DNA from: an uncultured delta proteobacterium
Lineage (GTDB): Bacteria; Myxococcota; UBA727; VGSZ01
Assembly: GCA_963775425.1 (NCBI GenBank)
Contig: CAVZJB010000005.1
Location: 576,001-640,000, forward strand
DNA length: 64,000 nucleotides
Direction of reading: 5' to 3'
Shown: one piece after another, positions 1 through 64,000 of the stretch
Position numbering within the stretch: the first letter of the stretch is position 1
Layout: each line of letters opens with the position of its first letter
Made by a program: the position numbers and the translations under genes
The notes under the pieces: generated by a model
Database searches by the model: none
Seen by the model: only the letters and a program-made list of their open reading frames with translations
What the model was told of the DNA's origin: nothing

Positions 1-45
1 TCTTCTGCGAGCACGACGAGAGGTGTGGCAAGCCGAGTGCCAACG

Positions 46-741
46 TCAGCACCAGCTCGCCTCGTCGGCGCCGGGGTTCCGCAACAGCTCGAGCACGTTG
101 GCCTCGATGATGGCGTAGCCGACGTTGCCGTAGAGCATCTGTCGGCGCTCGTTCAGGAGGAACGTCGGGCTGCCGCGCACCTGCTCCGCGGCCGCGTCCT
201 CGTAGTCTCGCTGGACGGCGGCCCAGGCGCTGCCGTCCTCGAGGCGCGCGCGGACGGCGTCGGGGGCGACGCCGAGCTCCTGTGCGACGTCGAGCTGGAC
301 GTCGAGCCGCGAGATGTCGCGTCCGTCGCGAAAGAAGGCGAGCCGTAGCCGCCAGGCGAGATCTTCGGCGCGCGGCGCCGGCGCGCTCCCCTGCTCGGCG
401 GCGGGCATCAGCTCCACCGCCTTGATGCACGCGTGGGCCGTCGCCGACGTCGTGGGGACGGCGCGCGACCAGGTGTCCGGGTGCAGCGAGACGTGATCGA
501 AGCGGGCGACGATCTGCTGCACGTGCTCGCGGTAGCCGGCGACGCCGCCGCGCTGGCTCCAGCCCTTGGCCATCTTGGTCTGCACGTCGGCGAACACCGA
601 GCAGAACCGGGGGCGCACCCGGACCTTGTCGCCGAAGTGCCGGCGCAGCTCGTCGACCCGGACCTGCGCGACGTAGGCCCACGCGCACAGGACGTCGCTG
701 TAGTGCCAGATGACGACGGGCTCGGCCGGGGGATCGCTCAT
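46..741 (-). CDS. DsbA/FrnE-like thioredoxin-fold oxidoreductase
   Basis: N-terminal YSDVLCAWAY (DxxCxW motif, second Cys replaced by Ala); VRGSPTF cis-Pro loop; ends in ASWC. Confidence 0.8.
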   Translation of the reverse strand: MSDPPAEPVVIWHYSDVLCAWAYVAQVRVDELRRHFGDKVRVRPRFCSVFADVQTKMAKGWSQRGGVAGYREHVQQIVARFDHVSLHPDTWSRAVPTTSATAHACIKAVELMPAAEQGSAPAPRAEDLAWRLRLAFFRDGRDISRLDVQLDVAQELGVAPDAVRARLEDGSAWAAVQRDYEDAAAEQVRGSPTFLLNERRQMLYGNVGYAIIEANVLELLRNPGADEASWC

Positions 742-759
742 GTCCGCGTTGATAGCCCT

Positions 760-1590
760 TCAGAGGTCGGCGGCGCGGAAGGTGTCGCATTGCGCGGGGT
801 CGCCCGTCTGCAGGCCGCGGGTAAACCACTTCACGCGCTGCGCGCTGGTCCCGTGGGTGAAGGTCTCCGGCGTGACCCTGCCGCGGCCGCGGCGCTGCAG
901 CGTGTCGTCGCCGATGGCCTGCGCGGCCTTGATCGCTTCGGCGGGGTCGCCGACGTCGAGCAGGCCTTTGCGCCTGGCGTACGCGCCCCACACCCCGGCG
1001 TAGCAGTCGGCCTGCAGCTCGAGCCGCACCGAGCCGCCCGACGCGCCTTTGGTGTGCGCGGCGCGCGACGCGCTCGTCCCCAGGAGGTTCTGCACGTGGT
1101 GCCCAATCTCGTGCGCCACGACGTACGCCTGCGCGAAGTCGCCGGGGGCGCCGAAGCGCCGCTTGAGCTCGGCGAAGAACGTGAGGTCGAGGTAGGCCCG
1201 CTGATCACGGGCACAGTAGAAGGGCCCGACGGACGCGCCGGCGACGCCGCAGGCGCTGTGCACCTTGTCGGTGAAGAGCACGAGCTGCGGCCGCCGGTAG
1301 CTCTTGCGCATCCGCTTGAACTGTTCGTTCCAGGCGTCCTCCGTCGTCGACAGCACCTTGGAGACGAAGCGCTTGGCCTCCTCCTCCTGCGGCGTGTTGG
1401 CCCGCGCGGCTGCCGCCACGCGCGGCTGCGCGGCCTGCAGATCGTGGGCGACCTTGCTCGGGCTCTTGCCCGTGAGGAACGAGATGAGGAGCACGACGAG
1501 GAGGCCGCCGCCTCCGAGGGCGACCTTGCCGGTGTGCCTGCCCCGCCGATCGATGACGTTTTCGCTCTCACGAACGCCGCCGAGCTTCAC
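760..1590 (-). CDS. Neutral zinc metallopeptidase (YpfJ-like)
   Basis: N-terminal RESENVIDRR plus TM helix; SACG..GPFYC, GDFAQAYVVAHEIGHHVQNLLG, LELQADCYAG, FTHGTSAQR motifs. Confidence 0.9.
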   Translation of the reverse strand: MKLGGVRESENVIDRRGRHTGKVALGGGGLLVVLLISFLTGKSPSKVAHDLQAAQPRVAAAARANTPQEEEAKRFVSKVLSTTEDAWNEQFKRMRKSYRRPQLVLFTDKVHSACGVAGASVGPFYCARDQRAYLDLTFFAELKRRFGAPGDFAQAYVVAHEIGHHVQNLLGTSASRAAHTKGASGGSVRLELQADCYAGVWGAYARRKGLLDVGDPAEAIKAAQAIGDDTLQRRGRGRVTPETFTHGTSAQRVKWFTRGLQTGDPAQCDTFRAADL

Positions 1591-1591
1591 C

Positions 1592-2353
1592 TCACAGCTC
1601 CTTGGTCTCGCCGGGCTTCATCTCGAGGACCTTGCCGCGGCCGAATTGCTTCTTCATCGCCGCGCTGAGCTCCGCCGGCGTGCCGGCGAGCGCGGGGAAG
1701 GTGCCGAAGTGCATGGGGATGACGGTCTTTGCGTTGACGAGCTTTGCGGCGAGCGCGGCGCCCTCGGGGTCCATGGTGTAGTGGCCGCCGATGGGCAACA
1801 TGGCGACGGTGGGCTTGTAGCGCTTGGCGATGAGCTGCATGTCGCCGAACACGTCGGTGTCACCGGCGTGATAGATGGTGGGGCCGCCCTTGATCTCGAT
1901 GACGTAGCCCATGGGATTTCCGCCGTAGACGAGCGGGCCCTTGCCGTCGCCGACGCCGCTCGAGTGCACGGCCTCGACGAGGTGGACCTTGACGTCGTCC
2001 TTCACGGGGATGGTGCCGCCCATGTTGGCGCCGTTGCCGTTCTTGAGCCCGAGGGCCGCGATGAGCTCGAAGGCGCCGATGACGGGGGCGCCGGTCTTCT
2101 CCGAGAGCTGCTTGGCGTCACCGACGTGATCGAAGTGGCCGTGGGTGATGAGGATGGCGTCGAGCTTCTCGGGCCACTTCATGTCCTTCGGGGCCTTGGG
2201 GTTCGACAGCCAGGGGTCGACGGCGATGGTGGTGCCCGCGGGGGTCTTGATGACGAACGCGGCGTGACCCCACCAGGTGACCTCGGTCTTTGCGCCCGCG
2301 GCGAGCGAGGCGGACGAAGCGAGCAGCGCACAGGCGACGACGAGCGAGCGCAT
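1592..2353 (-). CDS. Metallo-beta-lactamase fold metal-dependent hydrolase (UPF0173-like), with signal peptide
   Basis: WWGHAAF, VDPWL, THGHFDH (HxHxDH), AVHSS, YHAGDT, LPIGG, IPMHFGTF; start placed at MRSLVV. Confidence 0.88.
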   Translation of the reverse strand: MRSLVVACALLASSASLAAGAKTEVTWWGHAAFVIKTPAGTTIAVDPWLSNPKAPKDMKWPEKLDAILITHGHFDHVGDAKQLSEKTGAPVIGAFELIAALGLKNGNGANMGGTIPVKDDVKVHLVEAVHSSGVGDGKGPLVYGGNPMGYVIEIKGGPTIYHAGDTDVFGDMQLIAKRYKPTVAMLPIGGHYTMDPEGAALAAKLVNAKTVIPMHFGTFPALAGTPAELSAAMKKQFGRGKVLEMKPGETKEL

Positions 2354-2396
2354 AGGAACCTCCCGCCCCGCGCAGGTTGCGAAGCGTGTCGGCGTT

Positions 2397-3380
2397 CTAC
2401 GGCGCGGGCGCGGGCCGAAGCAAGCCGGCGATGACATCGCCGCCGGCGTAGGCGTCGTCGACGAGGATCATGTTGGGGAACCGCGCGGCGCCGACGTCGG
2501 AGTGCGCCACCTCGCGAATGACCACGGCGACGACGCGCTCGGGGTGACGACGGCGGATCTCGGCGTAGACCTCGGGATCCTTTTCACCGCTGTCGCCGAC
2601 GAGGATCACGCGCATGGCCGGCAGCGCGGCGAGCAGGCCCTCGATGCGCTCGATCTTGTAGTGAAGCTGATCGAAGAGCGGGTCCTCGCCGATGTTCTTG
2701 AGGAGCAGCGGCCCGAGGGGGAAGCCGTGCCCCTTCAAGAACGTGTGGATGCGGTCGTGGAAGTTCTGGGGGCTCCCGCTCACGTACAGGAAGAGCTTCA
2801 CGCCGGCGGCAGCGGCGGCGGCGTAGTTGTCGGCGGCGCCGCCGACGGGCTCACTCTGCGCGCCGTTTTTCAAGAACACCGCGCCGAGCATGCGCTTCTT
2901 GTCGGTGACGTACGTCTTCACCACGGTGTCGTCGACGTCGGAGACGAGGCCGACGAAGGGGCCGTCGACGATGGTGACGACGCCGTCGCCGCCGGCGAGG
3001 GCGCGCGCCGGCGTCCCCTTCGAGGCGCGCACGTGCACCGGCAAGGCGCCGGCCGGCATGCGCTCCTTGCCCGCGAGGCCGGCGGCGGTGACGCGAAAGA
3101 CGCCGTCGCCGTCGGTGACGGCGTGGAAGCTGCGGCCGGCGACGTCGACGGTGACGTCGGCGCCACGGACCTCGTCGCTGTCGAGCGCCTCGAGCGTGCC
3201 GACGACGTTCGCGAGCCCCGAGGCGGTTCGGGACGCGTGCCGCTCGCCGTGCTCTTCCAGGACGCGGCCGCCGACGGTGAACGACCCCGGGGTGCCGTAG
3301 CCGTCGTACACGACGACGACGACGTGCTCTTCGGCCGCCGCGGGGGCGGACAACAGCGCGACGAGGGCGAGCGCGCGCAT
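2397..3380 (-). CDS. App1-family phosphatidate phosphatase-like protein (DUF2183), secreted
   Basis: SDVDDTV (DxDxT), YVSGSP, GFPLGPLLL, LVGDSGEKDPEVY; signal peptide. Confidence 0.85.
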   Translation of the reverse strand: MRALALVALLSAPAAAEEHVVVVVYDGYGTPGSFTVGGRVLEEHGERHASRTASGLANVVGTLEALDSDEVRGADVTVDVAGRSFHAVTDGDGVFRVTAAGLAGKERMPAGALPVHVRASKGTPARALAGGDGVVTIVDGPFVGLVSDVDDTVVKTYVTDKKRMLGAVFLKNGAQSEPVGGAADNYAAAAAAGVKLFLYVSGSPQNFHDRIHTFLKGHGFPLGPLLLKNIGEDPLFDQLHYKIERIEGLLAALPAMRVILVGDSGEKDPEVYAEIRRRHPERVVAVVIREVAHSDVGAARFPNMILVDDAYAGGDVIAGLLRPAPAP

Positions 3381-4225
3381 CAGAAGGGGACGGACACGCG
3401 CAGGATGCCGGTGGCGAGGTTCCGCTCGGAGCCCGCGAGCGGGATCACCGCGCCGGCCTCGATGCCGACGGTGTCGGCGACGGCGAAGCGCGCACCCGCG
3501 CCGACGGAGACATGGTCGAGGTCGCCGCGCTCGAGCGCCTGGGCGTCGAGGTCGGCGACGAACGCGAGCCAGTCCGTGACGACGAGGTCGATGCCGGCGT
3601 TGGCGATGACGGCGGCGCGCGTGTTGGGATCGGCCTTGGTGATCGCGAGCTTGGTGCCGCCGAGCAGGCCGCCGTGCAGGCGCACGTCGCGGATGGGCTC
3701 GATGAGGGCGAGGACGCCCGCCTCGAGCCCCACGGGGAACGCGTTTTTGTAGTAGCCGAACGCCGTGGGCAGGTCGGCGCGCGCGAGCACCGACAGCGCG
3801 AAGCTGTCGTGGGCGAACGCGAGGAGCTTCATGCCCGCGGACGTGTCACCGAGCCCGATGTTGTCCGCTTTGAACGACTGGATCACGAGCTGGTACGAGA
3901 GCAGCTCGCTGCTCGCGAACAGCTCGAGCTGCGGAAAGGGCTGCACCTCGACGTCGACGCGGCCGGCCGCGCGGATGTTGCCGTAGAAGTTCTCGTTTTC
4001 GACGATGGCGCGCCCGTCGACGCCGACGCCGACCTCGGTGCGCGGACACGCGCCGCGCACCACGCCGAAGTCCGCCTCGTCGAAGCCGGCGGGCACCGGG
4101 CCCTCGGGCAACAGCCGGGCGTCGCACGGAGATCGCGCGGCCGCGGGCGCCGCAGCAGCAAAGAGCGCGCACGCGAGCGCGGCGCCGGCGCGGGCCGCCC
4201 CTTCGAAGCCTGTGGTGCGTCTCAT
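3380..4225 (-). CDS. Hypothetical outer-membrane beta-barrel-like protein
   Basis: Signal peptide, alternating amphipathic beta-strands, C-terminal Phe; ATGA overlap with the upstream gene fixes the start at 4225. Confidence 0.6.
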   Translation of the reverse strand: MRRTTGFEGAARAGAALACALFAAAAPAAARSPCDARLLPEGPVPAGFDEADFGVVRGACPRTEVGVGVDGRAIVENENFYGNIRAAGRVDVEVQPFPQLELFASSELLSYQLVIQSFKADNIGLGDTSAGMKLLAFAHDSFALSVLARADLPTAFGYYKNAFPVGLEAGVLALIEPIRDVRLHGGLLGGTKLAITKADPNTRAAVIANAGIDLVVTDWLAFVADLDAQALERGDLDHVSVGAGARFAVADTVGIEAGAVIPLAGSERNLATGILRVSVPF

Positions 4226-7200
4226 AGTCCGGGCCCCGAGTAGACGCCGTCTTCGTTGACGTCGAGGATGAAGGGGTTGGTGAAGCCGTACGAGATGCCG
4301 CCGGGCGTCACCGCGTAGAAGGCGAACGTGGGGTCGCTCCGGTCGGGCGGCGCCGGGTTCAGCAGGGGGCCGATGGCCGGGCGGTCGACGCTGGCGTTGG
4401 CGCCGTAGTTGTCGTGGCACGGCTCCGGTCCGTCGAGGCCGGCGGAGTCCGTGGCGTCGACCTTGCCGTCGCCGTTTCGGTCGACGTCCCTGTAGTCGAT
4501 GACCCCGTCGCCGTTGTTGTCGGTGGTGTCGGGGACGGCGTCGCAGTCGAGGTCGCCCGTGGCCGGCAGCGGGTCGCCGGCCTCGACGACGATGAACGCG
4601 TCCCGGCGCCCCGACGGCAGCAGCGTGGACAGCGGGATGTCCCTCTCGAAGCGCACCGCGTCCACGGTGGCGAAGGGATCCGTCGGCTGGTCGATGTCGT
4701 CACCCGAGAACACCAGCACCTGGTCGCCGCCGCCGTTCACGAGCACGCGCACCTCGCGCACGGGCACCCACGGCGCCGCGTGCACCTTCACGTGCAGCAC
4801 CGCGTCTGCCTCGGGCACCACCGGGTCGCGCCCGGGCCTGAGGATGGCGGTGCCGTTGTGCAGCTCCGCCTCGACGATGGGTCCGTCGGTGCCGATCATG
4901 TGGCCCGCGCGGACGTCGGCGTTGAACGTGGCGAGGTCGAAGTCGTCGTGGGTGGTCTGCGTGAACACGATGTTGCGCGGCGTGCCGAGCACGTTGTCGG
5001 TGAGCGAGTGGCTGTCGCTGTTGGCCGTGCCCGCGCGCACGATGCCCTGCTTGAGCTCCCACAGCCACAGCGCGCGATACGCGAGCATGAGCTCCGCGTT
5101 GGTGCCGTTCACCACCTCCTGCGCGTCGAAGTCGGCGTTGGAGAACGCGCTGCCCGCGGGCGTGTTGAAGAACAAGCCGGGACCCGTGCCGTCGAACACC
5201 CGCGGCACCTCGCGATCGAGGCGCAGCCCGATGGCGCGGGGGAAGCCGAGGTCACGCCCGAACTCGAGGTTGGCCCACGGGTGCGGGAGCTGGATGACGC
5301 CGTTTTGCACGTCGTAGCCGCGGGCGGCCGCGCGCGAAAACAGCGCGCCCGGCTCCACGCCCTCGTCGTCGGGGGCGCCCTTGCGCGGCGCCTCGTCGTC
5401 GAAGGGCAGGGGCCACATGATCCAGTGGCCGATGACCTGCGGGAAGTAGACGCTCGGGTTGAGCTTGAACAAGCGCTGGCCCGTGGTCTCCACGCCCGTG
5501 ACGAGCGTGATGCGATCGTCGGCGTGGAGCGCGTCGATGGCGGCCTTGTAGTCCCACAGCGCGTCGTGGTCGGTGGCGATGATGACGTCGATGCCGGCGG
5601 CGAGGAACGCCTCGACGCGATCGATGTCGGGGATGGTGGAGTCGAAGGACTTGGCGCCGTGGACGTGGAAGTCGCCGCTCAACGTCCCCGGCGGCGGCGC
5701 GATGCGCCCGAGGTTGAACGTGAGCTCCTGCGACGAGCCCGAGGTCACGTCCACGGTCTTTTTCTGCACGGACGCGAACATGCCGGCGGTGGCGTAGAGG
5801 TCGTAGGTGCCCGGCGGCAGGTCCACGGTGACCGGCCCGTCGATGAGCACCCGGTTGCACGCGGGCGAGGGGCCGAAGGGGTTGCCGAGGAGGGGCGCGC
5901 AGTCGGGGCCGGTGCGGAAGTACTTCTGCGTCACCTTGCTCGCGGTGTCGTCGTCGCCGGGGAGCACGAACACCTGCGCGTGGTCGGCGACGCCGTCGAT
6001 GTCGACGTTCAACGTGAGGTCGCCGGCGGCGGTGGCGTGGAGCTCACCGACGTCGACGCTGCCCTCGCCGACGTCCTTTTGCACGACGCTGGAGGTGTCG
6101 CCGAAGGCGACCACCTCGAAGACGTAGGTGCGGTCGGCGGGGACGTCGGCGGTGAACTTGCCGTCGCCGTCGGGCACCACCTCGGTCCACGGGATGAGCG
6201 CGTCGCGCGGCTCGTCGAGCGTGCCCTCGTAGATCTGCACCGACGCGCGGATGTGCTCTCCGAGGGCGTCGGCGCGGCCGCCGTCGAGCGCGACGGTGCC
6301 GCCGACGGTGGCGAAGGCCTCGCCGAAGAGCTGCTTTCTGAGCTGAAGCGCGAGGTCGACGCCGGGCTGCGCGCCCGTACCCGGCGCCACGCCGAGGAAG
6401 CGCTCGTAGATCTCGTAGTCGCTCGGGGCCACGATGCGGCGCTTGGTGCCGTTGGCCGAGACCTGCCCGCTCTCGAAGCCGGAGAGCGACGGCACGTTGC
6501 AGCCGACGACGGCCAGGGCGCTCGCGGGGTCGGAGTGGCCGGCGCCGACGACGAACGGCATGTCGCGGAAGACGTCGTTCAGCGTGGAGAGGCCGAAGGA
6601 CGGGTGGAAGTAGCCTTCGCCCGGCGTGGGCGTGAACGGCATCATCGAGCGGCCGCCCCACCAGTAGCCGTCGGCGTTGCTCCACACCACGGTGTCGTCG
6701 CCGTCGTTGACCATCTCGGTGCGCACGCGCAGCCCGGGCTCGCACGCGCGCAGCTCGTAGCGCGTGTAGACCCGCTGCCGCGTGTCGCCCTGGAGGTGGC
6801 CCTCGAACTGCAGCGCGACCAGGCCCGTCCCGCCGTCGAGGACGCGGACCTTTTCGTAGACGACGGCGTCTTCGGGCAGCGCGCCCACGGCCTGGAAGAT
6901 GTGGTTGACGGCGTCGTCGTCGCGGTCGCGGTCGGCGAGGTCGAGGACGGCGCCGCCGGTGGGGGCGAGGTCGGTGGGGTGATCGAGCGCGTCGATGACG
7001 GCCTGGACCTTGGAGTTTTGCAGGAGGAAGTCGCCGACGGCGCCCATGGCGTCGAGGCCGCCCGGCACCTCGTCGGCGCTGGAGATGACCTTCAGCTCGA
7101 CGGTGGGGTCGGCGCACTGAAACGCGAGCTGCTGGCAGGGCGACGGGACCTCGCAGCCGTCTTCGCCCGCGAGGCATCCCTCCTTCCCACAGCCCGCCGA

Positions 7201-7275
7201 CAGCGCCGCGACCGGTGCGAGCGCGACGAAGACAGCGACACCGACGACGGACTCGAGTGCGACGACCAAGCGCAT
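4222..7275 (-). CDS. CehA/McbA-family (PHP-like) metallohydrolase lipoprotein
   Basis: Lipobox LSAGC; GDFHVH, ATDHD, GVE, GHW, QLPHP, EVVNG, ANSDSH metal motifs; DxNGDG calcium-loop-like repeats near the C-terminus. Confidence 0.8.
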   Translation of the reverse strand: MRLVVALESVVGVAVFVALAPVAALSAGCGKEGCLAGEDGCEVPSPCQQLAFQCADPTVELKVISSADEVPGGLDAMGAVGDFLLQNSKVQAVIDALDHPTDLAPTGGAVLDLADRDRDDDAVNHIFQAVGALPEDAVVYEKVRVLDGGTGLVALQFEGHLQGDTRQRVYTRYELRACEPGLRVRTEMVNDGDDTVVWSNADGYWWGGRSMMPFTPTPGEGYFHPSFGLSTLNDVFRDMPFVVGAGHSDPASALAVVGCNVPSLSGFESGQVSANGTKRRIVAPSDYEIYERFLGVAPGTGAQPGVDLALQLRKQLFGEAFATVGGTVALDGGRADALGEHIRASVQIYEGTLDEPRDALIPWTEVVPDGDGKFTADVPADRTYVFEVVAFGDTSSVVQKDVGEGSVDVGELHATAAGDLTLNVDIDGVADHAQVFVLPGDDDTASKVTQKYFRTGPDCAPLLGNPFGPSPACNRVLIDGPVTVDLPPGTYDLYATAGMFASVQKKTVDVTSGSSQELTFNLGRIAPPPGTLSGDFHVHGAKSFDSTIPDIDRVEAFLAAGIDVIIATDHDALWDYKAAIDALHADDRITLVTGVETTGQRLFKLNPSVYFPQVIGHWIMWPLPFDDEAPRKGAPDDEGVEPGALFSRAAARGYDVQNGVIQLPHPWANLEFGRDLGFPRAIGLRLDREVPRVFDGTGPGLFFNTPAGSAFSNADFDAQEVVNGTNAELMLAYRALWLWELKQGIVRAGTANSDSHSLTDNVLGTPRNIVFTQTTHDDFDLATFNADVRAGHMIGTDGPIVEAELHNGTAILRPGRDPVVPEADAVLHVKVHAAPWVPVREVRVLVNGGGDQVLVFSGDDIDQPTDPFATVDAVRFERDIPLSTLLPSGRRDAFIVVEAGDPLPATGDLDCDAVPDTTDNNGDGVIDYRDVDRNGDGKVDATDSAGLDGPEPCHDNYGANASVDRPAIGPLLNPAPPDRSDPTFAFYAVTPGGISYGFTNPFILDVNEDGVYSGPGL

Positions 7276-7377
7276 GGGCGCGACTCTACTCCGAAGCCGC
7301 TCGCGGTGCGCCCAGCTCCCGGTGCACCGCCCACCCGGCGTCACCCGGCGTGGGCCCCGCTCACCGCTGGAGACCTC

Positions 7378-8379
7378 CTAGCGGAGGAGGCGGGGGCGCA
7401 ACGACACCTCGCCGTCCTGCACCGTGACCTCGAAGCGCACGCCCTTGCACTGGTGGGCGGAGATCAGGCGCTCGCACTCGCCCTCGATGGTCTGCGCGAA
7501 GGCGTCGAGGTCGAGGTCCGCGATGTTCTCGTCGTGGGACTTCTTGGCCGCGACAAACTCCTGGAAGAGCGCCTCGAGCTCGGTGCGCGACGGCACCTGC
7601 GGCAGCGCCTCCTCATCCGACTCCGACGGCGCTTCCGACGACGCTTCCGACGACGCTTCCGACGACGCTTCAGACGACGACTCCGACGACGACTCCGACG
7701 ACGACGCCGCCCCCGCGGGGATGTCGCTGCGCGGGGCCTCGTCGATGGAGGTGTCGTTGTTGGGGGCGCCGGACACGGGCGCCACCTCGCGCGCCACCGC
7801 GGCGGCGGGCGTGTGGCCGTTGCCGGAGGCGGCTTCGGGGGGCTGGCTCTGGGCGCGCGCCTGCGCCACCGCGCGCGCCTCGGACATGATCTCCCCCATC
7901 GTCACCTTCTGCGGCGGCTCCGCCTTCTTCATCACGCGCACGGGGCCGATCTCGGGGTGGTCGGACAGCTCCAGGTCCGCCGGCTCCGGCGGCCGCTCCG
8001 GCTTCGGCCGCGGCCGGAACATCGGGTGCGGCTGCGACTTCACGGGGCCGAGGTTCGGGTCCTCGTGCTCGGTCATCGACGCGGCCACCTCGTTCATGGC
8101 GCGCGCGACCTCGGCGAGGCCGGCGAACTCGTCCGGGTTCACGCGCTGGTGGCGCTCGCCGCGCGCCAGCGCCCGCAGCGCCTCGACGAGCAGGTCCACG
8201 CGCTTCACGGTGGGGCCCAGCATGAGCCCGACGACGATGGCGAGCGCGCAGGCGAGGCCGGCGTCGACGAGCAGCCGCGCGGGATCTCCGTGAAGCACGA
8301 AGTAGCCCGCGATGGCGGCGATGGCCGTCGCGGCGATCACGGCGATCAGCATCGCGTTGCGAAGGGATGCCATGGGCAT
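7378..8379 (-). CDS. Membrane protein with HAMP domain, disordered linker and MXAN_5187-like C-terminal domain
   Basis: Two N-terminal TM helices; HAMP (LARGE..VNPDEFAGLAEVARAMNEVA); C-terminal LFQEFVAAKK..F...CKGVRFEVTVQDGEVSLR. Confidence 0.7.
   Translation of the reverse strand: MPMASLRNAMLIAVIAATAIAAIAGYFVLHGDPARLLVDAGLACALAIVVGLMLGPTVKRVDLLVEALRALARGERHQRVNPDEFAGLAEVARAMNEVAASMTEHEDPNLGPVKSQPHPMFRPRPKPERPPEPADLELSDHPEIGPVRVMKKAEPPQKVTMGEIMSEARAVAQARAQSQPPEAASGNGHTPAAAVAREVAPVSGAPNNDTSIDEAPRSDIPAGAASSSESSSESSSEASSEASSEASSEAPSESDEEALPQVPSRTELEALFQEFVAAKKSHDENIADLDLDAFAQTIEGECERLISAHQCKGVRFEVTVQDGEVSLRPRLLR
7622..7705. repeat. Imperfect 12-bp tandem repeat (TCCGACGACGCT-type) encoding (SSEA/SSES)n linker
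   Basis: Directly visible tandem units within the 7378-8379 CDS. Confidence 0.8.
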
Positions 8380-8434
8380 TCGTCTATCACGCGCGGCGCA
8401 CGGGACGAAAATCACAGGCGGGCAAGCCGCCTGC

Positions 8435-9040
8435 CTACCGCGCCGCCCACGCCTGCGCCGCCGCCTTCGCCTTCTCCTTGGCGTCGGGGCCGTCGAACCT
8501 CGCTCCGCTTCGGGCCTCCACCGCGCGCAGCGCCGCTTGCGAGACCAACGGGTCGCTGTCGTCGAGCCCGCGCAACAGGAGCCCGGCCACGGGCGCCGGC
8601 GGGCCCGGGCGGAAGCCGGCCGCCTCCATCACGAGCGCGCGCACGCGCGGGTCGCGCGACATGAACAGGGCCTCGTAGTGGGCGACGCTGTTCTCCGGCG
8701 GGCTCGTCCGCGCCCGGTACTCCTCGACGGTGTTCGGCAACAAGAGGCCGAGGAACGCGATGCACGCGGCGAGCATGACGACGCTCGGACCCCGGAAGTA
8801 GCCCCGCCGGCGCGCGATCCTCCAGGCGTCGAGCGCCGCGAAGATGACGACGAGGGCGAACGCCGCCGGCGTCACCACCAGGACGATGGCCGGCAGCTTG
8901 TCGGCGCGCACCGCGGCCACCACGCGTGGCTGCAGGAAGAACGCCGCGGCGGCGCTCACGATGAGCGCCACGAGGATGGGCACGCGCAGCGGCGAGCGCA
9001 GCCCGCCCGCAGGCTTGTCCGCGGTGGCCGGGTCCGTCAT
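8435..9040 (-). CDS. Hypothetical membrane protein (3 TM) with C-terminal HEAT-like repeat
   Basis: Three hydrophobic helices; SRDPRVRALVM and GLDDSDPLVSQAALRA HEAT-like motifs; overlaps the kinase stop (ATGA). Confidence 0.65.
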   Translation of the reverse strand: MTDPATADKPAGGLRSPLRVPILVALIVSAAAAFFLQPRVVAAVRADKLPAIVLVVTPAAFALVVIFAALDAWRIARRRGYFRGPSVVMLAACIAFLGLLLPNTVEEYRARTSPPENSVAHYEALFMSRDPRVRALVMEAAGFRPGPPAPVAGLLLRGLDDSDPLVSQAALRAVEARSGARFDGPDAKEKAKAAAQAWAAR

Positions 9041-11241
9041 ACGCCCTCGAAGATGCGCGCGGTCTCGGCGATGCGCAACAGCGTGTCCGCCGCACGCGCG
9101 GACATCGCCTGCTCGAACAGCACCATGACGTCGGGGGTCTCGGCCAGGACATCGGCGAGCGCGCCGCCGTCGATGGCGAGCAGCTCGACGTCGCCGATGG
9201 CGCGGACGCTGGCCGAGCGCGTGCCCTTCTTCAGGGCCGCCATCTCACCGAAGAGCTGCCCTTCGCGCAGCTTGTCGATGAAGACGGGAAAGCCGTCCTC
9301 GAGATGGAACACCTCGACCTCCCCGCCCATGACGAAGAACACCGCGCCCGCCTCTTCGCCCTCGTTCACGATCACCTGCTCGTCCTTGTAGCGAAGGATC
9401 TCGCTCTTCACGAGGAGGCGCCGGCGGGCCTCCGGGTTGAGCGCGCAGACGAGCGGATTGCGGGCGAGCAGGAGCTCGGCCACGCGCTCCTTGTAGAACT
9501 CCACGAGCGGCTCGCGGAAGCTGGCGTCGCCCATCAGCAGGCCGTCGAGGCTCTCCCGGTCGAGGCGGAGCAGGACGACGTCGGTGGCCGCCTCGACGGT
9601 CGCGCTGCGCGGGCTTCGCTTGAGGAGCGAGAACTCGCCGAAGAAGTCGCCCTCGGCGAGCGCCGCGACGTAGACGCGGGCGGACAGGGTGGTCGGGTTG
9701 CCCGGATCGTCGACGGCCTTGCAGTACACGAGCACCCGGCCGCGGCCGACGGCGTACAAGCAGTCTCCGGGCTCACCCTCCTCGAGGATCACGCTGCCGG
9801 CCGGCCGTTCTTCGACGACGGCGACGGCGGCGAGGCGCACGAAGTCCGGCAGCGTCACCCGGCCGAACAGCGGCGACGGGGAGCGCACGAGCGTCACGTC
9901 GGTGTGCTCGGCGCCGAGGCCGGCGGGGTCGGCCTCCTGCACGTGGTGGAAGAAGCCGGCCTTGTCGACGACGGAGATGACGTCGTTCAGGGCGTCCCGC
10001 TCGTGGGCCCGGAGGCCGGCGAGCCGCTCGAGGTCGGCGGTGAGCTCCGCCTCGGTCATGAGCGCCCGCATGCTGTGCAGCGCGCAGATGGCGGGGACGG
10101 AGAGCCCGCGGTGGGCGAAGATGGCGGCGGCGGTGCGGGCGGCGCTGAGCGCCTCCAGCGCCTCACCGAGCTCGGCGTGGCGCTCCGCGATGTCGACCAG
10201 CGTCCACAGGTTCTTCTCCTTGCGCAGCTCGAGGTGCAGCCGGCGCAGCTCGCTGTCGTCCGGGAGCGCGACGGTGACCCCGTCCTGCATGTGGGGGGCC
10301 GGGCTCCCGCGCACGCGCGGCTCGTCGGCGACGCCCTTCAGATCGAGCGACTCGAGGAAGCCCGCGAGGCGCTCGGGGTTGCAGGGCTGTGTCTTGAGGA
10401 AGGCGTCGAGGTCGGCGGCCATCTCCGCCGCGCTCGGGTAGCGGTCGCCGAGCTTGCGCGCGAGCGCGCGCAAGGTGATGCGGTCGAGCTCCGGCGGCAC
10501 CGACGAGCGCATCTCGGAGGGCCGGATGATGGGCGCCTCGAGCACGCGCGCCATGGTGTCGACGGGGTTTTCGCCGGCGAACAGGCGGCCGCCGACGAGC
10601 ATCTCCCACAGCACCACGCCGAGCGCCCACACGTCGCTGCGGCCGTCGAGGATCTCGCCGGTGGCCTGCTCCGGCGACATGTACGAGAACTTCCCCTTCA
10701 CCGTGCCGTGCAGCGTGCGCGTGAGCTTGTTGCGGGCGTCGGCGATGCCGAAGTCGCCGATCTTCACGACCCCGCTCCACCCGAGGAAGACGTTTTGTGG
10801 GCTGACGTCGCGGTGCACGATGCCCATGGGGCGGCCGCGCGTGTCCCTCAGCGCGTGCGCGTGCTGCAGGCCCTCCAGGGCCTCGTGCGCGATGTACGCG
10901 GCCGCCGGCGGGGGCAGCCCCTCGCCGCGCGCCTTCTGCGCGCGCAGCACGTCGACGAGGTCGCAGCCCTCCACGTACTCGAGGGCCATGAAGTAGGCGC
11001 CGTCGACCTGGCCGAAGTCGAAGAGGCGAACGATGTTTTCGTGCTCGAGGCCGATGGTGATGCGGGCCTCGTCGATGAACATGCTGACGAACTGGCGGCT
11101 CGTCGAGTAGCGCGGCAGGACGCGCTTGATCACGCACCGGCGCTCGATGCCTCCCTGCCGGGAGCGGGCGAGGAACACCTCGGCCATCCCGCCGACGGCG
11201 AGCAATTGCAGAAGCTCGTAGCGACCGAACGCCGCAGGCAT
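9037..11241 (-). CDS. Hanks-type Ser/Thr protein kinase with two C-terminal cyclic-nucleotide-binding domains
   Basis: [40 protein letters not shown]; [14 protein letters not shown] and [14 protein letters not shown] cassettes; alternative GTG start at 11298. Confidence 0.92.
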
Positions 11242-11335
11242 CTCCGGCGCCGACGCCGGCGTGACCTTCCTGGGCCCGGAGAACTCGCTCGTCGACACCG
11301 AAGTGTGCTACCTCTCAAGCGGGCGGAGCGCGCGC

Positions 11336-11935
11336 GTGATCCCGGGGTTCAACCACAACATCAAGCACAAGGGCCGCGTCTACCATATCCAGACCGAAGA
11401 CTCCGGCCCCAAGAACCCCCACATCATCACGCACCTCTTCGTCGGCGGGAATATCCTGGCCTCGAAGAAGACCGAGTACACCGACATCGTCGGCAAGCCG
11501 GACTACGAAAAGACGGTCCGCTCGATGATGGAGGAGCAGCACAAGCAGATGCTGCGCAACCTCGTGAACGGCGTGTACGACCAGATCAGCACCGCCAAGG
11601 CCTACCAGCTCGACGGGCCCGCCCCGATGAACTTCACGGCCACGTCGCCGAACACCAACGCCATGGCCGGCGCCGCCGCGTTCCAGGGGCTCCCGAGCCA
11701 GGCGGTGCCGGCCCCGCTCGACCTCACGCTCCCCGCGGGCGGCATCCCCGTCTCCGGGACGCCGCCCACGGGCAAGCCGGAGCCGGTCCCCGACGAGGTG
11801 GCCGCCGCTGCGGCCGAGGAACAGCCCCGGCAGCTGCCGGCCGGCACCATCTTCGGCGAGGACCTCATCTCGGAGAAGTCGCTCGACGAGGTCATCCTCT
11901 CCTACCTCGCCGAAGACCTCGCAGACTCGGAATAG
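11336..11935 (+). CDS. Conserved hypothetical protein (myxobacterial GFNHNIKH..QTEDSG family)
   Basis: Coding-like codon usage; N-terminal PGFNHNIKHKGRVYHIQTEDSG domain, Pro-rich linker, C-terminal FGEDLISEKSLDEVILSYL; GTG start inferred. Confidence 0.75.
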   Translation: MIPGFNHNIKHKGRVYHIQTEDSGPKNPHIITHLFVGGNILASKKTEYTDIVGKPDYEKTVRSMMEEQHKQMLRNLVNGVYDQISTAKAYQLDGPAPMNFTATSPNTNAMAGAAAFQGLPSQAVPAPLDLTLPAGGIPVSGTPPTGKPEPVPDEVAAAAAEEQPRQLPAGTIFGEDLISEKSLDEVILSYLAEDLADSE

Positions 11936-11948
11936 GGGGCCTCGTCCC

Positions 11949-13010
11949 TCACGGGTTGAGGGCGCTGCCCGCCATGCCGAGGAGCATGAGCACGGTGTCC
12001 TTGTCGAGGTCGGTGCCGAAGGCGGCCTGGGTGTCGTACGGGACGTACTTGCCCGTCGCGTCCTGCACCTCGAGGGTGACCTTGCCCTTGTTGTCCCACA
12101 GGATGTTGAGCTTGGAGTCGAGCGACACCTTGAGGGAGCCGACGTCGAGGAAGTCCTTGCCGTCGAAGTCCTTCACGGCGCCGTCGAGGGACGCCGACAG
12201 GAGCGCGTTCGGGATCTTGTCGTCGCCGATGTCGAGGTCCTTCAGCACCTCGAGGTTCGTGCGCAGCGCGATGGACGCGCCCTTCTTGCGATCGATCTGC
12301 ACGTTGAGGGCGTTGCCCTTCTGCAGGAGCACCTTGAGCGGAAGGGCGGCGGGGAAGTCCACCTTCTCGTCGCCGATGTCCTTGATGAGCGCGAGCGCGT
12401 CCACCGCGGGGACGCCGTCGACCTGCGCGGCGAAGTGGATGTTGTGCAGCCCGGTCTTTCTGATGTCGGCCTCGAGGTTCAGGCGCGCCTTGAAGTTCTT
12501 CGGGTGCCCCTTGCCGTCGACGTCGGGGTGGGCGCTGCCGCCGACCACGTCGAGGATCTTCTTGGTCTCCGAGCGCGTGGACTCGTACTCCACCTGCACC
12601 GACAGCTTGGCGCCGTGCCCGGCGATCTTCGCGCCGTCCGCGCCCTTCTTGGCGGTGCCGGCGACGACGGCGTAGCTGCGCACGTGGCCCCCGAGGAAGC
12701 TCAGCTTGTCGTTGCGCGACAGGACGCCGACGCCGACCTCCTGGGCCCCCTGCTCGGCGAGCGCCTGGAGCGCCTCGATGGGCCCCTTGTGCGGGTCGCC
12801 GGCCACGGCGGCGAACGCCTTCTGGTCGGCGGGGTTCATGGAGCCGTCGAAGAAGTCCGGCGCCGTGTGCGACCGCCCGATGGTCCCCCACGTCTGCGCG
12901 CGCGTGGCGTTGTCGACGCCCCCGAGGTCCTCGCGCAAGGCGTGGGCGGCGCGGCGCTGCGCGGCGAGGGTCTGCGCGAGGTCGGTGGGGACATGGACGT
13001 TGACGGGCAC
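11949..13010 (-). CDS. Hypothetical protein, no signal peptide, beta-rich C-terminal half
   Basis: AGGAG RBS 7 nt before GTG at 13010; typical codon bias and composition. Confidence 0.7.
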   Translation of the reverse strand: MPVNVHVPTDLAQTLAAQRRAAHALREDLGGVDNATRAQTWGTIGRSHTAPDFFDGSMNPADQKAFAAVAGDPHKGPIEALQALAEQGAQEVGVGVLSRNDKLSFLGGHVRSYAVVAGTAKKGADGAKIAGHGAKLSVQVEYESTRSETKKILDVVGGSAHPDVDGKGHPKNFKARLNLEADIRKTGLHNIHFAAQVDGVPAVDALALIKDIGDEKVDFPAALPLKVLLQKGNALNVQIDRKKGASIALRTNLEVLKDLDIGDDKIPNALLSASLDGAVKDFDGKDFLDVGSLKVSLDSKLNILWDNKGKVTLEVQDATGKYVPYDTQAAFGTDLDKDTVLMLLGMAGSALNP

Positions 13011-13112
13011 GAGACGCTCCTGATTTGTGGGTCCAGGTGGCATATCGGCACACAGTTCTAGGTCGACCTGTCGATCCTCGTGATGCTCGTCACAGCGCGT
13101 CGGAGGGTCCGG

Positions 13113-14501
13113 CTACCGGTCGGCGGCGCGCGCCTCGAGCGCGCGCCAGTCGAGCTTGGCGCCGAGGCGCGCGAGCACCGAGTAGACGCCGAAGCGGATG
13201 CGCACGAGGAACAGGAGCTCGCCCGGCAGCCGCATCTTCATGAGCGCCCGCTTGTCGCGCATGACCTCGGCGAGGGTGGCGCGGAAGCCGACCTCCATCG
13301 GCCGCGCGCCGGGCGCCACGACCGGCAGGAAGAACGCGCGCGCGAGCTCGACGGCGACGCCGCGGTCGGGGACCTCGGCGCCGGCGTCGCGGAAGGCGGC
13401 GACGATGCCGTCGTCGTCGCCGTCGCGCACCGCGCGCGACATGCCCGCGACGGCGTGCACGTGGGCGGGGGTGAACGAGCGCACGCAGCCGTAGTCGAGG
13501 AAGACGACGGCGCCATCGTCGTGGAACAGCAGGTTGCCCGGGTGCGGGTCGGCGTTGAAGAAGCCGTGCTCGTAGAAGGTGCCGACGTAGAAGCGATAGA
13601 TGGCGCGGCCGGCCCGGTCGAGCGTGTCCTGCGCCGCGCGCGCGCGAAAGGCGTCGAACGACGCGCCCTCGTGCCAGGTGGTCGTGAGCACGCGCGCGCC
13701 GCAATACGCGCGGTGCACCGCGGGCACGGTGACGTCGTCGTCGCCCGCGTACAGCGCGGCGAAGCGCTCCTGGTGCTCTGCTTCGCTCACGTAGTCGCAC
13801 TCCTCGAGGAGCGTGCTCTCGGCCTCGGCGATGAGCGAGCTGACGTCGCCGCCGAGGAGCCGCGCGAGCTGCTTGCCGACGCTGGCGCCGCGGAAGTCGG
13901 CGCGGATGGCTCGCTCGATGTCGGGGTTTCGCACCTTCACGGCCACCGCCGTGGCGCCGCCGCGCGCGCGCCCGTCGTCGTCGACCCCCGCGGCGCCCTC
14001 GCCGGGGGAAGGGAGCGTGGCCCGGTGCACCTGACCGATCGACGCCGTCGACACCGGCATACGCTCGATCGTGGCGAGCAACGCGTCGGCGCGCGCGGCG
14101 GGGAGGTCTTCGCGGACGACGCGCTCGATCTCGGAAAACGGCGTCGGCTGCGACTGCGACTGCAGGATCGCGAGCTGCTTGCGCACGCCCTCGGGGATGG
14201 GCGCGTCGACGTAGCTCATGATCTGGCCGACCTTCATGGCCACGCCCTTGAGCTCACCCATGGAGAGCACCAGGCGCTCGACGGCCTTGTCGTCGAGCAG
14301 CTCGCCGCCCGTCAGCCGTCGCGCCGCCGCCCCCGCCGCCGCGCGCGCCGCCGTCGTCGCCGTCCGTCGGAATCGCCCGAACGTCGACGTCGGAACCGGT
14401 GCGCCCTCGCGCGCGCGCAGCAGCGACAGCAGGCGCAGCACCGCTGCGTCGTCGCCGCCTGCGTCCTCGTTGTCCTCGTCGTCGCCAGCGTCGTCCGTCA
14501 C
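13113..14501 (-). CDS. AarF/ABC1/UbiB family atypical kinase
   Basis: LKGVAMKVGQIMS, ASIGQVH, VAVKV, EECDY..EA, NADPHPGN, LDYG. Confidence 0.9.
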   Translation of the reverse strand: MTDDAGDDEDNEDAGGDDAAVLRLLSLLRAREGAPVPTSTFGRFRRTATTAARAAAGAAARRLTGGELLDDKAVERLVLSMGELKGVAMKVGQIMSYVDAPIPEGVRKQLAILQSQSQPTPFSEIERVVREDLPAARADALLATIERMPVSTASIGQVHRATLPSPGEGAAGVDDDGRARGGATAVAVKVRNPDIERAIRADFRGASVGKQLARLLGGDVSSLIAEAESTLLEECDYVSEAEHQERFAALYAGDDDVTVPAVHRAYCGARVLTTTWHEGASFDAFRARAAQDTLDRAGRAIYRFYVGTFYEHGFFNADPHPGNLLFHDDGAVVFLDYGCVRSFTPAHVHAVAGMSRAVRDGDDDGIVAAFRDAGAEVPDRGVAVELARAFFLPVVAPGARPMEVGFRATLAEVMRDKRALMKMRLPGELLFLVRIRFGVYSVLARLGAKLDWRALEARAADR

Positions 14502-14573
14502 GGCACGAGAGTGGTCGGCCTCCGCCCTGCAGGCAATGACGTTCGTCGCGGATTCCGATCTTCCGGCGTCGGC

Positions 14574-16052
14574 TCACTTGCCGATGCAGAACTTCGAAAA
14601 CACGCGATCGAGCACGTCGCCGTCGATGTCCCTGCCGAGCAAGCGATCCAGGGCGCGGGCGGCGCGGCGGAGCTCGCTCGCGACCACCTCGCCCGCCGCG
14701 CGCCCCGCGAGCGCGTCGACGCCGGCGCCGAGCGCGTCGTGGCAGGCGCGCACGGCCTCCACCTGGCGTTCGCGCATCAAGAGGGCCTCGTCGTCGTCGT
14801 CGCCGCCGCCGTCGCGCAGGCGGGCCGCGAGCGCTCCCCGCAGCGCCTCGAGGCCGGCGCCCGTCCTGGCCGACACGCGGAGCACCGCGCCGGGCGCGAC
14901 GCCGGCCGGCGCCCGCGCGTGGATGAGCGCAGCGGCCGCGTCTTTTAGGAGGTCGGCCTTGGAGAGCACCACGACGTCGCCGCCGAGGGCGCGCGCGCTG
15001 TCGACGGCGCCGGGCTCGTTCGCGGGCACGAGGGCGACGACGACGTCGGCGCGGGCGCGCTCTCCTTCGGCGCGCTCGATGCCCATGCGCTCGACGTCGC
15101 CGGCGTCCCCGAGCGGGCGCACGCCGGCGACGTCGACGAGCGTGACCGGGATGCCGGCGATCTCGAAGGGCGCCTCGAGCACGTCGCGGGTGGTCCCCGG
15201 CTCGTGATGCACGAGCGCGCGCTCCTCGTCGAGCAGCGCGTTCAACAGCGTGCTCTTGCCCGCGTTGGGCGGCCCGTAGAGCACCACGCGCGCGCCCTCG
15301 CGCAGCCGCCGCCCCGTGCGCGCCCCCGCCAACAACGCCGCCGTGGCCGCGCGCGCTTCGCCGAGCCCGCGGGCGAGGTCTTCGAGCCGCGCGTCGCCGA
15401 GCTCCTCGTCGGGGAAGTCGAGGCGCGCCTCGATCTCGGCGAGCGCGTCGACGAGCGCCTCGCGCACGGGTGCGATGCGCGCCGACAGCCCGCCGCGCAA
15501 CGCGCGCAGCGCCGCGCGCGCAGCGGCCTCGGTCTTGGCGTGCACGACGTCGTCGACGGCCTCGGCGGCCACGAGGTCCATGCGCCCCGAGAGCACCGCG
15601 CGCAGCGTGAGCTCGCCGGGCTCGGCCAGGCGGCAGCCGGCGTCCACCAAAGCGCGCAGCACGGCGCGCACGGTGACCGGCGAGCCGTGCAGCGACAGCT
15701 CGAAGCCCGGCTCGCCGGTGTAGCTCCTGCCCGCGGGGAAGCGGACGCACAGCGCTTCGTCGATCGGCGACGGAAGCGAGCGGCCGCCCTCAGGCCCCGC
15801 CGGGCCCGAAGCGGCGGCAGCGCTGCCGTCGTGCCGCGTGGTCGTGTCGCCGGCGCCCGGCCGCCCGCCCGGGGCGATGACGTCACCGAGCGTGGCCACG
15901 AAGTCGCGCTGGCGGCCGCGCCGGGGACGAAAGACGCGGGCGCACACGGCGTGCGCGTCGGGCCCGCTCACGCGCACCACCGCGATGGCCGCGGGGGCGC
16001 TCGCCGTGGCGAGGGCGCAGACGGTGTCCTTGCGCGCGAGGTCGAAGGTCAC
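14574..16052 (-). CDS. mnmE: tRNA modification GTPase MnmE
   Basis: DTVCALAT, SYTGE, HGS, AEPGELTLRA, IEARLDFPDE, GPPNAGKSTLLN, GTTRD, C-terminal FCIGK. Confidence 0.95.
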   Translation of the reverse strand: MTFDLARKDTVCALATASAPAAIAVVRVSGPDAHAVCARVFRPRRGRQRDFVATLGDVIAPGGRPGAGDTTTRHDGSAAAASGPAGPEGGRSLPSPIDEALCVRFPAGRSYTGEPGFELSLHGSPVTVRAVLRALVDAGCRLAEPGELTLRAVLSGRMDLVAAEAVDDVVHAKTEAAARAALRALRGGLSARIAPVREALVDALAEIEARLDFPDEELGDARLEDLARGLGEARAATAALLAGARTGRRLREGARVVLYGPPNAGKSTLLNALLDEERALVHHEPGTTRDVLEAPFEIAGIPVTLVDVAGVRPLGDAGDVERMGIERAEGERARADVVVALVPANEPGAVDSARALGGDVVVLSKADLLKDAAAALIHARAPAGVAPGAVLRVSARTGAGLEALRGALAARLRDGGGDDDDEALLMRERQVEAVRACHDALGAGVDALAGRAAGEVVASELRRAARALDRLLGRDIDGDVLDRVFSKFCIGK

Positions 16053-16063
16053 CCCCGCTCCGG

Positions 16064-17128
16064 CTACGGCAGCGACGCCGGGAGGAACACGACGGAGGTC
16101 GCGCCGCCGGGCAGCGTGGTGGCCGGGGCGCCGGCGTCGTCGAGGACGTGGGCGTGGGCGTTGGTGTACTCGTCGCCGACGATGAAATAGCCGGCGGCGG
16201 ACGACGCGACCGAGAGCTGCGTGGCCTTGGCCTCGGCGATGCGCTTCTTTTTGCCGGTCTTGCAGCCGGGCTCACAGAGATAGACGGGGCGCGTGCAGTG
16301 GCGCGAGTCGCCCATGACGCCGGAGATGGCGAGCATGTGCTTGTCGCCCACCGGCAGGACGCAGATGTCGTCGGGGCTGCCCAGGAGCTCCTTGAGTCCC
16401 GGCGTCTCGTCGCCGCAGTGGATGGGCCCGGTGCCGAGGCACGTGGACGCATCGAGGAGATCCGCGAGCGCCACCACGCCCGCTCTCTTCGAAGGTCGCT
16501 GGAGCACGTCGACGCCGGGGGTATCGCCGGCCTCGATCTTGGTGGGGACGGCCTGCAGGCGCTCCCACTTGCCCGCGGTCCCGGCGCGACCGGCGGCGCC
16601 GCGGAGCTCGACGAGGATGGCCATGGCCGGCGTGCCCCACGACGGGAACCACTCCGGCGCGTCGTAGCTCTTCCCCTCGAAGCGCACCGAGACCTTCCCG
16701 CCGAGGCTCGCGACGTCGTCGTCCTTCACCGGCACGACGTAGCTCGCGCGCACCGCGCCGCCGGCGTCGATCCACAGGCGCACGAGCGCGGGTGCGGGCA
16801 GCGGACCCATGTCGTGGGCGGCGCCGCCGTGAAGCGGGCGCCACCACAGGTGTCCGCCCTCGGTGGACCAGATGCGCCCGGCGCGGACGTCCCAGAGCAC
16901 CTCGTCGGGGCAGGCCGACGTCGTAGAGAACAGCACGCGGTCGTCGCCGTCGGGCAACGTCCGCACCTTGGCCGTGCAGGTCTTCCCCTCGGGCTCGAGG
17001 AAGAACACGCGCGCCGCCGGCGCCGCGTGCGCCGCCCCCGCCGCCAGCGTCGCCAGCGTCACCGCCAGCGCCGCGGCGCCCCGGAGCGGCGTGCGCGCCG
17101 CAGCACCGGCCGCGCGCTCCGGCACCAT
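16064..17128 (-). CDS. Hypothetical secreted protein
   Basis: 3' part of the artefactually fused 16064-19639 ORF; ATG overlaps the mnmG stop (TGATG); signal peptide ending AAHA-A. Confidence 0.65.
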   Translation of the reverse strand: MVPERAAGAAARTPLRGAAALAVTLATLAAGAAHAAPAARVFFLEPEGKTCTAKVRTLPDGDDRVLFSTTSACPDEVLWDVRAGRIWSTEGGHLWWRPLHGGAAHDMGPLPAPALVRLWIDAGGAVRASYVVPVKDDDVASLGGKVSVRFEGKSYDAPEWFPSWGTPAMAILVELRGAAGRAGTAGKWERLQAVPTKIEAGDTPGVDVLQRPSKRAGVVALADLLDASTCLGTGPIHCGDETPGLKELLGSPDDICVLPVGDKHMLAISGVMGDSRHCTRPVYLCEPGCKTGKKKRIAEAKATQLSVASSAAGYFIVGDEYTNAHAHVLDDAGAPATTLPGGATSVVFLPASLP

Positions 17129-19093
17129 CACGACGCGCTCCGGCGTCGCACCTCGACGGCGAGCAGCCCGAGCGCCGCGGGTGTCACCCCCGAGATGCGC
17201 GACGCCTGCCCGAGCGTTCGTGGGCGCAGGCGCGCGAGCTTCTCGTGCACCTCGTGGCTGATGCCGGGCAGCCGCTCGTTGAACAGCGCGTCCGGCAGCG
17301 TCTCGTCCTCGAGCACGCGATCGCGGACCAGGTCCCTCTGCGCGCGCTCGATGTAGCCGGCGTACTTCACCTCGACCTCCACGCGCGACAGCACGCGCCA
17401 GCGGTCCGCGCCGTCCCCGGCGGCGGACGCGCCGCGCGCCGCCACGAGCTCCGCGGGCTCGCGGTGCGCGCCATCCTCGAGCGCCAGCAGCAGGGCGGGG
17501 CTCACCTCGGGGCGCCGCAGCAACTGCAGCAGCGTGAGCGGCTCGCGCATGGGCGCGCCGCCGGCGGCCGTCAACAAGGCGTTGCGCGCCTCGGTGACGT
17601 CGAGCCGCACCGCGCCCAGGCGCGACAGCTCCGCGGCCACGGCGTCCTCGAACGCGCGCATCCGCGACACGCGCGCGGCGTCCGCGAGGCCGACGCGCGC
17701 GGCGACGTCGAGCAGGCGCGCGGAGGCGTTGTCCTCGCGCAGCAGGAGCCGGTGCTCCGCGCGCGAGGTGAACATGCGGTAGGGCTCGTCGGTGCCCTTG
17801 AGCACGAGGTCGTCGACGAGGACGCCGGCGTAGGCCTGGTCCCGCCGCAGCACCACGGCGCTGTTGCCCGAGGGATCGTCGAGGGAGCGCGCGGCGTTGA
17901 TGCCGGCGAGCAGCCCTTGCACCGCGGCCTCCTCGTAGCCCGTGGTGCCGTTGAGCTGCCCCGCGCAATACAGGCCGGCGATGTCCTTGGTCTCGAGGGA
18001 GTGCGCGAGCTGCGTGGGCTCGACGTAGTCGTACTCGACCGCGTAGCCCCAACGCGTGACCTCGACCTCCTCGAGGCCCGGCAGCGTGCGCAGGAACGAG
18101 ATTCTGGACGCCCGGCGGCAGCGACGTCGACAGGCCGTTTGGATAGACCTCGAACGTGTCGAGGCCGTGCGGCTCGAGGAACACGAGGTGCGAGTCCTTC
18201 TCGGAGAAGCGCACCACCTTGTCCTCGACGGACGGGCAGTAGCGCGGCCCGCGCCCGCCGATCTGGCCGTTGAACAGCGGCGCCGCCCCCTCCGCCACCG
18301 CCGCGCGAATCACCTCGTGCGTGCGCGCGGTGGTCCGCGTGAGGCGGCACGACACCTGGGGCAGCGGCGGCGGACCGCTGTCGAAGGAGAAGCGCGGCGC
18401 GGGCGCGTCCGGCGTCTGCTCGGGGAGCGCCTCCATGCGGATGGTGCGCGCGTCGAGGCGCGGGCAGGTGCCGGTCTTCAGGCGCCCGAGCGACAGGCCG
18501 TGGGCCTGCAGCGAGGCCGACAGCCCCGCCGCCGGCGCCTCGCCTGCGCGGCCCCCGGGGCTGGTGTCGGCGCCGCGGTGCAGCAGGCCCCCGAGGAACG
18601 TCCCCGTCGTGAGGATCACGCGTCGCGCGCGGAGCAGCTCGCCGCTCCGCGTGCGCACGCCGGCCACGCGTGCGCGGCCGCCGTCGTCTTCGACGACGAG
18701 CTCGACGACGTCGTCCTGGCGCAGGCGCAGGCCCGCCGTGGTGACGACGACGCGGCGCATGGCGGCGGCGTAGCGGTCCATGTCGCTCTGGCAACGCGTG
18801 GCGCGCACGGCGGGGCCGCGTGACTCGTTGAGCGTGCGGGAGTGGATGCCGGTGTCGTCGGCGACGCGCGCCATCTCGCCGCCGAGCACGTCGAGCTCCT
18901 TGACGAGGTGCCCCTTGCCGACGCCGCCGATCGCGGGGTTGCACGACATGGCGGCGATGCGATCGAGGGAGCCCGTGACGAGCACGGTGTCCTTGCCGAG
19001 GCGCGCGCACGCGAGCGCCGCCTCGCAGCCTGCGTGGCCACCGCCCACGATCAGGACGTCGGCCTCGCGACTTCCGATAAAGCCCCTCGTCAT
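17128..19093 (-). CDS. mnmG: tRNA uridine-5-carboxymethylaminomethyl synthesis enzyme MnmG (GidA), with a +1 frameshift at about 18102
   Basis: IVGGGHAGCEAA, MSCNPAIGG, RLKTGT, GPRYCPSVEDK, YPNGLSTSLP in one frame; GYAVEYDY, AGQLNGTTGYEEAA, EPYRMFTSRAEHRL, GQASRISGVTPA in another; deleting one base gives VQISFLRTLPGLE. Confidence 0.93.
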
Positions 19094-19159
19094 GCGAGTG
19101 TTGTTGCGCAGGTGACGCGACTCGCCAACGGGAATGTGGGGCATATCTTGTCGCAGCTC

Positions 19160-19897
19160 ATGAGCCGAACCGTTCTCCCTCCCGCACGCATTCCGTCGCG
19201 CCGCGCGGTCGGGGCGCGCGCCTGCTTCCGGTCGGCTCTCGTCGCCGTCGCCGTCGCCGCCGCGGCCGTCGCCTTCGGCGCCGCGCCCGCGCACGCACAG
19301 TTCCGGAACCAGGGCGTGTTCCTGCCGGCCGGCGGCTACTTCATGCTCGGAACGTGGGACCGCATCCTCCACGGGGGGAGCCCCGCGGCGCAGAACCTCC
19401 AGATACCCGACGCCGCGCCGCAGTCGGGTTGGAACCTCAACGACGAGCCGCAGATCGGCGCCGGCTACTTCCACGCCATCGGCTACGACCTGTGGTGGGA
19501 CTTCACGGCCTGCATCGGCTTCTGGAACACCGTCATCGACCTCGGCGCCACCAACACGCCGGTCATCACGGTGCTGTCGTCGGGCGGCCTGCGCTACAAC
19601 TTCCTCGAGGAGCGCGTGCGGCCGTTCGTCGCCGTCCACCTCGACTACCTCCAGGTGATCGCCTTCCCCGACGCCGGCGCCACCGCGCCCGTCCCCGGCA
19701 ACGGCTTCCTCGGCAACACGCCGTTCTTCATCGGCGTGCGGCCCGCGGGCGGCGTCGAGTGGATCTTCGGTGACGAGATAGGCGCCATGATCGAAGCGGG
19801 GCCGGACCTGTTCCTCGTGCCGGACAAGGACCGCGGCCTCGGCGGCCTCTTCCTGCCCGCCGCCGTCGTCCGCGGCGCCGTCACCATCTACTTCTAG
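19160..19897 (+). CDS. Outer-membrane beta-barrel protein (hypothetical)
   Basis: Signal peptide AHA-QF, GLRYNFLEERVRPFV, amphipathic strands, C-terminal TIYF. Confidence 0.7.
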   Translation: MSRTVLPPARIPSRRAVGARACFRSALVAVAVAAAAVAFGAAPAHAQFRNQGVFLPAGGYFMLGTWDRILHGGSPAAQNLQIPDAAPQSGWNLNDEPQIGAGYFHAIGYDLWWDFTACIGFWNTVIDLGATNTPVITVLSSGGLRYNFLEERVRPFVAVHLDYLQVIAFPDAGATAPVPGNGFLGNTPFFIGVRPAGGVEWIFGDEIGAMIEAGPDLFLVPDKDRGLGGLFLPAAVVRGAVTIYF

Positions 19898-20391
19898 CGG
19901 TGCGGGTGGTGGTCGTGGCCGCGCCGCGCGTGCGGCCGCTGCGGCGCCGTCTGCTCCTCTTCGACGGCGGTCATCGCCGCCTCCATCTGCGCGCCGAGGG
20001 CGAGCAGCTCGTCGTCACCGAGGGTCTGCGCGAGGGGGAAGATGACCTGCTCCTCCTCCTCGAGGTGTTTGTCGAGGAGCTCGGCGAGCACCGAGATCCT
20101 GGCGCGGAAGCGGCGGTCGCTGGTGTCGAGCGACGGGAGCTCCTCGAGGAGCAGGCTCACCACGTGGTGCTCCTCGTAGGCCTCGTCGATCACCTCTTCG
20201 GCGCGGCGCGTGCCGACGGCGCGCACCGCCGGATAGAAGATGTCCTCTTCGATCTGCGTGTGGACGAACAGCAGCATGCCGAGGTCCTCGAGGACCGCGC
20301 GCCGCGCCGTGTTCCCCTCCGCGTGCTCGGCTTTGCGAAGGAGGCTTTTCACCTCGTGGTGCTGCCGCCCGAGAAGATCCGTGGCTCTCAT
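19894..20391 (-). CDS. Hemerythrin (HHE) domain protein
   Basis: QHHEV, HTQIEEDIFYP, EEHHVV, HLEEEEQVIFP. Confidence 0.88.
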   Translation of the reverse strand: MRATDLLGRQHHEVKSLLRKAEHAEGNTARRAVLEDLGMLLFVHTQIEEDIFYPAVRAVGTRRAEEVIDEAYEEHHVVSLLLEELPSLDTSDRRFRARISVLAELLDKHLEEEEQVIFPLAQTLGDDELLALGAQMEAAMTAVEEEQTAPQRPHARRGHDHHPHR

Positions 20392-20567
20392 GTCGACAAA
20401 CCTCCTCGGAGATCCATGCACGAAGCCGGCCCGCGAACGCCCGCGACGTCGTCGAAGACCGCCGGTGGGGCGGTGCGCGGGGGCGCAGAGGCGCGGGCCC
20501 TTTGGCGCACGGCCCGCCGTGGACGTGCGCCTTTGTCCTCGCGGCACCGGGATGGTACGTGTGGGCC

Positions 20568-21845
20568 ATGTCGCGCACCGTCGTCGCCGCCGCCTTGTCC
20601 GCGCTCCTCGTGTCCGCGGGTTGCCTGAGCCCCCCGGGCGTGGGGCGCGCCGCCGACCCCGCCCACGCCGACGGCCCCGCGCCGTGGGGCTCGGCCACCA
20701 CCAACGCCGAGCTCGACAAGAAGGTGAAGCTCCTGAACGACATCCTCGACGGCAAGCTCAAGCCCGTCGACCTGCCCGCGCGCGTCGAGAAGGACTGGCC
20801 GAAGATGTCCGCCGACGAGCGCAAGAAGTCGCTCGAGGGCATCAGCGATCTGATGGAGGACCTCAAGTCTGCGGGCAAGGCCGGCACCGCCATCCCGCCG
20901 GGGCCCGATCGCGACATGGCCATGGCGCAGCTCTACTTCGGCGAGCGCCGCTTCATCGAGGCCGCCGAGCTGCTCTCCGGCATCCTCGACAAAAACCCCA
21001 TCTACCCAGGCGCGCGCAACCTGCTCGCGCGCTGCTTCTTCTTCCTGCAAAACCGCGATCGCACCATCACGGAGCTCGAGTTCGTGCTGCAGGACAAGGA
21101 GCAGCAGAAGGACAAAAACGAGGTCCTCGACGCGCTCTTCCTCATGGGCGCCGCCGTCGCCGAGACGCCGGGCATGTCGCGCGAGAACATGGAGAAGGGC
21201 AAGCACGCCTGGGAGACCTATCTGCAGCTCGCGCCGGACAGCCCGCAGAAGGGACAGGTCGAAAAGGGCCTCAAGGACATCGAGGCCGGCCTGCGCGGCG
21301 AGGGGCGCCTGGCGCAGCCGCTCATCCCCACGTCGAGCGCCGCCCCCGCGGACTCGGGCGGCAGGCAAGCCGTGATGGGCGGCCCCGCGCAGCCGGTGCC
21401 CATGGGCCCGGGCTCCGCGCCGCCCGAGGAGAAAGAGAGCCGCGTCGCGCAGCTCAAGCCCGACGCCACGCCCGCCGAGCGTGAGCTCGCCGAGGGGCTC
21501 GACGCGCTCGCCGAGCGCGACCTCGGCACCGCGGAGCAGAAGCTCAAGGCCGCCGCCGACGCCACCACCGGTCGCGCGCAGTCGGAGGCGCGCGTGGGGC
21601 TCGCGCGCGTCTACGTGCAGACCGGCCGCATCCAGGACGCCGTGCGGGGCTTCGGCGAGGTCATCAAGGTCGACCCCGACTACATGCCCGCGTGGCACTA
21701 CCTCGGCATGGCGCACATGATGTCCGGCGATCCCGAGCAGGCGGCGAGCGCCTGGCAGAAGATCGTCGACAAGGATCCCGCGTACGCGCAGAAGTTCCAC
21801 CTCGATCAGCGCATCGAGGTCGCCAAGCGCATGGCCGGGAAATAG
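20568..21845 (+). CDS. Tetratricopeptide repeat lipoprotein
   Basis: Lipobox SAGC; multiple TPRs (ARNLLARCFF, ARVGLARVYVQTG, AWHYLGMAHMMSG). Confidence 0.82.
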   Translation: MSRTVVAAALSALLVSAGCLSPPGVGRAADPAHADGPAPWGSATTNAELDKKVKLLNDILDGKLKPVDLPARVEKDWPKMSADERKKSLEGISDLMEDLKSAGKAGTAIPPGPDRDMAMAQLYFGERRFIEAAELLSGILDKNPIYPGARNLLARCFFFLQNRDRTITELEFVLQDKEQQKDKNEVLDALFLMGAAVAETPGMSRENMEKGKHAWETYLQLAPDSPQKGQVEKGLKDIEAGLRGEGRLAQPLIPTSSAAPADSGGRQAVMGGPAQPVPMGPGSAPPEEKESRVAQLKPDATPAERELAEGLDALAERDLGTAEQKLKAAADATTGRAQSEARVGLARVYVQTGRIQDAVRGFGEVIKVDPDYMPAWHYLGMAHMMSGDPEQAASAWQKIVDKDPAYAQKFHLDQRIEVAKRMAGK

Positions 21846-21976
21846 CCGTCGTTGTGAGGCGCGTGTGCCGCGCGCATCCGCGCGGCCCGCATGTGGCGCG
21901 CGCACATCTCGACTGGCGCTCCCGTTGACGTGGGGTACAACGCGAGCACTGCGGCTTGCCGTCATAGGGGTGCTCG

Positions 21977-23680
21977 ATGTTGCGCGTGTTGCTCGTGTCC
22001 GTCGCGTTGGTCACGTTGTCGTCGTCGTTGGGCTGCAGCTCGTGCGGCGGATCCGCGGAAGGCGAGGGCGAAGGAGAGGGCGACGCCGGCGAAGGCGAAG
22101 GCGAAGGCGAAGGCGAGGGCGAAGGCGAGGGCGAGGGTGAAGGCGAGCTCCTGGTGAGCGACGAGGCGCGCGAGCTCTGCCAGATCTACGAGCGCGGGGT
22201 GGCGTCGTTCACGATCCAGGTGGTCGGCGCGCTGGGGACGCCCCAGCGCTGCGTCGCCGCCGACATCGTCCCTGTCGATCCGTCACAGTTCAACGACGTC
22301 GCCGTGCAGGCCTGCGCCGACGACGCCTTCCAGGTGAACCAGGACTTCGAGCTCGCCATCGAGGGCGGCCGCGTCACGTTCGACATCGCGGCCGTGCGCG
22401 CCTGCTCCGCGCTCGACGTCGCCCAGCTCGCCGCCGACGGCGCCACCGAGCTCCCGCCCGAGTGCGCGCTCGACGCGCTCTTCACGTCCCACGGGCAGCA
22501 GGGCGATCCCTGCGCGCAGGACTGGGATTGCTCGGGTGAGCTGCACTGCGAGGCCGACGTCCTCACCGTCGACGAGCTCACCTGCCTGCCGCCCGCGCAG
22601 CAGGGCGAGGCGTGCCTCGACGCCGTCGACGGCGGGCTCATCCCGACCACGCTGCCGGTGCGCTCGTGCGACACCAACCTCACCTGCACCGACTTCGCCT
22701 GCGTGCCCAAGGCCGGCACCGGCGCCGCCTGCAGCGTCTCCGACGACTGCCAGGACGGGCTGCGCTGCAACACCGCCGTCACGCCGAGCGTGTGCGCCGC
22801 CAGGTCGGACGCGGGTCAGCCGTGCGGCAGCGACGCCGACTGCGCCGACGCCGCGCCGCGCTGCTCGCCCGCGGGCACGTGCGCTGCGCCGCTCGACGAC
22901 GGCGCCGCGTGCGACGCCGCCGCCGACGTCTGCGGCACGCAGTGCTCGGTGTGCCGTCCCGTCACGGCGGGCGGCGCGACGACGACGTGTCAGGACCGCG
23001 CCCTCTCCGGCGGCGCCTGCGCCACGAGCGGCGACTGCGGACACGGCTTCGTGTGCGACGACGGCTCGCACCAGTGCGTCGCGGGCGGCGCCGCCGGCGC
23101 GTCGTGCGCCGCCAGCGACGATTGCCTCGACGGTCTCGTCTGCGGCGGCACCAACTTCGACACCTGCGTGACGCAGCCCGACCTCGGCGACGCTTGCGGC
23201 GCCGACACCACCACGTCGTGCAAGCAGGGCGCGTGCTCCGGTGGCACCTGCGTCGCCGGCAACGCGGGCGACGCCTGCGACAGCGACAGCGTGTGTCAGG
23301 GCGGCCTGCTCTGTGACGCCACGGCGCAGCAGTGCGCCGCCGCGCCCACGAGCGGCGCTTGCTCCCTCGACGGCGCCTGCGCCGACGGCTTCACCTGCGA
23401 CGACGGCGACACCTGCGTCGCGCTCCCCGGCCTGGGCGAGACCTGCGTCGGCGCCGCCGGCGACTGCGGCGCGGGCCTGTTCTGCGACGACACCACCACC
23501 TGCCAGGCGCAGAAGGACCCCGGCTCCACCTGCACCGCAGACGACGAGTGCACCGGTGTCTGCGTCAACGGCACCTGCAGCGCGGTCGGCCCCTCTTGCA
23601 CGTCGAGCAAGGAGTTCTTCCCGATCTTCGTGATCCTCTCCCTCGTGCCGCCGACCCTGCGCCGCCTCAAGCGCCGCTGA
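21977..23680 (+). CDS. Cysteine-rich surface lipoprotein with (GE)n linker and C-terminal hydrophobic/basic tail
   Basis: Lipobox LGC; many G..C..D.DC..GL.C modules; tail FFPIFVILSLVPPTLRRLKRR. Confidence 0.78.
   Translation: MLRVLLVSVALVTLSSSLGCSSCGGSAEGEGEGEGDAGEGEGEGEGEGEGEGEGEGELLVSDEARELCQIYERGVASFTIQVVGALGTPQRCVAADIVPVDPSQFNDVAVQACADDAFQVNQDFELAIEGGRVTFDIAAVRACSALDVAQLAADGATELPPECALDALFTSHGQQGDPCAQDWDCSGELHCEADVLTVDELTCLPPAQQGEACLDAVDGGLIPTTLPVRSCDTNLTCTDFACVPKAGTGAACSVSDDCQDGLRCNTAVTPSVCAARSDAGQPCGSDADCADAAPRCSPAGTCAAPLDDGAACDAAADVCGTQCSVCRPVTAGGATTTCQDRALSGGACATSGDCGHGFVCDDGSHQCVAGGAAGASCAASDDCLDGLVCGGTNFDTCVTQPDLGDACGADTTTSCKQGACSGGTCVAGNAGDACDSDSVCQGGLLCDATAQQCAAAPTSGACSLDGACADGFTCDDGDTCVALPGLGETCVGAAGDCGAGLFCDDTTTCQAQKDPGSTCTADDECTGVCVNGTCSAVGPSCTSSKEFFPIFVILSLVPPTLRRLKRR
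22058..22147 (+). repeat. Hexamer repeat (GAAGGC/GAGGGC)n encoding Gly-Glu tract
   Basis: Directly visible. Confidence 0.9.
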
Positions 23681-23719
23681 GCTCGGTACCTTCGCGGGCC
23701 CGGCCGAGCGCGTCGCCCG

Positions 23720-25129
23720 TCAGGCGCTCGTCGCCGTGAGCGGGAGCTGGCGCTCGTCGCGGATGATCTCTTCGAACACCTCCGGAACGAGCAGGGCCTC
23801 GTCGACGGCGGCGCGCGCCTGGCCCGCCCGCACCGCGGCGAGCGCGACGGCGGCCGCGACTTTGGCGTGCACGCCCTCGTCGAGCGGCGTGGGCACGAGG
23901 TCGCCCTCCTCCGCCGAGGCGGCGAGGATGATGGCGGCGGCCATCTTCATCTCGTCGGAGATGGCCGTGGCCTTCACGGCGAGCGCGCCGAGCAACACGC
24001 CCGGCACCGCCACGGCGCTGGAGATGGCTTTGCCGTCGGCGGCGAAGGCGGCGCCCGCGAGCTGCGCGTCGTAGGGCTCGATCTCCGGCCGCGGCTCCGA
24101 CAGCGCGATGATCACCTGGCCCTCGCGCACCTGCGACGGCGCGATGACGCCCGTGTGCCCGGTGTTGGCGACCACGACGTCGGCGGCGGCCATGATCTCG
24201 TCGATGCCCGCCGTCTTTCCGCCGGCCGAGACGTGCCGCGAGATGGCGGCGGGGTGCACGTCGTCGCCGATCACGGGGTTGCCGGTGTGCTTCATCACCA
24301 GGCGCGCGATGGCGCCGCCGGCCGTGCCGAGACCGATCTGCCCGATGACCGCCTTGTGCAGGTCGAGGTGCGCGCGCCTGCATGCGTTGATGACCGCGGC
24401 GAGGCCGACGATGGCCGGGCTGTCGGCGTCGTCGTGGTACACGGGCATCTTCAGCCGGTCCGCGATCTTGGTGGCGCAGCGCGGGCCGCGCGGCGCGGCG
24501 ATGGAGTCGAGGATGACGGCGCCGAACGAGGGCGCCAACGCGCACACGGTGTCGCAGAGCTGCTCCTCGCTGTCGACGTCGAGGCACAACGGCAGCGACG
24601 ACAACCCCGCCAGGCTCGCGAGCAGCATGGCCTTGCCCTCGACCACCGGCAGCATCGCGCGCGGGTGCACCTTGCCGAGCCCGACGAGGCCGCTGCCGTC
24701 GGTGACGACCGCGACGGTGCGGTCGACGCTGGTGAAGACGTCGGCGAGGCTCGGCTCGTCCTCGATGGCCTGCACCACCTCGCGGACGCCCGGCGTGTAC
24801 GCCGACGAGAGCCGCGCGAGCCCCGTGAGGTCCACGCGGGAGCGCGTGCGGATCTTCCCGCCGAGGTGCGCGTCGCGCACGGTGTCGCGCACGGCGACAA
24901 TCTCGCTCTCGCGCAGGTCGCGCAGGGTGTCGAGCACGTGCGCGAGGTGCTCCTCGTCGTCGAGCAGCAGGTGGAAGTCTCGCAGCGTGTAGTTGTGGCC
25001 GATGCGGATGGTGTTGATCTCGCCGATGGACGCACCCGCGTCGCCGAGGGCGCTCGTGAGGATGCCGAGGCCGCCCGCCTTGCGCCGCGAGCGGATGCGC
25101 AACGTGCGCACGAGTCCGGTGCTGCTCAC
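23720..25129 (-). CDS. ACT-domain malic enzyme-like protein (divergent active site)
   Basis: N-terminal ACT-like domain; HLGGKI, AYTPGV, VVTDGS..GLG, VEGKA, PVYHDD, GLGTAG, ALSEPRPEI; GTGA overlap with the upstream gene. Confidence 0.85.
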   Translation of the reverse strand: MSSTGLVRTLRIRSRRKAGGLGILTSALGDAGASIGEINTIRIGHNYTLRDFHLLLDDEEHLAHVLDTLRDLRESEIVAVRDTVRDAHLGGKIRTRSRVDLTGLARLSSAYTPGVREVVQAIEDEPSLADVFTSVDRTVAVVTDGSGLVGLGKVHPRAMLPVVEGKAMLLASLAGLSSLPLCLDVDSEEQLCDTVCALAPSFGAVILDSIAAPRGPRCATKIADRLKMPVYHDDADSPAIVGLAAVINACRRAHLDLHKAVIGQIGLGTAGGAIARLVMKHTGNPVIGDDVHPAAISRHVSAGGKTAGIDEIMAAADVVVANTGHTGVIAPSQVREGQVIIALSEPRPEIEPYDAQLAGAAFAADGKAISSAVAVPGVLLGALAVKATAISDEMKMAAAIILAASAEEGDLVPTPLDEGVHAKVAAAVALAAVRAGQARAAVDEALLVPEVFEEIIRDERQLPLTATSA

Positions 25130-25668
25130 GGTGCCCCCGGCGGCGCGGCTTGTCCGCCGGCCGTCGGCGGCGGCGGCGGCGTCGTCGTCGGCGGCGTGGA
25201 CGGCGCGTCCACGATCAGCACCGAGCCCGACAGCACCGCCGTCAAGGACTTCTCCTCGGGCCACATCTCCACCACCCAGCGGATGCGCCCGATGCGGCCC
25301 TTGCTGATCTGCTCGCCGCCGAAGGCGATGGGCTGGCGCTTCGCCCGTCCCGGCGGGGACTTGATGCGCACCACCGGGGGCGGCTGGTCCACGGCGTCGT
25401 TGTCCATGTTGTGCACGTAGACGCTGACGATGGAGACGCGGCACGGGCCCGCGCACGAGCCCTCGGGGATCTCGAGCACGCCGTCGATGTCCCGGTGGGT
25501 CTTGAGCTCGGCGATCTGCGCTTTTGTCAGCGGGCCCTTGTCCTCGATCTCGAACCGAACGTTTTTCGGTTGGAAGCCGTCGACGAACAGCTCGACCTTC
25601 GTCTTGTCCTTGCAACCCGGCGCGAGGAGCCCGACGACGAGAACGGCGGCGGCAAAGAGCGCACGCAT
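25126..25668 (-). CDS. Hypothetical lipoprotein
   Basis: MRALFAAAVLVVGLLAPGC lipobox; Pro/Thr-rich tail. Confidence 0.7.
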   Translation of the reverse strand: MRALFAAAVLVVGLLAPGCKDKTKVELFVDGFQPKNVRFEIEDKGPLTKAQIAELKTHRDIDGVLEIPEGSCAGPCRVSIVSVYVHNMDNDAVDQPPPVVRIKSPPGRAKRQPIAFGGEQISKGRIGRIRWVVEMWPEEKSLTAVLSGSVLIVDAPSTPPTTTPPPPPTAGGQAAPPGAP

Positions 25669-25795
25669 GCGTGGCATGTAGCGCCTATCGACCGTGGTGC
25701 CAACGCCGATGACGTCGGCGCCGATCGAGCGTGCCGGTCGCCGATCGGCCGCAGGCGCCTTGTACGCGGGCGGGCATTCCGGCACCTTCCGCGCC

Positions 25796-27319
25796 ATGGC
25801 CGACACCACCACGGCGTTCCCCCGCTCCGCCGGCGTCCTGCTGCACCCCACGTCGCTTCCGTCGCCGCACGGCGTCGGCGACCTCGGCGCCGGCGCGCGC
25901 GCGTTCGTGGACTGGTTGCACGACGCCCGGCTCACGCGCTGGCAGGTGCTCCCGCTCGTGCCGCCGGGCCCCGGCGGCTCCCCCTACTCGTCGCCGTCGG
26001 CGTTCGCGGGCAACCCGCTGTTGATCGACCTCGAGGCGTTGGTGGCGCAAGGCCTGCTCGCCAAGGCCGACGTCGAGGGCGAGCGCTTCGACGCCGATCG
26101 TGTCGACTGGGCGAAGGTCCACCCCTGGAAGAGCGAGCGCATCGCGCTCGCCGCGCGCAAGATGGCGTCCCTCGACACGGGCCGCGCGAAGCTCGAGGCC
26201 TTCCGCGAAGAAAACCCGTGGGTCGTCGACTACGCGCTCTTCACGGCGCTGCGTGAGCGCTTCGACTACCAGCCGTGGCGGCAGTGGCCGAAGCATCTCG
26301 CGCGCCGTGAGAGGTCCGCGGTGCAAAAGGCCGAGGCGGAGCTGTCGCCGCGCGTGGAGCAGATCGTCGCCGAGCAGTGCTTGTTCGACGAGCAGTGGGC
26401 GGCGCTGCGGGCGTACTGCGCCGAAAAAGGTGTCAGCATCATCGGTGACATCCCCATCTACGTCGACCTCGACAGCGTCGACGTCTGGTGCAACCGCGAC
26501 CAATTCCTGCTCGACGACGACGGCCGCCCGCTCGGCGTCTCCGGCGTCCCGCCCGACGCCTTCACCGACAAGGGCCAGCTTTGGGGCAACCCGCTGTACG
26601 ACTGGAAGCGCATGAAGCAGGACAAGCACGCGTGGTGGGTGGCGCGCATGAGGCGCGTGCTCTCCTTGTGCGACGTCGTGCGCATCGACCACTTCCGCGC
26701 GTTCGCCGCGTACTGGGCCGTGCCCTTCGGCGACGAAGACGCCCGCGGCGGTCAGTGGGTGCGCGGGCCCGGCCTCGCCGTATTCGAGGACATCGCCGCC
26801 GCCCTCGGCAAGCTGCCCATCATCCTCGAGGACCTCGGGGTCATCACGCCCGACGTCGAGGAGCTCCGCGACAGCACCGGCCTCCCCGGCATGAAGGTGT
26901 TGCAGTTCGCGTTCGGCGAAGGCCCCGACGCCAAGTACCTGCCGCACAACCACGTGCCCAATTGCGTCGTCTACACGGGCACCCACGACAACGACACCGC
27001 GCTCGGCTACTGGCAGCACGCGCCCGAGTACGTGAAGGAGCACGTGCGCTCCTACCTCGCGCGTGACGGAGGCGACTTCGTCTGGGACTTCGTGCGCACC
27101 GCGTTCGCGTCGGTGGCGCACACCGCCGTCGTCCCCATGCAGGACGTCCTGTGCCTCGACTCCGGCGCGCGCATGAACATGCCCGGCAGCGAGAGCGGCA
27201 ATTGGGCCTGGCGGGTGCGCGTGGACGCGTTCCATCCGAGCCTCTCGGGCCGGCTGCGGCACCTCGCCGAGCTCTATGGACGAGCCCGGCGGGAACAGGC
27301 AAAAAGCCCCGCCAAGTAG
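25796..27319 (+). CDS. malQ: 4-alpha-glucanotransferase (amylomaltase, GH77)
   Basis: RSAGVLLHPTSLP, WQVLPL, SPYSSPSAFAGN, GDIPIYV, GVPPDAF..GQLWGNPLY, RIDHFR, EDLG, YTGTHDN, RMNMPG. Confidence 0.96.
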   Translation: MADTTTAFPRSAGVLLHPTSLPSPHGVGDLGAGARAFVDWLHDARLTRWQVLPLVPPGPGGSPYSSPSAFAGNPLLIDLEALVAQGLLAKADVEGERFDADRVDWAKVHPWKSERIALAARKMASLDTGRAKLEAFREENPWVVDYALFTALRERFDYQPWRQWPKHLARRERSAVQKAEAELSPRVEQIVAEQCLFDEQWAALRAYCAEKGVSIIGDIPIYVDLDSVDVWCNRDQFLLDDDGRPLGVSGVPPDAFTDKGQLWGNPLYDWKRMKQDKHAWWVARMRRVLSLCDVVRIDHFRAFAAYWAVPFGDEDARGGQWVRGPGLAVFEDIAAALGKLPIILEDLGVITPDVEELRDSTGLPGMKVLQFAFGEGPDAKYLPHNHVPNCVVYTGTHDNDTALGYWQHAPEYVKEHVRSYLARDGGDFVWDFVRTAFASVAHTAVVPMQDVLCLDSGARMNMPGSESGNWAWRVRVDAFHPSLSGRLRHLAELYGRARREQAKSPAK

Positions 27320-27343
27320 CGTCACAGGGCGATAGAAGACGGC

Positions 27344-30300
27344 ATGCCCGTCATCACCAACCGCCCGAACGTCACGCCCCCCCAGAACACCGGCGCCGCC
27401 GGGGCCACCGGCAACGTGCAGGGCACCACGCCGGCGAGCAACGCCGCGGGCAACGGGACGCCCCAGCCGGGGCAGGTGCAGTCGGGGGCCGGCCAGGTCA
27501 TCAACGCCCAGCGCGTCGCGGTCAGCGGGCTCGGCACGCTCCAGATGACGGCCACGGGCACCACCAACCGCTTCGCGCGTGACGCCACGTTCGACACCTA
27601 CAGCGCCGTCGGTGACGGCAAGGTGGCGCGCGGCTACGTGAAGGTCGACGCGGAGCCCATCCAGGGCGGGTGCCGCGTGCACGTGGAGAGCTTCCACGGC
27701 AACCACAACGACAGCGTCACCCTCTGGCTCCTCGCCGAGGTGCTCGACGAAAAGACGCACCAGCTCCGCACCGTCACGCTGGCGGTGCTCGCCAACGCCG
27801 CCAACCTCAACGGCACCAGCTTCCGCGGCAACACCTACTACGACCTCAGCTACGCGGACATCAACGCGTACCTCCAGCAGATGAACCCCAACCTCAAGGT
27901 CACGCCGGGGCAGACGCAGCTCAGCGTCGCCGCGCGCTGGGGCAACGGGCACCAGGCCGGCGGCTTCGCGCGCGGCGGTTCGTTCCGCATCCCGCCCGAG
28001 GCCAAGCAGCAAAACGCCACCGCGGTGCGCGCGGCGGCGGCGTCGCGCACGGGCACCGAGCAGGCCGATCTGCCGCTCGATATGGAGGTGGCGTACCCGC
28101 CGCAGCTCGTGCAGCAGATCCCGCAGCTCAAGCCCGACGGCGCCATCGTCAGCCGGCTCGAGAGCGAGCTGAAGGGCGCCACCACCAAGGACGCCATGGT
28201 GCGCGCGGTGCGCGAGATGTACCGCCTCGCCGAGAAGGCCAAGGCGGGCGACAAGACCGACATCGAGGCCATCTTCGGCAAGGACTGGACGGTCGAGACG
28301 GTGGATCGCTACTGGCTCAAGGACGACGGCAACAGCACCGAGGGGAAGGCCGGCACCGGCTTCTTCAAAGGCTTCCGCGTCGACGACCACGGGCTGCCTA
28401 TCCAGGACCCGATGCACGACACGTACATGGACGACGCCAACCTCTCGATGACGCGCCACCAGGGCGTCATCCGTTTGCGCAAGAACCAGCAGGCCACGGT
28501 CGTCAACGTCAAGCCCGGCGGCGGCCGCCGCGACGACAAGACGCAGATCACGCAGCGCATCGAGGTGGGCGTCGAGCTCAAGCCCGACGCCAACGCCGCC
28601 GACGCGTCGGTGGCCATGCGCGGTTTGGCGACCAACGCGGCGTGGTCGGGCACCGTGTTCAACCAGGCGCAGCGGGAGATGTCGCAGCTCGATCCCACGC
28701 TCCAGCTCGCGCAGACCCTGGTGCCTTGGCTCGACGTCACCCAGGACCGCCACAAGTTCACGGTGAAGAACGAAAAGACCGGCGTCGAGATCGAGCTGTC
28801 GCTCGACTTCGTGAAGACCAGGACGCTGCGGCCCAACCACGCCAACCCCGACGGCACCCCGCGCGAGACCGAGTTCTACGTGCTCGAGGGCGAGCTCGAT
28901 CACCTGCAGCTCCAGTCGGCCAACAGGGGCACCTACGCCGCCAACGGCGCCGTCAACAACGCCGTGTTCCAGACGGAGCAGCAGCAGGAGCAGTGGCTGA
29001 AGGCCACGTCCACCGACGTCACCATGGACATCGATCCGCGGCTGCACGAGCTCAAGGATCTCGACAACGCGAGCTTCAGGAGCACGTCGAGCTACAAGCA
29101 GTTCGAGCAGGTGTCGGAGAAGATGCTGCCGCACCTGTTCCCCAAGGGCCTCGACAGCGGCCGGCAGAAGGCCGCGCACGCCGCCGAGATCATGGGCCTC
29201 GTGTGCTTCGACGATCGCCAGCTCCTCGCGGCGGCCAAGAAGGCCGTGCACGAGGGCGGCTATGCGTGGTCGCCGGCGGTGGAGCAGGCGTTCCTCGCGG
29301 CGGTGCAGGTGCCGGCCACGCGCACCAGGATCGACCTGCAGATCGCGTCCGGTGGCTCGCGGAGCGTGCCCACGTTCATCCAGCAGACCATCGGCAACGC
29401 CACGCCGCTCGAGTACGACGTCGCCAAGGCCAAGAAGCGCGTGGAAGGCAGGCTGGCCGAGCTCGGCTACGCCTCCACGCCGGAGATCGACAAGATGCTC
29501 GAGGGCCTCGACCCGCAGAAGGTGCCGCCGGCCAACTTCGAGTCGTTCCTGCAGCGCATGCAGCAGCTCCAGGACGCGCAGGTGATGCAGCAGCTCGCGC
29601 AGGCCTTGGGGGTCGCGCCGGTGCCGGTGCCCTCGCCCGACGTGAAGAAGCTCGTCGCCGCTTCCCTGCCGCTGATGGAGCAGCACCTCGAGGCGGCGGC
29701 GTGCGACAAGTCGAGCGCCGGCGAGGTGGCCGCCTTCCTCGAGAAGGCCGCGGCCGCGGGCGCGACGCTCTTCGAGCTGCGCACGCTGGTGCAGAACCTG
29801 TCGAACAACCCGCAGGTGCGGCTCGACCAGGTCGCGCAGCAGAAGAACGTCCCCGGCGGCGCGCCCAAGCTCAAGGCGTCGCTGGATCGCGTGATGGTCA
29901 CGGTGCAGCAGTCGCTGCAGCGGCAGTACCTGAAGGTCGACGACGCGCTCACCAGGTTCATGGCCAAGGCCATCGAGGGGCGCACGCCGCAGGAGGCGCT
30001 GCAGTTCGCGCAGCAGCTCGCCAACAACGCGCAGGTGCTGCTCGACAACGAGGGCAAGCGCATCGGCGTGGCGACGCCCAAGCTCGTCTGGGACATGAGC
30101 GCCGTCGAGGCGCTCCTCGCGCCCACGTTCACCAACCTGCGCGTGCTGTTCGACGCGCCGATGAAGAAGCTCGTGGCCGAGTGCCTCGACGCGGGCGTCC
30201 CGCCGGCCACGCTGCAGCGCGCGTTCGCACAGATGCAGAACCAGCCGCTGGCCCAGGCGCTGCACGCAGGCGGGGTCTACCTCGTCGGCGTCCAGGTGCC

Positions 30301-30751
30301 CGACCCCACCTACGACGTCGCGGGCATCGAGTCGTGGCTGCGCACGGGGCTGCAGGCGTTCACCAACGCGCTGCCGTCGTCGTCGAAGGCCTTGCAGGAT
30401 TGGGTGGAGAAGCTGCTCAAGCAGGGCCACACGCCCACGCAGGTCTACAACTTCGGCGTGTACCAGGCGTCGCAGGGCATGCAGCGCGCGGCCGCGTACC
30501 TCGGCAACCCGCCGCCGCCGGCGCCGCCGGCGCTGCCGTGGGACATCGACGGCCTGGTGTCGTCGTGGCAGGCGGCGTTCGGCGCCACCTGGTCGCCGCA
30601 GGTGGAGACGTTCTTGAAGGACGGCCTCAAGAAGGCGTTCGACACACCCGCCTTCGTCCTCAACAACGTCAGCCGCTACGCCGCGCAGCCCAAGAACCTC
30701 TGCAACATGCTGAGCCAGGCCTCCGGCCTCCCCGTCCCTCCCGGCGTGTGA
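27344..30751 (+). CDS. Large hypothetical protein (1135 aa) with central CYTH-like domain
   Basis: ESELK, DTYMDD..L..IRLRK, RIEV, DRHKF, IELSLD, LEGELD, QKA motifs in CYTH order; no signal peptide. Confidence 0.65.
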   Translation: MPVITNRPNVTPPQNTGAAGATGNVQGTTPASNAAGNGTPQPGQVQSGAGQVINAQRVAVSGLGTLQMTATGTTNRFARDATFDTYSAVGDGKVARGYVKVDAEPIQGGCRVHVESFHGNHNDSVTLWLLAEVLDEKTHQLRTVTLAVLANAANLNGTSFRGNTYYDLSYADINAYLQQMNPNLKVTPGQTQLSVAARWGNGHQAGGFARGGSFRIPPEAKQQNATAVRAAAASRTGTEQADLPLDMEVAYPPQLVQQIPQLKPDGAIVSRLESELKGATTKDAMVRAVREMYRLAEKAKAGDKTDIEAIFGKDWTVETVDRYWLKDDGNSTEGKAGTGFFKGFRVDDHGLPIQDPMHDTYMDDANLSMTRHQGVIRLRKNQQATVVNVKPGGGRRDDKTQITQRIEVGVELKPDANAADASVAMRGLATNAAWSGTVFNQAQREMSQLDPTLQLAQTLVPWLDVTQDRHKFTVKNEKTGVEIELSLDFVKTRTLRPNHANPDGTPRETEFYVLEGELDHLQLQSANRGTYAANGAVNNAVFQTEQQQEQWLKATSTDVTMDIDPRLHELKDLDNASFRSTSSYKQFEQVSEKMLPHLFPKGLDSGRQKAAHAAEIMGLVCFDDRQLLAAAKKAVHEGGYAWSPAVEQAFLAAVQVPATRTRIDLQIASGGSRSVPTFIQQTIGNATPLEYDVAKAKKRVEGRLAELGYASTPEIDKMLEGLDPQKVPPANFESFLQRMQQLQDAQVMQQLAQALGVAPVPVPSPDVKKLVAASLPLMEQHLEAAACDKSSAGEVAAFLEKAAAAGATLFELRTLVQNLSNNPQVRLDQVAQQKNVPGGAPKLKASLDRVMVTVQQSLQRQYLKVDDALTRFMAKAIEGRTPQEALQFAQQLANNAQVLLDNEGKRIGVATPKLVWDMSAVEALLAPTFTNLRVLFDAPMKKLVAECLDAGVPPATLQRAFAQMQNQPLAQALHAGGVYLVGVQVPDPTYDVAGIESWLRTGLQAFTNALPSSSKALQDWVEKLLKQGHTPTQVYNFGVYQASQGMQRAAAYLGNPPPPAPPALPWDIDGLVSSWQAAFGATWSPQVETFLKDGLKKAFDTPAFVLNNVSRYAAQPKNLCNMLSQASGLPVPPGV

Positions 30752-30779
30752 GCGGTGACGACGACGGCGGGGCCGCGGC

Positions 30780-32228
30780 CTACTTCGAGGCGGTCTCGGT
30801 GGTCTCCGGCTCGATGACCGTGACGTCGGCGATCTTCTCCGCCTGAAGCTTCGGCAGCACCGTCTCCTTGTCGCCGGCGACCACGACCACGAGGTCGTCC
30901 TTCACGAGCGCGCTCGCCGCCGCCTTCTTCACCGCGTCGGCGGTCACCGATTGGATCGAGGCAGCGCGCTTGCCGAGCGCATCGAGCGGGAGCTCCTCGG
31001 CGAACAACCGCGCCGCGGCGTTGATGCGCTCTTGCGTGGCGCCGAGCGCGGCGGGCATGCGCCCAAGCAGCGCCTCTTTCGCCTGCGCGACCTCCTCGTC
31101 CTTCACGTCGCTCTTCACCGCGTCGAGCTGCGCGACGAGATCGGCCGCCGTCTCCGACGCCTTGTCCGCCGGCGCCGTCGCGCGCACGAGGAACGGGCCG
31201 GCGCCGAACCGGTCTTCCACGCCGCTGGCCGCGGCGACGCCTGCGGCCGCGTCGGCGGTGCGCCGCGCGAGGATCTCGTCGAGCACGAGGAGCGCGCCCT
31301 CGTCGTCACCGCCGTGCGCGAGCGCCGCCCGCCCCACGCGCATCGCCGCCTGTCGCGCGCCCGGTACGTCGACGAGCGCCAGCGACAACGCCGCGCGCGG
31401 CTTGGGATCGGGCGGCGCCTTGGGCGGGCGCGCGCGGCCGAACCAGCGGCCGAAGTGCTTCTCCGCGGCGTCCTTGGCCTCGTCGAGCGTGACGTCCCCG
31501 CACAGGATGAGCGCGGCGTTCTTGGGCCCCGCGTTCTGCGCCCAGAAGTGCTGCACCTTGAACCGCGTGAGCTTGTCGAGCGTGGCCGCGCTCCCGCCGG
31601 CGGCGTGGCCGTAGGCGTGATCGGCCCCGTAGATGAGGCTCCAGGCGGCGGCGTCGGCGGCGCCGTCCACGTCGCCCGCGCCGGCGACGCGGGCGGTGAG
31701 CTGCTCGTCCTTCAACCGCTCGAGCGCGGCGTCCTCGAACGTGGGCTTGCGCAGCACCGTCTCCAGCAGCTCGAGCCCCTTGTCGAGCTCCTCCTTCGGC
31801 AGCTCGGTGCGCACCAGGCCGTAGTCCGCGTCGACGTGCGTGACGAGGTCAGCGCCGAGCGCCTCGAACGCGTTTTCGAGCTGAAGGCCCGTCATGCTCC
31901 CGGCGCCTTCGTCGAGGAGCGACCACGTGAGCGCCGCGAGCCCCGCGTCGCGTGGCGCGTCGGCCGCGCTGCCCGCGCGCACCACCATGGCCGCGCCCAC
32001 GGTGGGCAGCGCGTGGTCCTCGACGACGATCACGGTGAGGCCGTTTTTGAGCGTGACCTCGGTGAACGCCGGCAAGACCACGTTCGCCGCGGGCGTCGCC
32101 GGCGGCATGGTGGCGCGCCAGGGCTCGTCGGGCGGGGTGCGACGTCCGTCGACCTTGGTGTTCTTCGACGTCGTCGCGCACGACGCCACGAGGGCCACGG
32201 TGACGAACGCGAGCGCGGCGCGGGTCAC
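30780..32228 (-). CDS. M16 (pitrilysin) family peptidase-like lipoprotein, non-catalytic subunit
   Basis: Lipobox VASC; TLKNGLTVIVVEDHALP, GLAALTWSLLDEGAG, HAYG; no HxxEH. Confidence 0.85.
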   Translation of the reverse strand: MTRAALAFVTVALVASCATTSKNTKVDGRRTPPDEPWRATMPPATPAANVVLPAFTEVTLKNGLTVIVVEDHALPTVGAAMVVRAGSAADAPRDAGLAALTWSLLDEGAGSMTGLQLENAFEALGADLVTHVDADYGLVRTELPKEELDKGLELLETVLRKPTFEDAALERLKDEQLTARVAGAGDVDGAADAAAWSLIYGADHAYGHAAGGSAATLDKLTRFKVQHFWAQNAGPKNAALILCGDVTLDEAKDAAEKHFGRWFGRARPPKAPPDPKPRAALSLALVDVPGARQAAMRVGRAALAHGGDDEGALLVLDEILARRTADAAAGVAAASGVEDRFGAGPFLVRATAPADKASETAADLVAQLDAVKSDVKDEEVAQAKEALLGRMPAALGATQERINAAARLFAEELPLDALGKRAASIQSVTADAVKKAAASALVKDDLVVVVAGDKETVLPKLQAEKIADVTVIEPETTETASK

Positions 32229-33709
32229 GGCGCACCTCCTGCGGTCTTGGCCGCTGCATCGGCCGGCGCCGGCGGCGGCGCGCCGCTTTGGCTCATGCCC
32301 TTGGGTTTCATCACGAGCACGAGGCGCTGGTCCTTTCCGAGGTACCTGGCGAGCGCGGCCGAGACGCTCTCGGGCGTGACGGCGTGGAAGCGCTGCATGT
32401 CGGTGTCGAAGCCGGCGTCGCCGGCGAGGGCGTAGCCCTGCATGCGGGCGGCGCGCGCGAGGGGATCTTCGAGGGAGCGCGTGGCCTCGCCCTCGAGACC
32501 GGCGACGACGCGCACGAGCTCCTCGGGCGTGGGCGGCAGGTCCACCAGGAGCTCGAGCTGCGACTGCATCGCGTCGAGGACGGTGGCCGCGTCGACGCCG
32601 GGGTGGACCGTGGCCGACAGCGTGAGGACGGACGCGTTCTTGGCGCGCGCGAGGTGGACGGCGACGCCCGCGGCGAGCTGGCTGTCGACCATCAACCCGC
32701 GGTGCAGCCGCGAGCTCTTGCCGTCACCGAGGAGGTGAGCGAGCACGGTGATGTCGGCGTCGCCGGGCTGAAAGCGCGCCGGCACCACATACGACACCTC
32801 CACGCGCGACAGCGGCGCGAGCGCGTCAAAGACGTCGATGCGCGTCTCCTTGGCGATCACGGGGCCCGCCGCCGCCGGCGCCGCCGGCTTCGAGGAGCGC
32901 GGCAAGGTCTTGAAGTATTTCTCGACGAGGCTCTTGGCGGCGGCGGCGTCGACGTCGCCGGTGACCGCGACGGTCGCGTTCTGGGGCGCGTAGGCGCTGT
33001 CGTAGCGCGTGCGAACATCCTCGAGCGAGAGCCGGTCGAGGTCGCCGATGCCGGCGCCGGGGTAGAGCGCCTGTTGCACCGCGGCGTGGCCGCCGGCCCA
33101 GGCGCGCGCGTCGGGGCTCGCCTCGGCCTCGAGCACGGCGCGCTCGGCGTTGAGCTTCTTGTCGTCGAGCGTGTCCATCAAAAAGCCCATGCGATCCGCC
33201 TCGAGCCAGAGCGCGCGCTCGAGGGCGCCCGGGGGCACGCACTCGTAGTAGCGCGTGTGATCGAGGGCGGTCTCGCTGCCCACGGCGGTGGCGCCGGCGG
33301 CTTCGAGGAGCTTTCGGTGATCGCCCGCGGCGACGTGCGCGGAGCCGTCGAACATCAGGCGCTCGAGGAGTCGCGCGAGGCCCGCCTTCCCTGGGGCGTC
33401 CTCGAGAGAGCCGCTGCGGTACCACACGCTCACGCACGCGACCGGGACGCGCTTGTCGGCGTGGACGAGGACGGTGAGGCCGTTGTCGAGCGCGCTCCTG
33501 TCCACGGCGAGCGCGCCGGTCTTGGCCCCATCGGCGGGCTTGGCCCCATCGGCGGGCTTGGCGGCGGGCTTGGCGTCGGCGGGGGCCGCCTCCGCCGGGG
33601 GCGGCGCTTCCTCCGCCGCGGCGGACGAGGGCCCGAAGGCGAAGGCGAGGCCGGCGGCGAGGAGCCCGGCGCCGCAGGGGAGGGCGGGGCGTGTTCGCGA
33701 TCCAGACAT
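32225..33709 (-). CDS. M16 family peptidase-like protein with degenerate zinc motif (RxxER)
   Basis: LDNGLTVLVH, WYRSGS, GKAGLARLLERLMFDGS, LWLEADRM, YAPQNA, GKSSRL. Confidence 0.85.
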   Translation of the reverse strand: MSGSRTRPALPCGAGLLAAGLAFAFGPSSAAAEEAPPPAEAAPADAKPAAKPADGAKPADGAKTGALAVDRSALDNGLTVLVHADKRVPVACVSVWYRSGSLEDAPGKAGLARLLERLMFDGSAHVAAGDHRKLLEAAGATAVGSETALDHTRYYECVPPGALERALWLEADRMGFLMDTLDDKKLNAERAVLEAEASPDARAWAGGHAAVQQALYPGAGIGDLDRLSLEDVRTRYDSAYAPQNATVAVTGDVDAAAAKSLVEKYFKTLPRSSKPAAPAAAGPVIAKETRIDVFDALAPLSRVEVSYVVPARFQPGDADITVLAHLLGDGKSSRLHRGLMVDSQLAAGVAVHLARAKNASVLTLSATVHPGVDAATVLDAMQSQLELLVDLPPTPEELVRVVAGLEGEATRSLEDPLARAARMQGYALAGDAGFDTDMQRFHAVTPESVSAALARYLGKDQRLVLVMKPKGMSQSGAPPPAPADAAAKTAGGAP

Positions 33710-33851
33710 GGCGTGCATGTTCGGGGAGATGGCGGGACAATTGCCAGCCGCGGCGTGGCTCCGGCGTCGGCGCGGCCTCGCGCGGAGAAGCGCTTGACGC
33801 CGCCTCCGCTATCACGGAAGGTGCAGAGAGCTTGTTGGAGGCCTCGCTGCG

Positions 33852-34469
33852 ATGGCGACGATGGCGAAACAGGACGGCGCTCCGGACACAGAGGAGGGCA
33901 CGACCGACCTCGCGCCGGTGGTCGGCCAGAACCTCCGCCGGCTGCGCGGCGAGCGGAAGCTCTCGCTCGAGGGCCTCGCCAAAATCTCGGGCGTGTCGCG
34001 CGCGATGCTCGGCCAGATCGAGCTCGGCCACTCGGCCCCCACCATCAACGTCCTCTGGAAGATCGCGCGCGCGCTCGACCTGCCGTTCTCGGCGCTCATC
34101 AGCGCACCCAAGCACGTCGGCGGCACCCGGGTCCTCCACGCCACGCGCACCAAGCGGCTGATGTCGCACGACGGCAGCTTCTCCTCGCGCGCGCTCTTTC
34201 CGATCGACGAGCCGCGCCGCGTGGAGCTCTACGAGCTCATCTTGAAGAAGGGCGGCGTGGAAGAGGCCGACGCGCACCCGGCGGGCACCCGCGAGAACCT
34301 GGTGGTGGCGCACGGCGACGTCGAGATCGTCGTCGGCGGCGAGTCGCACCGGTTGACGACGGGCGACGCCATCCTGTTCGAAGCCGACAGCCCGCACAGC
34401 TACAACAACGTCGGCGACGTCGACGCCACCATGTACCTCGTGATGACGTACGCCGAGCAAGTCGGTTGA
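33852..34469 (+). CDS. XRE-family transcriptional regulator with cupin domain (SutR-like)
   Basis: NLRRLRGERKLSLEGLAKISGVSRAMLGQIE..PTINVLWKIA; cupin H..GTRE, GDAILFEADSPHSY. Confidence 0.92.
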   Translation: MATMAKQDGAPDTEEGTTDLAPVVGQNLRRLRGERKLSLEGLAKISGVSRAMLGQIELGHSAPTINVLWKIARALDLPFSALISAPKHVGGTRVLHATRTKRLMSHDGSFSSRALFPIDEPRRVELYELILKKGGVEEADAHPAGTRENLVVAHGDVEIVVGGESHRLTTGDAILFEADSPHSYNNVGDVDATMYLVMTYAEQVG

Positions 34470-34517
34470 GGTGAGCGCCGGACGCGCCGGCGCCCACGCA
34501 TCATCGGCGGGGAGCGT

Positions 34518-35243
34518 TCAGCCGCGCCGCGCCTTGCCGGCGCGCCACACGCGCGCCGGCTTCTTCGTCGTCACGCGCTTGCCGGGCGCCGGCACCACCA
34601 CGCCGTCGTCGACGAGCTTCAGGAAGCGGCGGCGGAAGTTCCCCGGATCGAGCGCGCGGCCGTGCAGCGCCTCGTGCACCGCGCGCAGCTCGGCGATGGT
34701 GAAGGTCTGCGGCGCGAGGTGCAGCGCGAGCGGTCCGCGGTCGACGTCCCGGCGCATGCGAGCGAGCGCGGCGTCGACGATGGCGGCGTGGTCGAAGGCG
34801 AGCGGCGGCAGCGCCGCCGCGGGGAACCACCCTGCCGCGGCGGCGTCGGAGCCCGCCTTCACGAAGCCCGCGAGCTCGGGGCGCACGAGCGCGAAGTACG
34901 CCACGGTGATCACGCGCCCGCGCGGATCGCGGCCCGGCGTCCCGAACGCGCCGAGCTGCTCGAGCAGCACCTGCGCCCGCGACAAGCCCGTCTCCTCGAC
35001 GAGCTCGCGCGCCGCCGCGTCGTCGAGCGGCTCCCCGCCCTTGCCGCCGGCGCCCACCTGCAGGAACCCGCCGGGCAAAGCGTGCGTGCCCGCGAAGGGG
35101 GGACCGCCGCGCACGACGAGCAGAACGTGCAGCGCCCCGTCGATGAGCGTGAACACGACGATGTCGGCGGTGACGGACGCGCGCGGATGGTGCGCCAGGA
35201 ACTCCGCGTCGGCGGCGCGGCGGCTCGACGCGCGCTCAGCCAC
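34518..35243 (-). CDS. nrtR: NrtR-like NUDIX/winged-helix transcriptional regulator
   Basis: VTADIVVF, ALPGGF, E..DDAAARELVEETGL Nudix box, LEQLGAFG..GRDPR, LAFDH, FTIAEL..LDPGNFRRR DNA-binding domain; alternative start at 35270. Confidence 0.85.
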   Translation of the reverse strand: MAERASSRRAADAEFLAHHPRASVTADIVVFTLIDGALHVLLVVRGGPPFAGTHALPGGFLQVGAGGKGGEPLDDAAARELVEETGLSRAQVLLEQLGAFGTPGRDPRGRVITVAYFALVRPELAGFVKAGSDAAAAGWFPAAALPPLAFDHAAIVDAALARMRRDVDRGPLALHLAPQTFTIAELRAVHEALHGRALDPGNFRRRFLKLVDDGVVVPAPGKRVTTKKPARVWRAGKARRG

Positions 35244-35348
35244 GGCGCGCCAGCTCCTCGAGCGGCCCATGCCGGTACACGTTCCACGGCGGCGACGTCA
35301 CGCGCCGACGCTACACCGGCCGCAAGGCGGCGCGCGCGTTCGGCTGTG

Positions 35349-36170
35349 TCACGGTGCGAAGAAGCCGGCGCCGGCGCCGGGGGCGACGCGGCCCTGGCTC
35401 GCGCGAACGGCGCTCTGCGACACCATCTGGAACGCGCCGCGCAGCCCCGCCGGCGTCGCGTCCTTCTGGACGAGCACGCAGCCGTCGGGGAACCCCATGT
35501 TCGCGGCGACCGTCTTGAAGTCGTCGTCGCCCACGCCGACGAAAGCGAGGATGAACTGCTCGCTCTTCAAGAGGTCGGCCGCGAGCTTCCGGCACGCGCG
35601 CGCCGAGCGGCGGCTCCCGACGTCCTGTCCGTCCGTGACGACGACCACGATGCTGCGCGTGGGTGTCCCCGCGTCGCGCAGCCGTTGCGCGTAGGCGACG
35701 TTGGCGGCGCAGGCGTCGATGAACGTGTCGTACAGGTGCGTGGTGCCGCCCGAGCGGTACGTGGCCCCGGGCTGCAAGCGCACCGCGTCGTCGACGGGGA
35801 CGTAGCCGTGCACGACGTCGGCGTGGCTCTGGAAGGTCCACAGCGCCACCAGCACCGCGTCCTTCTCCTTGGAGCCCGCGAAGGCGTCGAGCAACGCGCG
35901 CTCGCCGTCGCAGACCGCCTGCTCGAGGCCTCGTCCCCCGATGGAAGACGAGGCGTCGAGCACCAGGGTGATGAGCGTGACGTCGCTCGCCTGGATGTCG
36001 TCGGCGGCCATGCCTGCGGCGCCGGCGATGACGAGCGCGCCGAGGTCGCCGGACAAGAGCGTCGCCGACTGCGCCGACAGCGTGCCCGTCTGCTGCGCGC
36101 GCGAGAAGAGCGCGGCGACGTCGAGGGCGTTGCGGTTTTTATTGTTGCCGTTGTTGTTTCCGTGGGTCAC
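35349..36170 (-). CDS. von Willebrand factor A (vWA, TerY-like) domain protein
   Basis: LVLDASSSI (DxSxS MIDAS), GGTTHLYD, VVVVTDGQD, FVGVG; GTGA overlap with the nicotinamidase stop. Confidence 0.82.
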   Translation of the reverse strand: MTHGNNNGNNKNRNALDVAALFSRAQQTGTLSAQSATLLSGDLGALVIAGAAGMAADDIQASDVTLITLVLDASSSIGGRGLEQAVCDGERALLDAFAGSKEKDAVLVALWTFQSHADVVHGYVPVDDAVRLQPGATYRSGGTTHLYDTFIDACAANVAYAQRLRDAGTPTRSIVVVVTDGQDVGSRRSARACRKLAADLLKSEQFILAFVGVGDDDFKTVAANMGFPDGCVLVQKDATPAGLRGAFQMVSQSAVRASQGRVAPGAGAGFFAP

Positions 36171-37109
36171 GGGAGCACCTCCGTGGAGCGAACGATGTGC
36201 ATGCCGGCGCGCTTGAAGCCCTCCATGGCCTCGGCGGCGATGCGCGGGAAGTCGAGCGAGGGCGGCAGCGGGTCGAGCGGCGGCGGCGGCACCGGGCTCA
36301 TGCAGTCCTCGAGGATCCAGAATCTTGTCGAGGAGCGCAGGGTCGCACTGCGCCTCCATGTCCTTGAGCGTCGCGAGCACGCAGTGGCTCTTGGCCTGGC
36401 CGAACACATAGACCTTGTCGTAGTCCATGAGCAGCTTGAAGAACGGCGCGTTGAAGGCGCCGACGCTCTTGTGTCCGAGCTCCTTCACCTCGGGCGACAA
36501 CACCGAGTAGTTCTCGGTCATCGCGTGCGTGCCCTTGGTCTCGAAGTGCGTCTGGGCCTTGCGCGCCACCGCGTGGAAGATCGCCGCCTCCATCAGCGAC
36601 GGCACCAACGCGTGCGAGAGCCCGCCGAGGAGGGTGTGGAAGGGCCACACGGTGAGCACGTACTTGCCGGTCTCCTCGAGCCTCTTGGTGTACTCGAGGC
36701 ACTCGCGCGGGTGCGCCAGCGGCGTCCAGCGCCCGGCGCGCACGTCCTCGTGGAAGATGGGCGTGAACGGCGCGGGGTGGTTGCCCTTGTCGTCGGTCCA
36801 CCACGCGGGGTGGAAGATCTGGAACACGCGGTGCGTGTCGAGCGAGAAGTGCAGCGCGGTGATGCGCTCCATGTTGCGGTAGAGCCAGTCGAGCGTGCGC
36901 CGCATGTCGTCGACGGCGCCGGGGACGAAGAGGGACGCGCCGGGGGTGCAAAAGCCTACCTGGCAGTCGATCCCGAAGGCGGCGATTCGCTCCTTGTCGG
37001 CGGAGGCGGGCGCGAGGTCCGCCGTTCGCGCCGCGTCGGCGACCTCGGCGGCGCGTTCGATCCAGAGCTCGCCGATGCGTTTGTCGTCGTGGAATGCCGG
37101 TGTCCTCAT
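36167..37109 (-). CDS. Nicotinamidase-like cysteine hydrolase (isochorismatase superfamily), with a +1 frameshift at about 36321
   Basis: AGGAGG RBS; IDCQVGFC, LFVPGA, SLDTH, VWPFH, TKG, NYS, GQAKSHCV; deleting one base restores DKIWILEDCMSPV, read through to the stop at 36167. Confidence 0.85.
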
Positions 37110-37123
37110 GGTGTCCTCCTCGT

Positions 37124-39061
37124 TCAAGGCCGCAAACGCAGCCGGGTGATGACCCTGCGGGCGACGACAAGGAGGGAGCCGCCCGCACCGGGCAGGAGCT
37201 CCACGCTGTCGTCGACGAAGGGCCGGGTGTCCGAAAACGTCGTCCCCGTGATCAGGCGGTCGCCGTCCACCTCGACCGCGCACACGCCCTCGTTGGATGC
37301 CGACAAAATCTTGCCGCCGGCGATGCACTTGCCGCGGATGCTCGCGAGGATGGGCGCGCTCTCGGGTGCCCCCGACGCCGCCGCGACGAGGTGGCCGCTC
37401 CCATCGACGAGCGACAGCGTGTGCATGCGCCTGCCGTCGACGTCCTCGGCGATGCCCACGAGGCACCATGCCGGCGACGGGCGCGCGCCCGCCTCGCTCC
37501 GTGCGAAGACGGCCTCGACGTCGACGACCTTTCCCCGCGGCTGCGGGAGCGTCACGTCGAAGAAGCGGTCGCGGGCGAAGCCGAACGCCATCAGCGCGCG
37601 CCCGGCGCGATACAGGCCGAGGCCGCCGTCGTCCGCCGACAGGAGCGCGGTCTTTCCGGCGAGCACGCGGCCGACGCGCGTCCGCGTCTCGTGGTGCACG
37701 AGCGCGTCGCCCTCCACGACGAACAGCCCGCCGCGTCCCGCGGCGAACGCGTCGCCGCTCGTGTGCGCCCGATCGACGACGGCGCCGCCGCGCACCTTCA
37801 CCAAAGCGCCGTCGAGCCCGATCCACGTCTCTTCGCCCGCGATCACGAAGCGCATCCCCGCCGGCCGCTCCCCCGTGAGCACCGTGGCGTCCGTCGTGGG
37901 ACGCGCCCCCGCGGTGGGGCGCCCGAGCTTCGTCATCGCCCGCGCCTCCCGGCGCACCCCGCCGTCCTCCTCGATCAGGTACGCCACGTCGCCGCCGTCG
38001 TTGCCGCGCACGGCGCGCGCGAGCAGCACGAGGCCGCGGGCCTCCACCACGACCTCCTCGACGACGCCGCCGCGGGTCTTCACCACCGGCGCCGGCACCG
38101 CGGTCCTGCACGCGGGGCACGCGGCGCGGGCGTGCTCCAGGCCGCATGACGCGCAGGCGCGAAAGCGCAGCCGATCGAGCGCCGTCGACGACGACAACGG
38201 CGCGCGCTCACCTTTGTCGAAGCAGCGCGCGAAGTCGTCGAGCATCTCGTCGCTGAGCGTCTCGAGCGGGAGCGCCGCGCGCGGCAGTTGCACGTCGCCG
38301 CGCAGCACGCTCCACGAGGCCTCCGCGCGCCGCAGGAGCGTCGGCAGCTTCGCGTGCACGCCGCCGTACGGGTGGATGCACAGGAGCGACTGAAAGAGGA
38401 GCGCGCGCAGCGCGAAGGCGTCGCTGCCGGCGTCGAAGCAGGGAGCGTCGACGAGGCTGCGCCCGTAGAGCCGCGGGTCGAGGAAGCGCTCGTGGGCCAC
38501 CGGGCAGGGCAGCGCGCCGACCTGCATGGAGTCCGCGTCGATGAGGAACGGGGCCGGCGCGCCCGCGGCGCCGGGCGCGAGCACCACGTTGCCGTCGTTG
38601 AGGTCGCCGACCACCACGCCTGTCGCGTGGAGCGCGTCGAGGGCCGCCGCGAGGGCGCGAAAGATCGACACGACGTCGCCCGCGCGCTCGCTGCGGCCCT
38701 TGCGCGCGAGCCGCGCGATGTCGGCGGCGTCGCGGACGCGTCGCATGGCGTAGCCGGCCACGCCGCCGCGCTCGTCGAGGATGAGCTCCTCGGGCGTGAT
38801 GACGAGCGCGGGCAGGCCGGTGGGGAACGCGCGCAGCTTCTGCTCGCGCAGCCGGGCGATCTTCTGCGCGAGCGCGGCGGAGGACGACGCCGGCGCGGCG
38901 CTCGTCGTCGTCGCGAGCGCATCGTGGAAGATCTTCAGGGCGAGCTCGAGCGTCGGGTGCGCATACACCCGCGCCTCGCCGCCCTGGCCGAGGAGCAGCG
39001 TGTCGTCGAGGACGAGCGGCGCGCCGCGAAACGTCAAGCGCGCTGCGGGGGTGGTCTTCAT
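37124..39061 (-). CDS. Atypical Ser/Thr kinase (YegI/TerY-P type) with Zn-ribbon and beta-rich C-terminal domain
   Basis: LGQGGEARVY, ALKIF, LH..GVVVGDLNDGNV, LIDADS, SDAFAL..LFQSL..IHPYGG; CASC..CPAC; ATGA overlap with the PP2C stop. Confidence 0.82.
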   Translation of the reverse strand: MKTTPAARLTFRGAPLVLDDTLLLGQGGEARVYAHPTLELALKIFHDALATTTSAAPASSSAALAQKIARLREQKLRAFPTGLPALVITPEELILDERGGVAGYAMRRVRDAADIARLARKGRSERAGDVVSIFRALAAALDALHATGVVVGDLNDGNVVLAPGAAGAPAPFLIDADSMQVGALPCPVAHERFLDPRLYGRSLVDAPCFDAGSDAFALRALLFQSLLCIHPYGGVHAKLPTLLRRAEASWSVLRGDVQLPRAALPLETLSDEMLDDFARCFDKGERAPLSSSTALDRLRFRACASCGLEHARAACPACRTAVPAPVVKTRGGVVEEVVVEARGLVLLARAVRGNDGGDVAYLIEEDGGVRREARAMTKLGRPTAGARPTTDATVLTGERPAGMRFVIAGEETWIGLDGALVKVRGGAVVDRAHTSGDAFAAGRGGLFVVEGDALVHHETRTRVGRVLAGKTALLSADDGGLGLYRAGRALMAFGFARDRFFDVTLPQPRGKVVDVEAVFARSEAGARPSPAWCLVGIAEDVDGRRMHTLSLVDGSGHLVAAASGAPESAPILASIRGKCIAGGKILSASNEGVCAVEVDGDRLITGTTFSDTRPFVDDSVELLPGAGGSLLVVARRVITRLRLRP

Positions 39062-39852
39062 GGGCACGGCGGCCCCCTGCGGATCACGGCCACGCTGCAG
39101 TCGTCGACGGGGCCGCCGCATGCGCACCAGGCGTTCATGCGCTTTTGCGCGAGGCTCTTGTTGTGCAGGTAGCGCGCGCCGCGCTCGAATTCGGCGAGGC
39201 CGCCGAGGGCGGTGCCGTCGGCGAGCACGGCGTCGCGCGCCGCGATGAGCTCGCCGGCGCCGTCGCTGCAGACCGCCAACGACGACGAAAACGACCCGAC
39301 GTGGTGAACGTGCGCGCGGAGCCTGCCGTCGAACAGCGCGTACGCGGGGTAGTCGGGTGCCGGCCCCTCGTCGAGGACGATCACGCGCCCGTCCACGCTC
39401 ACCAGGCCGTCTCCCGCGCCGAACACGACCGCGCTGTCACCGGTGGCCACCGCTGCGACCACGGTGAACAAGAGGTGCTCTTCGACCACCGCGGCGACGT
39501 CGCCTTCGTCGACGGCGAGGGCGCGCGTAAGGCGGCGCAGCTCGTGGACGAGCGCGCCCATGACGAGCGCAGGCAGCGCCGCCAGCGTCGCCCCCTCCCG
39601 CACGCGGCGGGCGGCGTCGGCGGCGACGAAGCGGGCACCCACGCCCGCTCCGACCTCCGACCGCGCCCCCGCCGAGCAGCCGTCGGCCACGCAGACCGCG
39701 ACGCACGCGCCGTCGTCGACCATCGCCGTGACGTCCTGGCCGCCGCGCCCGAGGCGGCGATGCGCACGGCCGGGCACGCTCGCGGTGAGGACGACCGGCG
39801 CCGCGCCCGTCATGGCGTGGCTGCCGTTTGCTTGTGATGCGACAAGAGTCAT
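39058..39852 (-). CDS. Protein phosphatase 2C domain protein (YegK-like)
   Basis: SVPGRAH..GQD, VADGCS..SEVGA, LLFT, GAGDG, CSDG, DDCS; alternative start at 39813. Confidence 0.85.
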   Translation of the reverse strand: MTLVASQANGSHAMTGAAPVVLTASVPGRAHRRLGRGGQDVTAMVDDGACVAVCVADGCSAGARSEVGAGVGARFVAADAARRVREGATLAALPALVMGALVHELRRLTRALAVDEGDVAAVVEEHLLFTVVAAVATGDSAVVFGAGDGLVSVDGRVIVLDEGPAPDYPAYALFDGRLRAHVHHVGSFSSSLAVCSDGAGELIAARDAVLADGTALGGLAEFERGARYLHNKSLAQKRMNAWCACGGPVDDCSVAVIRRGPPCP

Positions 39853-39864
39853 TAAGACTATTAT
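39842..39864. promoter_or_regulatory. Putative NrtR operator (GT-N7-AC palindrome)
   Basis: ACAAGAGTCATTAAGACTATTAT: GTC-N5-GAC core with AT-rich flanks, conspicuous in a GC-rich genome; nrtR is in the same operon. Confidence 0.75.
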
Positions 39865-39888
39865 CGTGTCGAAAGAGGCGCTCGTCAA
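39860..39888 (-). promoter_or_regulatory. Sigma70-type promoter for the PP2C-kinase-nicotinamidase-vWA-nrtR operon
   Basis: Minus strand reads TTGACG-N17-GATAAT. Confidence 0.75.
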
Positions 39889-40079
39889 GGGCCGGCCAAA
39901 TGCGCCAAGGAATTCACAGGGTTCGGGGCAGATCACCCCGGCGTCGAGGGTTGTGCGAGCACGCCGTCGCGCCGCGTTCCGGAATCAGGAGCGCGCGCGC
40001 GCCGTTTTCGCCTTCGGTTCCACAGCGGCCATTGCCCGCGTTTTCGACGTGGCTACACGCTCAAGGTGGAGATGTTCCG

Positions 40080-41519
40080 ATGAAGAAGCCTCTTTCCTCT
40101 CTCATTCTCGTCGTCGCCGTCCTCGCCACTCCGGCGCTCGCGCGTGCCGACAATCTCTGGCTCGAGCGCTCGTCCGCTGCGCCGCGGGTGCAGCTCCCGT
40201 CGCTCTCGCCGCTCGTGAAGGAGTCGGAGCCGGCGGTGCTGTCCATCTACGTCGAGAGCACCGTGCGTCCCGACGTCGACACGAACGACCCCCGGCTCGA
40301 CTTTTTCCGGCGCTTCGGCTTCAAGGTCCCTGACTTCAAGCAGCAAGGCCAGGGTACGGGGTTCATCATCTCGCCCCAGGGTTACGCGCTCACCAATCAC
40401 CACGTCGTCGAGAACGCCACCAAGATCCAGGTGCGCGTCGACGGCTCACCGCAGCTCCTGGGCGCGCACGTCGTCGGCGATGATCCGCGCACCGACGTGG
40501 CGCTCATCAAGATCGACAGCAGCCGCAAGGACTGGCCGGCGTTGCCGCTCGGCAACAGCGACATCCTTCAGGTGGGCGACTTCGTCGTCGCCATCGGCAA
40601 CCCCTTCGGCCTGTCGCAGTCGGTCTCCATGGGCATCGTCTCCGCCAAGGGGCGCCGCGACATCGCGCCCTCGGGGCGCCACGGGCTCTACGACTTCATC
40701 CAGACCGACGCGAGCATCAACCCGGGCAACTCGGGGGGGCCGCTGCTCAACGTCGCCGGTGAGGTCATCGGCATCAACTCGGCCATCAACGCCGCCGGGC
40801 AGGGCATCGGCTTCGCCATCCCCATCAACATGGTGAAGCAGGAGCTCCCGCAGCTCGAGAAGAGCGGCCACGTCGACCGCGCCTGGATCGGCGTCGCCAT
40901 CGAGGACGTCAACCCCACCGTCGCCAAGGGCCTCGGCCTCGATCACGCCCGCGGCGCGCTGGTGGCCTCCGTCGTCGACAAGAGCCCGGCGTACAAGGCC
41001 GGCCTCAAGCCGGGCGACGTCATCACCAAGTTCGACGGCAAGAAGATCGAGCGGGCGAGCAATCTCCCGCTCCTCGCCTCGAACGCGGGCATCGGCAAGT
41101 CCGTCATGGTCGAGCTCGTGCGGGACGGGGAGCTGCGCTCGGCGCGCGTCACGCTCGCCAAGATGCCGAACCAGGGTGAGGAGGCGGGCGCCGGCCCGGG
41201 GAGCTCGTCGCAGGGCGAAGAGCAGAACAACCCGGGCAAGATCGGCGTCAGGGTCGACACGCTCGACGACAACTACCGCCAGCGCCTGGATCTGCCGGGC
41301 AGCGTCCACGGCGCCATCATCATCGACGTCGACCAGAACGGCGTCGCGGCGCAGGCCGGGCTCGAGGCGGGCGACGTCGTCACCCAGGTGAACGGCGCCT
41401 CCGTCACCAGCGCTCGCGCCTTCGTGCGCCAGCTCGACAAGGTGAAGAGCGGTGGGCTCTTGAAGCTCATCGTCAACCGCCGCGGCACGCAGACGTTCGT
41501 GGCGTTCGTCAAGCCATAG
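40080..41519 (+). CDS. Do/DegP (HtrA) family serine endopeptidase with two PDZ domains
   Basis: Signal peptide; GTGFII, LTNHHVV, TDVALIKI, IQTDASINPGNSGGPL; two PDZ domains. Confidence 0.95.
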   Translation: MKKPLSSLILVVAVLATPALARADNLWLERSSAAPRVQLPSLSPLVKESEPAVLSIYVESTVRPDVDTNDPRLDFFRRFGFKVPDFKQQGQGTGFIISPQGYALTNHHVVENATKIQVRVDGSPQLLGAHVVGDDPRTDVALIKIDSSRKDWPALPLGNSDILQVGDFVVAIGNPFGLSQSVSMGIVSAKGRRDIAPSGRHGLYDFIQTDASINPGNSGGPLLNVAGEVIGINSAINAAGQGIGFAIPINMVKQELPQLEKSGHVDRAWIGVAIEDVNPTVAKGLGLDHARGALVASVVDKSPAYKAGLKPGDVITKFDGKKIERASNLPLLASNAGIGKSVMVELVRDGELRSARVTLAKMPNQGEEAGAGPGSSSQGEEQNNPGKIGVRVDTLDDNYRQRLDLPGSVHGAIIIDVDQNGVAAQAGLEAGDVVTQVNGASVTSARAFVRQLDKVKSGGLLKLIVNRRGTQTFVAFVKP

Positions 41520-41654
41520 CCCGCTCTCGGTCATCGCGCCGATAAGCGCGCGCGGCGGTCGCCCTTCCGGCGTCGCCGTGCGCGCTTGTCGCATCAGGCG
41601 ATCGTGACCCGGCGCGCCCGTGCCCCCCGCCGATACCTTGGGGAGAGGTGGTCC

Positions 41655-43181
41655 ATGGCGGACGGGACGACGGTCGACAGCGCGAGCAACGCGGAGCGGC
41701 AGCGGCAGGTGGCGCAGGCGCAGGCCGCGCAGACGCAGCAGCAGCAGCAGGCGCAGGCGCCCGCCACGGACCCGGCCAAGCAGGCCGCGCAGCGCGACGA
41801 CACCGTGGCGGCGGCCGCCACCGCCAACGACGTGCAGGGTCAGCGCGGGCAGAAGCTCCTCGACGCCAAGCCCAAGGCGCCCGGCGCGCCCGCGCTCCCC
41901 GGCGGCGATCCCGTCACGCCCGCCGCCACCAGGCTCACCGCCGACCAGGAGAGGACCGCGGCGTCGTTGCGCGCGCGGTTCACCCAAAAGCCCGACGCCG
42001 CCGGCTTCAACACGTACGACATCAAGAACGACAAGATGCGGGCGCTGCGCGACGCCACCGACTACGCGTCGAAGATCACGGACCCCGGGCAGCGGGAGCG
42101 GTTCGTCGCGTCCATCGCGCCGCAGGCGGGCGCCGCCGCGGGCGACGTCAAGAACCCCGGCGCCATCGAGCAACTCAAGAGGCTCGGCGAGCTCGGCACC
42201 ACGCAGAGCGCGCAGACCATGGCCAGGGAGGCCGTGCGCACCGGCTTCTTCGAAAACACCGTCCCCTTCGCCGACGGAAAGACCAAGGTCGGGCAGGCGC
42301 TCGGGGACATCCGGCAGCGGTCCAACGACAAGCTCGCCGGCGTCGCCGGCGACGTCGCCAAGGCCGTGATCCCGTTCGTCGACGCGGGCAACAAGCTCGT
42401 GCACGGTGACGTGAAGGGCGCGGCGAAGAGCGCGGGCATCGACGCCGCGCTGCTGCTCGCCGGCGGCGTCATCGGCAAGGGCGTGAAGCTCGCTGCGCCC
42501 CTCATCAAGGACGGCGTGAAGGCGGGCCTCGACCTCCTGAGAGGCTCCGCGAGCACGGCGGAGCGCACGGTGGGGACCGAGGCGAAGGTCGTCGAGCAGC
42601 TCGCCAAGCCCACGGTGACGGCGCCGCCGACGGCGGAGACGCCGCCCGCCGGACGGGACCTGCTCCACGATCCCAAGCAGACCGAGCCCTTCAAGAACCA
42701 GAAGATCACCGACACGGGCATCCACGCGCAGGGCGGGCTCACGCGCGCCGAGGGCGAGGCGATCAACGGCTTTCGCGACAAGCTGAACGCGTACAACGAC
42801 AAGTTCGGCCTCAACCGCGACCTCCCGCCGACGGCGGGCAGCGCGCGCGACGCCGTGTCGAGCGCCAACCGCGGCAAGGACGGGCTCGCGCGGCTCAACG
42901 CGGAGATCCGCCGCACCGACGAGACCGTGAACAAGCACCTCACGCCCGATGACCTCGCCGGCCGCGCCAAGGAAGCGCGCGGCGTCAGCACCGGCTACGA
43001 CCACGTCAAAGAGACCCAGGACGCGTACCTGAACCTCAAGAGCTCCGTGGCGCGCATCGACAAGTACCTCGCCGATCACCCGAACCTGCCCGAGGCGCAG
43101 GCGCGCTACCTCCTCGAGCGCAGGAACGGCCACGCCGACCTGGCGAGGACGCTCGAGAACACGCTCGGCTTTTACGAGTAG
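41655..43181 (+). CDS. Putative polymorphic toxin with C-terminal Ntox28-like (tRNase) domain
   Basis: GGAGAGG RBS; Gln/Ala-rich N-terminus; pre-toxin-like hydrophobic segment (IPFVD..DAALLLAGGVIGKGVK); C-terminal KHLTPDDLAG..E..G..YDHVKETQDAY.NL. Confidence 0.65.
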   Translation: MADGTTVDSASNAERQRQVAQAQAAQTQQQQQAQAPATDPAKQAAQRDDTVAAAATANDVQGQRGQKLLDAKPKAPGAPALPGGDPVTPAATRLTADQERTAASLRARFTQKPDAAGFNTYDIKNDKMRALRDATDYASKITDPGQRERFVASIAPQAGAAAGDVKNPGAIEQLKRLGELGTTQSAQTMAREAVRTGFFENTVPFADGKTKVGQALGDIRQRSNDKLAGVAGDVAKAVIPFVDAGNKLVHGDVKGAAKSAGIDAALLLAGGVIGKGVKLAAPLIKDGVKAGLDLLRGSASTAERTVGTEAKVVEQLAKPTVTAPPTAETPPAGRDLLHDPKQTEPFKNQKITDTGIHAQGGLTRAEGEAINGFRDKLNAYNDKFGLNRDLPPTAGSARDAVSSANRGKDGLARLNAEIRRTDETVNKHLTPDDLAGRAKEARGVSTGYDHVKETQDAYLNLKSSVARIDKYLADHPNLPEAQARYLLERRNGHADLARTLENTLGFYE

Positions 43182-43243
43182 GGCGCGTCGGCGCAGGTGG
43201 ACACGACACGGCACGGACGCGAGCGGGACTGTAAGCTTGGCTC

Positions 43244-43894
43244 GTGTTCGAACAGCTCGCCGCCTTCGCCTTGTTCCGCCGCCTGCGCGTCGCCCGTGAC
43301 GTCGACCCCCGCGTCGTCGACGCCATGGAGCTCGTGCCGCGCCACGCCTTCGTCGACGAGACCGTCGGCGCCCGCGTCTACGCCGACACGCCGTTCCCCA
43401 TCGGGCACGGCCAGACCATCTCGCAGCCACGCATGCTCGCGCACATGCTCACCGCCGCCGCCGTGCAGCCCGGCGAGCGCGTGCTCGAGGTGGGCGCGGG
43501 CTCGGGCTACGCGGCGGCGGTGCTGTCGGTGCTCGCGCGCGAGGTGGTCGCCGTCGAGCGCATCTCGGCGCTGGCCGACAAGGCCCGCGAGCGCCTGGCG
43601 TCGTACGAGAACGTGCGCGTGCTCTCGGGAGACGCCATCGACGACGCCCTCGACGACGAGCTCGGCGGCCCCTTCGACGTGGTGTTCGTCTCCGCCGGCG
43701 CCGTCGACGTGCCCGAGGAGCTCGTGCGCCGCACCAGGAGCGGCGGGCGCATCATCATCCCGGTGGGCGAGCGCACGCCGCGCGGCTCCGTGGACGGCGA
43801 GCTGTGCCGGGTCACCGTCGTCGACGGTGAGATCGTGCGTCACGAGCAGATCATGCGCTGCAGCTTCGTGCCGCTGGTGTCACGAACGCGTTGA
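43244..43894 (+). CDS. pcm: Protein-L-isoaspartate O-methyltransferase
   Basis: VPRHAFV, YADTPFPIGHGQTISQP, VLEVGAGSGY, GPFD, GGRIIIPVG, SFVPLV. Confidence 0.92.
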   Translation: MFEQLAAFALFRRLRVARDVDPRVVDAMELVPRHAFVDETVGARVYADTPFPIGHGQTISQPRMLAHMLTAAAVQPGERVLEVGAGSGYAAAVLSVLAREVVAVERISALADKARERLASYENVRVLSGDAIDDALDDELGGPFDVVFVSAGAVDVPEELVRRTRSGGRIIIPVGERTPRGSVDGELCRVTVVDGEIVRHEQIMRCSFVPLVSRTR

Positions 43895-45079
43895 GCGGTA
43901 CGCGGCCACGCCGCGCCCGAGGACCTCGATGCCGCGGCGGAGCACGGCCTCGTCGCGCACCGCGGCGAGGCGCACCTCGGTGCGGCCGCTCTGCGGCTCG
44001 GCGTAGAAGCCGCCGCCGGGGGCGACGACGACGCTCTCGGGCTCGCCCTTCGACGTGTCACGGAACCCGGAGACGAGGAAGCGCGCGAGCTTTTCGGTGT
44101 CGTCCACGGGCAAGCGGACCATGGTGTAGAAGGCGCCGGCCGGCCGATGGAAGGTGACGTCGGGGAGCGCCGAGAGCGCCTCCATCATGGCGTCGACGCG
44201 GCGCTTGTAGAGCGCGCGCACGCCCTCGACGTACGACGGCGGGAGCTGGAGCGCACGGATGGCGGCCCGCTGCGCGCGCGGCTGCGGCCCGAGGCGCGCC
44301 TGGCCGAGGCGCTCGACGCGCTCCATGAGCGCGGCGTTTCGCGAGATGAGGAAGCCGATGCGCAAACCACACGCCGAGAATGTCTTGGACGTGCTGTCGA
44401 CGACGACGACGTGGTCCCGGTGCTCGGCGAGCTCGAGCGCGGAGAACGGCGGGCGCTCGAACCAGATGGCGCGGTAGACCTCGTCGGAGATGATCCAGAC
44501 GCCGCGCTTCTTGGCCCACGCGGCCACGCGGCGCAGCGAGGCCTCGTCGTAGACGGCGCCGGTGGGGTTGCCGGGGTTGGAAAAGAGGATGGCGCGGGTG
44601 CGCGGGCCGGCGACGGCGTCGAGGGCTTCGTTCGACGGGAGCCCGAAGCCGTCTTCGAGGTGCGAGCGGACAGGGACGACCTTGACGCCCGCCGCCGTCG
44701 AGAAGCCGTTGTAGTTCGTGTAGTACGGCTCGGGGATGATGACCTCGTCGCCGGGGTCGCAGACGGCGACCATGGCGAAGAGGATGGCCTCGGAGCCGCC
44801 CTGCGTGACGACGACGTGCTCGGCGCCGAGGCCGGGGCTCGTGCGCGCGTGCCACTGGGCGGCGGCCGCGCGGCACGCGGGGAGGCCGGAGGCGGGGCCG
44901 TAGGCGAGCACGGGGCCGTCGTCGGCGGCGAAGGCGTCGAGGATCTCCCTGGGCGTGGGGACGTCGGGCTGGCCGATGTTGAGCCTGTGGAACGCGACGC
45001 CGGTCTGCTTGGCGACGTCGAGGTCGAGCTTGCGGATGGCCGACTCTTGCAGCGAGAGCGCGCGTCGCGACAGGTGCAT
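43880..45079 (-). CDS. PLP-dependent aminotransferase class I/II
   Basis: LNIGQPD, GGSEA, EPYYTNY, NPGNPTG, SDEVY, SKTFSACGLRIG. Confidence 0.93.
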   Translation of the reverse strand: MHLSRRALSLQESAIRKLDLDVAKQTGVAFHRLNIGQPDVPTPREILDAFAADDGPVLAYGPASGLPACRAAAAQWHARTSPGLGAEHVVVTQGGSEAILFAMVAVCDPGDEVIIPEPYYTNYNGFSTAAGVKVVPVRSHLEDGFGLPSNEALDAVAGPRTRAILFSNPGNPTGAVYDEASLRRVAAWAKKRGVWIISDEVYRAIWFERPPFSALELAEHRDHVVVVDSTSKTFSACGLRIGFLISRNAALMERVERLGQARLGPQPRAQRAAIRALQLPPSYVEGVRALYKRRVDAMMEALSALPDVTFHRPAGAFYTMVRLPVDDTEKLARFLVSGFRDTSKGEPESVVVAPGGGFYAEPQSGRTEVRLAAVRDEAVLRRGIEVLGRGVAAYRSTRS

Positions 45080-45185
45080 CGGCCCTGTTATCCGGCACGG
45101 CCAGACCCGTCGAGGCCCGGCCGTCGTCGTGGACCGCTGCCGTCGTCGTGGGGACGCCCCGTGGCGCGCGTGCTACGACGGCGCC

Positions 45186-46694
45186 ATGGGCACCGCCGCC
45201 GTCGCCGCCCTGTTCGCATGCGCGCTGCCGGCGTCCCACGCGGCCTGGTGGCGCGACGACGTCTTCTACGAGATCTACCCGCGCAGCTTCGCCGACAGCG
45301 ACGGCGACGGCACCGGCGACCTGCGCGGGATCATCGCGCACCTCGACGACCTGCGCGCCCTCGGCGTCGACGACGTCTGGCTCACGCCCATCCACCCGAC
45401 GCCGAGCGAGCACGGCTACGACGTCATCGACTACGAGGCCGTGGCCAAGGACCTCGGCACGCTCGCTGACGTCGACGCGCTCACGAAACAAGCGCACGCG
45501 CGCGGGATGCACGTCATCCTCGACTTCGTGCTGAACCACACCTCGGTGAAGCACCCGTGGTTCAAGGAGCACCCCGAGCGCTACGTGTGGCGCGACAAGC
45601 CCGACGACCGCTGGAGGCGTCCGTGGGACGGCGCGCCCGTCTGGCACGAGAAGGACGGCCGCGCCTACCTCGGGCTGTTCTGGAGCGGCATGCCGGACCT
45701 CGACCTCGAGGACCCCGGCGCCGTCGCCGCGATGCTGCACGCCATGCGTTTCTGGCGCGCCCACGGCGTCGACGGCTTCCGCATCGACGCCGCCCGCTAC
45801 CTCATCGAGGACGACCCGTGCGCCCGCCGCGCAGCGCTGCACGCGGCCGGTCCATGCACCGCCGCCGTGCAGATGGCGGACACGCCCGAGACCCACGCGC
45901 TCCTCGCGCGCCTGCGCCACGAGCTCGGCGACGACACCCTCCTCGTCGTCGAGGTTTGGGCGGACGACGGCGTCATCGCGCCCTACGCCCACGACGTGCA
46001 GCTCGCCTTTTCCTTCGGCACCGCCGGCGGCCTCGTCGACGCGCTCGAACAAGAGCAGCGCGCGCCGCTGGTGGAGGCGTTGCAGGCGGCGGAGGCGGCG
46101 TTCCCCGATCGCGGGTTCGAAGCGCCGTTCCTCACCAACCACGACATGGTCCGTGTGATGCGCGACCTCGCCGGTGACGTGTCGCGCGCGCGCCTCGGGG
46201 CCGCGGCGCTGATGGCGCTGCCGGGGACGCCGTTCGTCTACTACGGCGAAGAGGTCGGCATGCAGGGCGCCCCGCCGCGCCACCCCCACGACGACCACAG
46301 CCAGCGAACGGCGCTCGACTGGAAGGAGGTCGCCCGCGAGCGCGCCGCGCCCGCGTCGCTGTGGCACGCGTATTTCGACGTCATCGCGCTGCGACACGCG
46401 CACCCCGCGCTCACCGCCGGCGCCGCGCGAAGGCCGCGCACCACGGGCGGCGGCCGCGGGGCGTTCGCGCTCTTGCGCGACGGAGCCGGCGAGCGCGTGC
46501 TGTTCGTGGCGAACTTCGCGGGAGCGGCCACGGGCCCGTTCGACGTCGACGTGGCCGCGGGAGCGCCCGAGGCCCCGCACGCGCTCCTCGCGGAGGGCCT
46601 CGTCGCCGGCGGCGCGCGCGTCGGCCCCGGCGTCGTGCACATCGACGGCCTCGCCGCCCACGGCTTCGCCTTCCTGGCGCTCGCGCCTCGCTGA
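45186..46694 (+). CDS. Alpha-amylase family glycoside hydrolase (GH13), likely secreted
   Basis: YEIYPRSFADSDGDG.GDLRG, HGYDV.DY, DFVLNHTS, GFRIDAA, VEVW, FLTNHD, YYGEEVGM. Confidence 0.93.
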   Translation: MGTAAVAALFACALPASHAAWWRDDVFYEIYPRSFADSDGDGTGDLRGIIAHLDDLRALGVDDVWLTPIHPTPSEHGYDVIDYEAVAKDLGTLADVDALTKQAHARGMHVILDFVLNHTSVKHPWFKEHPERYVWRDKPDDRWRRPWDGAPVWHEKDGRAYLGLFWSGMPDLDLEDPGAVAAMLHAMRFWRAHGVDGFRIDAARYLIEDDPCARRAALHAAGPCTAAVQMADTPETHALLARLRHELGDDTLLVVEVWADDGVIAPYAHDVQLAFSFGTAGGLVDALEQEQRAPLVEALQAAEAAFPDRGFEAPFLTNHDMVRVMRDLAGDVSRARLGAAALMALPGTPFVYYGEEVGMQGAPPRHPHDDHSQRTALDWKEVARERAAPASLWHAYFDVIALRHAHPALTAGAARRPRTTGGGRGAFALLRDGAGERVLFVANFAGAATGPFDVDVAAGAPEAPHALLAEGLVAGGARVGPGVVHIDGLAAHGFAFLALAPR

Positions 46695-46707
46695 CCGCGA
46701 TTCGACA

Positions 46708-46841
46708 GCGGCGGACGCAGCCGCCGAAGTCGCTCCGAAGACGCTCGAACCTGTCAGGTGTCTGAAGGCGACTTCGGACGTTGCCGTCGCCGCCCGCGAG
46801 CGGAGCGAGCCGCGCGCAAGTGAGGTCGCCGACGGGCGACC
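46708..46841. repeat. Structured intergenic element (long hairpin plus short hairpin); REP/MITE-like or bidirectional terminator
   Basis: CCGAAGTCGC (46724-46733) pairs with GCGACTTCGG (46768-46777); GGTCGCC-GACG-GGCGACC (46824-46841); lies between convergent genes. Confidence 0.55.
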
Positions 46842-46847
46842 GAACAA

Positions 46848-47078
46848 TTACGTCTCGTCGGGCTCGGCCTTCTTCTCGGTGGCCGTCTTGTAGATGACCC
46901 AGAGCGCGGTGGAGGCCGGCAGCAGGATCACGAGACAGAAGGCGAGCACCGGGAAGAGGAAGTCGTAGTAGGTGGGCTCGGTGATGCGCTGGACGGCGCC
47001 TTGGTGCGCGGCGGCGGTGCCCTGGCTGGGGTCAACCTGCATTGCGACCTGGGTGAGCAGCGGAATGAGCGCGTACAT
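46848..47078 (-). CDS. Small membrane protein (76 aa)
   Basis: Single long hydrophobic segment, normal codon bias, follows the DUF1385 gene on the same strand. Confidence 0.6.
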   Translation of the reverse strand: MYALIPLLTQVAMQVDPSQGTAAAHQGAVQRITEPTYYDFLFPVLAFCLVILLPASTALWVIYKTATEKKAEPDET

Positions 47079-47096
47079 GGCGTCTTCAGCCTACCT

Positions 47097-48131
47097 TCAC
47101 GCGACTTGTTTGGCGACCGCTTCGAAGTCCGGGAAAACCTCCACGGTCGAAGTGCCACGGATGGGGACGACGACGTCCCCCGACTCGCCGGCGACGCGCT
47201 CCCGCCAGACGGTCTTTCGAAGGGCGGCGAGGGCGACCTCGAGCTCGGGATCCCCGGGCTGCCGCGTGGTGAGGCGCTGCATGAGCATGCCGGGGGCGAT
47301 CAGGGCCCGCACGAAGGGGTTCTTCGGGTACCTGGCGGCGAGGCGTTGCGCCTCATAGGCCAGGCCGGCGATGGGCAGCATCAGGGGGATCTTGAGGAAG
47401 AGGACCGACACGTTCTGCACCAGCTCGTTGTCCGAGACGTGCACGAACGAGAGCACCGCGGCGAACACCACCGTGGACACGACGATCACGAGGAGGATCA
47501 GGCTGGTGCCGCAGCGCGGGTGCGCCGTGGACTTGCCGCGCGCGTGCTCGACGTTGAGGTCCTCGCCCGCCTCCCACACGTGGACGCTCTTGTGCTCGGC
47601 GCCGTGGTACATGAACAGCCGCTTCACCTGCTTCAGCGACGAGATGAGGCCGATGTAGCCGGCGAAGACGCCGAGCTTCACGACGCCGTCGATGATGTGA
47701 AACAGCGGGCTGGTGGTGGGCAGCGCGGTCTGGCCGTCGACGGAGAAGTACTTGCCGATGGAGTACGCCGAGAATTGCGGCACCACCTTGAAGATCAAGA
47801 AGGCGAAGGTGAGCGACACCAGCAGCGTGAGCGTGAGCCCCGCGTTGCCCTTCTTCACCTCTTCTTGCGCCTTCTTGTCGTCGGGGAACGCCGTGGCCGC
47901 GGACCAGTTCAACGCGAGCACGCCGTTGTACATGGACTCGATCAGCATGTTGGCCCCGCGGAGCAGGGGCCAGCGCAGGAACGGGAAGCGCTGGGCGAAG
48001 CTGAGCCACGCCTCCTCGCGGACGGCGATGGTGCCGTCGGGCTGGCGCACGGCCACCGAGAAGCTCTTCGGCGACCGCATCATCACGCCTTCGACGACGG
48101 CCTGGCCACCGATGACGGGGCGCGCGGCCAT
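47097..48131 (-). CDS. DUF1385 domain membrane protein
   Basis: IGGQAVVEGVMMR, P..RG, F.YHGAEHK, HPRCGTS, PG..MQRLTT..P..LEVA; follows rpmE. Confidence 0.92.
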   Translation of the reverse strand: MAARPVIGGQAVVEGVMMRSPKSFSVAVRQPDGTIAVREEAWLSFAQRFPFLRWPLLRGANMLIESMYNGVLALNWSAATAFPDDKKAQEEVKKGNAGLTLTLLVSLTFAFLIFKVVPQFSAYSIGKYFSVDGQTALPTTSPLFHIIDGVVKLGVFAGYIGLISSLKQVKRLFMYHGAEHKSVHVWEAGEDLNVEHARGKSTAHPRCGTSLILLVIVVSTVVFAAVLSFVHVSDNELVQNVSVLFLKIPLMLPIAGLAYEAQRLAARYPKNPFVRALIAPGMLMQRLTTRQPGDPELEVALAALRKTVWRERVAGESGDVVVPIRGTSTVEVFPDFEAVAKQVA

Positions 48132-48154
48132 CGCCAACAGCGCCGTGGCGAGCC

Positions 48155-48364
48155 TCACTTCCGGCCGCCCGCCTTGTACTTGGACTTGAAGCGCTCGACG
48201 CGGCCTTCCTTGTCCATGATGCGGGCCTTGCCCGTGAAGAACGGGTGGCACGCCGAGCACACGTCGACGGCGTAGGACGTGCGCGTGCTGCGCGTGTCGT
48301 ACGTCGCGCCGCAGGCGCACGTGATGGTGGCGTTCTTGTAGACGGGGTGGATGTCGGCTTTCAT
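48155..48364 (-). CDS. rpmE: 50S ribosomal protein L31 (zinc-binding type)
   Basis: MKADIHPVY..CACG..DVCSACHPFFTGK..GRVERF. Confidence 0.97.
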   Translation of the reverse strand: MKADIHPVYKNATITCACGATYDTRSTRTSYAVDVCSACHPFFTGKARIMDKEGRVERFKSKYKAGGRK

Positions 48365-48380
48365 GGGAGTGTCCAGGAAC

Positions 48381-48422
48381 GAAGAAAAACGTCGGGGCCC
48401 ATCCGTGTAGGGATGGGCCCCG
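48381..48422 (-). terminator. Rho-independent terminator-like hairpin after the 48445-50340 gene
   Basis: 12-bp perfect stem CGGGGCCCATCC/GGATGGGCCCCG with a 6-nt loop, followed on the minus strand by ACGTTTTTCTTC. Confidence 0.6.
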
Positions 48423-48444
48423 CCGTCGTCAACGCCCGATCTGC

Positions 48445-50340
48445 TCACCGCTTGCGGCGGCGCAGGCCGAGCCCGAGCAGCGCCACGAGGAGGGCGGCGG
48501 GCGCCCCCGGGACGCCGCTCGCGGCGCAGCCGAACAGGCCCTGCGGGGGCTTGTTCACCTTGGGCGCGGTGCAGGTGACGGTGATGGTGTAGTCGCCGGC
48601 GCTCGCGTTCGCGGGCAGCACGCCGAACTTCACGTTGGTGCCGTCGCCGTCGAGGGAGACGGCGTTGTCGGTCTTGTCGATGACGTCGCCGGCCGCGGGG
48701 CCGCGGGTGGCCACGAGGCTGATGTTGTTCTTGGCGGCGCCCTCGACGTCGACGGTGACGCGCTGGCCCTTGGGCAGGTCCACGGCGAACCAGTCGGCGT
48801 CGGCGGCCACGCCGTCGATGGAGTCGCCGCAGCGGAGGACCGTGGCGGTGTCGATGGTGTTGTCGTTTTCGTGGTTGTCGTCGCTGACGGACGCGCCCGC
48901 CTGCAGCGAGATGGTGCGCGAGTCGGTCTCGGTGACGTTGCCGACGAGGTCGGTGGCGCGCACGCTGAAGGTGCGGGAGCCGCTGCCGACGTTGAGGGTC
49001 CAGGTGTAGGTGGATCCCGCCACCACGCAGCCGACGGCGCCCTGGCCGGCGGGCGACGGGCAGGGGAAGCTCTCGAGGCCGTTGGGCCCGTTCCACACGA
49101 GCTCCGCCCGCGACAGGCCCGAGTCGTCGCCGATCTGCGCCACGACGTTGATGGGGCCGTTGGAGGGCAGCACGGCGCCGTCGGCGGGGGACGCGATGAT
49201 GACCTCCGGCGGGCCCGCGTCCTGCGGCGGGCCGGAGCCGTCGTCGGACAGCCAGATGGTGCGGCTCTCGGTGATGGCGTCGTTGCCGGAGGGGTCGCGC
49301 ACGTGGACGCGGAAGGTGCGGGAGCCCTCGCCGACGTTGATGTGCCAGGTGTAGGTGTCGCCGCTCTGGTCGCAGGAGTAGGCGCCGGTCTGGTCGATGG
49401 TGGCCGGGCAGAACATCGACTCCCCGGTGAAGTCCCACTGCAGCTCGACGACGGTGAGGCCGACGTCGTCGCTGGCGCTGGCGCTCACGGTGATCTCGGA
49501 GTTCGACTGGAGGATGTCGCCGTCGGCGGGGGACACGAGCGACACCGTCGGCGGCGCCGTGTCCTCGGGCGGCGGCGGCGGGACGGTGCCGTCGGAGGCG
49601 CCGATCACCTGGAGGATGGACTGCACGCTGTTCTGGCTGGCGCCGCCGCAGGAGCACTGGCGGGGCTCGTACTCACCGCAGGACGCCGCCTGGTCCTGGA
49701 AGGTCTTGGGGCCGCAGTCGGTGAGGTAGGTCATCGGGTCCTGGCAGAGGAACTCGTGGTCGAGGCCGAAGGCGTGGCTGACCTCCTGCGCCACCGTCTC
49801 GCAGATGCCCTGGGTGTCGTTGCCGTAGACGTCGGCGAAGGCGTAGACGATGGCGTTGGGGATGAGGCCGCAGGTGAACGGCGCGACGCCGCCGACGCCG
49901 AAGGGCATCCCCGCCTGGTCGGGGGTGCCGCCGACGACGGCCTCGACGTAGTCGCCGCTGGCGGGCTCGACGTCGGTGACGGTGATGTTGAACTGCGAGA
50001 ACTCGTCGGTGACGCAGGCCATGACGTCGGCCCAGCGCGAGTCGCTGAGGGAGAACGCGCCGACGTTGCCGCTGGCGTTGCTGCCGCACACCACGGAGGA
50101 GAGGTTGTGCGAGCTGTCGTCGTCGCCGCAGGAGTAGTGCCCGCCGTGGCGGTTCAGGTAGACCGGCAGGCGCTCGCCGGTCGCGTACAGCCGCGTCTGG
50201 GGCGGCGGCGCGATCTTGATCATCGACGGGAAGGGCCGGTTCAGCCGGGCTGCCTCGCGCGCGGCTTCGAGCGGGGTGAAGGCCGAGGCGGGAACGGCGG
50301 CGACGGCGGCAGCGAGGATCACCAGCGAGCGAACGATCAC
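48445..50340 (-). CDS. Secreted metzincin-like protein with two Ig-like domains, PPC-like domain and MYXO-CTERM-like tail
   Basis: GGAGG RBS before GTG; signal peptide; AQEVSHAFGLDH..DPMTY; two repeated D..PP.V...SPADG Ig-like units; DWFAV; GC...ALLVALLGLGLRRRKR. Confidence 0.78.
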   Translation of the reverse strand: MIVRSLVILAAAVAAVPASAFTPLEAAREAARLNRPFPSMIKIAPPPQTRLYATGERLPVYLNRHGGHYSCGDDDSSHNLSSVVCGSNASGNVGAFSLSDSRWADVMACVTDEFSQFNITVTDVEPASGDYVEAVVGGTPDQAGMPFGVGGVAPFTCGLIPNAIVYAFADVYGNDTQGICETVAQEVSHAFGLDHEFLCQDPMTYLTDCGPKTFQDQAASCGEYEPRQCSCGGASQNSVQSILQVIGASDGTVPPPPPEDTAPPTVSLVSPADGDILQSNSEITVSASASDDVGLTVVELQWDFTGESMFCPATIDQTGAYSCDQSGDTYTWHINVGEGSRTFRVHVRDPSGNDAITESRTIWLSDDGSGPPQDAGPPEVIIASPADGAVLPSNGPINVVAQIGDDSGLSRAELVWNGPNGLESFPCPSPAGQGAVGCVVAGSTYTWTLNVGSGSRTFSVRATDLVGNVTETDSRTISLQAGASVSDDNHENDNTIDTATVLRCGDSIDGVAADADWFAVDLPKGQRVTVDVEGAAKNNISLVATRGPAAGDVIDKTDNAVSLDGDGTNVKFGVLPANASAGDYTITVTCTAPKVNKPPQGLFGCAASGVPGAPAALLVALLGLGLRRRKR

Positions 50341-50593
50341 GGAGACCTCCAAGGAGTGTGCGCTGGTTTCCATACTTCGTGCCAGCCTTCCTTACGCCGT
50401 CCCCAAAGCCGGGAACCGCGTCCAGATGCGCTGAAGTCTCGTGTGGGCACAGGTGGGTGTCAGTCCTCCTGTCTACCGAGGGATCACCCCGATCGTGCGC
50501 CCTGACAACAGCTTTCGGTGACTGTCATCACGCATCTGTCGTCGCCGGCCCCACACATGCCGCGCGTCCAGCGACCGGAGGGAGCGGTCGTGA

Positions 50594-52486
50594 TCACGCC
50601 GGGAGATCGATCGCGAAGCTCGCGCCCCCCAGGGGAGACGTCTCCACCGCCAGCTCGCCCTTGTGCTCGAGGACGATCTCCCTCGCGAGCATCAGGCCGA
50701 GCCCCGTGCCCGAGGGCTTGGTCGTGAAGAACGGCTGAAAGAGCTTGTCCTTGACGTCGTCGGGGACGCCGGGGCCCGTGTCCTCGACGGTGACGCGGGC
50801 GCCCTTGGGGCTCGCCCGGGCTCCGATGCGCACGGTGCCGCCGTGGCCGGCGGCCTCGACGCCGTTTCTGAGCAGGTTCAGCACGGCCTGGCGCAGGCGC
50901 GCGGGGTCGTGCGGCACCGCCGGGAGCCCGGGCTCCACGTTCAGCTCGAGCATCACGCCCGCCTTGGCGGCGTCGCCCTGGGAGAAGGCCACGAGGTCCG
51001 CGAGCAGGTCGCCGACGTCGGCGGCCACGCGCCTGGTGGCGGGCAGCCGGGCGAAGCGCAGGTAGCCCTCCGTGATCTGCGTGAGGCGCTCCACCTCGCT
51101 GCCCACGGCGTCGAGGATGGCGCGCACCTCCTTCTGGCGGTCCGCGGGCAGCGCCGGCACGTCGTCGCCGAGGAGATCGATGTTGAGCGCCACCGAGCTC
51201 AGGGGATTTCTGATCTCGTGCGTGATCTGCGCGGCCAGCCGGCCGATGGCGGCCAGCCGCTCCGACTGCAACAGCCGCTCGCGCGTCTCCTCGCGCAACG
51301 TCACGTCCTCGCCGAGCACCAGCACGTCCGGCAGGGACGCGCCCGCGCGATCGCGCATCGGCACCAGGATGACGTCGACGACGCGCTCGCCCAGGCGCAC
51401 CAGCGGGAAGGTGGCCATCTCGCCCTTGGCCCGCACCGCGTCGATGGCCTCGACCACCGGGGCCAGGGCCGGCCGCAGCGCCGGCTCGATGAGCTCCCCG
51501 AGCGGGCGGCCGTCGACGTCGACGAGCGGCAGGTGGAACACCGAGCGCGCCGCGGGGTTCAGCGTGCGCACCCGGCCGGCGTCGTCGACGACGACGATGC
51601 CGACGCGGACGGAGCGGATGACGTTTTCGGCGAAGCCGGTGAGGCGCATGAGCTCCTCGCTGCGCGCGGCCAGCACGCTCTGCCGGTCGGACAGCGCCTG
51701 CGCCATCGCGTTCAGCTCCTGCGCAAGCTCGCCGACCTCGTCGTCGCCGGGGTTCTCCACGCGCACGTCGAGGGAGCCGCGGCCGACGGCCTTGGCGATG
51801 CCCACGAGATCGCGCAGCGGCTTGAGCGCCCGCAGCATCATGACGAGCACCACCGCCCCCGTCGCCGCCGCCAGCAGCGACAAGAGCACCACCGCGTACG
51901 CCGCGTCCTTCTCGTCGCGCTCGGCGCGCAGCACCGCCTCGGAGACCTTGCCGTCGACGGCGACGCTCAACGAGCGCAGCTCGCGCGAGAAGCTGTCGCC
52001 ACGCTCCCGCTGCTCGTCGCGCAGCGCGGCCGTGTCGGCGTCGGCCGCGGCGTGGTCGAGGAGCTTGGCGGTGCTCTCGTCGTAGGCGTCGTTGAGCTCC
52101 TGCGCCTGCTTCACCCGCTCGATGATGGTGGTGAGGAAGCGAACGTCGTCGTCGCGCAGGTGGCCGCCCTGGAGCTCCTTGGCGAGCGAGTCCATCTCGT
52201 CGAGGCGGTCGCGCACCGCCCGCGCATACAGCTCGCGTGCATACGCGACGAGCTGGCGGCGCAGCTCGGGTGCCTGGGTGGCGAGCGCGCGGGTCACGTA
52301 GGCGTCCTTGGCCTCCTGGAGCGTGCGCACCTGGGTCGCGGTCCGCCCCATGGCCAGGTAGCCGCGGTGGATGAGGACCAGGTCCTCGCGGATGGCGTGG
52401 AGCCGACGCACCGACAGGACGCTCGCCCCCGCGAACACGAGGAGCAGCACCAGGAAGCCGGCGAAGATGCGGGAGGACAAACCCAC
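50594..52486 (-). CDS. Sensor histidine kinase (2 TM, HAMP, PAS)
   Basis: DDEVGELAQELNAM HAMP; ERLAAIGRLAAQITHEIRNPL H-box; NLLRNG, DTGPG, FFTTK..GTGLGL; start inferred. Confidence 0.92.
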   Translation of the reverse strand: MGLSSRIFAGFLVLLLVFAGASVLSVRRLHAIREDLVLIHRGYLAMGRTATQVRTLQEAKDAYVTRALATQAPELRRQLVAYARELYARAVRDRLDEMDSLAKELQGGHLRDDDVRFLTTIIERVKQAQELNDAYDESTAKLLDHAAADADTAALRDEQRERGDSFSRELRSLSVAVDGKVSEAVLRAERDEKDAAYAVVLLSLLAAATGAVVLVMMLRALKPLRDLVGIAKAVGRGSLDVRVENPGDDEVGELAQELNAMAQALSDRQSVLAARSEELMRLTGFAENVIRSVRVGIVVVDDAGRVRTLNPAARSVFHLPLVDVDGRPLGELIEPALRPALAPVVEAIDAVRAKGEMATFPLVRLGERVVDVILVPMRDRAGASLPDVLVLGEDVTLREETRERLLQSERLAAIGRLAAQITHEIRNPLSSVALNIDLLGDDVPALPADRQKEVRAILDAVGSEVERLTQITEGYLRFARLPATRRVAADVGDLLADLVAFSQGDAAKAGVMLELNVEPGLPAVPHDPARLRQAVLNLLRNGVEAAGHGGTVRIGARASPKGARVTVEDTGPGVPDDVKDKLFQPFFTTKPSGTGLGLMLAREIVLEHKGELAVETSPLGGASFAIDLPA

Positions 52487-52526
52487 GCTTTGAACAACCT
52501 CGACGCCAATGGTAGGACGCAGGCCC

Positions 52527-54185
52527 ATGCTGCGCATCTTCCCCGCCGTGCTCGTCGTCGCTCTGGCCTCTCCCGCGGGCGCGCAGGTGATCCACAGGGA
52601 TCCGCCTGCGGCGAAGAAGCCGGCCGACGACAAGAAGCCCGACGACAAGAAGGCCGACGACAAGGCCGATGAAGACAAGGCCGGCGACGACGACATCCTC
52701 GCCCCCGAGGGCGCCGAAAAGGCCACCGGACCCGTCGAGCAGAAGCCCAAGGCGTACAGCGTCGGTCTCGTCGCCATCGTCCCCGTCGGCGAGGCGGGCA
52801 AGACCGCCGCCGACACCGCCACCACCGGCCTGTTGAAGGAGCTCGGCGCGGGGCACGTGTTCGCCACCGCGCCCCTCGCCGTCGACGTCGGCGGCGGCGC
52901 CGGCGCCCCCGATCAGGCGGCGGCGCAAGCCGCGTTGAAGGACGCCAAGGCCGCGTTCGACAAGGGCCACCTCGCCCTCGACAAGCTCAAGATGGGCATC
53001 GCCAAGAAGGCGTTCGCGAGCGCGCTCGCGAGCTACGAGAAGGCCGCGCCCGTCCTCAAGGACGCCACCCAGCTCTTCGACTGCCACGTCTTCCTCGCCG
53101 AGGTCGCCGCGCGCGAGGGCCGCGACGCGGACGCCGACGTCGAGCTCACCGCCGCCGCCGCGCTCGACCCGGAGCGCAACCTCGACACCAAGCGCTACCC
53201 GGGCGCGTTCATCACCAGCTACGAAAAGGCGCGCGACAAGCTCTTGAAGAAGGCGAAGGACGGCGGGCCAGGGCGCGGCAGCATCGTCGTGGACCCGAGC
53301 GGCGCCGGCGCCTCCGTCGAGGTCGACGGCCGCGCCACCGCGGGCGCGCCGGTCACGGTCAACGAGGTCCCGGTCGGCCGGCACCTGGTGCGCGCGCTCC
53401 GTGAGGGGCTCCCCGGCTACGGCACCATCGTCGAGGTGAAGGCGGGAGAGACGGTCACCGTGTCCCCCGGCTTCATCGCGCAAAACGGCAACAGCTACGT
53501 CGATGATCTCCAGAACAACCGCCTGACGCCCGCGGCCGCCAAGGCCGTCGCCGCCGCGGCCAAGGCCGCGTCGCTCAAGGGCGCCGTCGTCGGCGTGGTC
53601 AACAAGACCGCCACCGGCAGCGAGGTCCAGCTCGTCCTCGTCGACGCCGGCGGCGCCGGCATGAAGGAGCTGCCGGCGCTCGAGTTCACCGGCGACATGC
53701 TCGACATCGGCATCGAGACCCTCAAGGCGCGCGACGCCATCGAGGCCGCCTTCGACAAGCCCGCGTTCGAGACGGCCGCCATCGACACGCTCGTCGAGGG
53801 CGCCACCGCCAGCGCCGCCCGCATGGCCACGTTCGCCATGCGCTTCGACGTGCAGGCGTTGAAGGCGCCCTCGCGCTCGCGCCTGGTGACCGACGAGGGC
53901 GAGGGCCGCGCCAAGGTGCTCGCCGCCGGAAAGAGCGGGACGCGCGCGCGCCTCGACGACGACGAGGACCCGTACGCGATCCACGACGACAACAGCAAGG
54001 CCGCCGTCCCGGATCCGGACGCGCCCATGACCGACCAGGCCTGGTTCTGGCCCACCGTCATCGGCGGCGGCGCCGGCGCCCTCGTCGTCCTCGGCGGCGC
54101 CGCCTACGCCTCGCTGGTGGCGGCCAAGGTCGTGCCCGACCCGCGCCCCGCGGGCGGCGCCCAGATCCACGTCGCCCTTCCGTGA
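52527..54185 (+). CDS. PEGA domain-containing protein
   Basis: Signal peptide, KKPADD-type repeats, TPR-like helices, PSGAGASVEVDG..P...VPVGRHLV PEGA, C-terminal QAWFWP hydrophobic segment. Confidence 0.8.
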   Translation: MLRIFPAVLVVALASPAGAQVIHRDPPAAKKPADDKKPDDKKADDKADEDKAGDDDILAPEGAEKATGPVEQKPKAYSVGLVAIVPVGEAGKTAADTATTGLLKELGAGHVFATAPLAVDVGGGAGAPDQAAAQAALKDAKAAFDKGHLALDKLKMGIAKKAFASALASYEKAAPVLKDATQLFDCHVFLAEVAAREGRDADADVELTAAAALDPERNLDTKRYPGAFITSYEKARDKLLKKAKDGGPGRGSIVVDPSGAGASVEVDGRATAGAPVTVNEVPVGRHLVRALREGLPGYGTIVEVKAGETVTVSPGFIAQNGNSYVDDLQNNRLTPAAAKAVAAAAKAASLKGAVVGVVNKTATGSEVQLVLVDAGGAGMKELPALEFTGDMLDIGIETLKARDAIEAAFDKPAFETAAIDTLVEGATASAARMATFAMRFDVQALKAPSRSRLVTDEGEGRAKVLAAGKSGTRARLDDDEDPYAIHDDNSKAAVPDPDAPMTDQAWFWPTVIGGGAGALVVLGGAAYASLVAAKVVPDPRPAGGAQIHVALP

Positions 54186-54211
54186 CAGGCCCTGCCGTGA
54201 TGAGGACCCCC

Positions 54212-55861
54212 ATGCCCAGGCTCTTTCCCGTCGCAGGCGCGGCGCTCGCGCTCGCGCTCGCGGCCGGCTGCACCAAGACCGTGTCCGTCGATCTCTCGCT
54301 CGTCGAGCCCTGCGATCAGAAGGACCAGGCGCTCAACGGCGTGTCGAGCTTCACCGTGTCGAGCACCGGCTCCACGCTCGGCGACAACGCCGTCTCCTTC
54401 AGCATCGACCAGGGCGTGGCGCCCCTCGACGTGGGCCTCGGCAACGTCGTCATCACCGTCCAGGCCTTCGCCGACGACGTCTCCGCCGGCGGCGCCGGTG
54501 GCGCGTTGCCGCAATCCGTGGGCCGCACCGTGCCCCTGCCCATCACGGAGGCGAGCGGGGACTTCAAGAGCATCGTCGTCGTCGGCGAGCGTGACTCCTT
54601 CGGAAAGACCACCGGCGCCGACGGCAAGTGCACCTCCATGACGGCGAGCGCCGCCGTCAAGGGAAGGCACGGTCACACCGCCACGTTCATCCCGGGGCTC
54701 AACAAGGTGCTCATCTTCGGCGGCGCCGTGTTCGAGGCGGACGGCGTCACCGAGGACTTCCTGTCGTCCGCGGAGCTGTACGATCCCGCCACCGGCACGT
54801 TCGAGGAGCTCCCGGACACCGGAATCTCGCGCGCGTACCACGCCGCCACCGCGCTCCCCGATGGGCGCGTGCTCATCACCGGCGGCCTCGGCATCCAATC
54901 CGGTCACGTCATCGCGCTGGCCAACGGCGTCGTCTTCGATCCGCAGCTCGGCGCGGACTTCCCCTACCAGAACGTCGGGCTGGTTCAGGCGCGCGCGCAT
55001 CACACGCAGACGCTCCTCGAGGGCGCCGGCATCATCGTGGTGACCGGCGGCTGCGTCCGGGCCAACGACGCCGACCACTGCACCACCACCCAAGCGGGCG
55101 CTGGCGGCGTCGGCAAGACCACGGAATCCACGGGCGCCGACGGCCAGGTCCACGCGCTCGTCACCGAGACCTTCAACATCAAGGACGCGGTGCTGGCCTC
55201 CACGCCCGTGCCCCCGAACGCAGGCCTCACCCACGGCCGCGCCTTCCACCAGGCGACCGCGCTCGGCAGCGGCACCAACGAGATCCTCGTCGTCAGCGGC
55301 GGCGCCGACGCCGACGGCCCCGTCCCCGACATCGAGGTGTTCCGCGCGGCGAACGGGGAGCTCGCGCACGTGGCGGGCACCGAGGGCAACATCGGCTTTC
55401 CGCAGGACAAGGTGCCCGTGCGCCACGCCGCCGTCGCCATAGACGATCAGCGCATCCTGATGATCGGCGGCCAGACCGAGGCGCCCGACGGGTTGCCGTC
55501 GGGGCCGGCGAGCGCGGACGTCTTCTTCTTCTCCACCGCGGCCGGGGTCGATCGCGACCACCCGGTGGAGCTGCTCCAGGGCGGCCGCACGGGAGCGCTC
55601 GCCGCGCAGATGAGCGACGGCTCCATCGTCGTCATCGGCGGCCCCACGGCGCCGGGCCAGCCGGCGGCGGAGGTGCTGCGGCCGGGCGTGGGCACCGGGC
55701 TCCTCACGGCGGAGCCGCTGTCGGGGCCGCCGCTCGGCCAGGCGCGCGACCACGCCGCGCTCACCGTGCTCCCCAACAACGAGCTGCTCTACTCGGGCGG
55801 CCACACCACGTCGGCGCCGTTCACCACCACCAACGCGGTCGACGTCTACTTCGGCGACTGA
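54212..55861 (+). CDS. Kelch-repeat beta-propeller lipoprotein
   Basis: Lipobox AAGC; repeated R..H.AT.L...VLI.GG and AELYDP motifs. Confidence 0.82.
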   Translation: MPRLFPVAGAALALALAAGCTKTVSVDLSLVEPCDQKDQALNGVSSFTVSSTGSTLGDNAVSFSIDQGVAPLDVGLGNVVITVQAFADDVSAGGAGGALPQSVGRTVPLPITEASGDFKSIVVVGERDSFGKTTGADGKCTSMTASAAVKGRHGHTATFIPGLNKVLIFGGAVFEADGVTEDFLSSAELYDPATGTFEELPDTGISRAYHAATALPDGRVLITGGLGIQSGHVIALANGVVFDPQLGADFPYQNVGLVQARAHHTQTLLEGAGIIVVTGGCVRANDADHCTTTQAGAGGVGKTTESTGADGQVHALVTETFNIKDAVLASTPVPPNAGLTHGRAFHQATALGSGTNEILVVSGGADADGPVPDIEVFRAANGELAHVAGTEGNIGFPQDKVPVRHAAVAIDDQRILMIGGQTEAPDGLPSGPASADVFFFSTAAGVDRDHPVELLQGGRTGALAAQMSDGSIVVIGGPTAPGQPAAEVLRPGVGTGLLTAEPLSGPPLGQARDHAALTVLPNNELLYSGGHTTSAPFTTTNAVDVYFGD

Positions 55862-55888
55862 CGACGGCGTCGCACGGAAGGTGCGCAA

Positions 55889-56941
<1,053 letters not shown>

Positions 56942-57003
56942 GCGGCGCCGCGAGCTTTGCGGCGCGGCTGCACGCCGGAGCGCTTCCGGTCTAGATTGGG
57001 CGT

Positions 57004-58383
57004 ATGACCGACCCGCCGATGGGGACGCCGGCCGAGAAGCTCGCCGCGCTGAACGAGCGCCTGAAGGGGCCGGAGCTGCTCGCGCTGCTCAACATCAAGA
57101 GCGGCCCCGCGCCCGACGTCCTCGTCCGGCGCGTCAACGACCTGCGCGAGGTCGTGATGGGCCTGTGCTCGCACCTCGCGCCCGACGATCCGGTGCGCGC
57201 CGCCGCCCTCGAGCGGCTCAAGGGCGTCGAGCGGCTGCTCCAGGACCCCTTCGAGTGGCACATCCTCAGCCGGGCGAGCGAGCTGCGGCAGGACGTGAAC
57301 GATCCCGCGGTGCACGCCCTCATCGAGGCCGGCTTCTTCGAGGAGCACGTGCCGCGCATGGTGTGGCTGAGCGCGCCGCCCGACGGCGGCAACGCCGACC
57401 TGCGCAAGAGCATGCGCCTCCCCGTGGCCGTGGGCGTCGAGCTCGACGCCGGCGCCGGCAACCGCGTGCGCTGCCACACGCTGAACCTCTCGCGCGACGG
57501 CGTCTGCCTCGATCTCCCCGCCGGCTTCAACGCCGGCAGCGTGAGCATGGTGCTCGATCTCACGAGCACGGGCGTCAAGCTCCCCGTCACCGGCGACGTC
57601 ATGTGGCGCGAGGGCGTGCGCGCCGGCGTCTCGTTCAAGATCGGCGTCAACGAGCGCAACGCCATCGACGCCGCGTTGCGCGCGCACTTCGCGGATCTGT
57701 CGCGCGCGGTGGACCGCTGGCGCCAGGTGGCGCCCCACAGCGCCGCCGCGCTCGCATGCGCGCACCTCATCGGTTACGCGTCGAGCGCCCTGCCGAGCAC
57801 GCGCCGCGAGCACCTCGACAAGCTCGCCGCCGCGGCCGAGGCCGATCGCGGCCAGAAGGAGCTGCAGCTCGCGCTCGCCAAGCTCCACCTCGAAGAGGGC
57901 GAATTCGACAACGCCGCCACCGTGTTGAAGCGGGTCGTGGTCGCCGATCGCGCCGACGCGCGCTGGCGGCTGCTCGATCAGACGCTCGCGCAACGCACCG
58001 GGCGGCGCGTAGGCGGCGGCGGCGGTCCCATCGGGGGCCCGATGCAGATCGCCATCGCCGCGCTCCTCGGCGTCGGGCTCGTCGTCGCGGTGGGCTTCGC
58101 GGTGGTGTCCATGCAGCAGCCGCTCAAGGACGCGCCCGTGCCGTCGACGGGCCTGCGCTGCACCCAGCTCCAGATCGTGCAGACCAACGCCTTGTGCACC
58201 ATGGACAGCGGCGCCTACGCCAGGCTCGCGCCCGGGGACAAGGCGCGCCTCGCCAAGGACACGCTGCACGCGCTCGACTCGTACGGCGTGAGCTTCGTCA
58301 CCGTGTACGGCTCGCACGACGAGGGCGTGCTCGACACGTTCAGCCGCGCGGTGCTCGACGCCGTGCCGCCCCGCGCGCCCTGA
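57004..58383 (+). CDS. PilZ domain / TPR membrane protein
   Basis: RKSMR (RxxxR) and NLSRDG (NxSxxG) c-di-GMP motifs; TPR-like LALAKLHLEEGEFDNA; single TM helix. Confidence 0.72.
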   Translation: MTDPPMGTPAEKLAALNERLKGPELLALLNIKSGPAPDVLVRRVNDLREVVMGLCSHLAPDDPVRAAALERLKGVERLLQDPFEWHILSRASELRQDVNDPAVHALIEAGFFEEHVPRMVWLSAPPDGGNADLRKSMRLPVAVGVELDAGAGNRVRCHTLNLSRDGVCLDLPAGFNAGSVSMVLDLTSTGVKLPVTGDVMWREGVRAGVSFKIGVNERNAIDAALRAHFADLSRAVDRWRQVAPHSAAALACAHLIGYASSALPSTRREHLDKLAAAAEADRGQKELQLALAKLHLEEGEFDNAATVLKRVVVADRADARWRLLDQTLAQRTGRRVGGGGGPIGGPMQIAIAALLGVGLVVAVGFAVVSMQQPLKDAPVPSTGLRCTQLQIVQTNALCTMDSGAYARLAPGDKARLAKDTLHALDSYGVSFVTVYGSHDEGVLDTFSRAVLDAVPPRAP

Positions 58384-58389
58384 CAGGCG

Positions 58390-58836
58390 TCAGCGACAGA
58401 CGTTCGTCGGGTGCTGGAGCCCCGTGGTGTCGTAGGTGCGGCCGGTGGTGAAGAAGATGTCGCCCTTCACGTGGCCCTTGCAGCCGGACGCGATGATGAT
58501 CCAGTCGACGGGGTTGCTGGTCGTCTTGGTGAACCTGTAGGCGTAGCGCCGAGACGTCCCCGTGACGCCGTAGCCGAGCGCGTTGGTGGGGAACGGTGCG
58601 TCGCAGAGCGCGTTGAAATCGAACGCGCCGCTGGTGTCGAGCGCGATGTCTTCCTTGCGACCGACGGCGATCCTCTGGAGGCGGTTGGCGATGACCTCCG
58701 CCTCGGTCTGCTCCGCGTGGCAACTGAACTTCTGGTAGTTCGGCACAGCGATCGCGGAGAGGATGCCGACGATGGCAACCACGATCATCAGCTCGATGAG
58801 TGTGAATGCTCGCACCTGGTGGGAGGATCGCCGCAT
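58390..58836 (-). CDS. Type IV pilin-like protein
   Basis: RA|FTLIELMIVVAIVGILSAIAVPNY prepilin N-terminus. Confidence 0.88.
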   Translation of the reverse strand: MRRSSHQVRAFTLIELMIVVAIVGILSAIAVPNYQKFSCHAEQTEAEVIANRLQRIAVGRKEDIALDTSGAFDFNALCDAPFPTNALGYGVTGTSRRYAYRFTKTTSNPVDWIIIASGCKGHVKGDIFFTTGRTYDTTGLQHPTNVCR

Positions 58837-58931
58837 GCTTCGAGTATGTCGCAAATCGACACGTTTCTGGTAGAGCCCGCAGACCCTGCTAGCGTGATCG
58901 TGTTGCTGCTGCTTAGCCGCGCGAGGTGCAC

Positions 58932-61900
58932 ATGCTGGGTCGAAGGGGCACGATTCTCAGCTTCTTGATTGCTTCAGGTCTGACGAGCTCCGCCGCGTTC
59001 GCGGCGAACGTCTCGACGATCGCGGGCAGCGGAACCAACGGCTTCTCCGGCGACGGCGGACAGGCGACGTCGGCGCAGATCGCCAACCCGCACGGGCTCG
59101 CCGTCGCACCCGACGGCACCGTCTACTTCGCGGACACCGGCAACTCGCGCATCCGCAAGATCAGCCCCTCGGGCACGATCACCACCGTGGTGGGCAGCGG
59201 CGCCTTCGGCGACACCGGCGACGGCGGCCCCGCCACCGCGGCGTCCGTCTCCACGGTGCTTGGCATCGCGCTCGACCCCACGGGCTCGGTCCTCTACTTC
59301 GTCGACTTCGACAACAACCGCGTTCGCAGCGTCAACCTCACCACGGGGATCATCCAGGGCTTCGCTGGCCTCGGCATCTTCGGCGTCGGCTACGCCGGTG
59401 ACGGCGGCGCCGCCACCAGCGCCTCGCTCACCTTTCCGCAGGGCGTCGCCACCGGCAGCGACGGCTCCGTGTACATCGCGGACACCACCAACTGTGTCAT
59501 TCGCAAGGTGAGCACCTCCGGCATCATCAGCACGGTCGCGGGCATCGGCTTCGTGTGCGGCCAGGGCGGCGACGGTCTCCCGGCCACCTCCGCCACCTTC
59601 GCGTCGCCGACCCGGGTGACGGTGGACGCGTCCGACAACATCTACGTGCTCGACAGCAACACCCATGTCGTTCGCGCCGTCGATCACGCCACCGGCATCA
59701 TCACCACCGTGGCCGGCGGCGGCGCCACCACGCCCGGGTTCGGCGCGGCCACCGACATGGACCTCGGCACGCCCTCGGACCTCGTCACCGACACCGCCGG
59801 TCAGCTCTACATCTCCAACTTTGCGCAGGTCTTCAAGGTGGACCTCGCCTCCGACGTCCTCTCCGTCTTCGCGGGCACCGCCACGGCCGGCTTCGGCGGC
59901 GACGGCGGCCCGGCCATCGCGGCGTCGTTCGACGACATCAGCGGCCTCAGCCTGCGCGACAACAACCTCGTCGTCTCGGACAACGTGAACGCGCGCCTGC
60001 GCGGGATCTCCCCGCCCCCCGCCGTGCCGGTCGACGTGATCATCGACCTGCTCACCAGCCAGGGCTTCCTCGACTCGCTGTCGACCATCGACGGCAGTCT
60101 GCTGATGGTCAACGTCGCCGGCCGCGATCTTCTGATCGTCCCCAACCTCACCAGCGTCGGCAGCGACGTCACCGTCACCGGGAACGACAACCTCACCGTC
60201 GTCGACCTCGGCGAGCTCGCCAGCGCCGGCGGGAACATCGACATCTCCGGCGACCTCGCCATGACGTCGCTCGACCTCAGCTCGCTGCAGACCGTCGGCG
60301 GCGACCTCAACGTGGTGAATGATCCCAACTTGAGCGCCATCTTGATCTCGGGAGTGACCACCATCGGCGGCGATCTCACCATCGTCGGCACGGCCGCGAC
60401 CGTCATCGGTCTTGGCTCGCTGACCGGCGTTGCCGGCACGGTGACCATCTCGGACAACCTCTCGGCCGGGAGCGTCGACCTCGGCTCTCTCACCAACACG
60501 GGCGGGGGTCTGGCGATCGACGGCAACACTGCCGCCGGGAGCGTCGATCTCGGATCGCTGACCTCGACCGGGGGCGACCTGAGCGTCAGCGACAACACCT
60601 CGGCGGGCAGCGTCTCGCTGCCCTCGCTCGGGAGTGTCGCGGGCTCCGTCGATATCTCGGGCAACACCAGCGCGGGCAGCGTCGATCTACCTTCGCTCGA
60701 CAACACGGGCGGCGGCCTCGCCATCGACGACAACACGGCTGCCGGCAGCGTCAGCCTCCCGGCCCTGACCAGCGTCAATGGCGACCTGAGCATCAGCGGC
60801 GACACGTCCGCCGGCAGCGTCTCGCTTCCGGCGCTCGGCTCCACCGCCGGGAGCGTCAGCATCACGGGCGACAGCTCCGCGGGCAGCGTCGACCTGAGCG
60901 GGCTCACCAACGTCGGCGGTGATCTCGCCATCGGCGACAACGCCGCAGGCACCACCGTCTCGATCAACTCCCTGCTTCAGGTCGCCGGCAGCGTGAGCAT
61001 CGACACCACCGGCACGGGCACGTTCGCCATCGGCGACTCCGCACAGGTTGCCGGGAGCGTGAGCCTCGACGCCACCGACTACACGACGGTGACAGGGACG
61101 ACGGGCGGCGCCGGCACGACCATCAACGCCACGACGCTCGACGCCATCATGCACCTCCAGATCAGCGCCGCCAGCTTCTCCGCGCCGGTCGACTTCTCGC
61201 TGACCAAGCTCGACGCCGCGGCGCTCGTGCCTGAAGACGGCGTCGCGAGCGATGGGAGCCCGGCCACGGTCGACCCGGTCGTTGCCTACGAGTTCTCTTT
61301 CACGACGCCCGTCTTGAACGAGGACGCGACTTTGTCGTTCGACGTCAACGTCGGCGGGCTCGATGCGGCGACGCAAACCGAGCTCCTCGATGCGCTCGCG
61401 GCCGGCACCGCCACCATGGTGACGAAACCCGACGGCGCCGGAAGCGTGTATCAGGCGTTTGATCTTTGTGCTTCGGGGCAATCGCCCGCGACGAACGGCT
61501 GCGTGCTCGTCGAGACCCTCGACGGCGCGGGCCAACCCACCACTGCGACGCCCGCGACCATCCGCTTCAGCAACGTCGTGGGACACTTCTCCTCGTGGGG
61601 CGTCGCCATCGTCACGCCGCAGGGCGGCGCCGATCAGTGCCCCGCGCCGTCGACCGACGTCTGCAGCGACCTCACCGGGTACGACACCGTCTACGATGAG
61701 ACCTTCTCGCGCGATCCGGGGGAGACGTTGGAGCTCGACCGCACCTTCAGCGCGTCCGGCAGCGGCGCCACGCTCGTCGTCCACAACGACGGCTGCCCCA
61801 TCGCGACCATCGTGCTGAACGGGACCAGCGTGTACGGCGCCAGCGACCCGAACATCGGCAACACCTGCGAGGCCATCGAGATCCCGCTCGATCCGAGCGG

Positions 61901-62381
61901 CGACAACGGTCTGCACATCGTTGTGCCCGCCGTCGCCGGGGCGTTCCATCACCACCACGACTGCGAGCACGGCGGCGAAGGCGAAGGCGAAGGCGACGCA
62001 GGCGAAGGCGAAGGCGAAGGGGACGCAGGCGAGGGCGAAGGCGAAGGCGAAGGTGACGCCGGCGAAGGCGAAGGCGAAGGCGACGCCGGCGAAGGCGAGG
62101 GCGAGGGCGACGACACCGGCGACGGCGGGTGCGTCCTCACCGTGGGCGTCGAGCAGCCCAGCGGCTGCTCCGCCGGCGAAGGCGAAGGCGAAGGCGAAGG
62201 GGAAGGCGAAGGCGAAGGCGACGACGGAGGCGACGACGGCGGCAACGACGGCCACGGCCACGGCGGCGGCCACGGCCACGGCCACGGCCACGGCCACGGC
62301 TGCAGCGCCGGCGGCGGATCGCCTGCCATGTTCGGCTTCTTCGCGCTCGGCCTCCTGCTGGTCCGCCGCCGGCGCCGATGA
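58932..62381 (+). CDS. Large surface protein: NHL repeats, L-domain-like beta-solenoid, (GE)n and His-rich linkers, MYXO-CTERM-like tail
   Basis: GFSGDGG.AT.A..P.GLAV NHL repeats; 13-14 repeats of 22-23 aa (LT.VGGDL.I.DN..AGSV.L); VGHFSSW; GCSAG..MFGFFALGLLLVRRRRR. Confidence 0.85.
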   Translation: MLGRRGTILSFLIASGLTSSAAFAANVSTIAGSGTNGFSGDGGQATSAQIANPHGLAVAPDGTVYFADTGNSRIRKISPSGTITTVVGSGAFGDTGDGGPATAASVSTVLGIALDPTGSVLYFVDFDNNRVRSVNLTTGIIQGFAGLGIFGVGYAGDGGAATSASLTFPQGVATGSDGSVYIADTTNCVIRKVSTSGIISTVAGIGFVCGQGGDGLPATSATFASPTRVTVDASDNIYVLDSNTHVVRAVDHATGIITTVAGGGATTPGFGAATDMDLGTPSDLVTDTAGQLYISNFAQVFKVDLASDVLSVFAGTATAGFGGDGGPAIAASFDDISGLSLRDNNLVVSDNVNARLRGISPPPAVPVDVIIDLLTSQGFLDSLSTIDGSLLMVNVAGRDLLIVPNLTSVGSDVTVTGNDNLTVVDLGELASAGGNIDISGDLAMTSLDLSSLQTVGGDLNVVNDPNLSAILISGVTTIGGDLTIVGTAATVIGLGSLTGVAGTVTISDNLSAGSVDLGSLTNTGGGLAIDGNTAAGSVDLGSLTSTGGDLSVSDNTSAGSVSLPSLGSVAGSVDISGNTSAGSVDLPSLDNTGGGLAIDDNTAAGSVSLPALTSVNGDLSISGDTSAGSVSLPALGSTAGSVSITGDSSAGSVDLSGLTNVGGDLAIGDNAAGTTVSINSLLQVAGSVSIDTTGTGTFAIGDSAQVAGSVSLDATDYTTVTGTTGGAGTTINATTLDAIMHLQISAASFSAPVDFSLTKLDAAALVPEDGVASDGSPATVDPVVAYEFSFTTPVLNEDATLSFDVNVGGLDAATQTELLDALAAGTATMVTKPDGAGSVYQAFDLCASGQSPATNGCVLVETLDGAGQPTTATPATIRFSNVVGHFSSWGVAIVTPQGGADQCPAPSTDVCSDLTGYDTVYDETFSRDPGETLELDRTFSASGSGATLVVHNDGCPIATIVLNGTSVYGASDPNIGNTCEAIEIPLDPSGDNGLHIVVPAVAGAFHHHHDCEHGGEGEGEGDAGEGEGEGDAGEGEGEGEGDAGEGEGEGDAGEGEGEGDDTGDGGCVLTVGVEQPSGCSAGEGEGEGEGEGEGEGDDGGDDGGNDGHGHGGGHGHGHGHGHGCSAGGGSPAMFGFFALGLLLVRRRRR
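61974..62300 (+). repeat. (GGCGAA)n Gly-Glu tracts followed by (GGCCAC)n Gly-His tract
   Basis: Directly visible hexamer repeats. Confidence 0.9.
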
Positions 62382-62435
62382 GCGTTGCAGGCCACTGCCC
62401 GGGCGCGAGATGCTCCGGGGGTACGTGGGGTCTGG

Positions 62436-63380
62436 ATGCTCGAAGCCCGTTGGCTCGGAACTGTTCTCTGTCTGATCGCCGCCGTGGGCGCTCCGGCTGC
62501 GCACGCGCTGCCGGAGGAGTACACGGCGGCGCTGCTGCCGGTGATGGCGAAGGATCTGCTCGAGCCGCAGAAGCGCGCCATCGACGACCGCATCCGCGAG
62601 ATCGCCGCCAACAACGCACTCAAGGTGCAGCCGGCGGCGGAGACGGTGCGCAACATCGACAAGGCCAAGAGGGCGGGCGCCGCCTGCAACATCGAGTCGC
62701 TCGCCTGCCAGGCGCAGATGGGCGTTCTCCTCGGCACCAAGCAGGTGATCGTGGCGCGCGTGGCGTCGGACTGGGCGGGTGATCGCCTGGAGCTTCGCCT
62801 CCTCGACGCCCTGCGCGGCTCCACGATCCGGGAGGCCACGCACGTGCTGCCCAAGGAGACCAAGCTGCGCAGGCGCGTGATCGACGGCATCATCTTCTCG
62901 GTGCTCGTGCCGCCCAAGACCGGCAGCGTGGCCATCACGTCGGGCAAGGGGGATCTCTTCCTCGACGGCGTTCCCCTCAAGGCGGACGGGGACACGGCGC
63001 ACGCAGACGGCCTCGCGCCCGGCGCGCACGACGTCGAGCTCCGCGTCGAGGGACAGCCGCCGAAGAGGGCGTCGTTCGTCACCGTCAGCGGCGAGACCGC
63101 GGAGGTCGCCGTGGGCGCGCCGCTGCCGGTCACCCCGCCGCCCGCCACCGATGGGGCGTCCGGCGTCGGCCTCTGGCTCGTCGGCGGCGGCGGCGCGTTG
63201 GCGGTCGCCGCGGTGATCGGCGCCGGGAGCCTCGAAGCCGCGTTGGAGTTGTCGCCGATGGAGCGTTCCACCCGTGACACCGTCCAGGCCACCGGCCTCG
63301 GCCTCCTCGGCGCGACCGCCGTCGGTGTCGTCGTCGCCGGCGCCGGCGGCGCGATGATGGCCCTGGAGCCTTCGCCATGA
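62436..63380 (+). CDS. PEGA domain-containing protein
   Basis: Signal peptide AHA-L; C...LAC...G..LG motif; LFLDG..LAPGAHDVEL PEGA; Gly-rich hydrophobic C-terminal helices. Confidence 0.72.
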   Translation: MLEARWLGTVLCLIAAVGAPAAHALPEEYTAALLPVMAKDLLEPQKRAIDDRIREIAANNALKVQPAAETVRNIDKAKRAGAACNIESLACQAQMGVLLGTKQVIVARVASDWAGDRLELRLLDALRGSTIREATHVLPKETKLRRRVIDGIIFSVLVPPKTGSVAITSGKGDLFLDGVPLKADGDTAHADGLAPGAHDVELRVEGQPPKRASFVTVSGETAEVAVGAPLPVTPPPATDGASGVGLWLVGGGGALAVAAVIGAGSLEAALELSPMERSTRDTVQATGLGLLGATAVGVVVAGAGGAMMALEPSP

Positions 63381-64000
63381 GCACGCGCCTCGTCGTCGTT
63401 GTCGCCTACGTCATCGCAGCCGCGTTCAGCCTCGGCGGCTGTCGCTTCTTCGACGACCACGAAGCCCCGTGCCGCACCGACGCGGACTGCTTCCCCGAGG
63501 AGGAGTGCAACCCCGCGAACGACCGGTGCCGCCTCGCGATCCACACCGGCGAGGGCGAGGGCGAAGGGGAGGGCGAGGGCGAAGGCGAAGGCGAGGGCGA
63601 AGGCGAAGGCGAGGGTGAAGGAGAGGGCGAAGGAGAGGGCGAAGGAGAGGGTGAAGGGGAAGGCGAGGGCGAGGGTGAGGGAGAAGGCGAGGGCGAGGGA
63701 GAGGCGTGTCCGAATGATGTCTTCGGCGCGGACATCGACGGCGATTGCGGCGTCGACCTCATCGTGGGCTCACCCGCCGCCGAGGTCCCCGTGATCGATT
63801 GGACGACGACGTCGTCCCCGACGGCTGCGTTTCGCTATTTCGTCGGCGACGGGAGCGGTGGCTTCGCCCCGCCGCTGACGTTCGAAAACATCATCTCCGA
63901 TGGCACCGTCGCTCGCGCCCGGCTCGCCATCTCCGTCGCGCTCGCGCGCCTGCCGGCGGCCGACGGCACCCGCGACGTGCTCATCGGTGAGCCGTCGCCG
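63377..64000 (+). CDS. Lipoprotein with (GE)n linker and FG-GAP-like repeats (partial, runs off the window)
   Basis: ATGA overlap with the upstream stop; [22 protein letters not shown] lipobox; CRTDADC; [16 protein letters not shown] and RDVLIGEP; open to the window end. Confidence 0.75.
63548..63703 (+). repeat. Hexamer repeat encoding (Gly-Glu)x26
   Basis: 156 bp of GGN-GAR codon pairs. Confidence 0.9.

Follow-up and report, generated by a model that had tools for sequence, protein, structure and literature searches.

Operons under the control of NrtR, such as nrtR-pncA-pncB, combine a repressor made of a Nudix domain and a winged helix with a promoter palindrome and a nicotinamidase target gene, and pncB is found among the targets as well (PMC2330246). 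The operators of these NAD-salvage regulons are 21-bp palindromes with a GT-N7-AC core (Rodionov et al. 2008, PMC2330246). A quite different gene set, the TerY-P triad, is represented by yegL-pphC ... yegI of E. coli and by the CoCoNuT systems, and as outlined in PMC10542128, brings together a vWA protein, a phosphatase of the PP2C type, and a Ser/Thr kinase whose C-terminal part includes a zinc ribbon. The same source cites a stand-alone anti-phage system of TerY-P-like type, in which vWA, phosphatase, and kinase are again found together and the kinase carries a fused OB fold (Gao et al. 2020, via PMC10542128). The nicotinamidases PncA and Pnc1, of some 180-215 amino acids, belong to the isochorismatase superfamily.

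In this report, we describe an operon at positions 34518-39888 (minus strand) of the window, by which we mean the whole stretch of 64,000 nucleotides that was analyzed. Its parts are all of a known kind (an NrtR regulator, a nicotinamidase, and a TerY-P-like triad), and their fixed union was not found in print. A literature search returned no paper joining a nicotinamidase to a vWA/PP2C/kinase triad, and in the text of PMC2330246 the string "Myxococc" occurs 0 times and "kinase" four times, none of them concerning such a cluster. The operon resembles the NrtR regulons of that paper in its repressor, its promoter palindrome, and its nicotinamidase target, and its relatives also include pncB; it differs from them in also encoding kinase, PP2C, and vWA proteins, and in a nicotinamidase that is a long form without a Pfam match.

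Five genes on one strand behind a single promoter had been proposed in the original prediction, and this arrangement was confirmed by a GC3 frame plot and the translations, which gave the order PP2C > YegI-type kinase > NAM > vWA > NrtR on the minus strand, where NAM denotes the nicotinamidase-like amidohydrolase. The PP2C-family Ser/Thr phosphatase (39058..39813, minus strand; PF13672, PP2C_2, 1.7e-9) is read from 39813 to 39061 with its stop at 39058, or alternatively from an ATG at 39852 that falls within the putative operator. The YegI-type Ser/Thr kinase of 645 amino acids (37124..39061, minus strand) is read from 39061 to 37127 (stop 37124) and is followed by NAM (36167..37109, minus strand), which begins with the ATG at 37109. 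The reading frame of the vWA protein (35349..36170, minus strand; PF00092, VWA, 9.6e-7) extends from 36170 to 35352 (stop 35349), and that of the NrtR-family regulator (34518..35270, minus strand) from 35270 to 34521 (stop 34518). The Pfam search of the operon products gave no match above the cut-off for the kinase or for NAM. The coordinates also bore out the predicted junctions: an ATGA overlap between PP2C and kinase, a 14-bp gap between kinase and NAM, and a GTGA overlap in which the stop codon of NAM overlaps the start codon of the vWA gene. The spacing between the vWA and NrtR genes is 78 bp. A sigma-70-like promoter, TTGACG-N17-GATAAT (39860..39888, minus strand; 10 of 12 matches), lies at the 5' end of the operon and is the one promoter-like site found between 34300 and 40200, for which shuffled sequences give 0.2.

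The regulator was found to carry a NUDIX domain at its N-terminus (PF00293, 2.6e-14, 53.8 bits) and an NrtR winged helix at its C-terminus (NrtR_WHD, PF21906, 2.3e-10, 40.9 bits against a cut-off of 27); the score with the NCBIfam NrtR model, 114 bits, is below the equivalog cut-off of 400 bits. A putative NrtR-type operator, a 21-bp palindrome at 39843..39863, covers the last 4 bases of the -10 box together with the likely transcription start, and its GT-N7-AC core agrees with the operator core given in PMC2330246. A matrix derived from 33 sites, all of them in loci of other genomes, gives it a score of 24.7 bits. When the genome of 8,263,367 bases was scanned with this matrix, the palindrome of the operon was the sole site of at least 22 bits; the second-best site (20.7 bits) stands in a coding-like frame. 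Across 163 related loci (1,902,281 bases), 66 sites were located between -260 and +120 relative to the gene that begins the operon, and 5 elsewhere. Operons that begin with pncB have the site upstream of pncB in 24 of 32 cases, positions that are outside the training set of the matrix. Sites also precede NAM in L139, a cyanobacterial NrtR/NAM divergon, and in loci L155 and L166. Control by NrtR, as predicted, is thus supported at the sequence level by an operator at the promoter that is unique in the genome and conserved in relatives. However, 19 of the 32 PP2C-first loci that lack an adjoining nrtR have no site of at least 22 bits, and the nrtR-first loci of Myxococcaceae mostly score below 22 bits with this matrix; NrtR control is therefore evidenced in part of the lineages only. 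Another NrtR paralogue in the genome of the window adjoins a SIR2_2 protein.

The NAM gene of the window is frameshifted by a single extra base near 36320-36322, either a real lesion or an assembly error. Its 5' part occupies 37109-36306 and its 3' part, in another frame, 36319-36170; as written, the gene runs on into the vWA gene to give a fused frame of 586 amino acids. Homologues read ..DKI[Y/W]ILEDCMSPV.. in a single frame across the region of the break, and if intact the product would be about 313 amino acids long; NAM is a long form of nicotinamidase, of some 320 amino acids. Among public sequencing runs, none contained more than 7% of the words sampled for a check of the frameshift.

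The fold of NAM was assessed from the model of a homologue that is 84% identical to the window protein (P0001, pLDDT 78). The solved nicotinamidases ranked first in a Foldseek search with this model (2wta at 1.3e-6, followed by 2h0r, 1ilw, and 3r2j), with TM-scores of just 0.5-0.6 on the target, and so the predicted nicotinamidase-like nature of the gene product is upheld at the level of a modelled fold. D52, D95, H97, K196, and C247 are invariant in 29 sequences. These Asp, Lys, and Cys residues and the D-x-H motif stand in the order expected for PncA and are candidate equivalents of its Asp-Lys-Cys triad and Asp/His metal site. NAM thus shares with PncA/Pnc1 the fold, the pairing with pncB, and putatively these residues, but it differs in its length, in the absence of a PF00857 match, and in having no PDB profile relative. 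In the Pfam searches, PF00857 was not matched by the pieces of the window NAM, and no Pfam family was matched by the window NAM or its best 120 relatives; two distant family members do match PF00857 (P0141, 42.7 bits; P0129, 26.2 bits). A PDB profile search with the NAM alignment gave 0 matches at E <=1. Relatives of NAM are annotated as "nicotinamidase" or "nicotinamidase-related amidase" in their source records, and the family comprises 2,878 cluster representatives.

The prediction of a TerY-P-like triad was sustained, on sequence grounds, by the match of the kinase to E. coli YegI (BLASTP, E 2e-11), the PP2C motifs, and the MIDAS residues. The kinase consists of a kinase domain (residues 1-300), a Cys4 zinc ribbon (about 300-320), and a beta-propeller (327-645), and the alignment with YegI spans the zone of the zinc ribbon. 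Residues G25, G27, G28, E29, K43, D153, N155, N158, and D175 are invariant, and C303, C306, C315, and C318 of the zinc ribbon are at least 90% conserved; the protein thus has the C-terminal zinc ribbon of the TerY-P Ser/Thr kinases. With the AF2 model of the kinase (pLDDT 88.9), Foldseek returned the kinase and WD40 portion of LRRK2 at 3.2e-11 and protein-kinase domains with TM-scores of 0.6-0.7; an ESM Atlas search with the propeller gave no usable match. Of 119 PP2C orthologues, at least 95% retain the metal-site motifs (QD, DG, GDG, DG, and DD). The vWA protein, which carries a conserved N-terminal extension of about 60 amino acids, has an intact MIDAS (D69, S71, S73, T140, and D176 invariant in 30 sequences). 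The operon differs from the E. coli triad in that the window PP2C and vWA proteins are only faintly similar to PphC (E 0.2) and YegL (E 0.058), and in that the kinase ends in a beta-propeller. Nor do the three genes form the uninterrupted unit, often accompanied by ter or restriction genes, of TerY-P: an enzyme gene, NAM, intervenes between kinase and vWA, and the neighbors are housekeeping genes.

The gene order PP2C-kinase-NAM-vWA was found to recur across Myxococcota, in two deep clades of NAM (in an unrooted tree made with FastTree only). The gene order is conserved in well over 100 other genomes, and because of this recurrence chance adjacency of the operon genes was ruled out. The 76 triad loci with full flanks divide into 31 with PP2C-KIN-NAM-VWA (one reverse-oriented), 29 in which pncB precedes this set, 9 in which nrtR follows it, 2 that have pncB as well as nrtR, and 5 other variants. 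A further 31 of 40 loci in Myxococcaceae are nrtR-PP2C-KIN-NAM-VWA, the version carried by Myxococcus xanthus. In 104 of the 301 Myxococcota genomes the propeller domain was matched once and only once, and the propeller kinase adjoins NAM in at least 90 of these 104 (56 by coordinates and 34 of the 40 loci retrieved). Around the operon, synteny is limited to a divergent HtrA gene common to L001 and L002; other neighbors are unshared.

The original prediction had set the module apart from NAD salvage, and this premise did not hold. In 32 of the 76 full-flank triad loci the operon opens with pncB, and the protein encoded upstream of PP2C in these loci was identified as an NAPRTase (profile against 2f7f, 1.3e-63). 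In other lineages NAM directly adjoins pncB in 13 full-flank loci without a triad, locus L111 has the order pncB-nrtR-NAM, and the second NAM copies of Myxococcaceae stand beside pncB in 10 of 10 cases. The genome of the window has a pncB as well, at a place other than the operon.

On balance, we regard the operon as probably an NrtR-repressed module of Preiss-Handler NAD salvage that has acquired a TerY-P-like phospho-switch. NrtR bound to the palindrome, which overlaps the -10 box and the likely start of transcription, would shut the operon, its own gene included. Consumption of NAD+ would cause ADP-ribose to build up and, by analogy with the known behavior of the family, NrtR to be released. 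The derepressed operon would then supply a divergent metal-dependent NAM, presumably converting nicotinamide to nicotinate for PncB, whose gene is part of the same operon in many relatives and lies elsewhere in the genome of the window. It would also yield the kinase with its zinc ribbon and beta-propeller, the PP2C, and the vWA/MIDAS protein, which may together form a reversible phospho-switch that would either control the activity of the nicotinamidase or signal NAD turnover to other targets. Input could come through the propeller, and the face of the MIDAS could serve as a phospho- or metal-dependent docking site. A complex prediction for NAM and vWA (the L057 pair, with alignments) gave "no answer" (0.00), which speaks neither for nor against binding. 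Several observations count against the salvage reading: TerY-P-like modules are reported as stand-alone anti-phage systems (PMC10542128, citing Gao et al. 2020), many loci have no operator of at least 22 bits, and the NAM of the window is itself broken.

Cultured-type Myxococcaceae have a separate pncB-NAM pair in addition to the triad-linked NAM. Since bulk salvage there is independent of the triad copy, the triad-linked NAM of Myxococcaceae may have a signaling or conflict role. We tentatively consider, at rather low confidence, that clearance of nicotinamide is a myxobacterial signaling node, in which NAM and the triad would read the breakdown of NAD+ and set a reversible phosphorylation state on which the choice between recovery and shutdown would depend. 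Its inputs would be ADP-ribose via NrtR and nicotinamide via NAM, and its trigger NADase attack by phage defense, kin toxins, or prey; the idea leans on the separation of the triad-linked NAM from the pncB-linked copy.

The same separation could be taken as a sign of a dedicated stress or anti-phage system, in which the operon is switched on by ADP-ribose from NADase effectors (SIR2, TIR, or toxins) and the triad mounts a phosphorylation response for defense. Such a function is also in keeping with an operator that fits an ADP-ribose-type regulator, with the NrtR paralogue beside the SIR2_2 protein, and with the ties of TerY-P-like triads to defense described in PMC10542128. However, the predicted defense-island context was not found. 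The operon is flanked by housekeeping genes (M16 peptidases, HtrA, PCMT, an aminotransferase, and an amylase), with no ter or restriction genes nearby, and PADLOC gave just weak PD-T4-6 and MkoA kinase-domain matches and otherwise no defense-family match. PADLOC is a weak test of TerY-P membership because the control, E. coli YegI, PphC, and YegL, gave no TerY-P match either. Unlike patchy defense islands, the module occurs in one copy and persists across families (in family f14, 88 of 115 genomes have it); pncB lies inside many of the operons; the module is tied to NAD salvage; and the kinase bears a zinc ribbon and propeller where the validated TerY-P-like system has an OB fold (PMC10542128). 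Given the vertical conservation, the housekeeping flanks, and the lack of defense-family matches, a defense function is less likely than salvage, and we consider it doubtful.

It is also unlikely that NAM performs plain salvage while the kinase, PP2C, and vWA protein are simply co-expressed with it and phosphorylate unrelated targets, in development or dormancy for example. One NrtR-controlled promoter is common to all five genes, the propeller is of a protein-binding kind, and the triad-linked NAM is distinguished from other NAM proteins by one column alone, the third past the putative catalytic Cys (Ser against Trp; Ala in the window). But NAM lies between kinase and vWA in every triad locus, with short or overlapping junctions, and the kinase so regularly adjoins it; co-expression alone is a hard explanation for a fixed kinase-NAM-vWA order in two deep clades. 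That the vWA/MIDAS protein loads metal into a metallo-nicotinamidase or aids its assembly, with the kinase and PP2C timing the step, is improbable: the D-x-H and MIDAS motifs are kept, the NAM and vWA genes overlap, and metallochaperones are needed for PncA activity according to the title of PMC6941528, but the operon lacks the AAA+ partner that vWA chaperones usually have, and a vWA partner was found for 0 of 35 clade-II NAM relatives from outside Myxococcota.

The operon adds to the NrtR regulon and draws attention to a widespread nicotinamidase family in which neither the window member nor its best 120 relatives have a Pfam match. The union of its parts is conserved in more than 100 Myxococcota genomes and in two deep clades of NAM. 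NAM is an obvious candidate for the client enzyme of a TerY-P-type triad, a class that includes YegI/PphC/YegL of E. coli, and the operon offers a tractable link between Ser/Thr signaling and NAD+ homeostasis. Collectively, these results suggest that NAD salvage in Myxococcota is wired to a phosphorylation switch.

Third-position G+C in the window (overall G+C approximately 72%) placed the coding in 34518–39936 entirely on the minus strand, and together with the translations this bore out the five co-oriented genes, ATGA and GTGA overlaps and 14-bp gap of the original prediction. The PP2C gene starts with the ATG at 39813 (an earlier ATG lies at 39852) and stops at 39058. The ATG of the 645-aa kinase (39061–37127) overlaps this stop as ATGA, and a 14-bp gap precedes the nicotinamidase-like gene, NAM (ATG at 37109). 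The vWA gene (GTG at 36170, stop at 35349) shares a GTGA overlap with the NAM stop, and 78 bp separate it from nrtR (35270–34521). Pfam matches above the cut-offs were obtained for PP2C (PP2C_2), vWA (VWA) and NrtR (NUDIX and NrtR_WHD); the kinase gave a subthreshold match only and the pieces of the window NAM protein gave none. An HTH_3-cupin regulator (33852–34469, plus strand) is convergent with nrtR and faces its 3′ end; the regulator was found beside the cassette in none of the first 80 related loci. Two large plus-strand ORFs, 27344–30751 (1,135 aa, with CYTH as a subthreshold Pfam match only) and 41586–43181 (531 aa, without Pfam match), have coding-like G+C.

One surplus base at approximately 36320–36322 shifts the frame of NAM and breaks it; homologues keep the segment DKI[Y/W]ILEDCMSPV within a single frame across this site. 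As written, NAM runs on into vWA as a 586-aa frame (35352–37109, minus strand) made of the first 264 residues of NAM, approximately 49 out-of-frame residues and the entire vWA, and the overlap between the NAM stop and the vWA start is what makes this frame continuous. Either a real lesion or an assembly error may account for the surplus base; no public sequencing run containing the stretch was found.

The order of the genes recurs elsewhere. Related loci were collected as two sets of 80 and three extra, typed by tblastn, and counted where both flanks were complete. PP2C, kinase and vWA (the TerY-P-like triad) with NAM in the order PP2C-kinase-NAM-vWA were found in 30 loci, in one more in reverse orientation and in another with a distant nrtR. 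The form of the window, with nrtR behind vWA, was found in 9; two loci have both pncB and nrtR, one has pncB after nrtR, one has nrtR first, and in two PP2C was not detected. Without the triad, NAM stands alone in 18 loci, adjoins pncB in 13 and adjoins nrtR in 2. The original prediction had set the module apart from complete NAD salvage. This separation is not supported: pncB leads 29 further triad operons in the same order, its product being a NAPRTase by profile matches to 2f7f (1.3e-63) and 4yub (4.3e-50), and another contig of the genome of the window holds both pncB and a canonical isochorismatase gene.

The sole promoter-like site in 34300–40200 is TTGACG-17-GATAAT at 39888–39860 on the minus strand. 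Directly behind it, overlapping the final four bases of the -10 box, is a 21-bp palindrome with the core GT-N7-AC, which is the core of NrtR operators as described by Rodionov et al. (PMC2330246). A weight matrix was built from 33 such sites taken from other genomes, each upstream of PP2C, with the window left out. In the 8,263,367 bases of the genome of the window, it found two sites of at least 18 bits; the only one of at least 22 bits is that at 39843–39863 (24.7 bits), and the second (20.7 bits) falls in a coding-like frame. The expected control by NrtR thus gains a predicted operator at the promoter. Over 163 related loci (1,902,281 bases), the matrix placed 66 sites of at least 22 bits between -260 and +120 relative to the first operon gene and 5 elsewhere. 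Predicted operators also precede pncB in 24 of 32 pncB-first operons, at positions independent of the matrix training, PP2C in six Kofleriaceae-type loci and two lone NAM genes, and one lies in a cyanobacterial NrtR/NAM divergon. Against NrtR control in other loci, of the 32 PP2C-first loci where nrtR is not adjacent, 19 gave no site of at least 22 bits in the matrix scan, and nrtR-first Myxococcaceae loci mostly scored 20–26 bits or nothing.

The NAM piece has 1,326 relatives at E ≤0.001. The best 120 of these are nearly all approximately 314–341 aa long and approximately 68–84% identical; Pfam has no entry for any of them, and the source names of some are nicotinamidase or nicotinamidase-related amidase. 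Searching 1.84 billion representatives by profile gave 2,878 matches (943 at ≤1e-30); a profile search of the PDB gave none. The fold was taken from the AlphaFold model (pLDDT 78) of a homologue 84% identical to the window protein. Its top structural matches are solved nicotinamidases, with that of A. baumannii (2wta, 1.3e-6) first; yeast Pnc1p, P. horikoshii and Leishmania PNC1 are also matched, and M. tuberculosis PncA is lower in the list (1.9e-3). The alignment has an invariant Asp, Lys, Cys and D-x-H motif, which by known motifs may correspond to the catalytic and metal residues of PncA. Three residues past the catalytic Cys is Ser in 112 of 112 triad-linked sequences, Trp in 35 of 46 triad-less sequences and Ala in the window. 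Six proteins of approximately 590–615 aa (P0126, P0129, P0133, P0135, P0139 and P0142) have NAM preceded by a conserved domain of approximately 250 aa at the N terminus, with no Pfam match and no likeness to PP2C, kinase or vWA; P0141 contains two NAM copies, and P0124 has NAM followed by ADH_N.

The alignment between the kinase and E. coli YegI spans 361 columns (E 2e-11). Across 30 sequences, the Gly-rich loop, Lys43, Asp153, Asn158 and Asp175 of the kinase do not vary, and conservation of four zinc-ribbon cysteines is at least 90%. The kinase model (pLDDT 88.9) combines a protein-kinase fold with a small ribbon and a C-terminal domain that is all beta, and Foldseek returned the kinase-WD40 half of LRRK2 first, followed by many protein-kinase domains. 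The Asp motifs of PP2C are retained in at least 95% of 119 sequences and the MIDAS residues of vWA in 30 of 30; by BLASTP the two proteins bear only a faint likeness to PphC and YegL of E. coli, respectively.

Among 301 sampled Myxococcota genomes, NAM was found in 134 (97 of 115 in family f14 and 8 of 40 in f19) and the kinase propeller domain in 104, one copy each (88 of 115 and 0 of 40). By our reading of the coordinates, kinase and NAM are at most approximately 1 kb apart in 56 of the 104, and in one other propeller genome the distance is 4.9 kb. With 40 more that were fetched, these comparisons cover all but seven of the 104, and the tallies include one genome marked unpublished (G195). 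Among these 40, NAM lies within 3 kb of the kinase in 34, of which 31 have the full nrtR-PP2C-kinase-NAM-vWA; the remaining 6 have lower-G+C DNA and no NAM in the 3 kb past the kinase. Such DNA (0.56–0.64 versus approximately 0.69) is inserted between kinase and NAM in eight loci from some Myxococcaceae genera; its ORFs gave no Pfam match, and one of the loci (L182) has an AMP-binding/PP-binding gene on the opposite strand. Every one of the 10 Myxococcaceae genomes checked has its second NAM copy in a pncB-NAM pair. Of 11 loci with this pncB-linked copy, 4, all from one genus, have a VgrG-like T6SS spike gene and an amidohydrolase-like gene after it. A FastTree of 158 NAM sequences has two deep clades, each with triad-linked Myxococcota subclades beside triad-less relatives, and the triad label requires at least three changes.

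The original prediction read the operon as an ADP-ribose-triggered stress or defence candidate. Defence as the primary function is now less likely: the flanks are housekeeping genes, inheritance of the module follows lineages, and the kinase lacks the OB fold found in that of the validated TerY-P-like defence system, as described in PMC10542128. Our literature searches, which did not cover the founding TerY-P paper or supplements, where a mention is possible, found no paper describing the union of nicotinamidase and triad. A third NrtR paralogue of the same genome (C17:275909–276577, 40% identical) has a divergent 515-aa SIR2_2-domain protein on one side and a Band_7/SPFH protein on the other, and may itself mark an NAD-linked conflict locus. 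For the operon under study, its components, the predicted operator and the association with pncB favour a salvage operon responsive to NAD consumption and equipped with a putative phospho-switch of its own. Everything seen is also compatible with a part in recovery from attack by NADases.
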